This document shows positions 1 through 64,000 of a DNA stretch of 64,000 bases, in pieces. The DNA is taken from contig OZ024743.1 in the NCBI GenBank assembly GCA_964016885.1, positions 229,028,001-229,092,000 of the forward strand. Reading direction: 5' to 3'. The stretch comes from Eledone cirrhosa (Eukaryota). The notes below the pieces were generated by a model. That model did no database searches and was not told where the DNA came from. It saw nothing but the letters and a program-made list of their open reading frames with translations. Both the position numbers and the translations under genes were made by a program. Positions within the stretch are counted from its first letter, which is position 1. Every line of letters begins with the position of its first letter.

Positions 1-299
1 AGATATAGGGTTGGTGTTATTTGTGTAGATGTTGTTGGTGTTGAAGTTACTGTTGTTAATGTTTGTCATTAGTATTGTTGTTGAATAGAAAAATCTCAGG
101 AAAATAATCCACTATAAAATGATTTACTTTAAAGAGTCTGAGATCAACAGAAGCACCAATATTTCTATCAGCCTTCAATGAGAGAGTGAATTCAATTCAC
201 GTAGACAAATTGTTTGGCACGTAAACCCAACAACTATTCATTGAAAAAAAAAAGAGAAAACGATATTTTGGATTTTAGTGAGTGTAAATGAAGAGATAG

Positions 300-640
300 T
301 TTTAAGGGAGTGGGTGATTGTGGTTGTGATGGAAGGGATAGTGGTGGTGATGGTTTGGATGGTGGGAGTTTAGTTGGGGGTGGTAATGGTGGTAGTAGTG
401 CTGATGTTGGTGGTAGGTAATCATGGTGGTAGTAGAGGTGGGGGCAAGTGGTGTGTAGTAGTGGTGGTGGCAGTGATAGTGATGGTGGTGGTGGTTGGTA
501 AGCATGATCATAGTAGAGGTGGGGCATGCGGTGGTAATAGTGTTGGTTGAAGTGCTGGTGATGGCAGTGGTAGTCTTGGTGTTGGCAGAAATGGTTGTGA
601 TGGTTGTGGTGGCAGTGGTAGTGGTGAATGAGATGGTGAG
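300..640. repeat. Degenerate (GGT/GTA/GAT)n low-complexity tract
   Basis: Visible trinucleotide-rich sequence; explains the Pro/His/Thr-rich spurious ORFs at 234-693. Confidence 0.85.
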
Positions 641-1689
641 ATGAAGGGATGAGTACCTAAATATGATGGATAAAACAAAAGACAGACTTCCAATCTTATC
701 TAATTTGTTGAAAGTAATTTATACACTGTACAATGATTGAACTTAAGCTTGAAAATTAAGCAATTCTGAATAGCATTAAAACGCCTATATTTGGAATACA
801 AATATATTATTTGTGTATATCTTCTTATCTCACACACTTGTGTAGGCACATTCACACCCATATACATAACTGCATTCATTCAATCAATCATGTATACATA
901 CATACGTATGCACATAAATATATATATATACAAAGATACAACTACATAAATACATATATATATACATTAAATACATGCATACATATACATTAAATACATA
1001 CATGCATACATACAAACACATATACATACATATATACATGCAAATATAGAAACACACACATACATACACATTACATTATACATGTTTGGTAAAAAGTGTG
1101 TATATATATATATATCTATATCCTATATTTACCAATCATGGCATGAAAACTATAACATTCAATGAACCAAGATATATTTGTATAAATCTACATTGCTATA
1201 AAGATTTTATTTTGTGTTTACATTAGCCAGCCTATACCAAAATGTAAATATGGTAGCAGCATTTTTATGTTACTTTAATCCTTTTCATACCAACCAGCCT
1301 AAAACTATCCTTGATTCTATGATACAAAGCTACATGTCCTAAAGTGTTCATATTCATAAATAATACTTTCTAACGTGATTTTATGTAAGAAAATTTTGTT
1401 ATGCTATGTTTCAAACACTAATGAAGGAACCCCTATGTGGCGCAGCCAAATTTCTCCAAACTGCAATCTGCCTTCTTAAAAACGAATATACACAGTGGAT
1501 AATGTAATTGCTTATAAGTCTGGTTGAACAAAGAGGACCTGGAACTTAAGATGATGAAAGCCAACCCTCAATAATGGCAAGCCTTGAATATAGAATATAA
1601 ATATGTAACTATAGATAACAAGGTATTTAGACTGCTATCGTATACATGAGTTAATATTAATATTCTATGTCAGACTTCTATCAGTTCTG

Positions 1690-1985
1690 ACAAGTGTCAC
1701 AGTTGATTCAATCAATGAAACAGCTTGCTTGTGAAATTAACTTGCAATTAGCTTAGCATTCCACAGACACATGTACCCTTAACACAGTTCCCATGGAGAT
1801 TCATCATGGCAGTGTGATATGCCTGGTCATTTGAATGTACAACTCATGTTAAAGTACAACTCATGTTTTCCAGCTGAGTTTATTGAAGCAAAATAAAATA
1901 AAGTGCCTTCCCAAAGAACACAACACTCCACCTAGAATTGAACTCATGAGTTGAACACCATCAACAAAGTCATGCATCTTCACAA
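1690..1985 (-). mobile_element. Degraded tRNA-headed SINE (family with CCTTGAGCAAGACACTTTATTT core)
   Basis: Reverse complement of the motifs in the 22190-22505 and 24283-24575 copies (gtgaaattaac..gcattccacagacac..tacccttaa; aaataaagtgccttcccaaagaacacaac). Confidence 0.65.
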
Positions 1986-2074
1986 TATCAACAATATGCA
2001 AGAATAACAAATATAGGATTACTCTTGCATTAATTTTAAGCTGACTGAACATATGCATTTTTTCGCCCAAGCAC

Positions 2075-2305
2075 TGGTGCTATGATAAAATACACCCAGT
2101 GCACTCTGTAAAGTGGTTGATGTTAGGAAGGGCATTCATCTATAAAACCCATGCCAACATATCTAAGCAAGACATGCCTGCTTCCTATCAATACTTGCCC
2201 ATCTGGTATGACAGTAATTCTGACTAAGTATTTGACTTAGTTTTTCACAACCATCCAACTCATGCCAGCTTGTAAAAACAGATATTAAATGCCGATGATG
2301 ATGAT
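2075..2305 (+). mobile_element. RTE 3'-tail-derived short repeat ending in (GAT)n
   Basis: ctgtaaagtggttgatgttaggaagggcat and ..ttaaatgccgatgatgatgat match the 3' end of the LINE at 49820-49987. Confidence 0.7.
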
Positions 2306-3869
2306 ACAAAAAGTTATAGTTAAAGAGCCCAATACTTCAAGTTCAATGAAAGTATTCAAATTACACAGGATATTTGAAACACATGAATTACAACATATAA
2401 ACGTGGCATTGTGAACTCATAGTCAAGCGCTACAAATCAACTTTGAAATTAATTTCCATTTATCACAATTACCATTTTCCTTGTACTCAGAGTGAGTAAT
2501 TAATCATTGTTCTTACACTCAACAACCTTTTCCTTACTATATTTCTAATGATTGCACTGCCTATATGTTTCAATTAATTTTCAATATAATCAAGATTTTA
2601 GAGGAGTTTATAAAAATATCTGTAACTATTATGCAGATAAATTATGAACTATCCCATGATAACTCTTACATTGTAATGATATTTTGATCAAGATCTCAAT
2701 TTAGACATTGATACTTTGGTGCAGGCAGTCTCAGTGGTTTAATTTTACAATTAAAATGGTGGTATTAGTTCCTTGTTTCATTTGCACATTAAGAATAATA
2801 TTTGGCAGTTTTCATTTAGGTTAGTAAAAAGAAAAGAAATTTCAATGTCATTTTATAGCGTAAACCTAAATATAATTACTTATATTAGGACAGCAGAAAT
2901 GGCCAAATGAATATGGTAACAAATTACTAAGTAAAGATGAATAAGTTCATAACTTTTCCTTTATATTTTTTTGGAAATATCCTTATTTTCTTGTGCACTA
3001 AATTGTAATGAAGCGCCAATTATTAGATTGGACAAAAAACAAAACAATGGTTCTGTTAGTCTTTTCATTACTGATACGATCTGTTCATTGTTTTGCATTT
3101 ATATTTTAGGAAAACCTCCTTATCAGATAAAACCAAGGAAACAATGTTTCTACTGGTGTTTTCATTTTTGATACTATCTTGCAGTCACAACCCCTGAAAC
3201 AAGGTTATGGGATTTGAATTCAGAATGTACAAAGCTAGACCAACAATTCAACTAATCTACTACCCTTAGGCTGGTACTTTATTTACTAAACCTAAAACGG
3301 TGAAAAGTAAAATTGTCCTCGCAAGGATATGAAGTCAGAGTGCAGTAAGCTAGAACAAATACTGAGAGGCATTTAATCTGCCAATTTGTCACCTCAAGCT
3401 GAAAAGAGTATGTACTAAATCAAACCTGAAATAGCCTCAGCAAGACACTTTATTTAGCATTGCTCCAGTCCACTCTGCTGGTAAAAATGAGTTGTACATG
3501 TAATGAAAATGGCCTGAATTGTTTCACACTGTGTTGAGTCTCCCAGGGAACTACATTAAGGGTACACGTGTCTGTGGAATGCTCAGCCACTTTCATGTTA
3601 ATTTCACAAGCAGACTGTTTCATTGTTTAAACAACCAGAATACTTATCAGAATCAAAATTGTGAAGGTGAAAAGCCTTTTGTTGTTTTTTTTTTGTTTCA
3701 TTCTAGCTGGAATATGAATAAAGTATCACCAACATCATCAAAACCATCACCAACATCAAAACCAATACTGCCACTATCATTAACATGGGTCAGCCAAGTT
3801 CTTTCCAGTGCAAGTTCTTTCCCTCTGCTTTTCTTTTTCCTTCCTCTTTATGATGTTCACCATCATGTG

Positions 3870-4095
3870 ATCCACTAAACATTTCTACCGAAGTCTTTCT
3901 CAACCCATCTCTACCACATCTTCCTTTGACTTGAAACTCATGGCATTTTTTCACCAAGTTATTATCATCCATACATATTACATGTCTATACGAACACAAT
4001 ATTCTCTCTTGCACACAGTATCTGATTCCTCTTATTCCCAATGTTTTTCTCTCAACTCATCTGTGTTCCGTTGTTTATGCACACTAACATTTATA
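3870..4095 (-). mobile_element. Old RTE LINE 3' coding fragment
   Basis: ORF 3790-4041 (GIRGIRYCVQERILCSYRHVICMDD..VKKC..VKGRCGRD) is a decayed homologue of the C-terminus of 5714-6292. Confidence 0.75.
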
Positions 4096-4285
4096 TATAA
4101 AAGTATTCCTTTTCCTAATCCATTTTCAAGATACAGACAGGTTTTGGATTGTATCAAGCTTATCATAATGTACATCAAAGTGTTTTTGTATGTGTGATTG
4201 AGTTAAAAGAAACAGACACACAGACAAATGCATATTAGAAGAGTTTGTAAACATATCTGTTGACCTTGAATCTACAGGAGGTTAA

Positions 4286-4575
4286 GCTGACACCATCAAC
4301 ACCACCACTTCTACCACTTCCAGCACCCCTTCCACCACTATAATAATTTCCACCACTACTAACCACCACCATCACCACTGCTATTATCACTACCATCAGA
4401 AACCCCACCACCACGATCAACAACCACCATACTTGCTACTACTATTACCACCACTGCTACCTTATCCACCATAGCCACCACTATCAACAATTACCACCAC
4501 CACCACTGCTGCTGCCCCTGCCACCACCACTGCCTCTACCATAACCAGCATCACCACTATCAACAATCACCCTTT
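4286..4575. repeat. Degenerate (CAC/CCA/CTA)n tract
   Basis: Direct reading. Confidence 0.85.
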
Positions 4576-4924
4576 CAACATCCTTTCTACAGATATAACA
4601 TCACAGATAGCCATCAAAGTAGTGTCAACCAACGTTCTTTATAAGTGAATAAACAACAGTTTCTTTCTTTTAGATAAAGGGAGAGTAGAACAGAAACACA
4701 ATCAATGGGAATCATCATATATGTAGATACATACATACCTGTACACACATACACAAACATGCACATACACACAGGTACACATGCAAACTTGCACACACAA
4801 GCACATGCTAACTCAAACACAAAGATAGCACATACACACAATATTCAATCACAATAAACATAATACAAAAACAACACCCACCCACACACGCCTACATACA
4901 TATATAAACATTCATATATATGAT

Positions 4925-5090
4925 TATGGTGGCTGCCAACTCGTTTTCGAGTACAGCCACTACTTTATATCCATGTAGGAGAACGCTTACCGATGCACTG
5001 AACTAGTGTGACTTTTTAGTCCAGTTAGCGACTTGAAAACTCTGGTACAAACACTACACTTGTGACAATTATTGACACATAGTGCTGGGC
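4925..5090 (-). mobile_element. 3' end of a different RTE-like LINE family with a C-terminal C2H2-type finger and 3' stem-loop
   Basis: Minus frame ends CSVCTRVFKSLTGLKSHTSSVHR*; after a short UTR comes the hairpin gtggctg-cca-actcg-tttt-cgagt-a-cagccac (~4928-4960). Confidence 0.55.
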
Positions 5091-5091
5091 C

Positions 5092-5265
5092 CTTGATACC
5101 ATGTGACGACAAGTGCAGAGAGATCTCCAGATATAAAGCAATGCCTGTGCTATGAAGCTTGTATAGTGAGCAAAGGCACTTGATACCATGTGACGACAAG
5201 TGCAGAGAGAGCTGCAGATATAAAGCAATGCCTGTGCCATGAAGCTTGTATAGTGAGCAAAGGCA
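5092..5265. repeat. Two-copy 87-bp tandem duplication
   Basis: cttgataccatgtgacgacaagtgcagagag...tagtgagcaaaggca begins at 5092 and again at 5179. Confidence 0.95.
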
Positions 5266-5322
5266 CTGCACAAAGCCAGTCCCACTCTCTTAACCAAGAT
5301 GATATTTACCAAAAAGAAGAAC

Positions 5323-8300
5323 TGGCGGGTTTTCTACAGCTGGATGCCCTTCCTAACACCAACCACATTTACAGTGTGGGGCTGGGAGGTTTTTACCGTG
5401 TTGCTTACATGGCCACATTGCAGCGTGGACTGTCTGGTGGGTTTTCTACAGCTGGATGCCCTTCCTAACACCAACCACATTTACAGTGTGGGGCTGGGAG
5501 GTTTTTACCGTGTTGCCTACACGGCCACATTACAGCATGAACTGTGTGTTTTTTTGTCGTGACACCTACACGATCTCATTTGTTTCGGCCTGGATGTTGT
5601 GGCACCAACATAACTTTACATTGAAAGGGGCGTTGTGGATAGGGTGGGGGTGGTGGGACGGGGGTGTATTTTGTTAGAGATGCCTACTGACTGTAGTAGG
5701 TTTTACTTTGTATTTAGGTAAGGCGGGTCTTCTCTATTACTGAGTACCGCCAAAGGTCTCGGTCCAGTGACGTTGTCTTGGTGAGGTGTAAGTGTGTGAG
5801 GTCGGAATTTATCAGCTCGTCCCAGGTCTTTCTGGGTCTGCCTATTCCGTGGCTACCGTCTATCTTTATTGCCCTGCACTTTGTTATACAGCTATCGTCT
5901 TTCATGCGCATCACGTGACCATACCAACGTAGCCTTCTCTCGAGTAAACAACATCTGATCCCTCTTATTTCTAATTTTTTCCTTAGTTCGTTTATGCTTT
6001 GCCGTTCACGTATATTACTATTACACATCCAGCGGAGCATGCAAGCTTCGTTTCTCTCTAGTCTGCGTATATCCTCTGCACACAATGCCCAGGTCTCACT
6101 GCCATGCAACATTGCTGTTCGTATGCAGGCATCATACAACCTGTCTTTCATTTTTAGGGAGAACCCTTTAGCGGCTAATAGTGGTATAAGCTCTCTGAAC
6201 TTTTTCCATCCAGTTCTGACTCTAGCTACTGTACTTTCAGAACACCCGCCCCCACTGCTGATTTTGTCACCCAGGTAACGGAAGCTGTCCACTGTTTCTA
6301 TAGAACCCTCTGCGCAGTTGAAAGAGCTAGTATTTAGTGGGCACTTGCTGCTACTTATTGCACCAGAGCACCGGCCACATATAAAATCTATGTTCTTAGT
6401 TAGCTTACTGTGATCCCACTACATCTTTTATGCACCCATACTTTGCATTTGGGACACAAGATGGAGTTTCTACCTACGCCTTTCCTACACACTGAGCATG
6501 GCCACTTCCCGGAAGGGACCGGCGCCTTATTTTCTTTCTTACAAACTAGAACTTTAGTCTTAGCCAGGATAATTTTAAGGCCTTTTGATTCTAGGCCATG
6601 CTTCCATGTTTGGAATTTCTTCTCTAGCTCGGCCATTGATTCAGCTATGAGTGTTAGGTCATCTGCATATAGGAGTTCCCATGGGCAACCAGTCTTGAAC
6701 TCCTCTGTTATAGCCTGAACGGCAATAATAAATAGTAGGGGTCTGAGAACAGAGCCCTGATGGACGCCAACTTTTACGCTAAACTCTTCACTATATTCGT
6801 TGTTAATTCTAACCTTGCTGACTGTTTCTTTATACATGGCTTGTATAGTTCTCACAAGCCATTCATCAACACCTAGTTTTCTAAGAGCCCACCAGATAAT
6901 GGAACGGGGGACTCTGTCGAAGGTTTTCTCCAAGTCGACGAAAGCTAAGTATAGGGGTTTACTTTTAGCTAGGTACTTCTACTGTAGTTGTCGTACAATG
7001 AAAAGAGCGTATGTGGTACTTTTGCCTGACACAAACCCGAACTGCATTTCATCTAGATCGATTCTCTCTCTGATTAGTTGCGCTATTACTTTTTTCGTGA
7101 TCTTCATGACCTGGTCGATTAATTTAATGCCTCTATAGTTACTCCTATCTAGGGCGTCTCCTTTACCCTTGTAGCAGTTAATGATGATGCTGCTACGCCA
7201 GTCCTTCGGAACAAACCCATTCTGTATGACTTGGTTTACTATCCGGGTGACCATGGTGTGTCCCACCGTTCCAGAGGCTTTCAGCATCTCAGCAACTATT
7301 TCCGAAGGCCCAGCCGCCTTACCCGTCTTCATATCTTTGATTGCCTTACTTATTATACTACCTTCGACTAACACTGATGGTCCCTCTATTGGGTCGATGT
7401 GGGGAGACTGTCTTTCTCCCATTTATTCTCCTCATTTAGTAGCCTTTCGTAGTGACACTTCCAAGCTACCTTCTTATCAGTGTCAGTGATGGCAAGTATG
7501 CCATCATCATTAAGTACACACTTCTCCCCGACAATATCACGGTTTTCCTTGACACATTGCCTAACAATCCTGAACACCTCACGTTTTTGGTCCTCGCGTT
7601 GTAGAACATGCTTAAACTTTCTTTCCTCTGCTTCCCTTTTTGCGAAGTACACCTGTCTCCTAGCTTCCCTCCTGGCCACTTGATAGTCTTCTCTACTTCT
7701 CCCATCCCGCCATACTTTCCAAGCCTGCTTTTTGGCCTTAATTGACTCCTCCACCTTACTGTTCCACCACCATGTTACTCTCCTCCTGCCTACAGGCCTG
7801 CTCCAGCCACAGACATCGTCTGCCGCCATCAGCAGGTTTGCTTTCAGGAATTCCCACTGTTCCTCTATATTGTACGACTCTAATTGCTCTTCCTTACTGT
7901 CAAAAGCATCAAGTAATATGCTTTTAAATTTATTTCTGGCTGTGGGGTCCTTTAGCTTCCATATTTTTCTCCTGAGGATAGTCCTCTTCTGCTGTCAAGT
8001 ACGTCTCGTCCTGACTATGAGGTCGCTAATTATCAGTCTATGTTGGGAGGTGCATTCTTCATGGGGGAGTGATTTAGTGTTTACAACAAACACTCTGTCA
8101 CGTCTTCTGGTAAGGATATAATCTACCTGGCTGGTATGTTCCCCTGATCTGTAGGTGATCAAGTGATTGTCTCGTTTTTTGAAGTTAGTGTTACAGATAG
8201 TTAGGTTATTTGCATCACAGAATTCCAGGATTCTGGAGCCTTCCTCATTTCTACTACCAAACCCATAGCCTCCGTGGATTCCGTCATAGCAGTCACAATG

Positions 8301-9460
8301 TTGACCAACGTGGCCATTTAGGTCGCCAGCAATAATTATATAGTCACTGTCGGTTATTTGGGAGGTAGTGAGCATCAGTGTCTCATAGAATCTGTCTTTT
8401 ATAGCGCCAGGCAGTCCGGATTGGGGCTCGTATGCCGATATTACTGTCACAGTAGTTCTATTTAGAACAAGTCTTATTTTAATTATTCTGTCATTTACTC
8501 TATTTACATCTATTATCTTATCCACCCATTTTTCTGCTAACATGATTCCTACTCCACCTATCCCATTGTCATTTCCCACCCAGAAAAGCTTATAGCAACG
8601 TTTTTTACCCACAATGAATCTAGCAGACCAGCCCCTCCACCTGGTCTCTTGGATACAGCAAACATCAACCGCCTTACGTTCAAGCATTTCTACAACCTCG
8701 TTAGAGCGGCCTTTTAAGGTGCCTACATTTATGGTACCAACTCTGAAGTTTTGGATTGTGTTTGGAGGATGGGGCGCAGGGATGGGTGAGGGGTTGGGGT
8801 TATGTTGGCCATCCGCGGCCGAAACAAAGAGGAGGGGGCCTTGCCCTTTCGTCCGGCAGCATGAGGTGAATTTGTCGTTATCTTTGGCATTGTCATCGAG
8901 TGTCCAGATTCTTCAGACTCTCCAGAAATTCCTTAGTCCATCCATCATATCGAAAAGCAGCCAGAAGTGATAGCATAGGCCGTTGACTTGTGATTGGTCC
9001 AAATAATAAGATGGAGAGTGGGGGCGGGAGGGAGGGGTATGGGGTAGTTAGCAAAGAGAAGATTATTTAGAACAAATGGGGTAGTTAGCGAGAGGTTTTA
9101 AATGAAATCTTCGAATTTTGGGGGGCATAATTGGAGAAGCATATAACAGTAATAATAAGCGAATAATGGGGTTTTAAAATACAAGAAGATTATTTAGAAA
9201 CAACCAGACAGAATTATAGAATAGCATTGAGAGAGAGCAAAGATTGGATTTTGGGCGATAATACGGATATATGAATGAATGGACCGATAGCAAAGAGAAG
9301 ATTATTTAGAACAATATGAATGAATGGACCGATAGGCTGGAGAGAGATGAGAAAAATGGCATTTACATTATACTTCGCAGGGACAAGGTCTGACCATTTT
9401 TAAGCGTTGACAAATTCTGAGATTCGTACCTCGCAACAGGTTTATTTATATTTGGAGACA
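5323..9460 (-). mobile_element. Near full-length RTE-clade non-LTR retrotransposon (decayed)
   Basis: Single APE+RT reading frame, ~500-bp pyrimidine-rich 5' region, and a 3' UTR matching the copy at 49610-49875. The 5' boundary is approximate and the (GAT)n tail is missing. Confidence 0.93.
5714..8948 (-). pseudogene. RTE polyprotein pseudo-ORF (APE endonuclease, reverse transcriptase, internal C4HC3 finger)
   Basis: APE motifs VGTINV, IQETRW, AGDLNGH, VDYIL, SQHRLI; RT motifs NYRGIKL, QFGF, FVDLEKTFDRV, GVHQGS, LLYADD, FRYLG. In-frame ATG at 8948; in-frame stops near 8915, 7995 and 6979; 1-nt deletions near 7405 and 6410 relative to the second copy. Confidence 0.93.
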
Positions 9461-11401
9461 CATATATATATATATAAATGATGGAAACAGTTATAATACT
9501 TTACTGTTATGCATGCAGAGAAAAATAAAAAAGCTCTCTATATTAGAATGTTACAATGTTATTACCATCAGGGCCATCATCACCAACATCATAATTATAT
9601 CATTGTCCATGCCAAGGAAATTCCCAACATGGAGAGCAAAAGAAAAAAAAAAAAAAAACTAAAAAAGCAAAGTAAAACACTGAGTAGTTTTAAGTTAATC
9701 TAATCACAATTCTCAGATATCTCTGGAAGAATCAACGTGAAGCAATATCTTGGAAAATTTCACGTTGCAGCATTACTTAGTCTACCTCACATAAGAATGG
9801 AAACTAATGATTTACTGTTGTTATTTTCGATAGATGTTTAGTGGTGACATTGATGATGATGAAAATGAAAACAATGAAGATACTGAGGATTTTGATGATC
9901 ATGTTTATGAAGACAATAATGTCATTGATGACCACAATGATATTGATGATGATGGTAACTTATAATGATGATGATGAGGACGAAGATGATGATGCAGGGA
10001 TGAGTACATTAACAGCTCTAAAGTTTTAAGTCTGTCTCAAGCCCGGAGGCTCTTAAAGCCAGTGTTTATCTCAGTTTCTTTGGCATTAAGTGACTGAGAG
10101 TACAAGACTCTAGTCAATCATAGGGTTCAACTCTGAGCTGCTTCTGCTGGTACTCATTTTCAGCTGAGCATACTGGAGCAACAGGAAATGAAGTGTTTTT
10201 CACAAGTAAACACACAACCTGATCCCAGCATTGAAACCATGGCATTATGATTCTAAGTGCAACACCCTAACCACTAAGCCATTTGCCTCCAGATATTAAC
10301 AGGGGTGGTGCGAGAATTCACAGACTAACATTATGAATGAATTTAAAACTATAAATGTGACAATTAAAGAACCATCCATTTACTAAACTAACCAAGGAAT
10401 AGATTATTTATCTGACTAATAATAAGTGAAACTAAGTGAAACTCAGTGGGGTGCATGTAGTTTTATTGGCAGCATGATTCTCCCAAAGTATAACAACATC
10501 AGTTTCAACACACTGATTCCACATAAAACATCTTCCAAAGCAAATACAAAAATGAAGTATAAATGTTTACAATGGTTACAAGAAAACATTGAACCTCTAC
10601 TAGTAAAATAAATCAAATGCTGTAAAATAGTATTATATCTGTGATCCCAAATAGTAACATATCTATGACCTGCATCTCACATTTACCATAAGTGCTATCA
10701 TTAACACCACAGCCATCCCCACTCAAACCCCTTACTTTTGACATAGCCACTTCCACCTATATATTTTAGATTTACAAATATCTTTCAATACTATCATTGT
10801 TAAAGCATCATTTCTCATTAAATATATAAAAAAAATAATTTGCCAGATCTTAAGATAGCCAGCTATGTAACAGTGTGTGATTATTTGTATGTATGTATAT
10901 GTATGTTTGTGTATATGTGTATATACTTGGGCATTTGTATGTGTGTGTGCATGAACATATGTAAAACAACGATGCTAAGAAGAGTGAAGTAAGAATTTTG
11001 TTAATAACATACTTTTATTGTACTTGTGTTCTGTGTTGTCAGTGAAAGTGTAGTTAACTCTGAATCAGCATGTAGGATGCCATATAATTAACTTGTTCAG
11101 ATAATCCATTTGTTCAGATTCCACTCATATTACATAATATCAGGCCTGGCCTTATTATATCTACATAAATGCAGTAAATTACTCTCTGGGTCTCTACTGA
11201 GCTTATTGTGACTAATAGCAGCCAGATGATATTAGTCCTTTTAAGCACCAGTTTGAAACAGGAAAGAGAATCAAACTTACAAATGTGACAAGAAATATGA
11301 ATCTATTATTTGCTGGGTGACTGCATTATTGATTGCACTACCAACAGCCTGCCACTACACCTTGCCAGATTAGTTACTATAAATTCTTTCTTCTATTTCA
11401 A

Positions 11402-11846
11402 CACTTTCATTACCTTATTTCTAATGAAAGACACTGCCTATGGTTTGAAAATAATCAAGAACCTGGATGAAATTCGTAAAACAAGTTTTTTTTTTCATTA
11501 TTAAGCTAGTGTATGGCGGGGGATTGGCAGTATCGGTAGAGGGCTCGACGCCATGCTTTGATGCATAGAGTTATGACCCTTGCCATTCTGAGTTCAAATC
11601 CCGCCAAGGTTAACTTTGCCTTTCATCCTTACCGGGTCGATAAAATAAAGTACCAGTAATACACTGAGTAATTGCTGGCCTTGTGCCAAAAGTAGAAACA
11701 ATTATCAAGCTAGTGTTTGGAACATAATAAAGGTTATTATATAAAATCATGATGAAAAGGTTTTACATAAATATAAAGCACTTTAAGATAAACAGCTTAG
11801 CATTGTAGAACCAGGGATGATTTCAAGTGGTTTGCTAACGGAATGT
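11402..11846 (+). mobile_element. piggyBac-type MITE copy interrupted by a SINE
   Basis: Internal motifs gaaagacactgcctat, aagctagtgtttggaacat and tagaaccaggg are shared with 34673-34906. Confidence 0.75.
11513..11700 (+). mobile_element. tRNA-headed SINE (GCCTTTCATCCTTACGGGGTCGATAAAATAAAGTACCAG core, Meta/MESC-like) with a 16-bp TSD
   Basis: A-box-like tggcagtatcgg and B-box gagttcaaatcc; flanked by attattaagctagtgt (11497-11512) and attatcaagctagtgt (11701-11716). The core family name is from recall. Confidence 0.9.
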
Positions 11847-12089
11847 CTAATTGTACAATTTTATCTTTCCCAGGATAGTTCTTCAACCAGTTAGTACTAG
11901 CAAGAGTGGCTATTCTACTAATGTCTAACATAGTTAGGTGCAGGCTCATAGCAAGACTTTCCTGCTGAGGGGAGGGGATATCTGGTAGTGGGATATCTTG
12001 TAGCCTAACAGGAAGTGAAGACTTTGTATGTAATTAATGGGAATAGCATCAGTGATATAAACCTTTCCCTATCACATGAAGGATTTATA

Positions 12090-12665
12090 AAGTAGTTAAT
12101 AGCTTCTGCTATTTAGGTGACCTAATAAGCAGTGGTGGAGGGTGATCCAAGAGCATAATAGCTAAAATAAGGATAGGATGGACTAAGCTTAGAGAGCAAC
12201 TCTCACTGTTGAAAACAAAATATTTCTCCCTACATACAAAAGTTTGGCTGTATGATGCCTGTGTTCAAAGTGTGATGCTGCTTAGTAATGAAACCCTAAC
12301 CATGCTTCATTGGATGCGCTATGTAAATGTGAGAGAAAGGCAGAGCTTGGACAAACTGAGGGAGAAATTGGGTATAAGAAGAATCAGGAATGGTGTGCAA
12401 GAGATAAGACTGTGTTGGTACGGACATGTGATGCACATAGTTGATGAACACTGGGTGAAAATTGCCAGGAAATCTCAGTGAAAGGAAGCCACAGTAGAGG
12501 TAGATCAAAGAAGACCTGGGAAGAAGTGGTGAGAGCAGATCTCAAATTGCTGAAACTCAGAGGAGATGATGAAGGAACATAGTGAAAGAAGAGATGCTGA
12601 GCTGAAAAGGACATGTCCAACCCATGTGAGCAGGAGAAAAGTATTTAAAAACGATGATAATGATA
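12090..12665 (+). mobile_element. Old RTE LINE 3' fragment
   Basis: LYDACVQSVMLL..MLHWM..LREKLGIRRI..RLCWYGHVM, then aaaacgatgataatgat tail. Confidence 0.85.
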
Positions 12666-14288
12666 TATATATATAGAGAGAGAGAGTCACAAAATGAGAT
12701 AGATGAAGAATTAACTCCAGTATTGGACTGGTCCTTTATCAACCTTGAAATGAGGAAAGGCAAATTGACCTCCAAAAGATTTGAACTTAGCATACAAAGA
12801 ACCAGATCAAATGCCACAAAGCTCTATTTGATGCCCTAAAAACTCTGGCAACTTGCCACAGTGATTCTTATCTCTTATCATCTTGTGATGATTTAACAAA
12901 AAATATCTAAAAACTGGTTAGTTAATTCCAATGTTTATAGTATGTTTATAGTTCCCGTATGAGCAAGACAAGGTCAGCCGACTGAACACTGCCCACAGCA
13001 GGGCAACCCGTCTAACCCATGCTAGCATGGAAGAACGGATGTAAAACGGTGATGATGATGATGATGATAGTATCTTTACTAGTAGACAATTGTAGTAAAC
13101 TAAAAGAAAGACATTAGTTTCTAATGTGATCAGTATGGTGTTGTTTTATAATTTTCATGAATGTCTTAATGTAGCACACGACTTTAAGAGTTAACTACAT
13201 TGGATATCTTTAAAGAAATCTGAGGTCATATCATCAATTCTCATCATTCAGAATTCAGTTGTCCAAATTATTAATCTAGATATACAAAAATATGCTATGA
13301 GCGAATAAATTGTTATTAGAGTCAAACTGAACAAATCTTTAATGAGTCTTGTGTTTCTAAAATTAATTGCAACATGATAATGTCTACGTTGGTTGAGGTA
13401 GGATGTGTTTAACAACTTGCCTGAAGACACAACACAATACCTTTATAAGATATGAACAATGACCAACCAATAAGCTGAGAAGTTAAACACCTGATCCACT
13501 TGACCATGGCAGTTTTGCACTACTAGAAAGGTACATAAATGGAGGATAATGTAGTCAAATACTCTAGCAAAGAGAGAGGAACACAATGGAAATCCAAGTG
13601 TGAGTGTTGGATAGAAGAATGGATCAGAAGATTGGCAGAGAAACAAGCAGTAAAGTAGGACAGCAGAAGGGAAGAAGAACAGCAAAAAAAATAAAAATAA
13701 ATAAAAGAAATGCCTAGTTTAATGGCATTTGAGTTACAAATTAGATAATATGGTTATAGAAAAATAAATAAATATGGAAATAGTATGAAACAAGTAATAT
13801 AGTTATAGAAAAGTGATAAATATAGAAATAGAATGAAATAAATAACTGAATAATGATGCAAAATAATTGTTTCTAATTTAGACACAAAGTCAGCAGTTTG
13901 AGATAAGGGGAAAGTCGATTAAATTGACTGCATTACTTTATTGGTATATTATTTTATCAACACCAAAAGGACGAAAGGCAAATTTGAACTCAGACTGTCA
14001 AAAGTCTATAAATAAAATGCAACAAAGTATTTTGTCCTATGCTCTAAAGATGTTCTAAAGATATTATTTATTACATTTTTAAATTGATAAAAATTGGCAT
14101 TGATGATATTTTAAACACTGAAATTGTGACTATAAACTCCTTTTGATTCCCTGTTACAATTGCAGGAGAGATGCTGCGGCTCCCTTGCTTTCATTTTGGG
14201 CAAAATCCTATATTGAAATGAAAGTAAAAAGTAAAACTGCAACGGAAATAAAAGCAGAGTGATAGATATGATGTATTGATTTAAAAGT

Positions 14289-14590
14289 TCTCTTCTTCAC
14301 CCGCTTATTCCTGGGAGGGTCGTGGGGGCAGAATCCTCAAACATTCCTTTCAGCAGGTCTTGTCAGAAGCAACCGTCTCCAACAGATCCGGCTGGACCCC
14401 CGAGCGAGACCAGCCAAGCTCATGGACGTTATCCAACCATCTTGCTTGGGGGTCTACCTCTGGGTTTCCTGTTGATTAGTTTTGTCCATAAAATCTGTCC
14501 AGTGATTCTTTCCTGAGGCATTCTAACCAATGGCCCATAGTATGAAAGCTGTGATCTCTTAATTCAGAGAAGTAGTGGCTCTACCTGAAG
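14289..14590 (-). mobile_element. 3' fragment of another RTE family (Expander/Rex3-like end)
   Basis: Minus translation VEPLLL*IKRSQLSYYGPLVRMPQERI..KPRGRP; terminus ctgcccccacgaccctcccaggaataagcgggtgaagaagag. Confidence 0.75.
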
Positions 14591-14604
14591 TGATTCAATA
14601 AAGT

Positions 14605-14608
<4 letters not shown>

Positions 14609-14653
<45 letters not shown>
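14609..14653. repeat. (TA)n microsatellite
   Basis: Direct reading. Confidence 0.98.
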
Positions 14654-14656
<3 letters not shown>

Positions 14657-14694
14657 GAAACAAGAAATGAGCAAACAGAAGATGCAATAGCATG

Positions 14695-14775
14695 AATTGT
14701 ATTAGTTTCAAGCTTCGAAGAAAAATGAGTTACATAGTCAAAGAATCCGGCATTTGCCCTTCATCAGAAAAAAAA
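14695..14775 (-). ncRNA. Degenerate hammerhead-ribozyme-like motif
   Basis: Minus: CUGAUGA (14767-14761) A-GGGC...GCUU GAAACUAAUA (one change from GAAACUAGUA). Stem I is not recoverable; the motif lies ~50 nt from (TA)n. Confidence 0.4.
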
Positions 14776-15187
14776 ACACAAAAGGAAAAGTGCAAAGACA
14801 ATAAAAATAAAGTTGTTAAAATAAAATTAGAAAGAAAATAAAGAAATAAAAGGAGAGGAGGAGTGTGCTGGTGTGGGGGTCAGGGTGAGGGTGGCAGATG
14901 TGCAGTGGGTAGGTAAGTGCAACTATAAATTTGATTAACTACAAGAAATAAGATTCATAAATACCAATTGATGATATATTTGCAGTTAATTCTTTTTATA
15001 CCAACCCAGCTCAAAGCAGGTGTTGTTCTATGAAACAAAACAACCCATTCTAGAGGTTACATCTTTAAATTTGAATCTTCCAAGATAATTTTATATAAGA
15101 ATCATATGTTATGTTTCTATGTTAGAAATGAAGTAATAATTTTAGAAAATCCCTCAAAATTCATTTTTTGTTCATTTATTACAATCA

Positions 15188-15915
15188 CTATCAGAAGAAC
15201 CACCCTACGGGAGGTTTTCTGCTAGCATATATAGTGTGTATATTGATATATGCAAATGTATATGCACATAGATATAATATGTAAATTGATAATATGCACA
15301 TAAACTGAACAAAGACTGTGTTATACTTACTTCTGTAATCAGTAAAGTAATCCATGATATATTAAAAAAGAGAGGCAATAATGGAGATGGAAAAGCGATG
15401 AAATGTTGAGGGAAAATGTTCATGAATCTTCACTTGAGAATGTCGATGGGAAGCTTCAAGCAGTGAATTTGAAAATAGATGCTGCTGGTATGAATGAATG
15501 AATTACATTTACCAATCTCACAGTACACTACCTGATCAATGGCACCAGCAGTTTTGGGCTTGCTATCTTCAGCCATTATCAGCACAACATGGGCATGAGT
15601 GAGGTCTCATTTTCTGCCACTCTATTGCAGCAGAATGACCCACAACTTTTCCTAGAAGATCTTTTTTCATTATGTCATCCATGAGGCTGTCATATTTGAT
15701 CTTGAAGACTCTTGCATAAATATCAGGACGGTCTCTAGGTTCTTCACCAGGTTGCAAACTATTTTTTATTTCATCCCAGTTAGGGTTAGTTGTTACCGTG
15801 ATGAAATAAGATGGCTTTCCCATGTGTCGAACCACAGTCATCGAATTCTGAAAGCACTCACTGTAGAAGCAAGGGGAACCATAGATTGAAGGAGGAAGAA
15901 TAATTCTCCGACCTG
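15188..15915 (-). mobile_element. Internally deleted Helitron: Rep fragment plus 3' terminus
   Basis: 15188-15360 is the reverse complement of the hairpin+CTAG end at 17632-17817 (here ending ATAG|T); a Rep coding remnant lies upstream on the same strand. Confidence 0.8.
15529..15915 (-). pseudogene. Helitron Rep (HUH endonuclease) fragment
   Basis: GRRIILPPSIYGSP..GKPSYFITVTTNPNWDEI..DRPDIYARVFKIK..IEWQK, frameshifted into PHAH: Helitron Rep motifs I and II. Confidence 0.92.
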
Positions 15916-15919
15916 CACT

Positions 15920-16030
15920 TGTTTCAGACGTTAGACAGTGCCCATGCTGGGGTACCACAATTAAAGGATTTTCTTGACCTCAATTCCAGTACATATATTT
16001 TAAAATCTAGTACTTATTTTATTGATCTCT
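15920..16030 (-). mobile_element. Fragment of a third SINE-like family (gtttcag..ccatgctggggcacc)
   Basis: Related pieces at ~34140-34290 (-), 46150-46290 (+), 46320-46490 (+) and 31310-31400 (-). Confidence 0.55.
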
Positions 16031-16891
16031 TCTATTCTCTTTGAAACGTGTGTGTGTGTGTGTCTATGTGTTCATATGTATGATGGTACCCTATCACTTG
16101 CGACGAGGATTCTTCCAGCTAGGTTTCTTAAATGGAGCAGCCTGAAATTAAGGTGAGAATGTCTGAGCATTCCATAGACACCTATAACGGAGGATTTCAG
16201 GGTGGGACTACATTGCTTCTTTGACTTACTGCAGAGTACACTTTTTTTACTTCAGTGGAGAGAATAAAGGCGAAATAAAGTGTCTTGCCCAAGAACACAA
16301 CGCACTGATGGGATTCAAACTCTCAACATTACTATCATGAGACACACACACAGACATAAACGCACACACATATGCACACATACACAGATACAGTAACACA
16401 CATATATACATATATATATACACATAAATACTTATGCACACACACAGATACACACATATACACACACATAAACACACCACACAAATATATATATACATGT
16501 TTGAGTGAGACTATGTACTTATGTAATGGTAAAAAGAATATACACCTGTGGATTGAATCATTGGTACTGTAGTAAATTATCCTTTCCTTATTTCCACATC
16601 TTCACATACATATATACAGCCACATATACAGATAACCACACTATCGTCTATCTTTCTATCTACCTACCTGTATATCTATGTATCGATCTATCGACCTATC
16701 TATCTACTTGCCAACCTACTTATCTATCTACCTCTCACACACACACAAGTATACCTACTCGAGAGAGTGTGTCCATTAGATGTATAATTGCATTTCAAGA
16801 ATTACGAAGTATTTGCAAGTTACTTCATCCAGGGAGGATTAATAATAGCTTCACTAACCTCGGAAGACTATTTGTGCAGTATGTATGTGTG

Positions 16892-17817
16892 TCTATATAT
16901 ATAAATATATTCGCGCATGTACAGTATGGACCGGTCTTCGTGCATGTGCACTTCAGACCAGCCTTCGCGCATGTGCACTCCAGACCAGCCTTCGCGCATG
17001 TGCACTCCAGACCAGCCTTCGCGCATGCGCACTCCAGACCAGCCTTCGCGCATGCGCACTTCAGACCAGCCTTCGCGCATGCGCACTTCAGACCAGCCTT
17101 CGTGCATGCATAGTACGGACCAGCCTCCGCGCATGCGCAGTACGAACCAGCTTTCACACATGCGCAGTATGGAACAGACTTTGCGCATGTGCACTTCGGA
17201 CCAGATTTCGCCTATATATATGTCTATGTATGAATAGATATATTTGTGTGTGTGTCTGCATCAGACATAATTTATATGCTATGACATTTATATATAATGT
17301 AATAGCATATAAATGAGCGTACAACAGAGCTTAATCTAAACTATAATAAAGTAAGAAGCGCGAGACTGTGTACAGTTTATAATTTTTTATCCCCTTAGTA
17401 AAATAAGTTGGATTACTTTGAATAAATAATGAATGAATATTACATAATTTATCTACTAAATTTTGTGGCTGTTCATTAAATAAATTTTATTACTTATTTA
17501 AAGATTCATTTCTTTAAAATTTTCAAATGTCAACACTTCCGGTTAGCGATTGTTTAAATAAACATTCATATATTTCCATCACTAATTTTCTCCTAATGCA
17601 GTTTATATATAATATCGTCTTTTTATAATGTATCATGGATTACGTTACTGATTACATAGGACAGTGTAACACAGTCTTCATTCAATTTCTGTGTATATTG
17701 TCAATTACGGTTTTATTTGATGTATCATATCTACATGCATATATAGTTGCATATAATGTCAATATACACACTACACATGCTAGCAGAAAACCACCCGAAG
17801 GATGGTTTTTCTGCTAG
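16892..17817 (+). mobile_element. Non-autonomous Helitron (~926 bp)
   Basis: 5' TCTATATATATAAA at 16892; 3' hairpin ctagcagaaaacca-cccgaagga-tggtttttctgctag ending CTAG|T at 17817. The base before TC is G rather than the canonical A. Confidence 0.75.
16910..17206. repeat. 27-bp CpG-rich minisatellite, 11 units (consensus ttcgcgcatgYgcactYcagaccagcc)
   Basis: Units counted at 27-bp spacing from 16910 to 17180; they generate the 9-aa repeat ORFs in several frames. Confidence 0.97.
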
Positions 17818-18104
17818 TTATAAATGAGTTTTAAAAAAAAGAGTTAATAAATAAATAAAACGTTATACTTGTTTTACCCTCCCATTTCCAATTAAACCGA
17901 ACGCTATCATGACTGTATGTGTGTTTGTATAAATGTATTTGTTGTGTAAGTTTGTGTTTGCGCCATTATAGTTGTATACTCATAATAGTTATATACTCAT
18001 ATGTGCACACTCATACGCGTCAGTGTGTAGAAAATTATAATCTCTCTATATCTCTCATCACACACTCTCTTTCTATATATATGGTAGTTGAAGTGGTGGT
18101 GGCA

Positions 18105-18502
18105 ACGATATACCGGAAGTGCAACTTTGAAAAGAAGTCAGTTTTAGAATATTTACTTTTTACAAAATTATTTATTTACGAAATTAAGCACATAAATTAA
18201 GTAATATTCATTCATTGGTGGATTGGCAGTATCGGTAGAGGGTCAGACGCCATGCTTTGACGCATAGAGTTACGGCCCTTCTCATTCTGAGTTCAAATCC
18301 CGTCGAGGTTAACTTTGCCTTTCATCCTTACGGGGTCGATAAAATAAAGTACCAGTAATGCACTGGGTAATTGCTGGCCTTGTGCCAAAAGTAGAAACAA
18401 TTATTTATTCAAAGTAATCCAACTTATTTTACTAACTGGATTAAAAGGAATAAACCGTATGCAGTCCCGCAGTCCTTGCTTTATTATAGTTTAGATTTAG
18501 GC
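18105..18502 (-). mobile_element. Inverted, diverged copy of Helitron internal segment 17330-17550, split by a SINE
   Basis: ttagtaaaataagttggattactttgaataaataatgaatgaatattac (17396-17443) reappears reverse-complemented on either side of the SINE. Confidence 0.8.
18216..18405 (+). mobile_element. tRNA-headed SINE (same family as 11513-11700), well preserved
   Basis: Full ~190-bp match, CpGs retained, aattatt tail. Confidence 0.92.
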
Positions 18503-20221
18503 AAAACATCTGGTTGATTCTACTTTCAAGTTCAATAGAAAAGGCTTATAGGATTTTGTCTACATATGTTCTTGACAAAGAATATGAGTATTATATCTTA
18601 CTTCTTTTTTTTCCCGGTTAAAAGTATTAAGCACCATGACTATGATAAGTACCAACATTATATTAGAATATGTAAATCTTAGAAATAAATATTAGTCTTC
18701 TGGCTAGCATGAAGAATAAAAAAAATTTTAAAAAGGAGTAGATTGAAGGAAACTATGTCTGCATTGGTTTTTTTCAATGCTGATTCTATCTGCTGAGTGC
18801 AACGTCTGGCAACAGGAGCAATGTTAAGTAATTTTTCAAGAACACAGCATGCCACTCAGTCCAGGAATTGAACTCACAACCTTATGATTGTGAATCTAAC
18901 ACTCTGACCATTAAAAAAAATGTAAAGAATATTCATAAAAAAACCTTTTTTTTTTCCATAGAAATAATATCATGATAGAGGGAGGCTACTATCTTTAAGA
19001 AGAAATATTTTTTATTTATTTATCTTTTCATATTTTCTTTCTATAAAGAGAATGAAAAACAAGACAAAAGTAATTTCAGAAAGTGCAGAGAGAAAATATG
19101 AAGAATAGTGATTTTTTACAATGATATATACCATGTGGAATTGGCCTGCTATGGAGGGATGGGAAGGGTGGAAAAGAGAAGAGACGCTAATAACTAGCCA
19201 CTTCCTCTGGACATGAATCCATTAAGTCCGTAGCCAGTATTTCAATCAGAGAATCTGCCATTTATATTCAATAAATTCACCCACTCAGAATCATAGGAGA
19301 GAGATGGTTTCTGAAATTTCCATCTTAGAACAAATATTGAAACTAAAAAAAAAAAAGAAAAAATGCGTAAGGTGGAGAAAAAAGAAAGAAACAAAGATCT
19401 AATGAACAAACAAAAGAAAGAACAAAGGAAAGAAAGCAGGAATAAAAGAAAGAGCTAATGACACAAAGGAACAAAGAAAGGAAAGAAAGAGGCAAAGGAG
19501 TGAATTTACCCACAAAGATATGATTTTATGATTTACACCAGAAATGGGCATGTGTGTATAAATGATTGGAGGAAAGGTGGGTGGGTTGGTAAGGTTGGCA
19601 AAGAATGTTCTTGTCCAATAGCTCTGGGCTATGTGGAGTCATGGAACAAATTGACCAGTACAAATTACAGACATTGGTCAAGGAGATTATGACAAATACT
19701 GCTAAGATTTGCAGCTGCTAAAATTGTGATTTGTAGGCATGTATGTGAAATAGCGGAAAGAAAGGCAGAGTAGCCATTACTATCAAACAGACCAAAGAAA
19801 GTGTATGTATGTATATGCATGTGTACATAAGCATACACATGCATGTATACAAATATACATGCATATGTACAATGCTCACATGTATGTATTCCTACAAACA
19901 CATATGCATGTATATATGTGTAAATGCATGCATATATGTGTATGCTTACACATGCACATGTGTGCATGGCTGTGTACATGTGTGTGTATGAGGTTGTGGT
20001 GGAAGAAATACTAACTGACCAAGCTAATTTAGACTCTCACCAAGAATCTCCAGCCTCCAGTCAAAGTGTCATGATGCCAGTTACTAAGACTAACTATTAA
20101 ATAGTGGTAAGGTCTTTAATCTTGTGACTCACCTGAATGATGAACAGTCTCAAATAAGCTTTCTTATTTAGAATAGAAATTATGCAGATGATCACATGAA
20201 GTGCACACCTATATATGTATG

Positions 20222-20226
<5 letters not shown>

Positions 20227-20276
<50 letters not shown>
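20227..20276. repeat. (TG)n microsatellite
   Basis: Direct reading. Confidence 0.98.
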
Positions 20277-20278
<2 letters not shown>

Positions 20279-20601
20279 CATATGACTTAGTGGTTAAAGC
20301 ATTGGCCTTGCAATCGAAAGGTTGTGAGTTCAATTCTCAGACCGGGTGATGTGTTGTTTCCTTGAGCAAGACACTTTATTTCACATTGCTCCAGTTTACT
20401 CAGCTGTAGAAATGAGATGATAGGGACCCCAGTCCCTATCATTCCACTGCAAAGTGGTTGTGGAGGTGCCACGGCAAAAAAGCACCCAGCACTCACTGTA
20501 AATGAGGTTGGTGTTAGGAAGGGCATCCAGCTATAGAAATCAAGCCAGAATCAGTTCCCGTCCCACCCTTGCAAGTAAAATGAAATGATGATGATGATGA
20601 T
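20277..20601 (+). mobile_element. tRNA-headed SINE with CCTTGAGCAAGACACTT core and RTE-derived 3' tail
   Basis: Head ttagtggttaaagc..gagttcaattc; tail cactgtaaatgaggttggtgttaggaagggcatccagctatagaaa matches LINE 49822-49868; ends (GAT)n. Confidence 0.85.
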
Positions 20602-21439
20602 TGCATAAAGACACACAACTCTCTCTCTCTTTCTTTCTATCTCATATATATATATATATAAATACACTTGTATATATACATACACACATACTGTCATATA
20701 GAAGCATTTCTATCACTTTCTACAATTTTTGGAACAATGAAACCCTCAAATGCAGATTGTTTATTCCTTTTTCAGATTTAGTTTTAAAACTAAAGTGAGC
20801 AAAGAGTTATGGCTCACTTATATTAGAAATTTGAGATATGAGCATGTGCATAGATATGCATACATGTATGCACATGCATACATGTATGTGTGTATAGTGA
20901 TGCATGTGGTTTAATGGTTAGGGTTTTTGGCTCATGTTTATAAATTCAATTCCTGAAAGTGTGGTGTGTCCTTGAGTAAGACACTTTATTTTTTGTTGCT
21001 ACAGACCACCTAGCTGGCAAAATAAGATGTATCTGTATTTCAAAGTGCCAGACACTGAAAGCCATTTTTCTTTTTCAGCAATGCTATCAAAATTGTTCAC
21101 CTACAAGTCTGGATGACTTAATTTCAGGAAAAGGTTTTGCTTTATTTGATTACAAGGTTAGATCCAAGTTGATGCAGAACAACCCTGGCAAATATTAATT
21201 TCCCAGTCTCTCATGCAGAGTACCAATGAAAACAACCTTAAACATCATTTAAAATACAATCAATTATGGAGTCTGGTGTCTGCTGCTTTGTGTGGACAAG
21301 AGCTTCTTAATATATTCATTTTTTTTTTATTTTTGCTTTTATTCACTGACAACATTCTTCATAATGTTGGTTGGTACACTTGCATTGCTCATTTCAGAGC
21401 TATTATTACTGGAGAAATTGCCATCATCGCCAACTATAT

Positions 21440-21457
21440 AACAATAATAATAGCAAA

Positions 21458-21508
<51 letters not shown>

Positions 21509-21740
21509 ATAATAATAAATGATAATAATAAATAGTAGTAGTAGTAGTAGCAGCAACATTAATAATAAAACAAAATGAAAAACAGAAACTCAATGATGAT
21601 GATAATGATGTTGGTGATAGTGCTGATAATAGTTTATCGTTATTGTCAGTCTCATCATCATTACAGTAATTATTATGACTACTTGTTTATTGTTGTTGTT
21701 GCAGCTACTGATGATGATGGTGACATTATTATTATTGTTA
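21440..21740. repeat. Compound (AAT)n/(AGT)n/(GAT)n microsatellites
   Basis: Direct reading. Confidence 0.9.
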
Positions 21741-22189
21741 TTGTTTTAAAAAGCCATAATAAAAGCAACTAGCATTATTTAATAGAATTCACTTTTTGTT
21801 AATTTTTTAAAAAATGTGCAGAGAAAAATAAAAATAAATTTAAGAAGCAAATAAAATATGAAGACAATATTTTCACTTCAACAGCTTCTCTGATAACTCA
21901 TTGCGAAAACAAAGCATGTACTATACTATTCACAAATTTCTGCCAAAAGAGGGGGGAGATGTAATATTACATTTTCAGAGAGCTTTTTACACTAAAGAAG
22001 AGAAACAAATTCATGACAAATTGAATATTTATCAGAAAATGCAGATAATAGTTATACTGTGCTATAACATGACTTAAAATATATAGTTATCTTCAATAAA
22101 ACCATATATGTATAGAATAATATCTGAGTCTGAATCCTGTCAGAGTTGATCAAATAAATATACCAGTAATATAATGTGCTGTGAAAGTG

Positions 22190-22505
22190 CATGGCTCAAT
22201 GGCTAAGGTTTTCGAATAATGATCATAAAGTTGTGAATTTGATTTCAGGAGGCACCATGTATTTTCGAGCAAGACACTTTATTTCATGTTGTTCCAGTTC
22301 ACTTAGCTTGAAGAAAATAAGTTTTAGTTTTATTTCAAAGGTCAACCTCCTTACACACTGTCATGCTGAATCTTCATCTTCCTAAGAATATGTTAAAGGT
22401 ACATGTTTTTGTGGAATGTTCAGTCATTTGCACATTAATTTTATGAGTAGGCTGTTCCATTGATCAAATAACTGGAATACTTGTCCTTTGAACATATGGA
22501 GAACC
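22190..22505 (+). mobile_element. Old tRNA-headed SINE (GAGCAAGACACTTTATTTC core; gtggaatg..ttaatttc..gctgttccattgatc 3' part)
   Basis: Diverged relatives at ~3430-3645, 16100-16340 (-), 24283-24575, 31410-31630 and 50717-51015. Confidence 0.75.
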
Positions 22506-22600
22506 AATATACACACACAAAGCAGTAAACATAGTGCATACATTCAACTATATCATTCTATATCATTCAACTATATCTATTGTGCATTTCATGACCCTAA

Positions 22601-22834
22601 CCCTTTCATTACTACTGTCTATTATTTTCAAATAATTTTGTAAATAAACTAGAATTTGGAGTGATTTAGTAATACAACCAACTTTCTTATTATTCTAGTG
22701 TTTTGAACATAATTAACAAAGGTTACTAAATAAGATTGTGGTGGAAAGAGTTTAGATAAATATAAACACTTTAAAACAAACAGTTTTGTGTCATAGAACC
22801 AAGGGAATTTTCAGGCAGTCTGATATCAAAAGGG
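22601..22834 (+). mobile_element. piggyBac-type MITE with CTAA target duplication
   Basis: ctaa|CCCTTT.....AAAAGGG|ctaa; internal motifs shared with the other copies. Confidence 0.85.
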
Positions 22835-24282
22835 CTAATCAAGATGGCATAAAGGTAGAGGATTAGACTAAATTAGGTGCAGCATTTAGTTACGTCCTCT
22901 GTAAATGGATCTCTGTCACATTCAAATTATAAGTCATCTAGTTTTTGATCAACAGAAAGACCAACTCATAAAATTTGCAAGAGGCTAAGTATTGCACAAA
23001 CCATTGTACTCTTAACATAATACCAAGATATATTGAAAGAGCTATTCAACTTGTCAGCCATCTTCATCCTGATTGTATAGAGTTGGGAATTGGTTCAGAG
23101 ACCTTGGATACCCCTGGACACCAGATGTTTATTCTGATGTGTGTTTATGCTGATGCAATAAGTAGAGAGCAATTAGTACTTTGACAGCTTGCATTCTTCA
23201 ACTTGGGCAAAGGAATCTGGGCTTGATACTGAGTACACCAGTCTGTTACAGGAGAAAGTTTATCACTGCAGATTGTATAACAAATGAAGGGCTTACATAC
23301 ACGCAATGGGAAGATTGTGATGTTATCCAAATGTTTGCCCTGTCCTCCGTCTAACATCATTAGTCCCAGCTAAAGTGCTATGAAATATATTAACAACTAC
23401 AACAGCTCCAAAAGAATTATAATACTGATGAATGCGAGGGCACAAAATAAACTGCTGGGACCCATGTGTGTCAGTGGTTGTCACTTTATTAACCTCAGAG
23501 GGTTGGATAAATTAAATATTTAATAAAAGCAAAATAATAGTCAATCCCTACAGTATTTGAACTCAAAATTAAGTAGCAAATAAACTAATAATGACAGAAT
23601 ATATTTATCATTTTGTACAATTACGAAAGTTTCAGAATGGTAGAATTTAATTTTAAATGTTTTTCTATCTCTTGAGATGATATAGCAATTTGAAAAATGA
23701 CAAATATTGATAGATATTTAAATATTAAAATAGTTCCTTTTTTCTTAATAAATTTTGAAAATTTAGTTGCTTAGACTATATATACACACACACACGTACA
23801 CATACATACATACACACACTATGTGTGTGCCAGCTGGGAAAATGGATATATGATGATGGTGATGTTGATGCTATATATCCTTTATTATGTAGGTATGAGC
23901 TGTTTTTCTCTTAGTATGACAGCAAATAGAGGTAAACAAGCTCTGATAAGTATTGATATATATTAAACTGTGTGCAGTACATTGTGAACACCATGTTATT
24001 GAGAACATGGAATGTGTTCCTAATTTCCAATCTGCAAGACTGTCCATCCATCAATTCAAGGGCCCTTAACTCCTCATTGAGTCGGCACTTACACCTGATG
24101 GATCCCACCCCTCTTTAGACTGGAAACAGTCAAATTCTTCTGGAGGAAGAGAGAATAAGAAAGTCAGAAAGAGATACAGAAGAAGATTTGCTGATATATG
24201 CTGCTGATGATGATGTTGATGCTATATATGATGTTGATTTGTTGATGAATATATATAATGATGTTATATGATCTGTGAAGGG

Positions 24283-24575
24283 ATGTGGCTTAGAAGTTAG
24301 AGTGTTTAACTAATAATTGTAACGTCATGAGCACATTGTGTTCTTGAGCAAGACACTATTTCATGCTGTATTCCATTCAGCTAGAGTGAAAAATGAATTG
24401 CACTTGTGATTCAAAGAGCTTGCTTGCAGTATCACACTGAATTTCTCTGAGATTTACATTAAAAGGCACACATCTATGCAGAATGTTCACCCATTTGTAC
24501 ATTAATTTCATGATCATGCTATTCCATTGATCAAATAACTCGAACACTCATACTCAGAACTGAAGGAGATCCCAC
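24283..24575 (+). mobile_element. Old tRNA-headed SINE (same family as 22190-22505)
   Basis: Colinear motifs ttcttgagcaagacact and acattaatttcatga..tattccattgatcaaataact. Confidence 0.75.
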
Positions 24576-24913
24576 TCACACCATATGATTTGCTGGTGAG
24601 AGACATATGCTCATATTTTTTCATTCTGAGAAAATATAAGTAAGCTGTATTCTAAAAACAATATAAATATATCTGTGTAATTGTGTATATTCATGTATGT
24701 GAGCAAGTGTGTAAATATGTATATCTATACATTTGTGTGTGTGTGTAAATGTGTGCACAGATGTCTAACTAATATTTGTTTGCCTGGCATGAAATTAGAG
24801 GGGGTGGGAATGAAACGAAAGTTAATTGCCTGTTAAGTAGGCAACTAACATAGTTATTAGCAGAGATGGTTACCAATAAACGTTATTCATAATCAATATA
24901 TCAATATCGACAT

Positions 24914-25475
24914 ATCATCATCATCATTTAACATCTGCTTTCCTTGCTAGCAAAGGTTGGATGGTTCCACATAGACCAAATCAGTACTAAAGCGGGGCAG
25001 CTGACTTCCTAGGCAGGCTGCGGTGGTCTGTATGTTGCTTACATACGGTCATATTGAGTTTAGAGTTGTTTTGTCTTTTGACACAAACAGAAGGGTGCTC
25101 ATAACCCCTAGTTTGTCAAGCTTTATATAGCTGGATGCCCAACCACTTTATAGCATGTACTGGGTGCTTTTTCTGTGTCAATCACCAACACTAGGGAGGC
25201 TGTCACGTCTTTGACCCAACTAAAGGGTCCTCTACTTCTTTGTTTGGCAAGTTTTCTATGTCTGGATGCCCTTCCTATCACAAATTAGTTTACAATGGGT
25301 ACTGGGTGTGTTTATCATGTAGATCACCAACACTAGAGAGCTTGTTATGTCTGACACAGCTAAAGGGTCCTCTCAACCTTTTTAGGCATGGTTTCCAAAG
25401 CAAGGTGCACTTCCTGTCTCCAACCACCCATAGAGTGTACCGGGTGCATTTTTGTGGCACCATCACTAGAGAGGT
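24914..25475 (-). mobile_element. RTE-tail-derived repeat with degenerate internal reiterations
   Basis: (CAT)n-ttaacatc tail at 24914; repeated ctggatgccc..gtactgggtg..tcaccaacactag..ctaaagggtcct units. Confidence 0.65.
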
Positions 25476-25592
25476 TGTTTGTTGTAGACCTAACTGTAGA
25501 GTCCTCTTACCTCTGGGAAGGGGGCAATAGAAGAGGAAGATAAGTATATTTATATATATACACACATACAACTCCTCTGCCTCCTTCACTGT

Positions 25593-26325
25593 GTGAAGGA
25601 GGCACAGGAGTTGATTCAGGAGGTGGAGACCGTGTTGATGAGTGTGGGGCTGAGAATGAATGAGATTAAGATGAAGTATCTGATAGAGAATATTAAGAAG
25701 TCAGATAAGATTATGAATGTAGGCGGGAAGCCGCTAGAATTGATTGAGGACTTCCTGTATCTTGGAACAAAGACTGGGAATACAGAAGATGATGTGGTTG
25801 AGAGGAAGACCAAAGCCTGGACAGGATGCCAAAGTTTGAGATCGGTGTGGAAGTCAGACCTTCATGAAGACCTGAAGATTCGTCTCTTCGTTACTGTAGT
25901 GGAGTATGTGGTGTTGTATGGGTCTGTGACTTGGACACTGACCAAGAAACTCACTCAAATGGTGGCTTGGTGCTACACGAGAATGCTGAGGATGGCTCTG
26001 AACATTAATCAGTATACACTGAGGACGAAGAACTCAGAGCTGTACGGGAGCCTCCCAAAAGTCAGCTCAAAAGTAGCACAGAGCACAGAGGAGACTGAGG
26101 TTAGCTGGACATGCTCACTGACATCCAGAGTTGACACTGCACTCAGTGCTCCTGTGGGAGGCCCTGCATGGACACACTAGAAGTGGGAGACCGAGGTTGA
26201 CATATGTTGATGCCCTAAGGACAGGCACTGGTCTCTTGGAGACACAGGACATGGCAGTGATGATGAGGGACAGAGACCTCTGGAGAGAACTCGTCTATGG
26301 ATCTCAGGAATTTTACCCGCCCTAG
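25593..26325 (+). mobile_element. 5'-truncated RTE-like LINE (separate family), RT C-terminus
   Basis: GLRMN..K.KY, IEDFLYLG, KAW, LKIRLF..VVLYGSVTWTLTK, RMLRMALN, GRPRLTYVD, DRDLWR; frameshift near 26085. Confidence 0.88.
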
Positions 26326-27367
26326 ATAGACACATATATCTACAAATATTTATATATATACATATATCTATAAATATATCTATGTCTATACACATATCTA
26401 CAAATATCTATATATGCAAGCGTGGAAGATGGACGTTAAACGATGATGATGATGATGATGATTTACAAATATATATATATATATATATATATATTGTCAT
26501 CTTCATTTAACATCTTATTTTCTCTGCTTGTAAGAGTTGGATGGGTTATCACAGACCAAGTCAGTACTTAATAAAAGCAACTGAGCTCTCAGATGGACCA
26601 AGAGTCGCATCTCACTTACTTACATTTCCACATTTTAAAGAGTGTACTGGGTGCATTTATCATGGCATCAGTGCATTAATGCATCAATAAACAAAAGGGT
26701 TGATTACTGGTCTTGCCTTATAGGCTGACACCAGTTATCTTTAGTTATCTATAATATAATTATGCATTGTGATATAATATGATTATATATTGTGATATGA
26801 AAATATGTATTATAATTAATTTTATGTAATATAATATGTCATAATTAATCACAATTATGAAGTTCCTATTTGAGAGAACATGTTGACAAAATTAGGCTGA
26901 TTTTACTATAGGAGCCTGCAAGAAATCAGCTGTTCTGAAAATAGAAAAATTTTGACATTTACACATAATTTAGGAGTTCTTAAATTTGATTATTAAATTT
27001 TATTGCTTGATTAAGTTAAGTTAACAGGAATCATTATTACTGGAACATTTTTGAATACCTTTAAATAAACATGTAATCAGAACTTTTATAATTTTTTGAC
27101 TAATTACTTTTTAAAGAACAGTTAAACACATATCTTTCTTCTACTTTAACTTGGGGAGTCCCTAGTAATTTCCTGTTGTGTAGATCAGCATGTTTGAGTA
27201 CTAGGAAGAGAGTCATATTACACTAGTGGGTTTAGATTGTGTGTCCTAGGAAATAATGTTTCTTATTTATTTCTACATCATCATCATCGTTTAACATCCA
27301 TTTTCCACGCTAGCAACGGTTAATCCAATGTGTTTCAAATTTCTTTATCATCAATGAATTTCCTGCA

Positions 27368-27679
27368 ATATTAATAATAATTGTTTCTACTTTAGGCACA
27401 AGGCCAGCAAATACTCAGTGCATTACTGGTACTTTATTTTATCGACCCCGTAAGGATGAAAGGCAAAGTCAACCTCGGCGATATTAATAATAATTGTTTC
27501 TACTTTAGGCACAGGGCCAGCAATTACCCAGTGCATTACTGGTACTTTATTTTATCGACCCCCGTAAGGATGAAAGGCAAAGTCAACCTCGGCGGGATTT
27601 GAACTCAGATCGTAAAGGGACGTAACTATGCTGGAAAGCATGGCGTCCGATCCTCTATCGATACTGCCAATCCACCGCC
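27368..27679 (-). mobile_element. SINE (11513 family) with its 3' 113 bp tandemly duplicated
   Basis: 27368-27480 is repeated at 27481-27594; the full copy ends at 27679. An older relative follows at ~27700-27895. Confidence 0.92.
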
Positions 27680-28183
27680 TATGATTTCTAATTTAATGAT
27701 TTCTAATTTAAGCTAGCAATTTGTTGGTTAGGGAAAGTCAATTATATCTACCCCAGTACTTTACTGGTACTTTATCAATCCCAGATGGATGAAAGGCAAA
27801 GTTGATCTTGGTGAGGTTTGAACTCAGAACATAAAGGGTAGTAACTAAATGCTGCAAAGCATATTATTGAACACTTTAAAGATTCTGCCAATCTGTCACA
27901 CTTACCAAATCAATAACAATAAAAAGAAAAACAATAATAGCCGATTATCAAAACTGATTAATTAGCAAAAAAAAAGCTAATATTGATTAATCTGCAAAAT
28001 GACCGATATGATCAATACTAATTATCTGCTGATTAATCAGTACAACACAAATAGTGTGTACATGTGAACTACTGTATGGTAGTCCCTGGTTCCAAAACTG
28101 AAATCTTATATGAAACATATAGGATGAAACTTGACTGCATTTTAGAAAGTTAAAAATGATGGGTATGAGGTGTCAGCAGTGGT

Positions 28184-28220
<37 letters not shown>

Positions 28221-28894
28221 TGGTGATGTCAGCAGTGATGGTAGCAGTGGTAGTGGTGGTGGCAGGTGTTAACTCCATGTTAAGCTATCAGTTCTAAAGG
28301 GGAAAACAATATTGTTGCTAATTGAACTTGCATTTCCTTTCACTATATTCCAGATAATTATAGCAACCTAATTTCTTTGTTGAAGAAAAATAAACACACA
28401 CACACACATTAGAATAACATACAACACACAGAACAACTCAAAGCTATAAGTAACTGACCACACACACACACACACACAAAAGACATTCTGAAGATTCTTA
28501 AGTGTGTGGATGAGGTGAAAAGAGACTGGCTGAGGTGGTGTTGAGGCAAAGTTAATCTAACAAAGTGTTTTGGTGTAATTATGGACTACCACCATCACAA
28601 CCACCACTACCATCTGGCCACGCACCTGGGGGTGAAGGTGAGGTAGAAATGAAATGTGGAGACTTTTAATTTTCTCAACAAGTGATTTCTTAAAGGCAAA
28701 TATAGTTATACACCATTTTATTGTTAGTCTATAAGTTTACTCTCACTAAACCACTTGTTAATCTGTCAAATGTCAAGTGTAGTTCTTTTTCTTCATCATC
28801 TTCTTTGTCTTCCTCTACCTTCTTCTCAGTAAGGACAAACCCCAAGCTACATAGCACAAGCTCACCCACACTTGATTGACACCAATCTACCAAT

Positions 28895-29092
28895 CACACT
28901 AACACCACTACTACCACCTCCATTACCACCTCCACTAACACCACTATTACCCCCTCCCTATCACCACTATCAATCCCACTACCACTGCTTCCATTACCAC
29001 CACTACTACTACCCCTTCCCTACCACCACTATTACTACCACTTCCACAACCATCTCTACTACAACCATCACCATTACCTCCACCTCTACACC
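28895..29092. repeat. Degenerate (CCA/CTA)n tract
   Basis: Direct reading. Confidence 0.85.
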
Positions 29093-29599
29093 ATACATGA
29101 AAACAGTCATGTTTTCTTCTTGACAGGATGTTAAATAGAATAACAAATTATTATTTGTTTTGTTTTGTTTTTATTCCCAATCAATGAACTTATAATTAGC
29201 AACAAAGAAGGTCAAGTGTTGAAATTTTTATTTGTAAGGAGGTCAAGGGTTTGTAAAGGGCTATCACAAATTCTTGGCAATATAATCTCACCAGGTGGAC
29301 ATCTCACCCTGGAAAGCAACAGTAAAAATTAAACATCTTTTTTAATGTTTTTTTAAATCCTAGCTAATACTGGCATTTCATTCTCTTCATCAATTAACTC
29401 TTAATATCATGTAATGGTTTAACAGAAAATATCTAAAAACGTGTTTAATTCAAATCTTTATAGTATCTTTAGCTGTAGACGGAATTTTGTGAAAATTTGC
29501 AGTATCAGAGTAATGACTTTAATTTTTAATGTGATCCCAGCCCACAGTGTCACAGCAAAAACATCCATTCCATACTGTAAAGTTGTCATGTAGGCATCA

Positions 29600-29790
29600 C
29601 AGCAAAAAGCACACAGTGCTAACTGTAAATGAAGTTGGTGCTAGGAAGGGCAACCGGCTGTAGAAACCAAGCCTAAATCGGTTCTGTATGAACATAACAT
29701 GGTCACCTGCACTAGCATTGCTCATACCAGGATAACTTGTCTAACCCATGCCCGCATGGAAAAATGGACGTTAAACGGTGATGATGATGC
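29600..29790 (+). mobile_element. RTE-tail-derived short repeat
   Basis: ctgtaaatgaagttggtgctaggaagggcaaccggctgtagaaacc...gcatggaaaaatggacgttaaacggtgatgatgatg. Confidence 0.8.
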
Positions 29791-30595
29791 TTTGTACTGT
29801 TCAAGAATGCCTTGCTTATGTTGTACATGGTATTAAGAGTTAAGGGAAATCTCTCAGAGAAAAGATTAAATTCTTCAATGAAGATATGTGGGTTAGTGGT
29901 GAGGTGTAGGGCCTATGATTGTAATATTGTGGGTTCAACTCGTTGTCTGGATGGTTCAAGTGGTGTATAAAGGGGTGGGGATGCTTACTCAGATTTAGCT
30001 AGGAGCTCCACAATATTTAAAATGGATCAAATTGATATTTTGCTTCATAAATAAGAAACAATGGTCCCAAATAAATTTTCAGCCATGAGTCCCAAGCAAA
30101 CTTAATCCATTCCTCAGTGGCATATTGTGTTCTGGAGTAAGCTTTGACTTCAGTTCAAGATATATGATTTGTTAAATATGCTAGACATTGATATGGACAC
30201 ACATATGGGAGGACACACACACTCACATATGATGGGTTTCTACAGATTTTAATTTACGTTCAACTCCCACTTTCTTCAGCAAGGAGTTGCAGCCAGCAGA
30301 TAATTATCAGAACTAGAAAGACCAATCAAAATATTATTTCCTTGGTCCAATTTGAATCAGCTCCTTCCTTTTTCTATTATATGTGTGTATGTGAGATGCA
30401 GTTTCTGATTATCAAATTCCACACGCGATTTATTGGTTATAGTAGATACTTGTCGAAGGAGTGGTGCAGTGTGATCGAATCCAAAATCACATTGCTGTTA
30501 AGTAAACTTCTTAACTATACAGCTATGTGCATATGTGTGTGTGTGCGCATGCCTGTATATGTATATATAAATATCTAGACACACACATATATATG

Positions 30596-30626
<31 letters not shown>

Positions 30627-33600
30627 GTATGTATATTATATAAAATGGCTTCTCTTCAGTTTAAATATAATTCAATCAGAAACATATTATTTAGTAGTAC
30701 ATCCTCCCTGGCTCCTGTTGAGAACTGACAAGTTAGATCATGCAACTCAGGTTAATAATTAAATTGAGTCCTTCAACATCATATTATCCCCAAATTGTGA
30801 GGCGCAAAATCAAACGGCACACATTGATAGATAGAAGGAAAGAAATATCTCTTCAAACAAGATAGTGTTGAGTGAAGGAAGGAAAGCTGTCAATAAACTT
30901 CACTGCACTAATGGAACATAATTGTAATGAGGGTCTTCCTTTTCAGTTACAGTGTTGTAGCATTAGTTTCATTAGGAAACGTATATCGATTCCTTTGAAC
31001 CAGGCATAAGGCCAATTTCTACAGAGGAGAAATGTAGTTGATTAAATCAACTCATATATTATATAACTAAATACTTCTTGCTTTACTGACTTCCATGGTA
31101 TAAAAGGCAAAGTCCATTCTTAGTAGGATTTGAACTAAGATTGTAAATGGACAAAACTAAGGGGTATTTGATAAAGATTTGGCTGCTATTTCTAAGTAAC
31201 CAAACAACCAGAGAGAGAGGGTCTCTCATTGGAAATACATGGAGTAATAAATAAGTTCTCATAAAAAAATTTATCAAAAATTTAATTGGATAACTTATTT
31301 TTTCACTTATTTATTCACTCACTAGACTATAGCCCTGAAGGGATTTATCCAGTCATAACAACTCTAGTTTCAAGTCTGGTACATGTTTTGTTGATCCTTA
31401 TTTTATGTGGCTTCAGTCCAATCAGCTAGCACAAATCAATTATATCTGTAATTCAAAAGGCCAGCCGTGTCTCACCTTGTGTCACACTGAATCTCCCTGA
31501 GAACTATGTTAAGTGTACATATGTCTGAGAAATGTTAAGCCCTTTAATCTCATGTTAATGTTATAGGTAGGGTGTTTGATTCTTTTAAATACCTGGAATA
31601 CTCATCATTGAAACTAGTAAAGGTCCATCAACAACAATATAGAAACAGCTGTTCCTCATATACACATGGGTCAGGAGACATTTCAGATATACATATTTGT
31701 ATCGATCTTTTGAGCAGATGTTTCAATGATTCTGTACTAACCACTCAGGTGTGAAGTGGAAATGGTTATGTTGAGAGACCTACATTGAACCAAGGAAATT
31801 AAGGGCTTCACTTAGAAGCTTAATACGATCTCATCTAGCTGAGGTGAAACTGATTGGTGAAGAAATATTTCTTTTAGTACTTCAACATTTTGTTACCATA
31901 TTTCCAAGGTAAAACATTACCTATGAAATTTAAATCATTTTGAAAATAATCAAGAATTTACAGGAATTCAATAGTATAACTAATCTTCTCAATTATAAAG
32001 CTGGTGTTTGGAACATAACAACGATTCTTACATTAAAGTTTCATTTCATAGATTTTTAGGGTGTCTTATTCCAGTCCTATCAAGGAAGGCAATGTGTTAT
32101 TAAACATCATGGCCAAGAACATGTGCAACTTAAAGCTGGAAATGAACCCATAACTTAATGTTCATGAATCCTACACTCTAACCACTAGACCATTCACCTT
32201 CATTCTCCCTCCTTGTTTCATCACAGATACAATGTAAAATAAAGCTTCCTACATAGAAACAATGAAACACAGGCAGCATATTTGGGCTCATGGTCCAATA
32301 GCACATTTAATAATTAATTTAATACCTTATCCAGCAATCCATCAATTTTGCCATGCAGTTTACCAGCAGTCAAATTAACATCAAGCAGTTCCACAGGACA
32401 GTGAGACAAAGATTTATTGATGGATGTCAGTTCAATATGATTTTAATATAATGGTGTTATTATAAATGACGCTATTACAGGAACATATTATGTTGTATAA
32501 TAAATTAAGTCAGATCCACAATTCCTCACTCTTCCTTAACTCTTTTGATATGAACCCACCTAAAACTGCCCTTGGTTCTATAAAACAAAGCCAACCATTT
32601 TAAAAGGTTCCTGCCAGCATTAAAATCTCCCAGCATAATTTAATATGAGAGCCTTTTAAATCATATTACAAATATGGTCTTAATAATAGAACAATTAATG
32701 ACTTTAGTAAATCCCTCTAAATACAGCAGTAATTAATTCAGGTATGATGAATTTTCTTGAAAGTATGATAATGAAAGTTTTAATACACTTGAGTAAAATG
32801 AAAGGTATGTGAATTTTAATTCTCCTTTAAAATAAAAGTCATATATAATAAGGTGAAATAATTAACATTGTTCAAATCAGCAGCTGTTAAAGATAAGGAA
32901 GGCACATAGCCTATTGGCTCACATTTGTAAGGTCATGAGTTCATTTCTTGGACTAGGTAGCAAGTTATGTCTTTGGGCAAAAGGCTTTATTTTACATTGT
33001 TCTAGCTCACTCAGTTGAAAAACATTAGTTGTAATGACACAGGTGACAAGCTGTATCAGCCTTTGCCTTTCCCTCAGACAGTATTGGTAGCATGGGGAGA
33101 GAAAACTGGCATTGGAAAGAAACTTTCCAGGTACAAATAATTCATGGTTAGTCATGACTGAAAAGAGCCTTTATATAATATACATCTAAAATTCATACAG
33201 AAATTCAGGTTGTTTCACACCGAAGCTTGATTCGTAATTATAATACCCAAAACAAGCATGGCTAATATCATTGATACCATTTGTTATTTAAAAATTATAT
33301 AACTAATGTGAATAATAACTATTATTCATGAGTTAATTATTTTTGATAAGAAGAAAAGAATTAAAATGGAAGTATAGTGATGGCATTAGGAATTTATGGT
33401 TTAGGCCAGAGTTTAACCAATTTTTTAAATGTTGCTACTCCACTGAGAGTACAAGGCTCTCCCGACTTGACAGGACAACAGTCAATTGCAATGTTAACTT
33501 CCCATCTGCTGTTGGCATTCATTTCAGCAACATGAAAAAAACTGCTTTGCTCAAGAACAGGATGCTCTTCCTCTGATCCAGGAATTAAACCCACTACACT

Positions 33601-34672
33601 TTAATTGTAAGCACCATCACCCTAAGCACTAGACAGCACACCTTCACTAGGAATTAATCAATTTGAATATTTATAAGGAAAAAAAAGTGAAACTGATTAC
33701 ATGTTAAATTAATTGATTTCCTGCTGCAGCAGAAGATTCAAATATTGTCATCTACATAATTAACAAAATAAAAAAAATGTATATTACCTTAGCAAAATAA
33801 GTCAATAAGAATCCATAAATGGATCCAATGTTATGTTTTGCACAAAGAAACATTTGGATGCATTCTCAATATGATGATATCAATTAAAATAAGAGAGGCA
33901 CATATTTTGTTTTATTATATATGAGTAGAAGTGTTGGAAGCTAATCTTAAGAAACTATATTACTCAATGATGAGAGACAAGTGAAAATATGATATACTGT
34001 AAAGGACTCATACAACTCATGGAAAAACGAATGTAAAAATGATGATAATGTTAATATATGTTATAATATAAAAGTTCACATAAATACAAAAACAAATCAT
34101 ACAATGTGAAACTGATGGTTCAATGAAGTATACTTTTACTATTTCACTGGTTTCAGTTATCAGACATCAGCTATGCTGGGGCACCACCTTGAAAGGGGTT
34201 AGTCAATGTTGACCCTAAATATTTATTACTTTTAAAGTTTGGTACTTATTTCATCGATCACTTTTCTAAGTTATACAACATAAAGATTAAACACACACAC
34301 ATTATTATCATTTTGTGTCCTATGTCCATGCTGGCATGGATTAGATGGATTGTCATGGCTCAAGAAAAGACAGGTCAAAGGAAACTGTCTTGTTCATATG
34401 TACCATAGTAGAAGGTGCTTGTCCAAGGTACATGACTGAATCTGAAATCATGTGGTTACAATGCGAACTGTTAGTGTTGATTATGTTTATAATTAATTAC
34501 TGTTGTATTAATTAGTAATGCTGTAAAATTAGCTCAAATCATAAAAATGTCACAAACAATTATCGATATTTCAGCAATAACTTTAAGGTATTTGATTATT
34601 ACAAAGTCTAAACTATTGATGAACTAAAGACAGTGATTAAAAGTTATTTTCTCCTAATATCAATATTTTTAA

Positions 34673-34906
34673 CACTTTTGTTACATTTCTATTGAAAGAC
34701 ACTGCCTATGATTTTATAATCAATTTGAAAGTGATGAAGAATTTGAAGAGAATTAGTAATAAAACTAACTTTATCATTATTAAGTTGGTGTTTGGAACAC
34801 AACAAAGCCTCTTACATAATATTATGATGGAAGATGTTTAGATGCATTGTAAAACAAACAGTTTTGCATCATAGAAGCAGTTTTAGATTATCTGATATTA
34901 AAAGGG
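34673..34906 (+). mobile_element. piggyBac-type MITE with TTAA duplication
   Basis: ttaa|cacttttgttac...gatattaaaaggg|ttaa. Further diverged copies near 1275, 14993, 31882, 32536, 36262, 39110, 44880, 47128, 51340 and 57270. Confidence 0.85.
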
Positions 34907-37419
34907 TTAATCCAATTGATTTTTAAAAGGTTTTTCTATACTTGACACATAATATATCTTTCTTCAAGTTGCCTGCAGTTATCTTGAAAGAACTTGTAGT
35001 TGTCAACATTCAATATATCTTGTTTATATAAAATGTATGTAACCTAATTTTTTTCCCCTTACCATTAATGTATATATAATGCTACAAATACAATGTATGC
35101 ATAGTAATAAATTTTTCTTTCAATTTTTCATTTATGATTTTTAAATATTTGTTTGTTCCTCTTCAGCTGCAAACAAAAGTAGTGAAAATATGAAAAGAAA
35201 TTATCCAAACTATTTTATACTTAGTAATGGGCATATAGAAAGAAAGGATGACTCAACATTTTGAAAAGTACATAACAATCTCACAAGTGCTCGTACCATG
35301 ATAAAATGCACTAAGTACACTCTGTAAAGTAGTATTGCTGGTGCTATGATAAAATGCACCCAGTACACTTTGAAAATTTGCCAAAATATGGAATGTAAGT
35401 TCAAGATGTGTATCTTTAACCCATCTAGTATCATAATGACCTGTCCAACCCATACCAGCATGGAAACTGGATGTAAAATGATGATGACTGGACAAGTATA
35501 AATTTATATTTTCTACTGATTCTGTCTATGATAAAGACAAAATTTTGAATATTTTACAAGCATGTATACAACAAAAACATGGCTATTAGTTTCTTATTGT
35601 GTGGTTTATGGGAGCAAGATATGGGTGACAATGTGAAGCAATAGATCTGAGTGAAAAGAATGGATATGAGAATGGTTCAGTGGATGAGTGCCTTATTGCT
35701 CAGAGGGAGAAAGACAAATAATGAATTGCAGAGAATAAATCTAGAATGTTAGTTTAGCAGGTTTCATACAAGGTAGGAAGTTTTTCAAGTGTTTTAATGT
35801 TAGGTGCCTCAGTATGCTCAAGAACACAATGCTCTGCTTTGACCATGACTTTATGATCATGCGTTTTGCACCCTACACCATGGCCATTCACAATTGCAAG
35901 GAGTGATGGGATGGAGCCAGTACTGTGAAGAGAAATTATATGGTTGGGTTATGTGTTGAAGAAGGACGAATGTGACTGAATGAGAGGAATGTTGGAAATT
36001 AATATGGAAGGGTGTAAAATAAGGGGAAGACTTGGGGTAAACAACAACAGCAACTGAATGTTTGCAGTGACAGTTATGTTTATGGTGTTACAACCAACAG
36101 CAAAGGAGTCAATCATTGGTATCCTATGAAGTATGCTGTATCACTGAGAAATACATCTACCGCCATATGATTTTGTCCAAACAGCTATAAATAGGTACCA
36201 TTGAGATAAGGTACATTTTACTTCTATAAGTAGCAAAAGTACTAACTGATTAATGTTTTTTTTAAGCCTTTCATTGTTATATTGCTATTGAAAGTATCAT
36301 CATCATCGACTGCCACTTTCAGATTATTTTGAAAATAATTTAATAAATAATTTAATAAAATAACTGACTTGTGTATTACTAAGCTGGTGTTTGGAACATA
36401 ACATAACAAAAGTTCTTATATAAATTATGATGGAAGGATTTCAAATATATATACTTTTAAACAGTTTTGTATTGTAATAACAAAGGCGGTTTCATGTAGT
36501 TTTGTATCAAAAGAGCATCTATTTAAATTGATATAAGAGAGTGAGAGCGAGAGAGAGAGTGAGTGAGAAAGAAAGAACTTATGAGAGAATGTGTGAGAGC
36601 ATGTATGAGAGAATGTGTGAGAGCATGTATGAGAGTGAGTGAGGGCATATATGAGCGAATGTGAGATAGAGGGAGAGAGAGAGAGACAGACAAACGGAGA
36701 GAGAGAGGGGGAGATTAAAAGGGTGTGTGAATGTGTATCAAAGAATAAGAAAGTGTGGTGGTGATGGTCTGTTGTTATTGTGTTTGGACATATTCTTATT
36801 GTTATATCATTTTAATGTATGTTTTTCTATCTTGTGTCTTGTCTTGTCTGTAAAGTCTATCTCACCACCTCTTCCAATGTCTTCCTTGTTCTTCTTCTCT
36901 GATCTGCCAAGGGTATTTTCTACTGCTAGCATGTCAGTTTTTCACCCAGCAGGTGTCGTTTGTCGTTTATACACATTACATGTCTGTACAAGTATAACCA
37001 CCTTCCATGCACATGTCTGCCAAATGCCTTGTCATCTCGCATGCACCCAGCCTTTTTATACAAGTTTGTATTTTTCGCAATGAATCTCAAGAAAAGAAAA
37101 CAATATAAAACCTACAAACTCCAAGTTCAATTTACATGTAAGACATCATTCAAACCTGTTTTTCCATGTGATGGGAAAATAACGACTCCTCATAATGACT
37201 TAACTATTAAGCTATGTTGCCTCCTCTTGGTGTCTATTAACTATTAAAAACTTGCAAATAATTTTGTGAATTAGTCTTGACAGCAGCAGAAAAATATAAA
37301 TATAAAAATAAAATAAAACAATATTTGAAATAATATAAAAAGAAATATCAAAATCTTTTCTTTGAATTTCTTCAAAATATGTTTCAGTCATTTATAAAAA
37401 AAATGCGTTGGTATTGTTA

Positions 37420-37640
37420 TTACTCTCCTCTTCATCACCATCATCAACACCATTGCCATCATCATCATTGCCATCGTTAATCATCATTACCACTACTATC
37501 ATCATCACTGTCAATATCATTTCAATCATCATCACCCTCATTCTAATCATTATTGCTATCCTCATCATTGCCTTCACTCTTATCATCATTATTACCACCA
37601 CAATCGTCATCATCATCATCATGGCCATCACCCTTATCAC
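37420..37640. repeat. Degenerate (CAT)n tract
   Basis: Direct reading. Confidence 0.88.
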
Positions 37641-40600
37641 AAACCTTATTGCTCTTTCAATTATTATTCATCTTCTTTATAGTCATTAATTATAAATAAT
37701 GGCCATGGCCAATGTTAAAGAAAAAAGAAGGCAGAGCAAAACAAAAAAGGAAAAGAACACAATAAGAAAATGGTAAAATGCTGTAGGAAGTGAGTATCCA
37801 ACAAAGCTATACCACCACTCTGTCTGACGATGATGATGACAATATGAAAGTTTTCGAAATTGGATTATAGCATTATATCACAGGAAAAGCTATTGGCTAG
37901 GTTCAGAGGTTGGAAAGAAACTTTTTTGTCTACCTAATGGATACACATCCTCAATCAATTTCTAAATTTCTTCGGGGAAATCCTGACAGTCACAATAAAT
38001 AAATAAATAAATAAATGATTGAATGAATGAATAAATAAATAAATATATAAATAAATTATTAAATTCTTCTTCATGCAGGCAAACATCTTCTAAAAAAGAT
38101 ATTCCAGCAAGTTATATTCCTTTAATGAAGCCAGACCCTTTTTTCTTTTGCTTATTTTTTATATTCCTCTCTCAGCTTCCCTACCTCAAACCTTCATTCT
38201 ATCAACACTTCATTCTGTTTATCACACAAACCTTGCCCCACACCTACACAAAGATTTCTTCCACACCCTTGACAAGTCTGGGCTTCTATTGCCGAACTGC
38301 GTCCCACCCTATTCCTCAGCGCCAAGTGAACCAAAATTAAGTTACCTTCCCTACCACTATTATTAGCAAACAATAACTGGAGAAGTAATGAATTAATTTA
38401 GTCAGTTTTTTTGCAAAGGTCTCTCAGCTTTAGTCTCACTCTACTTCCAAAACAATGAAAACTTCACCACCCTGCCACCCTCCAACACAAGCTTTTCTTG
38501 ATATTCAGCATGTTGGTAAAACAGAAAATCTAAAGCTAAGTGTGGAAGAGACAGGTGTTTATTAAAAAGCAAAAGTATTGTCAAATATCTTCACCAGACA
38601 TTAATTATATTTTAATAAAGGAAAGTGAATTAATGTATTCATATCCAGAAAAAAAAAAAAATTCTAAACCAGTGTGACCACAGTCTAATTACTGAAACTA
38701 ATAGAGAAGTAAGTTAACTTTAAAATACTGTTATAAATAATACTTAAATGTTGCAGATTCATGTTTGAAACTTCATTGATTGCAATTAAATGCAAACAAA
38801 CAAATAATTATCAAATTCCAATGAGATGTTATATTTATACCAATAATATTTTAATTAGATTTACACTATAAATAGCTATTTTAATTAAGCTTTTCAAAGG
38901 TAATTACTTTCACTGATGCCTACCTTTCTTTACAATGTCTTTAAGAATTAAAATTGTTATATTCCTTGTTACTTTCTACGCCAATTGATAATGTGTAACA
39001 TTCCTTTCAAGTGAGCAGTAAACTAATAACTATTTAACTGTATTACTAGCTAAAATATGTTCAATTAAAATGAAATGGAGGGAATTCACAGAGTAGTTAG
39101 TGTTGGATTAACATTTTCATGATCCTTCTTCTAATGAAATACACTGTATTTGAATTAATCAATGAAGAATTTGGAAGAATATACTAAAGTTATTTATTAT
39201 TTTATTATTAATATAGTATTTGAATCATTAAAAATTTTGCAGTTGCTAACTACAAGTTGTTAGGATCTTAACCATTTCTTCCATGTGTAAAAAGTCATAG
39301 TAAAAAATATTGATGAGGCAAAAATATCCCCAAAATTTAAAGAATACAAATTTCAAGTTATAGAAATGATAGATGACATGCAGCAGATGTTTATCTAGAG
39401 AAATTATATACTATCACTTGAATAGTAATAAGATTTACATTAACATCTACATTTAAATAGGAATAGGCTATTACAGGCAGTATCAGGTGGTGTTAATTTA
39501 TTATCATGAAACATTTTGTGTAGTATTGCACTGAAAGATATAGATGTTCCATCACTAAGGAATCTAAACTAACACATTTTACTAATGCTTCAAAGCCTAA
39601 CTACTCGCCTGAAGATGGTCTCAGATGTGGTTAAGTATATACACTAACCTGTGTTTATAACGAAATACTTGTTGAAACAAATTTGTTTCTGTGTTGGATG
39701 ATACACTTCCTATTGCTATTTTCAATGAGCGGATGGTTTTGTTCATGTAAAATAAAACAAGCAATTATATGCTATATCTGTGATACGATATGATAATCTT
39801 AACTAACTTATGAACATATATAATGAATGCACATTCAAATTTCCACTCTCTCTCTATCTCTTTCCATTCTTAGTGCCTATATTTTTTTCCATAGAGCCTC
39901 ACTTAAGTCTAAAGAAAAATGTTTACCATAGTATGTAAAGATTTATACCATTTTGTGTAAAACAATATTTTTAATGCCATATTGCTACATTCTGTCTCTC
40001 ATAAAATTCATAAATTTCGTTCCTATGTACAAAACGTTATTTTTAATAACAAACATTATTCAATTGTAACAACTTGGGGTATGGCAAATAATTTTTTATA
40101 ATTATGTGTCATTTCTTTAGCATTGTTCCAGACATTATTTTCTCTGCTTGACAGTTAGACCAGCTATGTTATTTATGACCAGCCAGTAGAACTCATAAAT
40201 GGCTTTCCTATAGTATTCTAGCTTTTCAATAAGGAAATAACAAATTAAAAAAGAAAAAATACACAAACACACACAACAACAAACACATCAAAAACTAAAA
40301 AAATATAATTTCATCATTTTAAACATGTTTAGCAAAATTGCCTTTTCTTTATAGAATTACATGTATAGCTAAACTGTTTTATATTTTCTTGTTTTAATCG
40401 CAGAACACGTTTAATTATAAAATAAATAAATAAAAACTAATTATAATCATAAACCGTTTGTAGCAAAACTAATTATAGTCATAAGACATGTGTAGCAAGA
40501 TTAATTTTTATCCTATATGTTTAGCATAATGGCTTCAATTTTTCAACATATATTTCACAGACATCTTTTCTTTTTTACAATTATTGTTATTATTATCATT

Positions 40601-40799
40601 ATTATTATTACAATTACAAAGAAGCTGATTACTAAGTAGATACTGACATGAGTGTCTGTTTGAAATTATAAATACAGTAGTGGCATGTGTTGAGCAGGTG
40701 TATGTATGCATACACACACTCAAAGGATATGTGACATGCATGTGTACATATATACATTGATGATGCCGTCTGTGGAACATAATGTTTATGAGAATGTTC

Positions 40800-44581
<3,782 letters not shown>

Positions 44582-45187
44582 TACATATTATATACATACA
44601 CATACATAAAAACAAATATATACATGGTATTTGAGATATCTGCTATGGATTTATGTATGAGAGTATATGGCACATGTGGTTCATGTGTATATATTACATA
44701 TAGTGCATGTTGTGAGCCTGTGTGTGTAATATTTGTAAAATATTTAGGATCAAATAAATACTAAAAAGCACGTAACTTGAAATTTCAGTCATGTACATAA
44801 TGCACCCTTCACCCCCTGACAAACCTCTCTGTTTCCTTCCTTGCAATAATAAAGAAATAAGTAAAGAAATAACTAAATAGATAAATACATAATAAATAAC
44901 TAAATTTTAAAACATAACAGATTTTGATAAAATAAAGACATTCCTTCTTGTAATATTTGAGGTAGAAAAGGGTTAATTGATTAAGCTACTTAAAGCAGGG
45001 ACTGTTTGTAAAAACAAATAGATACACTGTTGCATGCATGAACATACAATAGAACTAACCATAGACAATTGCTTCTGTTTGTACTACAGATAGTGGTAGA
45101 GACAGGGAATTATGTGTGGTGTGTGTGGAATATTTCTCAAAACATCCACTCTCAACACCCACCTAATCTCACTACATCCATTATGCA

Positions 45188-45378
45188 TGGTGGATTGGCA
45201 GTATCGGTAGAGGGTCAGACGCCATGCTTTTCAGCATAGAGTTATGGCCCTTTATGATCTGAGTTCAAATCCTGCTGAGGTTAACTTTGCCTTTCATCCT
45301 TATGGGGTCGATAAAATAAAGTACCAGTAATGCACTGGGATAATTGCTGGCCTTGTGCCAAAAGTAGAAATAATTATT
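45188..45378 (+). mobile_element. tRNA-headed SINE (11513 family)
   Basis: Full-length match to 18216-18405. Confidence 0.92.
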
Positions 45379-45714
45379 GTAATTATTGAAGAGTAACTTG
45401 GCTGTATGGTTAAGGTGTTTATCTCATAACCACAAAGTTTTATAGTTCACTTCCATTGTGTGGCATCTTTGACATGTACCTTCTATTATAGTCTTAGATT
45501 GACCAACACTTGGTGAGTGGAATTCGGTTTATGGAAACCAGTAGAAGCCAGATATGGCTAGGTAATTAAAAAGTTTGCTTTGCAACCAATCAAATATCAG
45601 GTGACTTCCACTGCATAGAATCTTGGAAAAGTGTCTTCTATAGTTGGGTGGAATTTGGTAGACAGATACTGTAGAAGCTTGTTATACATAATATATGTGT
45701 AATAGCAATATATT

Positions 45715-46115
45715 TGAGCAGCAAATCATAAACGAACTGAGAGAGAAACTGGGCATAAGATGGATCAGATGCAGTGAGCAGGAGAGGAGATTGCATTGGT
45801 ATGGACGTGTGATGCACATGAAGGATCATCATTGCATAAAAAGATGCAGTGCTCAAAATTGATGGAAGCTATGGAGTGGGAAGACCTGTGTCCAGCCCAC
45901 ATTGTAAAGTGGACATGTAATGTTTTGTGACAAAAAGTACAATACTCACTGTAAAAGCGGTTGGCATTAGGAAATGCATCCAGCCATAGAAACCAAGTTA
46001 GAAACAGTTCTGTATGAGCAAGAGACAGTCACTTGATCTGACTTGTCTCACAATGGGAAAACTTGTCTAACCCATGTTAGCATGGAAACATGGATAAACG
46101 GTGATGATGATGATG
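45715..46115 (+). mobile_element. Old RTE 3' coding fragment followed by RTE tail
   Basis: ELREKLGIR..ERRLHWYGRVMHM remnant, then catggaaacatggataaacggtgatgatgatg. Confidence 0.75.
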
Positions 46116-47479
46116 ACCTATATATGTATGTGTGTGTGTATTCTAATTTATGTACCATCTTAGCAGTTCGAAATGAAGACATCATTAAGATAACTTCCAA
46201 ACTTGAAAAAAATCAAGTACTGGGATTGCTATTATCAACTAAATCAAGATAGAGCCCCAGCATGGTCAGGTTATAAAGACTGAAACCAATAAATGAATTT
46301 AAGAACATGTGTACGTTTGTGTGTGTGAGTTTACCTTGTATCTGTATTTATATCCCATAACTTATCAGTTTGACAAAAAAGAGATTCATAAAATAAGCCC
46401 TGGCCTTGTATAAATAAGTCCCAGAGTTGATATGATTCACTAAAATCACTTTTAAGGCAATGCCCCAGTATGCCACAGTCGAAGAAAAGACTAAAATATT
46501 GGAATTATATTTTCCAATGGAACTGAATATTTGTTGTTATTTTTATTATTTTATACAATAAAATATATAATATAAAGAATATATAAAATAAATTGTGATT
46601 ATTATTATTATTTCAAATCTAAATGAACCTAATTCATTAAATCAAATTTGTCAGTAATAGATTCATTTAAGAGTTTATTAAATCACGTGAATGATAAAAT
46701 GTGGGTGTATGAAGGGAAGACAAATTGTGTGAATGTGAATGTGTGAATATATTTGCAAATAGTAGTGGTAAAAGGAAAAAAGAAGAGAGAGAAGAGAAGG
46801 GAGGAATGCAGGAATATGAAGAAAAGAGTGAGAGATAGAAGTGGAAATCGAGGGAAATATTTAAAATAGGGGAGGAGCAGCTAGAGCTAAAAGGGGGAAA
46901 GAGAATGTAAAATGAGGAAAAGAGAGCAAATGGCAGGAAACAAAAGAGAAGGAAGGTGGGGAGGAAAGAAACTGATCATCTTATTAGACCAAGGAAACTA
47001 TGTTTCCATTGGTCTTTCTATTGTTGATATTGTGTCTGTTAATCACAACTCCAGGCAGAAGATGGGATTTGAACTCAAAGAGCAAAGAGCCAGATCATCT
47101 ACCATAAGGCATCCCATCAGGTTCTGAACTTTTTTACCATATTTCTAATGACGTATGTTCAATTAATTAATGAAGAATCTGGAGGGATTTACTAAATTTA
47201 TTGATTATTTCTAGATTAAGGTAGTATTTGTAACATAACAAAAATGATTTTCTTTAAAATTAGGTTGGAATGTACTTCTGTTTCATAGAATCAGAACCAA
47301 TTTTGGCTGGGCTAGTATCAAAACAGTAAAACAATTCTGTGAATCCACTACTCCTGAAATGGTACTACATTTATTGACCCTGCTTAAGAGAAAAGAGAAA
47401 AATCTACAAAGAGAAAGAGAGGGTGAGGAGATAGTGAAGAGAATGAGAAGGAAATATATATATATATATATATATATAT

Positions 47480-47864
47480 GCAAAAGTTCTATTTAAATTG
47501 TTGGGATACAACAAGCAAATATTTTTATAACTGATATAAAGCACTCGACAAGTATTTGGAGTAAATATACTATATTAACAAATGGAAACTATATTTATAA
47601 AACCATATTTATTTCATTATACATATTTCAAGGATACCATGTTAAATTATGGTAAAATACAATATATACCAGTTTTATAAATAAACATTGACGTACCCTT
47701 TCAAAATGCAACCGTTACTTTTGCAAGACATCAGGATAGTGGATTTGTTTATTTTAGTAAGTCGTTTTGTTTTTCCTTAACAAAACGACTTACTAAAATA
47801 AACAAATCCACTATCCTGATGTCTTCCAAAAGTAACTGTTGCATTTTGAAAGGGTACGTCAATG
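47480..47864 (-). mobile_element. (TA)n-anchored hammerhead-family element (core deleted) ending in an 86-bp fold-back
   Basis: 47480-47735 aligns with 63503-63775 apart from a 15-nt deletion; inverted arms at 47686-47771 and 47779-47864. Confidence 0.85.
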
Positions 47865-49987
47865 ATAAGAAGGTAGCTTGGAAGTGTCACTACGAAAGGC
47901 TACTAAATGAGGAGAATAAATGGGAGAAAGACAGTCTCCCCCACATCGATCCAATAGAGGAACCAGCAGTGCAAGTTGAAGGTAGTATAATAAGTAAGGT
48001 GATATGAAGACAGGCAGGGCCTTCGGAAATAGTTGCTGAAAGCATCTGGAACAGTGGGACACACTATGGTCACCAGGATAGTAAACCAAGTCATACAGAA
48101 TGGGGTCACTCCGAAGGACTGGCGTAGCAGCATCATCATTAACTGCTACAAGGGTAAAGGAGATGCCCTAGATAGGGGAAACTATAGAGGCATTAAATTA
48201 ATTGACCAGGTCATGAAGGTCACAGAAAAAGTAATAGCGCAACTAATTGGAGAGCGAATTGAACTAGATGAAATGCAGTTGGGTTTGTGTCAGGTAAAAG
48301 TACCACAGACGCTCTTTTCATTTTACGACAACTACAGGAGAAGTACCTAGCAAAAAGTATACTTAGCTTTTGTTGACTTGGAGAAAGCCTTTGACAGAAT
48401 CCCCTGCTCCACTATCTGGTGGGCTCTTAGAAAACTAGGTGTTGATAAATGGCTTGTGAGAACTATACAAGCCATGTATAAAGAAACAGTCAGCAAGGTT
48501 AGAATTAACAACGAATATAGTGAAGAGTTTAGCGTAAAAGATGGTGTTCATCAGGGCTCCGTCCTTAGCCCCCTACTATTTATTATTGCCCTTCAGGCTA
48601 TAACAGAGGAGTTCAAGACCGGCTGCCCATGGGAACTTCTATACGTAGATGATCTAATGCTCATAGCTGAATCAATGGCCGAACTAGAGAAGAAATTCCA
48701 AACATGGAAACATGGCCTAGAATCAAAAGGCCTTAAAATTAACCTGTCTAAGACTAAAGTTCTAGTTTGTAGGAAGGAATATAGGGCACTGGTCCCATCT
48801 GGGAAATGGCCATGCTCAGTGTGTAGGAAAGGAGTAGGCAGAAACTCCATTTTATGTCCCAAATGCAAAGTATGGGTGCATAAAAGATGTAGTGGGATCA
48901 CAGGTAAGCTAACTAAGAATATAGATTTTATATGTGGCCGGTGCTCAGGTGCAATAAGTAGCAGCAAGTGCCCACAGAATACTAGCTCATTCCATTGCAC
49001 AGATGGTTCTATGGAAATAGTGGACACCTTCCGTTACCTGGGTGACAAAATCAGCAGTGGTGGAGGGTGCTCTGAAAGTACAGTAGCTAGAGTTAGAACG
49101 GGATGGAAAAAGTTCAGAGAGCTTATACCACTATTGGCCGCTAAAGGGTTCTCTCTAAAAATGAAAGGCAAGCTGTATGATGCCTATATATGAACAGCAA
49201 TGTTACATGGAAGTGAGACCTGGGCATTGTGTGCAGAGGATATATGCAGACTGGAGAGGAATGAAGCTTGCATGCTCCGTTGGATGTGTAATAGTAATAT
49301 ACATGAATGGCAAAGCATAAATAAACTAAGGGAGAAATTAGGAATAAGAGGGATCAGATGTTGTTTACTCGGGAGAAGACTAAGTTGGTAAGGTCACGTG
49401 ATGCGTATGAAAGACGACAGCTGTATAAAAAAGTGCAGGGTGATAAAAATAGACGGTAGCCACGGAGTAGGCAAACCCAGAAAAACCTGGGACGACTTGA
49501 TAAATTCCAACCTCACACACTTACACCTCTCCAAGACAATATCACTGGACTGAGATCTTTGGCGCTACACAGTAATACAGAAGACCCCCCGCCTTGCCTA
49601 AGTACAAAATGAAACCTACAGTCAGTAGGCACCTCTAACAAAATACACCCCCGTCCCACTACTCCCACCCCACCATACCACCTCTTTCAATGTAAAGTTA
49701 TGTTGGTACCACAACATCCAGGCCAAAACAAATGAGGTAATGTAGGTGTCATGACAAAAAAACACACAGTCCACGCTGTAATGTGGCCGTGTAGGTAACA
49801 CGGTAAAAACCTCCCAGTCCACACTGTAAATGTGGTTGGTGTTAGGAACGGCATCCAGCTGTAGAAAACCCGCCAGACAGTCCTATACGAGCAAGACAAC
49901 CAATCTTGCCTCAAGTGGGAAAATTCCCATCCAAACCCATGCAAGCGTGGAAGATGGACGTTAAACGATGATGATGATGATGATGAT
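47863..49987 (+). mobile_element. 5'-truncated RTE LINE, same family as 5323-9460, with intact 3' UTR and (GAT)n tail
   Basis: Closely similar RT (GVHQGS, YVDD instead of YADD, C4HC3 finger, FRYLG); frameshifts and stops; ends ggacgttaaac(gat)7. Confidence 0.95.
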
Positions 49988-50620
49988 AGGCAAAGTGGGT
50001 GCAGACCATGTGAAAAGAAAAAAAAATGTTATTGACATTGTAAATTCAGTGCAGGGACCTAATAACCATGTTAAATTCATGGATTGTTACAAGAATCTTA
50101 AAAACTTTATTTCCATCCAGGAAAGGGGAGGAAAATAACAAAACCAAACCAAATGCATAAATAATAATAAATAAATAAAATGGAAGTTAAAGAGGCCACA
50201 GGGATTAAGGTAAGTTCAAATCAGATGCCATCTGCTCCTTATAACTTACAGTGACAACTTTGCAGGCAAGACCACAAATACCAACCTTTCGGTCTTCTTC
50301 ATTGCTTCAAGCAAGACAGTGAACATCTGTCAAAGCGCCAAAGGATTATTGAACGTCACCAAGGAACTATTGGTGAACCCACTTTGTTTGGCCGCTAGTC
50401 ATTTAATTAACAAGCAGTGGGGTCAGTGGATTATGCATGTTTCGAATAGTTATCAGTGAATTAACAACTGTAATAGAGTTTCCTGCTTATTATTTTTATG
50501 GAAAGTATTTTCTTTTTTCATTTCATTAGTCATCAACTGAACTTTCTGAACATTGTGACAGTGAAGAGGAAAATGTTAATTTCTTTATAATTTCAAAAAA
50601 AGCATCATGCACATGCACAC

Positions 50621-50622
<2 letters not shown>

Positions 50623-50712
<90 letters not shown>
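50623..50712. repeat. Compound (GA)n(GT)n microsatellite
   Basis: Direct reading. Confidence 0.98.
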
Positions 50713-50715
<3 letters not shown>

Positions 50716-51713
50716 GGGACATGTCTTAGTGGTTAAAATGTTTGGCTCACTATCATAAGGTCATGGCTTCCTTTGTGGCTTCCATTGTTTCCTTAAGCAA
50801 GGTATTATTTTATATTGCTCTAGCTAGTAAAATTATGTCAAACCTGTAAATCAAATGGCCAACCTTATCATACACAGTTTCATATTTTATCTCCCTGAGA
50901 AATACATTAAACTTACACATGTCTGTGGAATGCTTAGGCACGTGCATGTTAATTTCATGAGCTGGCTGTTCCATTTATTCATACAATTGGAACACTCACC
51001 ATCGGAACTGATAAAAGTCGCACACACACACACTTATATATAAGTGTGTGCGTGTGTTTTGAATAAGTTATTTGCCTCACAATATAATTAGTGCAAAATG
51101 ATTTATATAAACTGAAGTACTAAAGAACCAATTTCATTTCCTAGTGGCATTAACCCGTTAACACTGTGAAACTGAAATTAATATAAGTAATTAATTCCGT
51201 TGACATAGCTCAAAGGAAAATATATTCTTTGATTTCAATTTAAAGTTTTTAAGAAATCATAAAATGCTGAGTTTGAACTTACCAGCTTATAAATTATTCC
51301 CACATTTAGCTTTTTGCATGGTTTTTTCAATGTTCATTGTTTGACAATGATGAAGTTGTGTACAATATTTTTAGAAAATAATTGTCCACCGCATACTAAC
51401 TTTCTCATTATTAAGCTGGGGTTTGGAATATAACTTAAATGTTCTTACATAAATTTATGATTTTTAGGTAGATATAAGCACTTTAAACAGTTTTGTATTT
51501 TAAAACCAGGGTCAGTTTCAGACAGTTTTGTATAAAAAGGATTAATATGGTTACACAAGTTTATATACCACCTGCATCTAAAAAGTAAGTTGTTTGTATT
51601 ATGTGATGTTTACTTTAAAACTTGCCTGTGCTCGTATTTGAAATATTTTAATATTCTTCTACAAGTGCTTTTTTTTTAGGTTATTGCCAAAATAATGAAT
51701 TTTTTTCAAATGC

Positions 51714-52240
51714 ATCATCATCATAATTATTTTTATGTCTGTTTTTCTATACTTACATACGTTAGACATGTCTTCTCCAGTAGAGCATCTCTGCACTTGT
51801 CTTTTTTCTTTATCACCTTTTAGAGGTAAAGCATCCTTAGTTAGACTCACATTCGCCACTTAAGTCCAAGTGTACTTCAGTCTACCATTAGCCCTTTTTC
51901 TTCCACTTCAAGCACCTGGCACATCTTCAATCAATGATCACTATCTATACCAATTACATGTCTGTACCAGTGCAGTCTTCTCTCTTGTATTCTACTAATC
52001 TAATTCTTTTTATATCCAGTTTTTCTCTCAGCTCATCTGTACTTTGTCATTTATACATACTCACATTATACATTGAATAGAGTATACTTAATTCATTTCT
52101 TTCTAGTCTTCACTACTAAGCAACAGCACATTTTGTATATAGACATCATACAATGTACTCTTCACTCAGAGAGAGAGAAGCTCCTTATTGCCAGCAAACG
52201 TAGCTGATCACAGAACCTTCCCCCACCCTATTCTTATGCT
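51714..52240 (-). mobile_element. Old RTE LINE 3' fragment
   Basis: (CAT)n tail; gtaccagtgcagtcttctctcttg encodes QERRLHWY on the minus strand. Confidence 0.7.
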
Positions 52241-53453
52241 TTAACTAATTTCATTAAATAAGAAGTAATAAAGTTTGTGTATAATTGTGTAAAACATTCT
52301 ATACAAATGATATCTTCAATGTTTTGGGACATTTAAGTTTGACAGAGACCATCCTTCTCTAGGTTTGTACATAGTCAATTTTGTTCAGAGAAATAGAGAG
52401 ACAGATTGAGTGAGAGAAAGGGAACGAGAAGGAGATATAGAGAAACAACCTACACTCATAATGGATTGGTACTTTATTTATCCTCAAAAGGATAAACAAC
52501 AGTTGTTTTGAACTCAGAGTGCAGAGATCCGCAACAAATAATATGCTGTAATGATTCTGCTAATATCAGATTCTGTTGTTACACTTTTATCCGTATCAGA
52601 TATGGTAAATGCACTATTGGACAGTATGCTGGGAAAATGATATTATATTTGTTAATAATTTTGGTTTTGATCAAAAGCATTAACTTTGACTAATACTCTT
52701 AAACTGCTGTTCATTACTTTTATTTTGTTCTATTGTTGTGGTACTAACAGTAACGCGAAAAAGTCCCCATTGATTTGTTGATAATTCTAGTTATTCTTTG
52801 ATGTTATAAATACTACAAGAATAGGCAGAAGTCTTTGAATAACTAATCTTCAGTTGATTATTGTTGTTAAATTCTGTCATGTGTGCCATGTCTTTTGATA
52901 ATATACACAGCTACATTAAGGGACAAGTGAATTTCTATGACCTTTTGACCCAATTTAATCTGGCTTTCTCTGATTTTCTGTCAAGCACATACAATCTACT
53001 AATCACATGAAGAGTTGATTTCTATTTGTTTTGGTAACTGGTGTTCCATTTGTCTTCGACAAAAGGGTCAGTAGAAATGCTTGTCAAAATCATCATTCTA
53101 ATTCTTTTTCTCTTGAGAAGAAAGACAATAGCTTTCACCTCTCATGCCCTTTTCATCTTTATTGCTTGACCATTGGACTGAATACCAGCTGTCATATGAC
53201 TGGGCAGTGATTTTATTCTGGAAGCTTTCATTAATTCTTAATGTTGGTTCAACTGTTAAAATACCAACAGCATATTTAAAGAGAATAAATGGTAGCTTTA
53301 TATTTTGTTTGTTTGTTGAAGGAGCTATAGAGAAAGAGAGAAATGGACAGATGCATATAGACAGATGATTCTTTTGATGAATTCATTGTTATTAATTTTT
53401 CTTCTATATTAGTTGCCTTGTATGAAACTGAAGATATATCAGAGATTGTTTAA

Positions 53454-53689
53454 GCCCATTTGTGGCCATATTTCTAAAGAAATACATTCTATTTCATGTT
53501 AATGAATTAATGAAGAATCTTTAGGGATTTCCTAATATTATTAATTATTTCATTATAAAGATAGTAATTTAAGATACTCTTCTTATATAAAATTATATTG
53601 GAAGATTTTAATTTATGGGAACTGAATAAATTGGGGGGTTTTGTTTCATAAAACCAGAGCCAGTTTTGGCCAGGTTGGTATCAAAAGGG
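53454..53689 (+). mobile_element. piggyBac-type MITE
   Basis: ttaa|gcccatttgtggcc...ggttggtatcaaaaggg|ttaa. Confidence 0.8.
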
Positions 53690-54534
53690 TTAAATAATAT
53701 CAATGGTAAATTTTATTTTTGCATGACAATTTCTTTCTTGTTCAATAAACAAACAGTGGAATGTAGACAAATAGTTGTTGATGAATTCTTTGTCATTAAT
53801 TTTCTCTACGTATAATAGTGTTTTTTGGTTACTCTGGTTGCCATTGTGACTTCTGGTGTCCACCATCTATGGACTGTCATTTACTTCTGCCAATTCAGGA
53901 AGGTATCTCTAAGTTTAGGAAAGAGTTCTATGAGGTAGAATGGCTGATGTAGTGGGTATCACATCACTGGCTGTTCTCTGTGGTAATGTTTTTGCTATCT
54001 TTTCCATGAGGTTCAGCTAAAATGTACTAAGTGTACTAAAATGTACCAAGTATAGAATTTGCCCCTTCTTTTATTTATTTTACTTCTTCATTTTCTCCTT
54101 CCCCCTTTTATCTTTTTTCTGTTTTTATGTTTGTAAATATTGAATATGAAATTTTGAATAAAAAAAATTAGTTTTGTTAATATGACTAACTGTGGTCTAG
54201 TATTAAACAGAAGATATAACAGAGATTATATTAAACCTGAAACTGAACTATCAGAAGGATTATACATTGAAAATTGTTTTCCATTCATAATAATTAAAAA
54301 CTTTAAATAATAACTTTCCTCCATCTTTATTAATTGTTTGTTTGTTTTAACATTGAGTGTGAAACACTTCAAGCAATGAATACCTAGATTTATATCGTAA
54401 ATGATTGGAAGTTACCATAGATACAGTATTGCTGGTTCCTTTCACAAGGGGAAAGTAGGACAGCAGAAGGATTTTATTCAGAATATATTTATATAGAAGT
54501 TATGCAGTATTCATTGCTGAATTTTGGAATGAAA

Positions 54535-54940
54535 ACCTTTGGAGCAAAACTGCCTAAAACCATTCTTCAACACAAACCTCTTTTTTTTTTAAAAACTTAC
54601 CATTATAATTTTATGTAGGAACTTTCTACTTATTCTTAACACCACCTTAATAATTGCTTCTATTTTTGGCACAAGGCCAGCAATTACCCAGTGCATTACT
54701 GGTACTTTATTTCATCGACCCCGTAAGGATGAAAGGCAAAGTTAATCTCAGCGGGATTTGAACTCAGATCATAAAGGGCCATAACTCTATGTTGCAAAGC
54801 ATGGCATCCGACCTTCTACCGATACCTGCTAATCCACCAGTTTGTTATATTACTAAATTCTTCCAAAAGTTTTGATTCTTTTCAAAATTATTTGAAAATC
54901 TCAGGCAATGTCTTTCATTAGAAATATGGCAACAAAAGGA
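54535..54940 (-). mobile_element. piggyBac-type MITE interrupted by a SINE
   Basis: aggcaatgtctttcattagaaatatggcaacaaaagga|ttaa is the reverse complement of the MITE left end. Confidence 0.75.
54649..54839 (-). mobile_element. tRNA-headed SINE (11513 family)
   Basis: Full reverse-complement match; an older relative lies at ~54985-55190. Confidence 0.92.
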
Positions 54941-55891
54941 TTAATTTGTCAAAGAATATTCATAGAACCAGTCAGTCAGATATAATGGTTTTTAATTTAG
55001 GCATAAAGCCATCAAGTTGAGGAGAAGGAAAACTTCATTAACTCTACTTTAGTACTTGAATGGTACCTTATTTTATCATCCTAGGAATGATAAAAGGCAA
55101 AGCTAACCTTGGCAGGATTTGAACTCAGAACATAAAGAACCAAAAGAAATGCTGCAAAGCCTTTTATTTTAACAAGTCTGCCAATGCACCAGCCTTTAGT
55201 CAATCGGATATAATGCTTTAGTTTTACAAAGTTTTGAGCTACTTGAGAAAACAAAATTCTTCATACAATAGCAGCTGGCTTGCAATTGCAAATGAGCCTG
55301 ACTGGATAGTGAAATCGGAAGGAAATATTATCTCCTACCATCCCAGCAGTCTACTGATGTTGTGGCTGCAGTCTTCTGAAGGGAACTAGTTACCAAATGA
55401 CAAAAACAGCCAACAATAGTGCATTAACATAATGGCACCAATTAACCATATACGGATTAGGTACAGGAAGCTAAGTTATTCTAATACTGACAGGCCAAAA
55501 CTTTGAGGAAACAAAATGAAGGGAAAACTAAAGCCAAATAAGCAAATAAATGAAAGTAAATAAAAGAAACAATATTTCCATTGCCTTATTTTATCCTGCA
55601 CTCATTTTAAGATACCTACTCAAACCAAAACTATTTGTATTTTGGTAAAAGAAGGAAGAAATATAAAACTGTAATAAAACAACTACTATGCAGCAGCATG
55701 TGTTTTAAGGCCATTTCACCCTGCTAAAATAGAAGACTATAATGAAAATGAATAAATATACATTAATATACATTTTGTTGGTGGTTGGCAAAATAGAAAG
55801 GGTTCAATCTCAGTTTGAAAATGACATTTCATTCATGCCTGGCTAAGCAGGGAAATTGAATACTGGCATTTTAATGAAATTAATGACATAG

Positions 55892-55954
55892 GTTAATTCA
55901 AGATGTTATAAAACCAAAGAATTAATTTCAAGATGTTATAAAACCAAAGAATTA
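55892..55954. repeat. ~30-bp tandem duplication
   Basis: ttaatt(t)caagatgttataaaaccaaagaa twice. Confidence 0.9.
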
Positions 55955-58900
55955 ATCTAAGTGAATCAAAACAAAATAGACAAGCAGGATAAAAAATATC
56001 CATGCTAAATTATGTTTAATATTTTGAAAAAGATAAATTGATGGGAAAAGCAAACATTCCTGATTCTGAATATTTCTGAATGAAGAAAAATGACTGCAGT
56101 GAAGAATAGTTGGACAATGTCTCCACAACCAGAAAATAACTCCACCAAAACTTTCCATCCTGTATCCAACACTGACTCCCACCCTGGGCTGTATTATCCA
56201 TAAAGCTAGCTAGGCAAAACCCTAGACGCTCATCAATCTTTTCTTTTTACTGTTGTACTGGTGTGAAATATTGATCTGCCAGAGGAGTCCTAAAATACCT
56301 GAAAGCCTAGTGACCTGGCCATTGATTAATATGACTCTAAGCCCCACATTTTGGTAGGAAAGAAGAGTATATAAGGATTTGATAGTTAAACTGAAAATAA
56401 AGTATTTCATTGAAACACTCAAATGTTGTAAATGGTTTCTGATTTAGACATAAGGGCAGCAGTTTTAGAGGGTGAGGAAACCCAATTATATTAACCCTAA
56501 TACTTCAGTGGTATCTTAATTTCTCAACCTCAGCTGAATTTAAACACAAAATATAACGACCCATAAAAAATGCTACAAAGCATTTTGTCTGATTCTCTAA
56601 CAATTATTCCAATGACCTTCAAATGTCGATATAAAAAAATGAGAGATTAGATAGTCTTCGGAAGTTTAGAAATTTGTCCAAGTTCACTTCTATTAAGCAA
56701 TTTATAAAACATTAAGAACATAGCCACAGAAAATGAAGACAAAGATTCCTTTATATTTCCTGTGAATCTAAGCTTAAATTGTTAATCACCAAATAAGACC
56801 TCTTTAACTATCGCAAAATGGCAATCAACTTCACAACAAAGATTCATCTCTCTCCCTCACCTTCAAACAAAGCAAGTTTGCTATTAACTAATCACTATAC
56901 CAGGAAACTACCAACTCTTAGAATTGACTTCACTGCCAGTTCTATGCCAGCTACCTAAAACATATTGACAAATGACATTATCATAATTTTCATTCTATAG
57001 ATGTTTCATTATTTAGAGAATTGTTAGTGCAGGAAAAACTGTTTGGAATAATTGTTCCAGCTCTTTGCATTCTGAATTTAATTCCTCCTGGGGTCGATAA
57101 AATAAAGTACTTATCAAATACAGGGGTCAATTTATATTTGACTTCCATTTCTCAGAAATTATTAGCTTTGCATATACATTAGAAAGCAACAGTCAAAAAA
57201 CTAATATATAGTCATGAATAAGAGTCAAACTTGGTCTACAGAAACAACCTTCTTTTAATCAAGAGGCCTTTGTATTCTTTTTGATACCAAACCACATAAA
57301 ACAGCCCTTAGTTCTATGATACTAGAGTGTTTGTTTTGAAATGTTCATACTTATATTAAAACCTTCTATCATGTACGAGTTTTTATTGTGAAGAAGTATT
57401 CCAAATATCAGCTGACCAATAAAAACAAAGTTAATGCGCTTGACATTTTTGATTATTTTAAAAATCAATTAAAACAAATTGTCATTTGAAATATGATAAA
57501 AGATGGTCTTCTTTACAAGAGGAATATACTGGTTAAAACCAAAGGAATTTTTGGAAAAGAAAAGAAGAATGCCTTTGAGACTATTCAAAATATGAATGAT
57601 ATGCCTCAGATTTGCATATGTAAATAATACAAAAAAAATATATATATTGCTTTATGCAGATGTATGTGTGTCTAGTTTATTTGGGGTTGGTGGTAGTGTT
57701 ATATAAAAGAGACAAACACACAATTTTCTTTGCAGTCACTAATAGCAGTTCTTCGAAAAATATCTTCCACAGAAAATTCTTTTCTGCAATCATCATTATC
57801 ATTTAATGTCATTGATGATGATGATGATTGTAATCCATTAATAATATGCGAATTTGAAACTGGTGTAGACTTGAATTTTTTAGCTACTCAATTGAATTGT
57901 GAAAATGGAAAGTGTCCTTGTTCCAGGAATAATATTTGAATATTTCACTAGAATTTTAAAAAACCAAATCTTTACCAAGTTGATATATGAATTCAGAATG
58001 GATATATGGCATTGGAAGTAATATAAATTAATAATAATATCTATCAAAATTTTCATTTGTAAAGAGGACAAGGTGGAAGTGGGGAAATGGTCTTTCTAAA
58101 TTGAAATTTTTCAATATAATAGAATTAGTATTTTATTTTGTTACAGTTTTCTGCAGCCATTATATTTACTATGGTAATAAACTAAACATTTGGCAATTTC
58201 AGACATATCTAGCTTACAATTCAGTCGCTCAATGTAACTTTTATTTTCATAAAAATATCAAAATAATTTCTGAGATTGGCATGAAACTTGCATAAAATAT
58301 ATTTAACAATAATAATAAAATTAAAAATAGTAAAGCTAACATTACAATAAAAATAACAGACACTAATATAACAGCAACAGCATTAAAAATAATAATAATC
58401 TAAAACAATAACAAATAAGTTTCTATGAATTTTCTAATATTTCAAAAATGCAAAATAGAAAATAAAAATGTTCTTCTATATTCAGAATTACTGTTTTACT
58501 TATGTGTTTAATTTATGAGTTATTCTTTGAAATAAACAACCACACACATACATACATACATACATACATTCATATATATATATATATAAAGGCTTTAGTG
58601 AACGTACATCTGGAATTTTTTTTTTTAGGTAAAAATCTTTTATCCTTATTTATATTCTCAGATGATGTTAACTATACATTAATGCTAGTGTTATTTTTTC
58701 TGCTACTTCAACAGCAAAGTAATACACACTGCACAATTACACAAATGTTTCAATATATGGAATATTATGCAGTTAATGTTTGCATTTCTCAAATCAGTAA
58801 AGTAATGAAGTTGAATTGATATACACAGCAAATGAAGGAATAGATTTTCAGTTCTTAAATGGAAGCTTCTTGTGGGCTTGAGCAAGTTATTTAACTTTAA

Positions 58901-60867
58901 CACTCTCAGGTAATTTAGCTGGAAATATAAGCATTAATCTACCAAAGAACAGATGCAATGATGCATTATTTCCAAGAAACTCGACGTAGAGGATTATAAT
59001 CTTTAAAATTTAATATTATAAAACTATGTGACCAAAATGACAAGTGAATATTTCCTGAAATACATCAAGGACATATTAAATATTTCCAAGGTATCATTTC
59101 AATGCCTTGTTTATTGTTATTTTTAATATTTAATGTTCTATTTGCATTGCTATAACCTTCAAAAAATTGTTTCCTATAATTTTGTTTATAACATTATTTT
59201 GTGACTGTGGCAAGAGGGTTAAAGTACTCGATATACAAGATGGCCAACTGAATACATGTGTCTTTTTTCTCCACAAATTCTTGTCATTTTCCCCACTCCT
59301 TTTTCTCATCACTCTTTACTTTCCTCTTCTATTTCTAACTCTATCTTGAAGAACTAGTGTCCGATCGGTTAAGACTCTCTTGCTTCTATTTCAAGCATTA
59401 AACTAATCTATTTCTTTCATGTACTGTGCTGTTTGTTTTGTTATTTCTGTTTACCATTTACATATATATACATACATATACTTATATATATATAGCATCA
59501 TAGCACCCTACTGTGATGGATTTTATTCAAGGCAAGAACATTAATGTCAAAATCTTTCATCAATATTTTATGTTTGCTTTCCATGCCTGTATAGGTTGTC
59601 ATAGTCTAAGACTAGACAAGTCAGAGATACCTTATCTTGCTCATATCTTCCATATTCAGCATGGCTTCTACAGCTGGATGTTTTTTCTAAGCCTAACCAC
59701 TCCACAGAGTATATTGGGTGCTTTTTATTGGGACACCAGCATGACCATTTTAGTGTAGTGGGGGCATTTTTCATAGCACTCGCACTAAAGAAGTTGTCCT
59801 ATACTACACAATCCTCTTTACCCTACATTTGAGAAAATAGATTAAAATGTTTGTCCGCTAAGGTTGGGGTTTGTTTTTGACACTCAGAATTAATTATAAT
59901 GCTTGCTAATGCAGGGCCAGAAAAGGAGAGGATTAAAAATAGTGAAGTTATTCTCTAACTAGAAAATACACTGTTAACTAAGCTCCAGTTATCTGACAAT
60001 GTTTACAGAGCCATTTGCTTTAATCAAATTAGCAACATCCAATTACATTACTAATTTATTTAGAAGAAAAATTGGCATTGCAAATACATTTTTGAAGGCT
60101 TTAAGATTGAGTCAAGTCTTGAATAATAAATTTCTTCAAAATCATTGACACATAACAGAGCTGTGGGCCATCAATTCCAAATCTTCAAGGTTTATTATAA
60201 TGAAGTAAAATTTAAGATGCATGTTTGCATGTGTATGCCCCCCACTCTCTCCCTCTCTATCTATCTATCTCTGAAGGAGTCTTGATTGCTAACTATACAA
60301 GAGATATTTGGTTCAATCATGGCTCCAGCTTTATCAATTTTGTTTTTCAAACCATGCTGTATGTATGTTTGTATGTATGTATAAGTATGTACTATTGAAT
60401 ATTAAGTGAATGGTGGGTGTGCATGGTGGAATACTCTGTGAATAGATATATACAGTCTTCATTCCTTTCGAGTAAGCAGGACAGAGAGCGTGATTTGAAG
60501 AAGTGCAATGAACAATTGTTGAAAGTGTATGATCAGAGTGTAAAGGGGAAGAACAAAGTAATGGGTTTGTAGGGAGATTCAGTAGAGTAATTGGATTGGG
60601 TAGCTACAGAGCAACATTCTAATAGAAATTTGTGCAATAGGAGAGAATGAGTAATCACTATTACAAAGAAGATAGAGAAAATTGGTATTGATATATAATA
60701 GTGTGTGTGTGTGTGTGAGTCCCAGGTTCAGTTGGGGGTAACCACAGTTAGTAAGGTCCTCAATACATTAGTAGAGTGTAAATATCAAGTTTAATAACTA
60801 GTTCTAGTCCTGTGAAAGCTATTTCTATATTATACTTTATACATACACATATATATATATATATAAA

Positions 60868-61200
60868 TCAAAATTGACACAGTAAAAACCTGTGAGACCA
60901 TTACTCACCAGAATACTCGATACTTGGGGTAGAAGAGTGTGGTAATATGAAAGAGTCAGGACTCTGACAGGTGAGCTCTTGCCATTTCAACAGCTAGTTC
61001 TAAAATTGCTGTTGAAATGGCAAGAGCTCAGCCGTTCATATATATATATATGAAAGATTTTCTACTCTGCGGATGAGCTGTTGCAGTTTTGACAGTAAGC
61101 AGGTAATGAATGAGTAAGAGCTCAGCTTCTTCATTATAATACCTACACTCCACTTTCTTAAGCATCGAGTACTAAGCTGAATAGTGGTCTTACTAGTCAT
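60868..61200. mobile_element. Two oppositely oriented fragments of a (TA)n-associated element, with a 23-bp perfect hairpin
   Basis: 60893-60965 is a diverged reverse complement of ~61117-61191; perfect arms 60972-60994 and 61008-61030; hammerhead-like remnants. Confidence 0.65.
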
Positions 61201-61219
61201 AACTTGTAGCACCTCATCC

Positions 61220-61252
<33 letters not shown>

Positions 61253-61312
61253 AAATATTAAAAAAATAAGGAATAAAACAATGAAACAGTTCCTTATATT
61301 AAACAAAAAAAG

Positions 61313-61465
61313 TTCATTATTTAACGATCGTTTCTAGGACATATATGTGTTAGAAATGGCATGCATATTCAACAGATCTATGTACAAAATTATACAAAAT
61401 TATACAAATTATCAAATAGAATATACATACCAACACATACATATGCCGTCTTCAGAAATAATGAA
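61313..61465 (-). ncRNA. Type I hammerhead ribozyme motif with a long stem II insert
   Basis: Minus: UUCAUUAUUU-CUGAAGA-(stem II cggcauauguauguguu / aacacauauauguccua)-GAAA-CGAUCG-UU-AAAUAAUGAA. Stem I is a perfect 10 bp; stem III is palindromic; the predicted cut follows GUU (61323/61322). The base of stem II is imperfect. Confidence 0.8.
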
Positions 61466-61709
61466 ATATATTTATTGATAATAACAACAATTCAAAATTA
61501 CAGGTCTGTTTGGGAGCAGAGTTCAAATAGACCAATGAAATACATAAAAATATATCAAGAAAATACAGTTAGGTGTGTGTATATATGTAAGTAATTTCGT
61601 TCACAGATATGCATAAAAATATATGTTCACATGCATACGCATGTCGAAAAGATGTATGTAAATACAAACATTCAGGGCTAATGTCTCTGTATGTTTATAA
61701 TCTAGACAA

Positions 61710-61812
61710 AATACACATACGTATATAAACTTATATACACTCATATATACACACATATACATACATTCATACACACGCACGCATATACACATAAACCTAC
61801 ACATACCCACGA

Positions 61813-61852
<40 letters not shown>

Positions 61853-62086
61853 GTATATATTATTATTATAACTATATGGATATTAAGGCGCACACATAAA
61901 CACTGCCACATATATTTACATCTAGATGCAGAACTAAAGTAGGTAAAGGGATTCAGTAATTACTGAGGGTGTCAGACAACAGCCTGTTTATAAATGTATC
62001 TATAAATTTAGAAATAAAAAGAAATATATTAAAAAGAAATAAACAAGTAAAATATATACTCATACATAAAATACACACCGATAAAC

Positions 62087-62134
<48 letters not shown>

Positions 62135-62542
62135 ATATATAGAGACACATACATATACATATATAAATACATAGACACACATCCATACACACATATATAT
62201 ATATACATATACTTACAACACACATATATATATACACATATATGTACATACACATACACACATACATACATATACATATATATATACACACATATATATA
62301 CATACATATATACACACACATATACATATACATACACGCACATATACATACACACACACACATACATATACGTATATATACATACACATACACATATCCA
62401 TGTATATATATACACATACAACCACACGCTCACACACAACTCAGACATACATAAATAAAGAGATATACATACAAACATATATATATATAGATATATACAT
62501 ACACATAAATATATATACACACACACACACACACATACACAT

Positions 62543-62605
<63 letters not shown>

Positions 62606-62756
62606 TAAATAAATACACAGTCAGACAATTATGCACATATATACACATACATACACACATCTCTACAAATATACATACACATACATACACACATATATAT
62701 ATATATATATACACATATATATATATAGACATATATATATATATGTATATACATAC

Positions 62757-62801
<45 letters not shown>

Positions 62802-62900
62802 CATACACACTTATTTACATGCGTACATATGTATTTTTATACTCACATACAAACACCCAAACATACATACATACTTACATACACATACATACATCCACGC
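61710..62900. repeat. Compound (TA)/(CA)/(TACA) low-complexity region
   Basis: Direct reading; source of the Y/I/V/C/M-rich spurious ORFs. Confidence 0.92.
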
Positions 62901-62954
62901 TTACAAATACGAATAATTATAGGGGGGGGGGGGATTAAAATTATTAGTGGGAAA

Positions 62955-63450
62955 TAGTAAATATAGGTTTCAAGGAACATAGAATATTAATCTGCATTTA
63001 GATCATAATATGTGTTTACATAGTAGTTTCAGTATTAGGAAATGTAAGAAAGAAGGCAAAATTATGCATTTTAATATAAGTAGACTATTAATTATAGGTT
63101 AACTAAATTAAAATTAGTTAATATATTGATTTCTAAGGTGTATACTACTTAGGTTTATAATATTTAAAGCAGAATTTTGAAGTTAAACAGTAGTAGAGTA
63201 TTAATTATAGCATAACTAAATTAAAAATATTAACATTATGGTATCAATTTTAGGAAATGAATTTAGTAATAGGGAAAACCAAATCAAGTATTTCATCGGT
63301 AGTAGAATATAAATTATAGGTTAACTAAATTAAAAATTATATATTAATTTCTATAGTATATGTTAATTAGGTTTATAATAATTAAAGCAGATTTTGTATT
63401 TTATCTATAGTAGAATATAATTATAGGTTAACAAAAATTAAAATTAATAT
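62955..63450. repeat. AT-rich ~110-bp tandem repeat, 4-5 units alternating between two types
   Basis: agtaga.tat.aattatagg/cttaactaaattaaaa recurs at ~63079, 63192, 63301 and 63408. Confidence 0.8.
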
Positions 63451-63468
63451 ATATATATATGATTTATC

Positions 63469-63502
<34 letters not shown>

Positions 63503-63506
<4 letters not shown>

Positions 63507-63791
63507 AAAGTTCTATTTAAAATTGTTGGGATACAACAAGTAAATATTTTTATAACTGATATAAAGCACTTGACAAGTATTTGGAGTAGATATACGATAT
63601 TAATAAATGGAAACTATATTTATAAAACCATATTTATTTCATTATACATATTTCAGGGATACCAAATTAAATTATGGTATGCCTTCATCAGACAAAATAC
63701 AATATATAACAGTTTTACAAATAAGCTTTGACGTACCCTATTAAAATGCAACCATTGTTTTTGGAAGCCATCCGGATGACTTTCAAAAACA
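63503..63791 (-). mobile_element. (TA)n-flanked hammerhead-carrying element ending in a short fold-back
   Basis: TA tracts on both sides; paralog at 47480; terminal palindrome 63756-63791 (16/18 pairs). Confidence 0.85.
63635..63699 (-). ncRNA. Compact type I hammerhead ribozyme motif
   Basis: Minus: UAUUUUGU-CUGAUGA-AGGCAUACCA-uaauuuaauu-UGGUAUCCCU-GAAA-UAUGUA-UA-AUGAAAUA. Stem I is 8 bp (2 GU), stem II 9/10 bp, stem III short and near-palindromic; the predicted cut follows AUA (63643/63642). Confidence 0.8.
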
Positions 63792-63828
63792 TAAATATAT
63801 ATATATATAAATATATATATATATAAAT

Positions 63829-63865
<37 letters not shown>

Positions 63866-63868
63866 AAT

Positions 63869-63899
<31 letters not shown>

Positions 63900-63938
63900 A
63901 ATATATATAAATATATATAAATATATATAAATATAAAT

Positions 63939-63969
<31 letters not shown>

Positions 63970-64000
63970 AATATATATATATGTAAATATATATATATAT
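63792..64000. repeat. (TA)n array with AAA interruptions, running to the window end
   Basis: Direct reading. Confidence 0.97.

What the first reader, a model, noticed from the sequence alone, without database searches (positions are those of the whole stretch)
60868..63791. (TA)n-anchored, hammerhead-carrying non-coding elements: candidate microsatellite-targeted Penelope-like/retrozyme system
Seen: six short non-coding pieces, from about four families unrelated in sequence, start at 14654, 47480, 60868, 61052, 61253 and 63503. Each has a complete, partial or decayed hammerhead core (CUGANGA...GAAA..UH). In each, the 3' end of the ribozyme-sense strand runs into a (TA)n or (CT)n(TA)n tract about 50-140 nt past the predicted cut. 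Three end distally in a fold-back. Known: Penelope-like element pLTRs and retrozymes carry type I hammerheads with short palindromic stem III. Inference: several families share one mechanism, priming reverse transcription at TA microsatellites at a fixed point downstream of the ribozyme. The element class is known; these families and their shared polarity may not be described.
Basis: partly seen in the sequence, partly recalled or inferred. Interest (0 to 1): 0.85.

Follow-up and report, generated by a model that had tools for sequence, protein, structure and literature searches.

The report
Hydra-type Penelope retroelement ends in microsatellites
These short islands beside TA repeats are pieces of repeated elements, likely the tail ends of a known group of animal jumping genes (Hydra-type Penelope elements); only two of the six keep a whole hammerhead ribozyme motif, and the less familiar feature is a small RNA hairpin shared by their tails that may tell the copying enzyme where to start.

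Summary
Partly confirmed. All six pieces abut a TA or (CT)n(TA)n tract, fall into four sequence groups, and three end in a fold-back. Only two (63504-63791, 61253-61465) hold a complete type I hammerhead (2 hits against 0.035 in shuffles), cutting 139 and 70 nt before the TA tract. 47480 has lost CUGAUGA by deletion; 14654 has the core letters but doubtful stems; 60866 and 61052 are one family, head to head, with no hammerhead in any strand order. Reads show the 60.7-61.6 kb pieces are dispersed repeats and reveal a missed seventh piece whose other copies carry a Hydra-type hammerhead. The proposed system is published: Hydra-clade Penelope-like elements, including one from Octopus, prefer (TA)n, carry a sense-strand hammerhead 30-153 nt from the 3' end (23 of 24 families), and Penelope elements form 5' palindromes. 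No RT/GIY-YIG gene was found in the window and no genome was available, so the mobiliser is inferred. Not found in the papers searched: a bulged hairpin with a covarying upper stem, 39-62 nt before the microsatellite in five pieces and in two published Hydra tails, a candidate enzyme-binding or start signal.

The parts
63504..63791 (-). E63: 3' end of a Penelope-like element with a complete type I hammerhead (CUGAUGA at 63691, GAAA at 63654, predicted cut after 63643), 139-nt tail and 36-nt palindrome at its 5' end (63756-63791); TA tracts at both ends
   Evidence: (stems I 8, II 3 plus 6, III 4 with palindromic sequence)
63566..63587 (-). Bulged tail hairpin of E63 (one defect), 62 nt before the TA tract
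47480..47864 (-). E47: second copy of the E63 family, same TA junction, 15-nt deletion removing CUGAUGA, longer fold-back (47686-47864) at a different turning point; far end joins a 5'-truncated RTE-like LINE
47541..47562 (-). Bulged tail hairpin of E47 (no defect), 61 nt before the TA tract
61253..61640 (-). E61: type I hammerhead (CUGAAGA at 61455, GAAA at 61334, predicted cut after 61323), 10-bp stem I, perfect palindromic stem III, 114-nt rod-like stem II; 70-nt tail; abundant repeat also present in organism B; 5' end not reached (reads continue at 61640)
   Evidence: (z -5.5)
60866..61037 (-). E60a: repeat with 5' fold-back (60967-61035) and bulged tail hairpin (60938-60913, 48 nt before TA); no complete hammerhead; TA at both ends
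61052..61219 (+). E60b: decayed relative of E60a, head to head with it across an (AT)7 tract; tail hairpin 61147-61172, 47 nt before the (CT)n(TA)n tract; no complete hammerhead
60718..60829 (-).
   Evidence: (loose ends at 60796 and 60800 in 3 of 4 runs; 60814 and 60815 majorities)
14654..14775 (-). E14: CUGAUGA (14767) and GAAA (14709) beside a 45-nt TA tract; stems doubtful, possibly a minimal hammerhead split by a T run; family status untested
   Evidence: fails descriptors; fold z +0.25

Best explanation
The pieces are copies of several repeat families that are likely the 5'-truncated 3' ends (pLTR plus tail) of Hydra-type Penelope-like retrotransposons or their non-coding derivatives, inserted in dinucleotide microsatellites. 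Inferred cycle: a GIY-YIG endonuclease of an autonomous element elsewhere in the genome nicks (TA)n DNA; its reverse transcriptase primes on the nick and starts inside the RNA, 30-150 nt downstream of the hammerhead, probably guided by a bulged hairpin in the tail; copying stops early and the 5' end is closed by self-priming or inversion, which leaves the fold-backs; the hammerhead would cut as a dimer through its palindromic stem III but is likely dispensable for insertion, so copies lose it. Shown here: the two complete motifs, their orientation and distance to TA, the shared junction of two copies, fold-backs at different points, repeat nature, the covarying hairpin. Inferred: the enzyme, the priming, cleavage, the role of the hairpin.
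For: Two complete type I motifs against 0.035 by chance, both 70-139 nt upstream of a TA tract on the same strand, where 873 of 16946 background positions (5.2%) have one 30-155 nt downstream. E47 and E63 end at the same base before TA but fold back at different points. Reads: 9080 raw reads of run X12 lie on 60740-61640, only 187 of them 99% alike or more, and 85% run on into unlike sequence. Published Hydra elements: (TA)n preference in 26 of 27 listed families including Hydra-1_Obim from Octopus bimaculoides, sense-strand hammerhead, often with an unpaired letter on each side of stem II, one family with a 5'-truncated inverted copy; cut-to-end 30-153 nt in 23 of 24. E63 and the read consensus beside E60up have that same core layout. 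pLTRs with 18-bp and 38-bp 5' palindromes are described in rotifer PLEs (PMC3846280 passages). The tail hairpin in five window pieces also stands in the tails of Hydra-2_Amil and Hydra-2_Ajap with different, still paired upper stems, partly in Hydra-1_Crog (supplement passages read by eye). Four read majorities (60758, 60913, 60933, 61163) each restore the hairpin or its flanking AC. 805 reads end loosely at 61290 in TA-like letters, 37 nt inside E61's end, as an optional 30-40-nt PLE tail would give (agreement only 0.38).
Against: No RT or GIY-YIG of a PLE among 148 of 300 ORFs of 50 aa or more scanned; the 32-aa frame upstream of the E47 hammerhead hit 4 proteins at E 2e-5 to 3e-4, and the 2 read are unrelated repeat-rich ones. 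No genome was held and five collection scans found no other copy, so no family alignment and no link to a coding element. Four of six pieces fail the hammerhead descriptors. The hairpin count alone is not above chance (6 hits with at most one defect, shuffle mean 2.46, maximum 6), its folding energy is unremarkable (z about 0), the descriptor was drawn from these pieces, and it was not seen in E61, E14 or, by eye, in two short-tailed published Hydra elements. E60up ends at (CA)n and E60b at (CT)n, not pure TA. E61 has two unpaired letters before GAAA and an alternative fold 1.2 kcal/mol more stable.
Confidence: 0.8

Rival explanations
1. Some pieces, E61 above all, are solo monomers of non-LTR retrozymes that self-cleave from tandem arrays, circularise and are copied by a PLE enzyme. 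This overlaps with the best explanation (same enzyme) but makes the hammerhead essential.
For: E61 has no coding trace, a strongly self-paired rod (z -5.5), and read majorities at 61340 and 61440 turn two G-U pairs of stem II into Watson-Crick pairs. Solo retrozyme monomers are described (bioRxiv 10.64898/2026.07.22.740005, part 1 and passages).
Against: No tandem second unit for any piece in the window; retrozymes are defined as 150-450-nt tandem repeats (PMC7229834 passages); four pieces were inserted or kept without a whole hammerhead.
Confidence: 0.15
2. The TA tracts are not targets: they grew from AT-rich element ends after insertion, or the association is a by-product of a microsatellite-rich genome.
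For: The window is full of TA tracts and the tails are AT-rich.
Against: Background chance is about 5% per site; E47 and E63 share the exact junction base; TA lies at both ends of three pieces, as insertion into a tract would give; (TA)n preference is reported for Hydra PLEs.
Confidence: 0.08
3. The pieces are SINE-like passengers of the RTE-type LINE present in the window.
For: The inverted arm of E47 joins a 5'-truncated RTE-like LINE at a 2-nt microhomology; APE and RT domains are present in two LINE copies.
Against: The LINE ends in a (GAT)n tract, which none of the pieces share; E63 has no LINE beside it; the junction is a single event.
Confidence: 0.04

Closest known systems
Hydra clade of endonuclease-positive Penelope-like elements, including Hydra-1_Obim of Octopus bimaculoides (Craig et al. 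2021, PMC8557442; section 11, passages and supplement part 2 plus passages read)
   Same: (TA)n target, sense-strand type I hammerhead near the 3' end with unpaired letters flanking stem II and palindromic stem III, cut-to-end distance 30-153 nt, inverted 5'-truncated copies; the tail hairpin is present in two published consensus tails.
   Different: No coding sequence here; six short motifs from the window's pieces had no exact match in the supplement, so these families are not among its consensus sequences by that test; two pieces lack a hammerhead; E61 has a 114-nt stem II.
Poseidon PLE of Anolis carolinensis, PAc (Frangieh et al. 2024, PMC11167929; parts 1-2 of 4 read)
   Same: Nicks AT-rich DNA, starts reverse transcription internally at two sites downstream of the hammerhead in an AC-rich stem-loop; hammerhead cleavage not needed for insertion in vitro.
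   Different: Other clade; I did not compare its stem-loop with the bulged hairpin here; no (TA)n microsatellite specificity shown.
[quoted passage not shown]
   Same: Mostly single motifs from truncated PLEs, palindromic stem III, some pairs on opposite strands 100-700 bp apart.
   Different: E63 and E61 have longer stems I and III than the minimal form.
Metazoan non-LTR retrozymes (Cervera and de la Pena 2020, PMC7229834 passages; Li et al. 2026 preprint, part 1 and passages)
   Same: Short, non-coding, AT-rich, type I hammerhead, PLE-derived.
   Different: No tandem units in this window; circles untested.

Membership tests
Type I hammerhead ribozyme | CUGANGA, GAAA and NUH core with three stems | tested here: met
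   Met for E63 and E61 only; Rfam models give no match
Type I hammerhead ribozyme | Same core in E47, E14, E60a, E60b | tested here: not met
   E47 lacks CUGAUGA; E14, E60a fail all six strand orders, E60b gives one weak hit
Type I hammerhead ribozyme | Self-cleavage at the predicted site | not testable with these tools
   Needs in vitro transcription
Hydra-clade PLE | RT plus C-terminal GIY-YIG ORF with Hydra motifs linked to the 3' end | tested here: inconclusive
   None in 148 of 300 window ORFs; no genome to look for long copies
Hydra-clade PLE | Insertion into (TA)n | tested here: met
   E60up ends at (CA)n and E60b at (CT)n(TA)n
Hydra-clade PLE | Sense-strand canonical hammerhead 30-155 nt from the 3' end | tested here: met
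   E63 139 nt, E61 70 nt; E60up family about 90 nt from read loose ends
EN+ PLEs | 5' truncation with inverted copy or palindrome at the 5' junction | tested here: met
   Fold-backs in E47, E63, E60a; inversion in E60up
EN+ PLEs | Optional 30-40-nt tail (two 3' end points) | tested here: inconclusive
   Loose ends at 61290, 37 nt inside E61's end, agreement 0.38
EN+ PLEs | Partial tandem (pLTR-ORF-pLTR) arrangement | not testable with these tools
   No genome; none in the window
Non-LTR retrozyme | Tandem 150-450-nt units each with a hammerhead | tested here: not met
   No tandem unit in the window; rest of genome not seen
Non-LTR retrozyme | Circular RNA monomers | not testable with these tools
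   No RNA run was available to lay
Non-circularly permuted hammerhead (types SGC, CSG, GCS; PMC10085705 passages) | Core blocks in non-circular order with three paired stems | tested here: not met
   No such order in any of seven pieces with at most one core mismatch, none in the window with exact core

The most novel reading that the evidence does not exclude
A small bulged hairpin (N-CUC, 3 free base pairs, loop, 2-nt bulge, GAG-N, then AC or GC), conserved with compensatory changes from this genome to coral and sea-cucumber Hydra elements, is the RNA signal that the Hydra-type reverse transcriptase binds to set its start point; it, not the hammerhead, is what unrelated non-coding families need to be copied into TA microsatellites, so hammerhead-less elements such as E60a and E60b can spread.
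Probability: 0.45. Interest if true: 0.62.

Novelty: new member of a known kind. Interest (0 to 1): 0.4.

Why it matters
The system as proposed (hammerhead-bearing PLE ends in TA microsatellites, one polarity) is already in the published Hydra-clade data, including an octopus family, so it adds families rather than a new kind. The tail hairpin would matter more: how PLE enzymes pick their RNA and their internal start site is open, and a 22-26-nt motif with covariation across phyla gives a direct mutational test in the existing in vitro PLE assay and a way to recognise non-coding PLE parasites that lack a ribozyme.

Tried and rejected
Rfam scans of the window and of 60800-61600: only sub-threshold microRNA-like hairpin matches, no hammerhead or other ribozyme. 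Exact-pattern scans for E63 and E61 motifs in metagenome (2), viral (2) and prokaryote genome (1) collections: 0 matches. Summed contig depth is not read as copy number. Rewired hammerheads suggested by earlier AI notes: not found. Idea that the frame upstream of the E47/E63 hammerhead is a Hydra ORF end: a faint by-eye likeness only, phmmer gave 4 hits of which the 2 read are unrelated repeats; rejected as unsupported. E61-E63 homology: not above AT-rich background. A covariance model of the hairpin found only its four training copies in 1-61790, next best E 0.52, so no independent copy in the window. Supplement search with six window motifs: no match; searches for the hairpin's 3' half gave mostly coding-region chance hits. 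Look-ups of earlier findings by sequence and by nearness: nothing. Supplements of the bioRxiv preprint were not available; Repbase Hydra tails were not seen beyond 20 nt, which limits the hairpin survey to the six consensus sequences in the Craig supplement.

Full report
Setting. The window is AT-rich, microsatellite-rich animal DNA with RTE-like LINE pieces and a Helitron fragment. That it is octopus-like is my impression plus earlier AI notes, not a test. No genome was held, so family evidence comes from copies inside the window and one read-laying run.

Observation. I call the pieces E14 (14654), E47 (47480), E60a (60866), E60b (61052), E61 (61253) and E63 (63504). All abut TA or (CT)n(TA)n tracts. 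E47 and E63 are one family (89% column identity, identical base at the TA junction; tails 133 of 138 identical, 5' parts 65 of 77). E60a read on minus and E60b read on plus are one family (74%; 0 of 2000 shuffles), lying head to head across an (AT)7 tract. Other pairs are not above background. Fold-backs: E47 84 of 89 pairs, E63 16 of 18, E60a 29 of 34; the two copies of the E47/E63 family turn at different points.

Hammerheads. Rfam finds none. A type I descriptor allowing unpaired letters beside stem II finds 2 sites with stem I of 6 bp or more, E63 and E61, against a mean of 0.035 in 200 shuffles; at the loosest setting a third site (37824, 2938 nt from any TA tract) appears and 2.5% of shuffles reach two. 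E63 has stems of 8, 3 plus 6, and 4 bp, cut 139 nt before TA; E61 has a 10-bp stem I, a perfect 8-nt palindrome in stem III, a 114-nt rod as stem II (z -5.5) and is cut 70 nt before TA. The open-core folds lie 2.0 and 1.2 kcal/mol above the minimum. Only 873 of 16946 background positions have a TA tract 30-155 nt downstream. E47 lacks 15 nt including CUGAUGA. E14 has the core letters, but no descriptor accepts it and its fold is unremarkable. E60a and E60b fit no strand order, circular or not, except one weak hit in E60b; the read majority at 60894 does not supply the missing G of GAAA.

Reads (4 of the 14 runs, laid at 80% likeness on 60740-61640). Run X12 gave 9080 reads, 187 at 99% or more, 85% running on into unlike sequence: these are dispersed repeats. 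E61 is the most covered part in X1 and X12 and is also in organism B (X5); E60a is well covered in X1, X4 and X12 and absent from X5; E60b is barely covered. No variant is listed at E61's core or stem I among the 40 rows shown (73 rows were hidden); majorities at 61340 and 61440 turn two G-U pairs of stem II into Watson-Crick pairs. 805 reads end loosely at 61290 in TA-like letters (agreement 0.38), 37 nt inside E61's end. Loose ends in X1, X4 and X12 (agreement 0.63-0.75) show that other copies run on from 60796 into the reverse complement of 60800-60829 and then into a CUGAUGA core with a 3-bp stem II flanked by single unpaired U; with the majorities at 60814 and 60815 (91615 and 90200 of 92248 depth in X1) this gives a 4-bp stem III and a UA cut site about 90 nt from a (CA)n tract. 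In the window's copy the stretch with stem III and cut site is inverted without duplication. This rests on loose-end consensus letters, and stem I is only about 4 bp by eye.

What is known. Craig et al. 2021 (PMC8557442; passages, section 11, supplement part 2 and passages) describe the Hydra clade: canonical hammerheads, almost all families inserting in (TA)n, one from Octopus bimaculoides with four copies ending at one site, one family with a 5'-truncated inverted copy. Arkhipova et al. 2013 (PMC3846280, passages) report 18-bp and 38-bp palindromes at pLTR 5' ends, head-to-head inverted repeats and a 31-bp optional tail. Frangieh et al. 2024 (PMC11167929, parts 1-2) show AT-rich nicking, internal initiation downstream of the hammerhead, and no need for cleavage in vitro. 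Cervera and de la Pena 2014 (PMC4209133, parts 1-2) found most such motifs as single copies from truncated PLEs. A repeat annotation of Octopus vulgaris lists 31 recently active Penelope-like families and does not use the word ribozyme (PMC13282606, passages). So target, polarity, distance and fold-back are all known PLE traits.

The tail hairpin. The shared part is a bulged hairpin 39-48 nt before the microsatellite (3 hits, shuffle mean 0.03, but the descriptor was made from them). Four read majorities each restore it or its flanking AC; cross-laying of reads between the places could contribute, though only 91 of 4818 X1 contigs fit two places. E47 has the same fold with a different upper stem, no defect, 61 nt before TA, and E63 with one defect, 62 nt. 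I saw E47 by eye before widening the descriptor, so it is not a blind test. With at most one defect there are 6 hits against a shuffle mean of 2.46 (maximum 6), not significant by count; 4 of the 6 lie 39-62 nt before a microsatellite where background is 372 of 10656. On the five window copies 30 of 35 cells pair, two pairs change on both sides, 12 of 500 shuffles reach the covariation score, and the sequences are related, so this is modest. Stronger: by eye the same fold stands in the tails of Hydra-2_Amil (coral, 26 nt from the end) and Hydra-2_Ajap (sea cucumber, 25 nt), with a G-C closing pair and two different paired upper stems, and partly in Hydra-1_Crog (43 nt); it was not seen in Hydra-1_Obim or Hydra-1_Ajap, is doubtful in Hydra-1_Amil, and is absent from E61 and E14. 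The word hairpin does not occur in the Craig main text, and searches listed no paper on such a motif; subscription papers are not covered. An earlier AI note on this genome reports what seems the same hairpin; that is a repeat, not independent support.

Mechanism and rivals. Most likely these are truncated 3' ends of Hydra-type PLEs or non-coding derivatives copied by such an enzyme into microsatellites (0.8). Shown: motifs, polarity, junctions, fold-backs, repeat nature, hairpin. Inferred from related systems: nicking of (TA)n, internal start, dimeric cleavage, the hairpin's role. No PLE protein was found in 148 of 300 ORFs, so membership of the Hydra clade by its defining protein is untested. 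The retrozyme reading lacks tandem units but stays open for E61. Growth of TA after insertion and mobilisation by the neighbouring LINE are unlikely.

Verdict. Observation partly confirmed (2 of 6 complete hammerheads); interpretation largely right but published. New members of a known kind; interest 0.4, carried by the tail hairpin.

Noticed in passing
window 47864-49987: The inverted arm of E47 joins a 5'-truncated RTE-like LINE at a 2-nt microhomology and in frame (ORF 47681-48007); the rest of the arm is not found after the LINE's (GAT)n end. Either a LINE insertion with deletion or a template-switch chimera.
   Followed up: partly
window 5427-8912 (-) and 47865-49883 (+): Two copies, about 90% alike, of a LINE with APE endonuclease, RT and a PHD-like finger after the RT.
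   Followed up: no
window 60796-60829: Inversion without duplication of about 30 nt in E60up, whose free end meets TA-rich flank; resembles twin priming (term recalled from L1 work).
   Followed up: partly
window 15572-15979 (-): Helitron helicase N-terminal fragment (Pfam PF14214, E 3.5e-32).
   Followed up: no
window 40790-44470: About 3.7 kb of nearly pure (TA)n with regularly spaced AA interruptions in the first part and TT interruptions near the end, so the array changes orientation inside.
   Followed up: no
window 16929-17211: 27-nt GC-rich minisatellite, 10.5 copies.
   Followed up: no
window 11523-11717, 18222-18404, 27377-27893, 45188-45386, 54638-54839: A dispersed repeat of about 190 nt, 85-93% alike, with a partial tandem at 27377-27893; SINE-like, not examined.
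   Followed up: no
window 60895-60939: Read loose ends at 60896 (337 reads, agreement 0.85) suggest copies in which the E60a tail segment is repeated in tandem; joints show several other fold-back points.
   Followed up: no
window 14768-14775: A T run separates E14's CUGAUGA from a possible 5-bp stem I; E14 may be a minimal hammerhead broken by homopolymer growth.
   Followed up: partly

What the first reader, a model, noticed from the sequence alone, without database searches (positions are those of the whole stretch)
61313..61465. Hammerhead with perfect 10-bp stem I, palindromic stem III and ~80-nt loop II
Both core boxes are in the correct order. Stem I closes exactly in register (UUCAUUAUUU/AAAUAAUGAA), and AACGAUCGUU is self-complementary, which would allow dimeric cleavage as in minimal metazoan hammerheads. 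The long loop II, GUU triplet and imperfect stem II base are atypical, so this copy may be inactive even if the family consensus is active.
Basis: partly seen in the sequence, partly recalled or inferred. Interest (0 to 1): 0.75.

Follow-up and report, generated by a model that had tools for sequence, protein, structure and literature searches.

The report
Oversized retroelement hammerhead, likely ADAR-edited
This is a genuine hammerhead-ribozyme motif (a predicted self-cutting RNA) at the end of a high-copy animal repeat; its supposed long loop is a paired rod, and one sequencing run shows A-to-G changes at two bases of the catalytic junction that are likely RNA editing, which would let the cell switch the ribozyme off or on, though cutting is untested.

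Summary
The motif is real: a minus-strand type I hammerhead with 10-bp stem I; 0 of 150 shuffled windows gave one as good. The '80-nt loop II' is a predicted 12+14-bp rod (z -4.8). Read data show a high-copy family, also in a second organism, with a conserved core; this copy is near-typical, not decayed. GUU and an unpaired stem II base are common in Hydra-clade Penelope hammerheads (10 and 15 of 25). A second hammerhead in the window shares the C·C mismatch. The scan noted long stems II and C·C before, on other DNA of this genome. New here: in one same-species run (type not on record, probably RNA) all 5 listed run-specific changes are A>G on the ribozyme strand, including A15.1 (25%) and A11.1 (22%), against 0.13% or less in DNA runs at those two sites: likely ADAR editing. 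A 3' tail is predicted to capture stem I after transcription. Best reading: a weak, co-transcriptional, dimer-assisted Penelope-type hammerhead, later silenced by refolding and editing. Cleavage is untested. New variant of a known kind.

The parts
61456..61465 (-). stem I, 5' strand
   Evidence: 10 Watson-Crick pairs with 61322-61313; mean pair probability 0.86-0.88 in the isolated motif
61449..61455 (-). core box C3-A9 (CUGAAGA)
   Evidence: sequence; no change of 3% or more at G5, A6, N7, G8, A9 in run X1, by elimination from the per-kind tallies
61445..61448 (-). stem II base, 5' side: C10.1 (faces A11.1), G/A 10.2, G, and the C of the C·C mismatch
   Evidence: in-register reading shared with the second hammerhead; 61447 is A in 29% (X1) to 54% (X18); for this copy ViennaRNA prefers a slipped GG/CC pairing
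61419..61444 (-). stem II rod, 5' arm (12 + 14 bp)
   Evidence: G·U/A-U interchange across the family
61371..61418 (-). 48-nt AU-rich tip with short tandem units of variable number
   Evidence: weak fold; 9- and 10-nt deletions in some reads
61339..61370 (-). stem II rod, 3' arm with 6-nt bulge at 61356-61351; candidate edited adenosines at 61342, 61344, 61356 (and 61340)
   Evidence: a second subfamily has a different, still complementary 3' arm (loose ends behind 61350)
61335..61338 (-). stem II base, 3' side, with A11.1 (61335) opposite C10.1
   Evidence: A>G in 21.8% of summed depth in X7 (28 contigs), 0.0006% in X1, 1 of 2320 reads in X18
61331..61334 (-). core box G12-A15.1 (GAAA)
   Evidence: no change of 3% or more in X1; A15.1 (61331) A>G in 24.8% of summed depth in X7 (29 contigs), 0.0006% in X1, 3 of 2328 reads in X18
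61324..61331 (-). stem III: 2 bp plus a 4-nt loop as a monomer; 8-bp palindromic helix as a dimer
   Evidence: monomer pair probability 0.24; dimer gain 14.8 kcal/mol
61323..61323 (-). H17 (U; A in 27-30% of the family); predicted cut on its 3' side, 61323/61322
61313..61322 (-). stem I, 3' strand
   Evidence: family variants at 61317 and 61318 keep U·G pairs
61255..61312 (-). 3' tail with two near-copies of the stem I 5' strand (61285-61276, 61273-61264) predicted to capture the stem I 3' strand; ends at a (TA)n tract
   Evidence: stem I probability falls from 0.88 to 0.03 once the RNA reaches 61282; tail hairpin matched by 31 of 1000 shuffles; the family letter at 61270 makes the second copy exact
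61466..61710 (-). upstream body of the repeat, less well represented among copies; 5' end not found
   Evidence: summed depth falls from about 9e5 at 61287-61334 to 5e3-3e4 beyond 61525; contigs bridge 61513-61594

Best explanation
This is a type I hammerhead motif with an oversized, rod-like stem II near the 3' end of a high-copy repeat that is likely a Penelope-like retroelement or its non-coding parasite, and it is predicted to cut weakly at 61323/61322 during transcription, helped by pairing of two copies, before refolding and likely ADAR editing shut it off. Steps: (1) shown: core, stems and their conservation across many copies; (2) computed: once the 3' tail is made it captures the stem I 3' strand, and the two core boxes partly pair with each other, extending the rod; (3) inferred: ADAR edits that rod, including A15.1 and A11.1; (4) inferred from published mutagenesis: a change at A15.1 lowers activity, so the net effect of editing is most likely silencing; (5) inferred from PLE biology: the cut defines an end of the RNA that a Penelope-type reverse transcriptase copies into (TA)n tracts.
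For: Descriptor and shuffles; fold z -4.83. Family: 1263-1287 contigs laid in each of X1-X3, 6229 reads in X17, 26 contigs in organism B. Of 17 paired positions with a listed variant of 3% or more in X1 or X18, 10 keep the pair (A-U to or from G·U), 2 would be compensatory if linked (61339/61444, 61370/61419; phase not visible) and 5 break it (my tally). Homology of a subfamily ends at 61313, the end of stem I (321 of 1528 molecules end there in X18). PLE-like context: 3' end at (TA)n, depth falling 5'-ward, fold-back joints at 61420/21 and 61462 in both RAD runs (3-5 reads each) and a fold-back loose end in organism B; Hydra-clade elements insert in (TA)n and carry GUU (10 of 25) and unpaired 10.1/11.1 (15 of 25) (PMC8557442 section 11 and File S2). 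Editing: the 5 listed changes found in X7 and under 1% in both X1 and X18 (61331, 61335, 61342, 61344, 61356) are all A>G on the ribozyme strand, spread over 11-29 contigs each; 61317 and 61340 shift the same way; no matching rise of A>G on the opposite strand (7 places against 6 and 9). None has a 5' G, the neighbour ADAR avoids (PMC5625713 section 6). A11.1 and A15.1 are 36-73% and 52-70% paired in tail-containing folds. A15.1 mutation lowers activity more than 100-fold (PMC4075628 passage) or at least 10-fold (PMC3088659 passage).
Against: No cleavage was measured. The library type of X7 is not on record; it draws on a different mix of copies (61364: 52% against 1.7% and 7.5%; 61323: 6% against 27% and 30%), and one X1 contig (depth 4.45, 23 differences) already carries three of the A>G changes as DNA. 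X7 figures are summed contig depths, not read counts, and 9 rows were hidden. X7 contigs span the cut site, so uncut (or re-joined) molecules would be common if it is RNA. The catalytic secondary structure has a computed probability of only 0.009 even in the isolated motif, and this copy's stem II base prefers a slipped register. No loop I/loop II tertiary contact could be identified. No coding partner or 5' end was found, so the PLE link is by resemblance. The tail hairpin is only moderately unusual (31 of 1000 shuffles). The 5'-neighbour pattern is not significant on 6-7 sites (4 of 24 adenosines have a 5' G). Core invariance can reflect recent amplification from few master copies.
Confidence: 0.6

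Rival explanations
1. Editing is an on-switch: the invariant C10.1·A11.1 mismatch keeps the ribozyme weak until ADAR, recruited by the long stem II, converts A11.1 to inosine and closes the base of stem II.
For: C·A shows no listed DNA variant while nearby pairs vary; A11.1 is changed in 22% of X7 depth; reading it as G raises the 10.1-11.1 pair from 0 to 0.76 and restores the in-register stem base; 10.1-11.1 is the most conserved pair after 15.1-16.1 (PMC3088659 passage).
Against: A15.1 is changed as often (25%), which should cancel the gain if the edits co-occur; the computed probability of the catalytic fold does not rise (0.007 against 0.009); G overstates inosine pairing; C10.1-I11.1 is the inverse of the usual G-C; a natural C·A base exists in an algal PLE hammerhead (PLE-X1_cBra); broad editing of repeat rods is ordinary (PMC5625713).
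Confidence: 0.15
2. The X7 changes are not editing but DNA differences of one or a few loci over-represented in that run; the hammerhead is then an ordinary long-stem PLE variant with no editing story.
For: X7 type unknown; different subfamily mix; one X1 contig carries three of the changes.
Against: One locus should give few contigs, equal fractions and changes of all kinds; observed are 11-29 contigs a site, fractions from 10% to 39%, and only A>G; 61356 is absent from X1 (0 of 305,688 depth).
Confidence: 0.2
3. The motif is a retrozyme unit: a tandem non-coding monomer cut at successive hammerheads, circularised and copied by a PLE enzyme; this locus is a solo copy.
For: High copy number, no clear ORF in three frames, rod-like fold, X7 contigs across the cut site as a circle junction would give; an earlier scan note (e1-8664355, unchecked) describes a 520-570-nt element with long stem II.
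Against: No second copy in the window; no head-to-tail joint within 61255-61710 in 4 runs, though a longer monomer would not show one.
Confidence: 0.3
4. The family's hammerhead is catalytically dead or vestigial and is carried along passively.
For: Weak stem III, two non-pairs at the stem II base, competing folds; metazoan PLE minimal hammerheads cleave poorly in vitro (PMC4209133 part 2).
Against: Core unchanged across subfamilies whose flanks and stem II arms differ, and in a second organism; H17 varies only between allowed letters U and A.
Confidence: 0.15
5. A chance match in an AT-rich inverted repeat.
For: AT-rich, microsatellite-laden region; no Rfam hit.
Against: 0 of 150 shuffles; family-level conservation; a second, sequence-unlike hammerhead with the same stem II base in the window.
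Confidence: 0.01

Closest known systems
Hammerheads of Hydra-clade Penelope-like elements (Craig et al. 2021, PMC8557442; passages, section 11, and supplement parts with Files S1/S2 seen)
   Same: Type I topology near the element's 3' end, (TA)n target, GUU site (10 of 25), unpaired 10.1/11.1 (15 of 25), palindromic stem III.
   Different: 114 nt between the core boxes against about 26 at most in those 25 rows; C·A rather than U·U at the stem II base; C·C at position 4; perfect 8-nt palindrome; no coding partner identified here.
Minimal and small-palindromic-helix-III hammerheads of metazoan PLEs (Cervera and de la Pena 2014, PMC4209133; parts 1-2 of 4 read)
   Same: Palindromic helix III suited to dimeric folding, enlarged helix II, mostly solo dispersed copies, low expected activity.
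   Different: Helix II there is 6-8 bp with G10.1-C11.1 conserved and helix I is short; here helix II is a 26-bp rod and helix I is 10 bp.
Metazoan non-LTR retrozymes (Cervera and de la Pena 2020, PMC7229834, passages and sections 14, 17; Li et al. 2026, 10.64898/2026.07.22.740005, part 1 of 5)
   Same: Non-coding, AT-rich, high-copy, type I hammerhead with a 2-bp stem III and tetraloop.
   Different: No tandem arrangement or circle shown; here the RNA is predicted to block its own ribozyme by tail pairing, which that paper says most metazoan retrozymes do not.
ADAR hyper-editing of repeat-derived double-stranded RNA (Porath et al. 2017, PMC5625713; passages and section 6)
   Same: Clustered A>G in a self-folding repeat; Penelope in lizard is heavily edited; octopus has a very high rate.
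   Different: That work does not place edits on a ribozyme in the passages I saw; here they fall on A15.1 and A11.1.

Membership tests
Hammerhead ribozyme, type I | C3-A9 and G12-A15.1 boxes with U16.1 and H17 | tested here: met
Hammerhead ribozyme, type I | Three helices around the core, stem I open | tested here: met
   stem III only 2 bp as a monomer (probability 0.24)
Hammerhead ribozyme, type I | Paired 10.1-11.1 position (canonical form) | tested here: not met
   C·A; non-pairs here are known in natural variants, so this makes it a variant
Hammerhead ribozyme, type I | Core conserved and stems kept across homologues | tested here: met
   unphased variant tallies, not an alignment; up to 3 hidden X1 rows could touch C3, U4, C10.1, C15.2, U16.1 or the C·C
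Hammerhead ribozyme, type I | Loop I/loop II tertiary contact | tested here: inconclusive
   none evident by eye; stem I is uninterrupted and stem II has no nearby loop
Hammerhead ribozyme, type I | Site-specific self-cleavage | not testable with these tools
   needs an assay or raw RNA reads; none offered
Hydra-clade / EN+ Penelope-like element | RT and GIY-YIG ORF with clade motifs | tested here: inconclusive
   no convincing ORF in 61240-61760; no genome held; copy may be 5'-truncated or non-coding
Hydra-clade / EN+ Penelope-like element | Hammerhead near the 3' end and insertion in (TA)n | tested here: met
   cut site about 70 nt from the (TA)n at 61252
Hydra-clade / EN+ Penelope-like element | 5'-truncated and inverted (fold-back) copies | tested here: inconclusive
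   depth gradient and fold-back joints in 3-5 reads per run; library chimeras not excluded
Metazoan non-LTR retrozyme | Tandem monomers of 150-450 bp, each with a hammerhead | tested here: not met
   single copy in the window; no head-to-tail joint within 456 bp; other loci not testable
Metazoan non-LTR retrozyme | Circular monomer RNA | not testable with these tools
   contigs cannot show ends or circles
ADAR substrate | A>G in RNA, absent from matched DNA, on one strand of a duplex | tested here: inconclusive
   pattern met in X7 against X1, X18, X4, but X7's type is not on record and the DNA is not shown to be from the same individual
Scrambled (type-SGC-like) hammerhead noted elsewhere in this genome by the scan | Core boxes in non-circularly-permuted order | tested here: not met
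   order here is ordinary type I

The most novel reading that the evidence does not exclude
A natural editing-gated ribozyme: the long stem II is a built-in ADAR landing rod, and inosine at A11.1 (closing an invariant C·A mismatch) turns cleavage on while inosine at A15.1 turns it off, so the host's editing enzyme sets when this retroelement RNA is cut. This would also supply the unknown in-vivo block on animal retroelement hammerheads postulated in PMC7229834.
Probability: 0.2. Interest if true: 0.85.

Novelty: new variant of a known kind. Interest (0 to 1): 0.55.

Why it matters
PLE-associated hammerheads are known, but their role is unsettled, and Cervera and de la Pena (PMC7229834, Discussion) infer that hammerheads in animal retrozyme RNAs must be blocked in vivo by something other than self-pairing. 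Here two concrete, testable blocks appear in one family: a tail that out-competes stem I, and A>G changes at A15.1 and A11.1. My library searches for ADAR or inosine with hammerheads, retrozymes or retrotransposons (listings and abstract openings seen) showed engineered editing-sensing ribozymes but no natural hammerhead edited at its core; subscription papers and bioRxiv supplements were not searchable. The 114-nt stem II domain also shows a class that Rfam misses.

Tried and rejected
Rfam gathering and E-value scans found no hammerhead. No RNA holder was listed among 19 runs; this is no evidence on expression. Two metagenome pattern scans found 0 loci. A window pattern search returned 0 even for the motif it was built on and was disregarded. 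Scan look-ups by sequence and near this place found nothing. The paper on small PLE hammerheads that cleave as dimers (recalled; Lunse, Weinberg and Breaker) is not held. A search for 'long stem II' hammerheads gave 0 papers. No measured rate for GUU was found; PMC3138052 only lists GUU among active sites. Three-frame translation gave no convincing endonuclease end; faint peptide resemblances were rejected because T-rich DNA yields hydrophobic codons. RAD read start piles at 61360/61363 and 61640/61643 sit on a palindromic restriction-type site and were not read as RNA ends or copy number. Summed contig depth was not used as a copy count. The twin ACTC/GAGT tail stem of earlier scan notes was not seen by eye in this element's tail.

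Full report
Observation. The window is AT-rich eukaryotic DNA full of microsatellites and LINE fragments; earlier scan notes call the genome octopus-like, which I did not test. On the minus strand the motif reads stem I 5' (61465-61456), CUGAAGA (61455-61449), a 114-nt stem II domain (61448-61335), GAAA (61334-61331), stem III to U16.1 (61324), U17 (61323) and stem I 3' (61322-61313). A type I descriptor found 2 hits in the window, this one and one at 63691; 150 block shuffles gave 0 hits with 10 Watson-Crick pairs in stem I and 1 hit with stem I of 8 or more plus a stem II. Rfam misses it.

The loop is a rod. The region folds at -46.5 kcal/mol, z -4.83, 0 of 200 shuffles: a 4-nt base, 12 bp, a 6-nt bulge, 14 bp and a 48-nt tip. 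In register the base is C·A (10.1/11.1), G·U, G-C, C·C. The second hammerhead has A-U, G-C, G-C, C·C, so two otherwise unlike motifs share the position-4 C·C. For this copy ViennaRNA prefers a slipped GG/CC pairing at the base, and the catalytic secondary structure has probability 0.009, both against strong activity.

Family evidence. Reads and contigs were laid on 61255-61710 and 61296-61482. In X1-X3 (one sample) 1263-1287 contigs were laid, in X17 6229 reads, in X18 3179 reads, in organism B 26 contigs; I infer thousands of copies but did not count them. By elimination from the per-kind tallies, X1 has no change of 3% or more at G5, A6, N7, G8, A9, A11.1, G12, A13, A14, A15.1 or G16.2; three hidden X1 rows could fall on the remaining core positions. 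H17 is U or A (A in 27% of X1 depth, 30% of X18 reads). Of 17 paired positions with a listed variant, 10 keep the pair, 2 would be compensatory if linked, and 5 break it (61465, 61435, 61433, 61432, 61427), four of them at a helix end or near the bulge where a second subfamily has a different but complementary 3' arm (loose ends behind 61350: 548 and 432 reads). This copy departs from the X1 majority at 61340, 61356, 61409 and 61440 only. It is a typical member.

Context. The 3' end abuts (TA)n; depth falls from about 9e5 near the ribozyme's 3' half to 5e3-3e4 beyond 61525; fold-back joints recur at 61420/21 and 61462 in both RAD runs in 3-5 reads. This fits Penelope-like elements. In File S2 of PMC8557442 I counted 25 Hydra-clade elements: 10 cut after GUU, 15 have a non-pair at 10.1/11.1 (14 U·U, 1 U·C), and the boxes lie at most about 26 nt apart; an algal element there has a C·A base and an 8-nt palindrome. 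I found no coding partner and no tandem copy, so neither Hydra-clade nor retrozyme membership is established. The Hydra lead came from earlier scan notes.

Dimer and tail. The palindrome gives two copies a 14.8 kcal/mol advantage (-104.4 against -89.6), in line with the dimer model of PMC4209133; the outer A14-U17 pair is not part of helix III and is absent in GUA copies. The tail holds two near-copies of the stem I 5' strand (61285-61276, 61273-61264). As the computed transcript grows past 61282, mean stem I probability drops from 0.88 to 0.03 (0.43 to 0.02 with more upstream sequence), and the two core boxes partly pair with each other. The tail hairpin is matched by 31 of 1000 shuffles, so it is suggestive only. 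The predicted window for cleavage is the roughly 30 nt of transcription after stem I is complete.

Likely editing. X7 is a small run (88 million letters of contigs) of the same species and study as X1; its type is not on record. Five listed changes occur in X7 and at under 1% in both X1 and X18: 61331 (24.8%), 61335 (21.8%), 61342 (25.4%), 61344 (9.9%) and 61356 (38.5%); all five are A>G on the ribozyme strand, in 29, 28, 24, 11 and 20 contigs; organism B shows none. 61317 (24.7% against 3.3% and 5.4%) and 61340 (60% A against 85%) shift the same way. The opposite strand shows no such rise. 61331 is A15.1 and 61335 is A11.1. Both are more often paired in tail-containing folds than in the isolated motif, so the pattern fits editing of the inactive rod. 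Against: X7 samples a different mix of copies (61364, 61323, 61318 differ in other ways), one X1 contig with 23 differences carries three of the changes, values are summed contig depths, and 9 rows were hidden. I put editing at about 0.75. Earlier scan notes report ADAR-scarred Penelope copies in two other genomes (unchecked), and PMC5625713 reports heavy editing of self-folding repeats and of a lizard Penelope.

Mechanism. Most likely: transient, weak, dimer-assisted cleavage at 61323/61322 while the RNA is made; then tail capture; then editing, which at A15.1 should silence the core (A15.1 mutants lose 10- to more than 100-fold; inosine itself was not covered in those passages, and my recollection that I15.1 shifts specificity to C16.1 comes from no call). 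The bolder alternative is that editing A11.1 closes the invariant C·A mismatch (pair probability 0 to 0.76 when read as G) and switches cleavage on. Component odds: real hammerhead family 0.95; PLE-linked 0.8; this copy cleaves measurably in some form 0.5; editing real 0.75; editing is a selected switch 0.2.

Verdict. New variant of a known kind. The motif, palindrome, GUU and stem-base mismatch are ordinary for PLE hammerheads; long stem II and C·C were already noted by this scan elsewhere in the genome. The candidate editing of the catalytic junction is the part worth following, because it makes a stated open question (what blocks animal retroelement hammerheads in vivo) directly testable. 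Supplements of bioRxiv preprints and unread supplements of PMC4209133 and PMC7229834 may hold motifs with longer stems II than I saw. Interest 0.55.

Noticed in passing
window 63635-63699 (minus), element about 63505-63795: Second type I hammerhead (CUGAUGA, 9 of 10 stem II positions paired with the same C·C at position 4, AUA site, near-palindromic stem III) in a roughly 290-bp element between (TA)n tracts, with a fold-back hairpin at its 5' end.
   Followed up: partly
window 47481-47870: An 87%-identical copy of the 63505-63795 element that has lost 15 nt including the CUGAUGA box, with a longer inverted 5' part abutting a LINE fragment; its tail has an ACTC-hairpin-GAGT stem like that of earlier scan notes.
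   Followed up: partly
window 60880-61220: Two diverged, oppositely oriented repeat ends around a (TA)n tract: one with a strong fold-back hairpin (about 60960-61040; -61 kcal/mol for 60880-61040), the other with a decayed hammerhead-like core; both have ACTC...GAGT tail stems. Likely further Penelope-type ends.
   Followed up: partly
run X1, record 1 (laid on 61255-61458): A low-depth DNA contig with 23-26 differences that include A>G at A15.1, A11.1 and 61344: possibly a genomic retrocopy of an edited RNA.
   Followed up: no
window 61380-61371 (minus): A second short palindrome near the rod's tip (6 nt here, about 10 nt in the other subfamily's loose-end consensus); possible second dimer contact.
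   Followed up: no
window 5714-8912 and 48031-49590: Two inverted, about 91% identical, broken LINE (APE endonuclease/RT) copies.
   Followed up: no
window 62960-63470: Degenerate AT-rich tandem repeat of about 110-bp period.
   Followed up: no
window 16856-17238; 40790-44460: A 27-bp minisatellite of 10 or more units, and a 3.7-kb irregular (TA)n tract.
   Followed up: no
window 15569-15979 (minus): Open frame resembling a Helitron helicase-like domain by eye (recalled resemblance, not tested).
   Followed up: no

What the first reader, a model, noticed from the sequence alone, without database searches (positions are those of the whole stretch)
63635..63699. Compact 65-nt hammerhead inside a 290-bp element flanked by TA repeats on both sides
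All three stems and both core boxes are present, with the variants A10.1-U11.1 and an AUA triplet. The whole element sits within a TA tract, so both insertion junctions are visible. It is the best candidate here for a testable ribozyme.
Basis: partly seen in the sequence, partly recalled or inferred. Interest (0 to 1): 0.75.

Follow-up and report, generated by a model that had tools for sequence, protein, structure and literature searches.

The report
Penelope-type retroelement tail carrying hammerhead
The hammerhead (self-cutting RNA) motif is real, but it is likely the ordinary ribozyme at the tail end of a very common Penelope-type jumping gene that lands in TA repeats, and on its own it is predicted to cut poorly.

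Summary
The motif is there (63699-63635, minus strand): CUGAUGA and GAAA boxes, 8-bp helix I, 9-bp helix II, 2-bp helix III, AUA site. Matches this good occurred in 0 of 200 shuffled windows.

It is not a discrete 290-bp element. It is the 5'-truncated 3' end of a high-copy family (5,036 contigs in one run). A second copy (47480-47862) has the same 3' end against (AT)n and has lost the core. Both copies end 5' in a copy-specific fold-back, and many copies elsewhere end 86 nt earlier, also on (AT)n.

These are the published hallmarks of Penelope-like elements (PLEs): minimal hammerhead, palindromic helix III, inverted 5' truncation, optional tail, (TA)n insertion. Both 'variants' (A-U at the base of helix II, AUA triplet) already appear in published alignments of PLE-type hammerheads. 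The parent RT/GIY-YIG gene was not found, so membership is inferred and the clade is open.

Helix III is not predicted to form in a monomer (p about 0.00), so the proposed monomer assay would likely be negative without refuting anything. The far end of the right TA tract lies outside the window. Ordinary: a new member of a known kind.

The parts
63504..63777 (-). Family-derived sequence: 3' end of a high-copy repeat, 5'-truncated (inferred PLE pseudo-LTR/3' UTR)
   Evidence: 87% identical copy at 47480-47737; 5,036 contigs in X1 and 33,708 reads in X12 laid; depth falls towards 63777
63635..63699 (-). Type I hammerhead motif: helix I 8 bp, CUGAUGA 63691-63685, helix II 63684-63655, GAAA 63654-63651; predicted cut between 63643 and 63642
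   Evidence: sequence, pair table and energies, 0 of 200 shuffles at 8 bp or more; cut site inferred from hammerhead numbering, untested
63644..63651 (-). Helix III / loop 3, AUAUGUAU: self-complementary with two G.U pairs; a perfect AUAUAUAU palindrome in copies with the 63647 variant; predicted dimer-forming surface
   Evidence: intermolecular 8-bp helix III adds about -4.2 kcal/mol over two helices II alone; variant at 43% of X1 depth
63504..63589 (-). Optional 86-nt 3' extension (tail-like): many family copies end at 63590 on (AT)n instead
   Evidence: loose ends before 63590 read (AT)n in 49 contigs of X1, 5,701 reads of X12 and 1 contig of X5
63756..63791 (.). 36-nt palindrome (18-nt arms, 2 mismatched pairs): copy-specific fold-back at the 5' truncation point; 63778-63791 is the inverted duplicate
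   Evidence: fold z = -3.55; depth about 0 at 63784-63790, and an X6 contig continues at 63777 like copy 2
63715..63777 (-). Possible C-terminal end of the parent ORF (open frame ending at the same TAA in both copies); unproven
   Evidence: no homologue; only 3 of 10 changed codons between the two copies are silent (my count on the alignment)
63447..63503 (.). TA tract at the 3' junction; pure (AT)16 at 63472-63503
63791..64000 (.). Compound TA-rich tract at the 5' junction; runs off the window
47480..47768 (-). Second copy: same 3' end, 15-nt deletion (equivalent to 63694-63680) that removes CUGAUGA, extends about 30 nt further 5'
47776..47862 (+). Inverted 5' arm of the second copy (86 nt, 2 mismatches, 7-nt spacer), abutting a 5'-truncated RTE-type LINE
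47454..47479 (.). (AT)13 at the 3' junction of the second copy

Best explanation
This is a hammerhead motif inside the truncated 3' end of a high-copy repeat that sits in TA repeats, likely a Penelope-like retrotransposon (PLE), and the ribozyme is predicted to cut only as a dimer or with the element's protein, not as this lone copy. Steps: (1) Shown: the family is high-copy, its copies thin out towards the 5' side, 3' ends abut (AT)n at two positions 86 nt apart, and both window copies end 5' in an inverted duplicate. (2) Inferred from PLE biology: the parent's GIY-YIG endonuclease nicked a TA tract, and its RT copied the RNA from an internal start near the 3' end and stopped after about 274 nt. 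The new cDNA end then folded back on a micro-palindrome at 63770-63777 and copied 14 nt of itself before joining the right-hand TA. (3) Inferred: in a transcript of a full or tandem parent, two hammerheads pair through the palindromic helix III, or the protein chaperones the fold, and cut after A17 (63643). (4) Inferred: this copy is a promoterless, immobile relic with a well-preserved motif.
For: Motif beyond chance. Second copy with the same 3' junction on (AT)n, 2 of 2 window copies. High copy number and 5'-ward fall in depth; second 3' end on (AT)n at 63590 in 3 of 4 runs; 13 of 15 listed joints change strand; one 393-nt contig holds two opposite-strand pieces with 5' ends inward. Of 5 non-simple hairpins of 16 bp or more in 64 kb, 2 lie at the 5' ends of the two copies. 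None of the 12 listed variant sites in the 65 nt hits the 11 core positions or A17; the only one inside a core box is the free position 7; others turn U.G into U-A in helix I, perfect the loop-3 palindrome, or add a helix II pair. Published PLE features match: long helix II, extra nucleotide at 9/10.1, palindromic helix III, mostly single truncated copies (PMC4209133); inverted 5'-truncated segment, optional tail, (TA)n insertion in almost all Hydra families (PMC8557442); tail explained by two internal RT start sites and protein-assisted cleavage (PMC11167929).
Against: No RT or GIY-YIG sequence of the parent was recovered: the 32-aa frame gave 4 hits, all internally repetitive proteins without PLE domains, no candidate and only scores under 0.8; it lacks the C-x-H ending read by eye in the 6 Hydra consensus sequences. 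Core avoidance by variants is weak alone (p = 0.085) and 29 of 69 variant rows were not shown. Taken singly, 3 of the 9 listed stem variants break a pair in both registers (63662, 63666, 63677), and variants could not be phased. The C x C mismatch in helix II has no listed variant. The 86-nt extension is longer than the 30-40 bp tail in print. Some copies end elsewhere (63597: 73 contigs, AT-rich but not TA). The junction at 63504 is seen on TA only in the two window copies. X12 is RAD-seq, so its counts are dominated by a few loci.
Confidence: 0.7

Rival explanations
1. The family is a non-autonomous, hammerhead-bearing derivative of a PLE (SINE-like, no ORF of its own), moved in trans by a PLE protein into (TA)n.
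For: No protein homologue for the upstream frame; no excess of silent changes; the two copies differ at 11 of 63 sites upstream of 63715 against 9 of 195 downstream (p = 0.002), so the 3' part is the conserved one; depth upstream of 63714 is a small fraction of the peak. Retrozymes are argued to be PLE pLTR derivatives with many solo monomers (10.64898/2026.07.22.740005).
Against: No fixed 5' end: depth declines gradually, the two window copies are truncated at different points, and an X6 contig continues upstream like copy 2. The frame and its stop are kept in both copies.
Confidence: 0.18
2. It is a solo unit of a non-LTR retrozyme (tandem 150-450-bp repeats that release circular RNA by hammerhead cleavage).
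For: Size, low GC and a 2-bp helix III with a tetraloop resemble retrozyme hammerheads; an axolotl motif with that helix III cut 22% in 1 h as a monomer (PMC7229834 passages).
Against: No head-to-tail joint of unit length among the 15 joints shown (2 not shown); the only same-strand joints go back 20 or 45 nt. Loose ends at 63590 are (AT)n, not a next unit. Helix II is long rather than the canonical 4 bp. Inverted 5' ends are a PLE insertion feature.
Confidence: 0.06
3. It is a discrete 290-bp element with a competent stand-alone ribozyme.
For: All core nucleotides are intact; helix II is stable (p 0.91-1.0); TA lies on both sides.
Against: The 5' end is copy-specific; there are no terminal inverted repeats shared between the two ends; helix III p is 0.00 and helix I p is 0.01-0.02 in context; the active fold is 4.7 kcal/mol above the MFE in 65 nt and 14 kcal/mol above it in 121 nt.
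Confidence: 0.05
4. The motif is a chance match in AT-rich DNA.
For: No Rfam hammerhead hit; the MFE of the 65-mer is unremarkable (z = -0.93).
Against: 0 of 200 shuffled windows reach this quality; it sits where PLEs carry hammerheads and its variation follows hammerhead rules.
Confidence: 0.01

Closest known systems
Minimal type I hammerheads of metazoan PLEs (Cervera and de la Pena 2014, PMC4209133)
   Same: CUGANGA followed by A then G; long helix II; very short palindromic helix III; U-rich 5' and AU-rich 3' flanks; mostly lone copies in truncated elements; opposite-strand pairs. The D. willistoni row has the same U-NNNN-AUA helix III layout.
   Different: The favoured register in this copy is A10.1-U11.1 without the extra nucleotide, not G10.1-C11.1; helix I is longer (8 bp against 4-5); there is a C x C mismatch in helix II.
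Hydra clade PLEs, including Hydra-1_Obim (Craig et al. 2021, PMC8557442)
   Same: (TA)n insertion, canonical hammerhead near the 3' end, U before GAAA (17 of 25 families listed, my count), A-U at the base of helix II in Hydra-1_oBim, an inverted 5'-truncated copy in Penelope-13_HM.
   Different: All 25 listed Hydra hammerheads have C15.2-G16.2, while this one has U15.2-A16.2. The sequence differs from Hydra-1_Obim's 3' end. The upstream frame lacks the C-x-H ending. Four DNA motifs and one peptide motif of this element had 0 hits in that supplement (line breaks, ambiguity codes and cut protein lines can hide matches).
Poseidon element PAc of Anolis (Frangieh et al. 2024, PMC11167929)
   Same: Hammerhead in the pLTR, AT-rich target, two 3' termini separated by an optional tail.
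   Different: The tail here is 86 nt against 30-40; the target is (TA)n; no protein is available here.
Non-LTR retrozymes of animals (PMC7229834; 10.64898/2026.07.22.740005)
   Same: Type I hammerhead in a short, AT-rich, non-coding, high-copy repeat.
   Different: No tandem arrangement seen; variable 5' truncation with inversion; long helix II.
Naiad PLEs (octopus families listed in PMC8557442 File S1)
   Same: (TA)n insertion, 5' truncation, inverted copies, tail.
   Different: Naiads lack canonical hammerheads; this one is complete.

Membership tests
Type I hammerhead ribozyme | CUGANGA and GAAA boxes, U16.1-H17, three helices around the core | tested here: met
   (helix III only 2 bp)
Type I hammerhead ribozyme | Match to an Rfam hammerhead model | tested here: not met
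   0 hits at gathering; no hammerhead among 14 matches at E<=10
Type I hammerhead ribozyme | Site-specific self-cleavage 3' of H17 | not testable with these tools
   needs an in vitro assay; monomer fold predicted unfavourable
PLE-type minimal hammerhead | Short palindromic helix III / loop 3 | tested here: met
   AUAUGUAU is self-complementary with 2 G.U; perfect palindrome at 43% of X1 depth
PLE-type minimal hammerhead | Extra nucleotide between 9 and 10.1, and G10.1-C11.1 | tested here: inconclusive
   this copy favours A10.1-U11.1 (p 0.95 against 0.00); 3 of 3 listed variants at the helix base keep pairs in the extra-A register against 1 of 3 in the A-U register, taken singly and unphased
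Penelope-like elements | ORF with telomerase-like RT and GIY-YIG endonuclease | tested here: inconclusive
   only about 32 codons of possible ORF end are held; no homologue; no GIY-YIG hit among the 95 window ORFs scanned, out of 274 listed
Penelope-like elements | Dispersed high-copy, 5'-truncated insertions | tested here: met
Penelope-like elements | Inverted 5'-truncated segment next to the insertion | tested here: met
   2 of 2 window copies; 13 of 15 listed joints change strand
Penelope-like elements | Optional 3' tail (30-40 bp in print) | tested here: inconclusive
   two 3' ends on (AT)n, but 86 nt apart
Penelope-like elements | Partial tandem forming pLTRs around a full ORF | not testable with these tools
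   no assembly held; Logan contigs too short
Hydra clade | (TA)n insertion plus canonical hammerhead | tested here: met
Hydra clade | Protein motifs (RWK, DKT, CxCX5C, CxxC and CxH around the EN's E and N) | tested here: inconclusive
   only the last 32 codons are visible; no CxH in them, compared by eye
Non-LTR retrozyme | Head-to-tail tandem units, each with a hammerhead | tested here: not met
   no tandem at either window copy; no unit-length same-strand joint among 15 shown of 17; short contigs and reads limit this test

The most novel reading that the evidence does not exclude
An undescribed PLE lineage (hammerhead-bearing, TA-targeting, with a helix III unlike all 25 listed Hydra families) that starts reverse transcription at two sites 86 nt apart and often finishes a truncated cDNA by folding it back on itself. 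Its hammerhead may be held off by a one-nucleotide register shift in helix II (A10.1-U11.1 against extra A plus G10.1.U11.1) until the element's protein or a partner copy binds. Thousands of genomic copies would make 5'-end completion and ribozyme gating in PLEs directly measurable.
Probability: 0.15. Interest if true: 0.45.

Novelty: new member of a known kind. Interest (0 to 1): 0.2.

Why it matters
Little as a single motif: hammerheads of this build occur by the thousand in animal genomes as relics of Penelope-like elements, and both flagged variants are in print. It has modest value as a handle on a family that I did not find among the Hydra/Naiad consensus sequences I could search. It is also a clean example of fold-back 5' ends and two 3' termini, which bear on the still open question of how PLE insertions are finished and what their hammerheads do.

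Tried and rejected
Whole-genome search: none held, so no empty-site or full-length search was possible. Rfam: no hammerhead. Pattern scans: 0 matches in metagenome contigs and viral contigs. Protein searches with the possible ORF end: 4 weak hits in internally repetitive proteins, rejected; no candidate; Atlas scores under 0.8 with low recognition. Sequencing runs: no RNA holder listed, so expression was not examined. Other CTGANGA sites in the window: 13 loose matches, of which only 63691 passes at helices of 5 bp or more and 37824 passes only at 4 bp. The sigma-70 promoter scan is not meaningful for a eukaryote and was below shuffled counts. MITE or DNA transposon: rejected, no shared terminal inverted repeats. 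Paper searches with 0 results: 'hammerhead' + 'AUA triplet'; 'hammerhead' + 'A10.1' + 'U11.1'; 'hammerhead' + 'cleavage triplet' + 'AUA'. So I have no cited rate for these variants. 'hammerhead ribozyme' + 'octopus' gave 5 papers, 4 listed, none on this family by title or abstract start. A review searched for triplet data gave nothing useful (PMC6155905). A search of the Craig supplement for recalled endonuclease C-terminal motifs was uninformative because protein lines are cut. Earlier-findings look-ups by sequence, by place and by the long word list returned nothing. Supplement file 1 of PMC4209133 could not be searched, and bioRxiv supplements were closed; either could hold a closer match.

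Full report
OBSERVATION. On the minus strand, 63699-63635 contains a complete type I hammerhead layout. Helix I is 8 bp with two G.U pairs. CUGAUGA lies at 63691-63685. Helix II is A-U, G-C, G-C, a C x C mismatch and six more pairs around a 10-nt loop. GAAA lies at 63654-63651. Helix III has only two pairs around AUGU, and the triplet is AUA with A17 at 63643. My descriptor found it as the only locus in the window with helices I and II of 5 bp or more. Across 200 windows shuffled in 500-nt blocks the mean was 0.035 loci at 4 bp or more, 0.005 at 5 bp or more and 0 at 8 bp or more. Rfam gave no hammerhead match (0 at gathering; none among 14 at E<=10), and the 65-mer's folding energy is unremarkable (z = -0.93). 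TA lies on both sides of 63504-63790, but the right tract is compound and leaves the window.

WHAT THE UNIT IS. A second copy lies at 47480-47737 (87% identity). It starts at the same nucleotide next to (AT)13 and has a 15-nt deletion that removes CUGAUGA. Both copies end at their 5' side in an inverted duplicate of themselves: 18-nt arms at 63756-63791, and 86-nt arms with a 7-nt spacer at 47683-47862. These are 2 of only 5 non-simple hairpins of 16 bp or more in the 64 kb.

Fourteen runs were listed, none on record as RNA, and I laid 4 of them at 80% likeness: 5,036 contigs (X1), 33,708 reads (X12, RAD-seq, same species label), 82 contigs (X5, organism B) and 4 (X6, organism C). Depth is not a copy number, but it peaks at 63604-63653 and falls steadily to near zero at 63784-63790. 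An X6 contig continues at 63777 with the sequence of copy 2, so the last 14 nt of the finding are private to this copy. Loose ends before 63590 are (AT)n in 49 X1 contigs, 5,701 X12 reads and 1 X5 contig: a second 3' terminus, 86 nt inside the first. Other loose ends (63597, 73 contigs) are AT-rich but not TA. Thirteen of the 15 joints shown (2 not shown) change strand, most on few reads, and one 393-nt contig holds two opposite-strand pieces with their 5' ends inward. No unit-length tandem joint was listed. The finding is therefore a 5'-truncated 3' end with a fold-back, not a defined 290-bp element.

VARIATION IN THE MOTIF. Forty variant rows were shown and 29 were not. Twelve shown sites fall in the 65 nt, none on the 11 core positions or A17; the one inside a core box is position 7, the free position. 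By itself this avoidance is weak (p = 0.085). One variant turns U.G into U-A in helix I (38% of X1 depth), one makes loop 3 a perfect palindrome (43%), and one adds a pair at the top of helix II (34%). Against this, three stem variants break a pair in either register when taken singly (63662, 63666, 63677), and nothing could be phased. However, the three variants at the helix base all keep their pairs if A63684 is read as an extra nucleotide and G63683 pairs with U63655, against one of three in the A-U register. The functional register is open.

PREDICTED ACTIVITY. Helix II is stable (p 0.91-1.0). Helix III has p 0.00 in all four contexts, and helix I has p 0.23-0.34 in 65 nt and 0.01-0.02 in 121-287 nt. 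An intermolecular 8-bp helix III adds about -4.2 kcal/mol over two isolated helices II. These models ignore tertiary contacts and Mg2+, so they are predictions only.

UPSTREAM FRAME. Both copies keep a frame ending at the same TAA (63717-63715), 32 codons long in copy 2. It found no homologue: 4 hits in repetitive proteins, no candidate, Atlas scores under 0.8. Only 3 of 10 changed codons are silent by my count, and this part differs more between the copies (11 of 63) than the 3' part (9 of 195; p = 0.002). Coding is unproven. Of 274 ORFs listed, 95 were scanned; only LINE endonuclease/RT/PHD and Helitron domains were found, no GIY-YIG. No call named the host; from recall, the repeat landscape looks like an octopod cephalopod, which I did not test.

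COMPARISON WITH PRINT. PMC4209133 (parts 1-2 of 4 of the text, parts 1-2 of 3 of supplement file 2) describes PLE hammerheads with a long helix II, an extra nucleotide at 9/10.1, a palindromic helix III, mostly lone copies and opposite-strand pairs. It reports no cleavage by a monomer and low cleavage by dimers. Its 56-row alignment has AUA in Schmidtea and D. willistoni (the latter with the same U-NNNN-AUA layout), A-U at the base of helix II in Latimeria(2) and Marsupenaeus, and G.U there in 8 rows by my count. PMC8557442 (passages, section 11, supplement parts 1, 2, 52, 53 of 59 and two searches) lists 5' truncation, adjacent inverted copies, a 30-40-bp tail and (TA)n insertion, with hammerheads in Hydra but not in Naiad. 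This family matches that anatomy but not the 25 listed Hydra hammerheads (all C15.2-G16.2) nor Hydra-1_Obim. PMC11167929 (parts 1-2 of 4) shows that the tail reflects two internal RT start sites, that the hammerhead cuts only with the protein, and that cutting is not needed for insertion in vitro. Retrozyme papers were read as passages (PMC7229834) and as part 1 of 5 plus passages (10.64898/2026.07.22.740005). An octopus repeat annotation (PMC13282606, passages) lists 31 recently active Penelope-like families and does not mention ribozymes. In this scan's own notes, 358 findings hold the words hammerhead and Penelope; these are unchecked AI notes and show only that the theme is common.

MECHANISM AND VERDICT. 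Shown: the motif, the high-copy family, 5' truncation, inversions, two TA-joined 3' ends, and loss of the core in a sibling copy. Inferred: PLE parentage, endonuclease nicking of TA, internal RT start, fold-back self-priming, and dimer- or protein-dependent cleavage after 63643. I put 0.70 on a truncated autonomous PLE, 0.18 on a non-autonomous PLE derivative, 0.06 on a retrozyme unit, 0.05 on a discrete element with a stand-alone ribozyme and 0.01 on chance. It works like a PLE hammerhead; membership of PLEs rests on anatomy because the RT/EN gene could not be reached. New member of a known kind; interest 0.2.

Noticed in passing
window 14609-14770 (minus): A CTGATGA core at 14767 with a GAAA box about 50 nt on, followed by a T-rich stretch ending on (AT)22; possibly the 3' end of another PLE-type family. 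It did not pass my descriptor.
   Followed up: partly
window 61400-61470 (minus): CTGAAGA followed by C-GGCATA with a possible stem but no GAAA box; perhaps a decayed hammerhead.
   Followed up: partly
window 63078-63503: A diverged minisatellite of about 110 bp, four units (75% mean column identity), missed by TRF. The fourth unit turns into the TA tract into which the element is inserted.
   Followed up: partly
window 5714-8912 (minus) and 47863-49985 (plus): Two decayed LINE copies, 91-92% alike, RTE-type by recall, with a PHD finger after the RT core. The second is 5'-truncated and abuts the inverted arm of copy 2 directly.
   Followed up: partly
window 15572-15979 (minus): Helitron helicase-like fragment (PF14214, E 3.5e-32).
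   Followed up: no
window 40800-44469: A 3.7-kb almost pure A/T microsatellite followed by (AG)56.
   Followed up: no
window 16929-17211: GC-rich 27-bp tandem array, 10.5 copies, with an internal GCGCATGCGC palindrome.
   Followed up: no
window 25568-25614, 51020-51057, 60972-61030: Three other non-simple hairpins of 17-26 bp.
   Followed up: no
window 63504-63714 against 63715-63777: The two copies are about 95% alike in the 3' part but 83% alike upstream (p = 0.002): either constraint on the RNA 3' end or subfamily recombination.
   Followed up: partly
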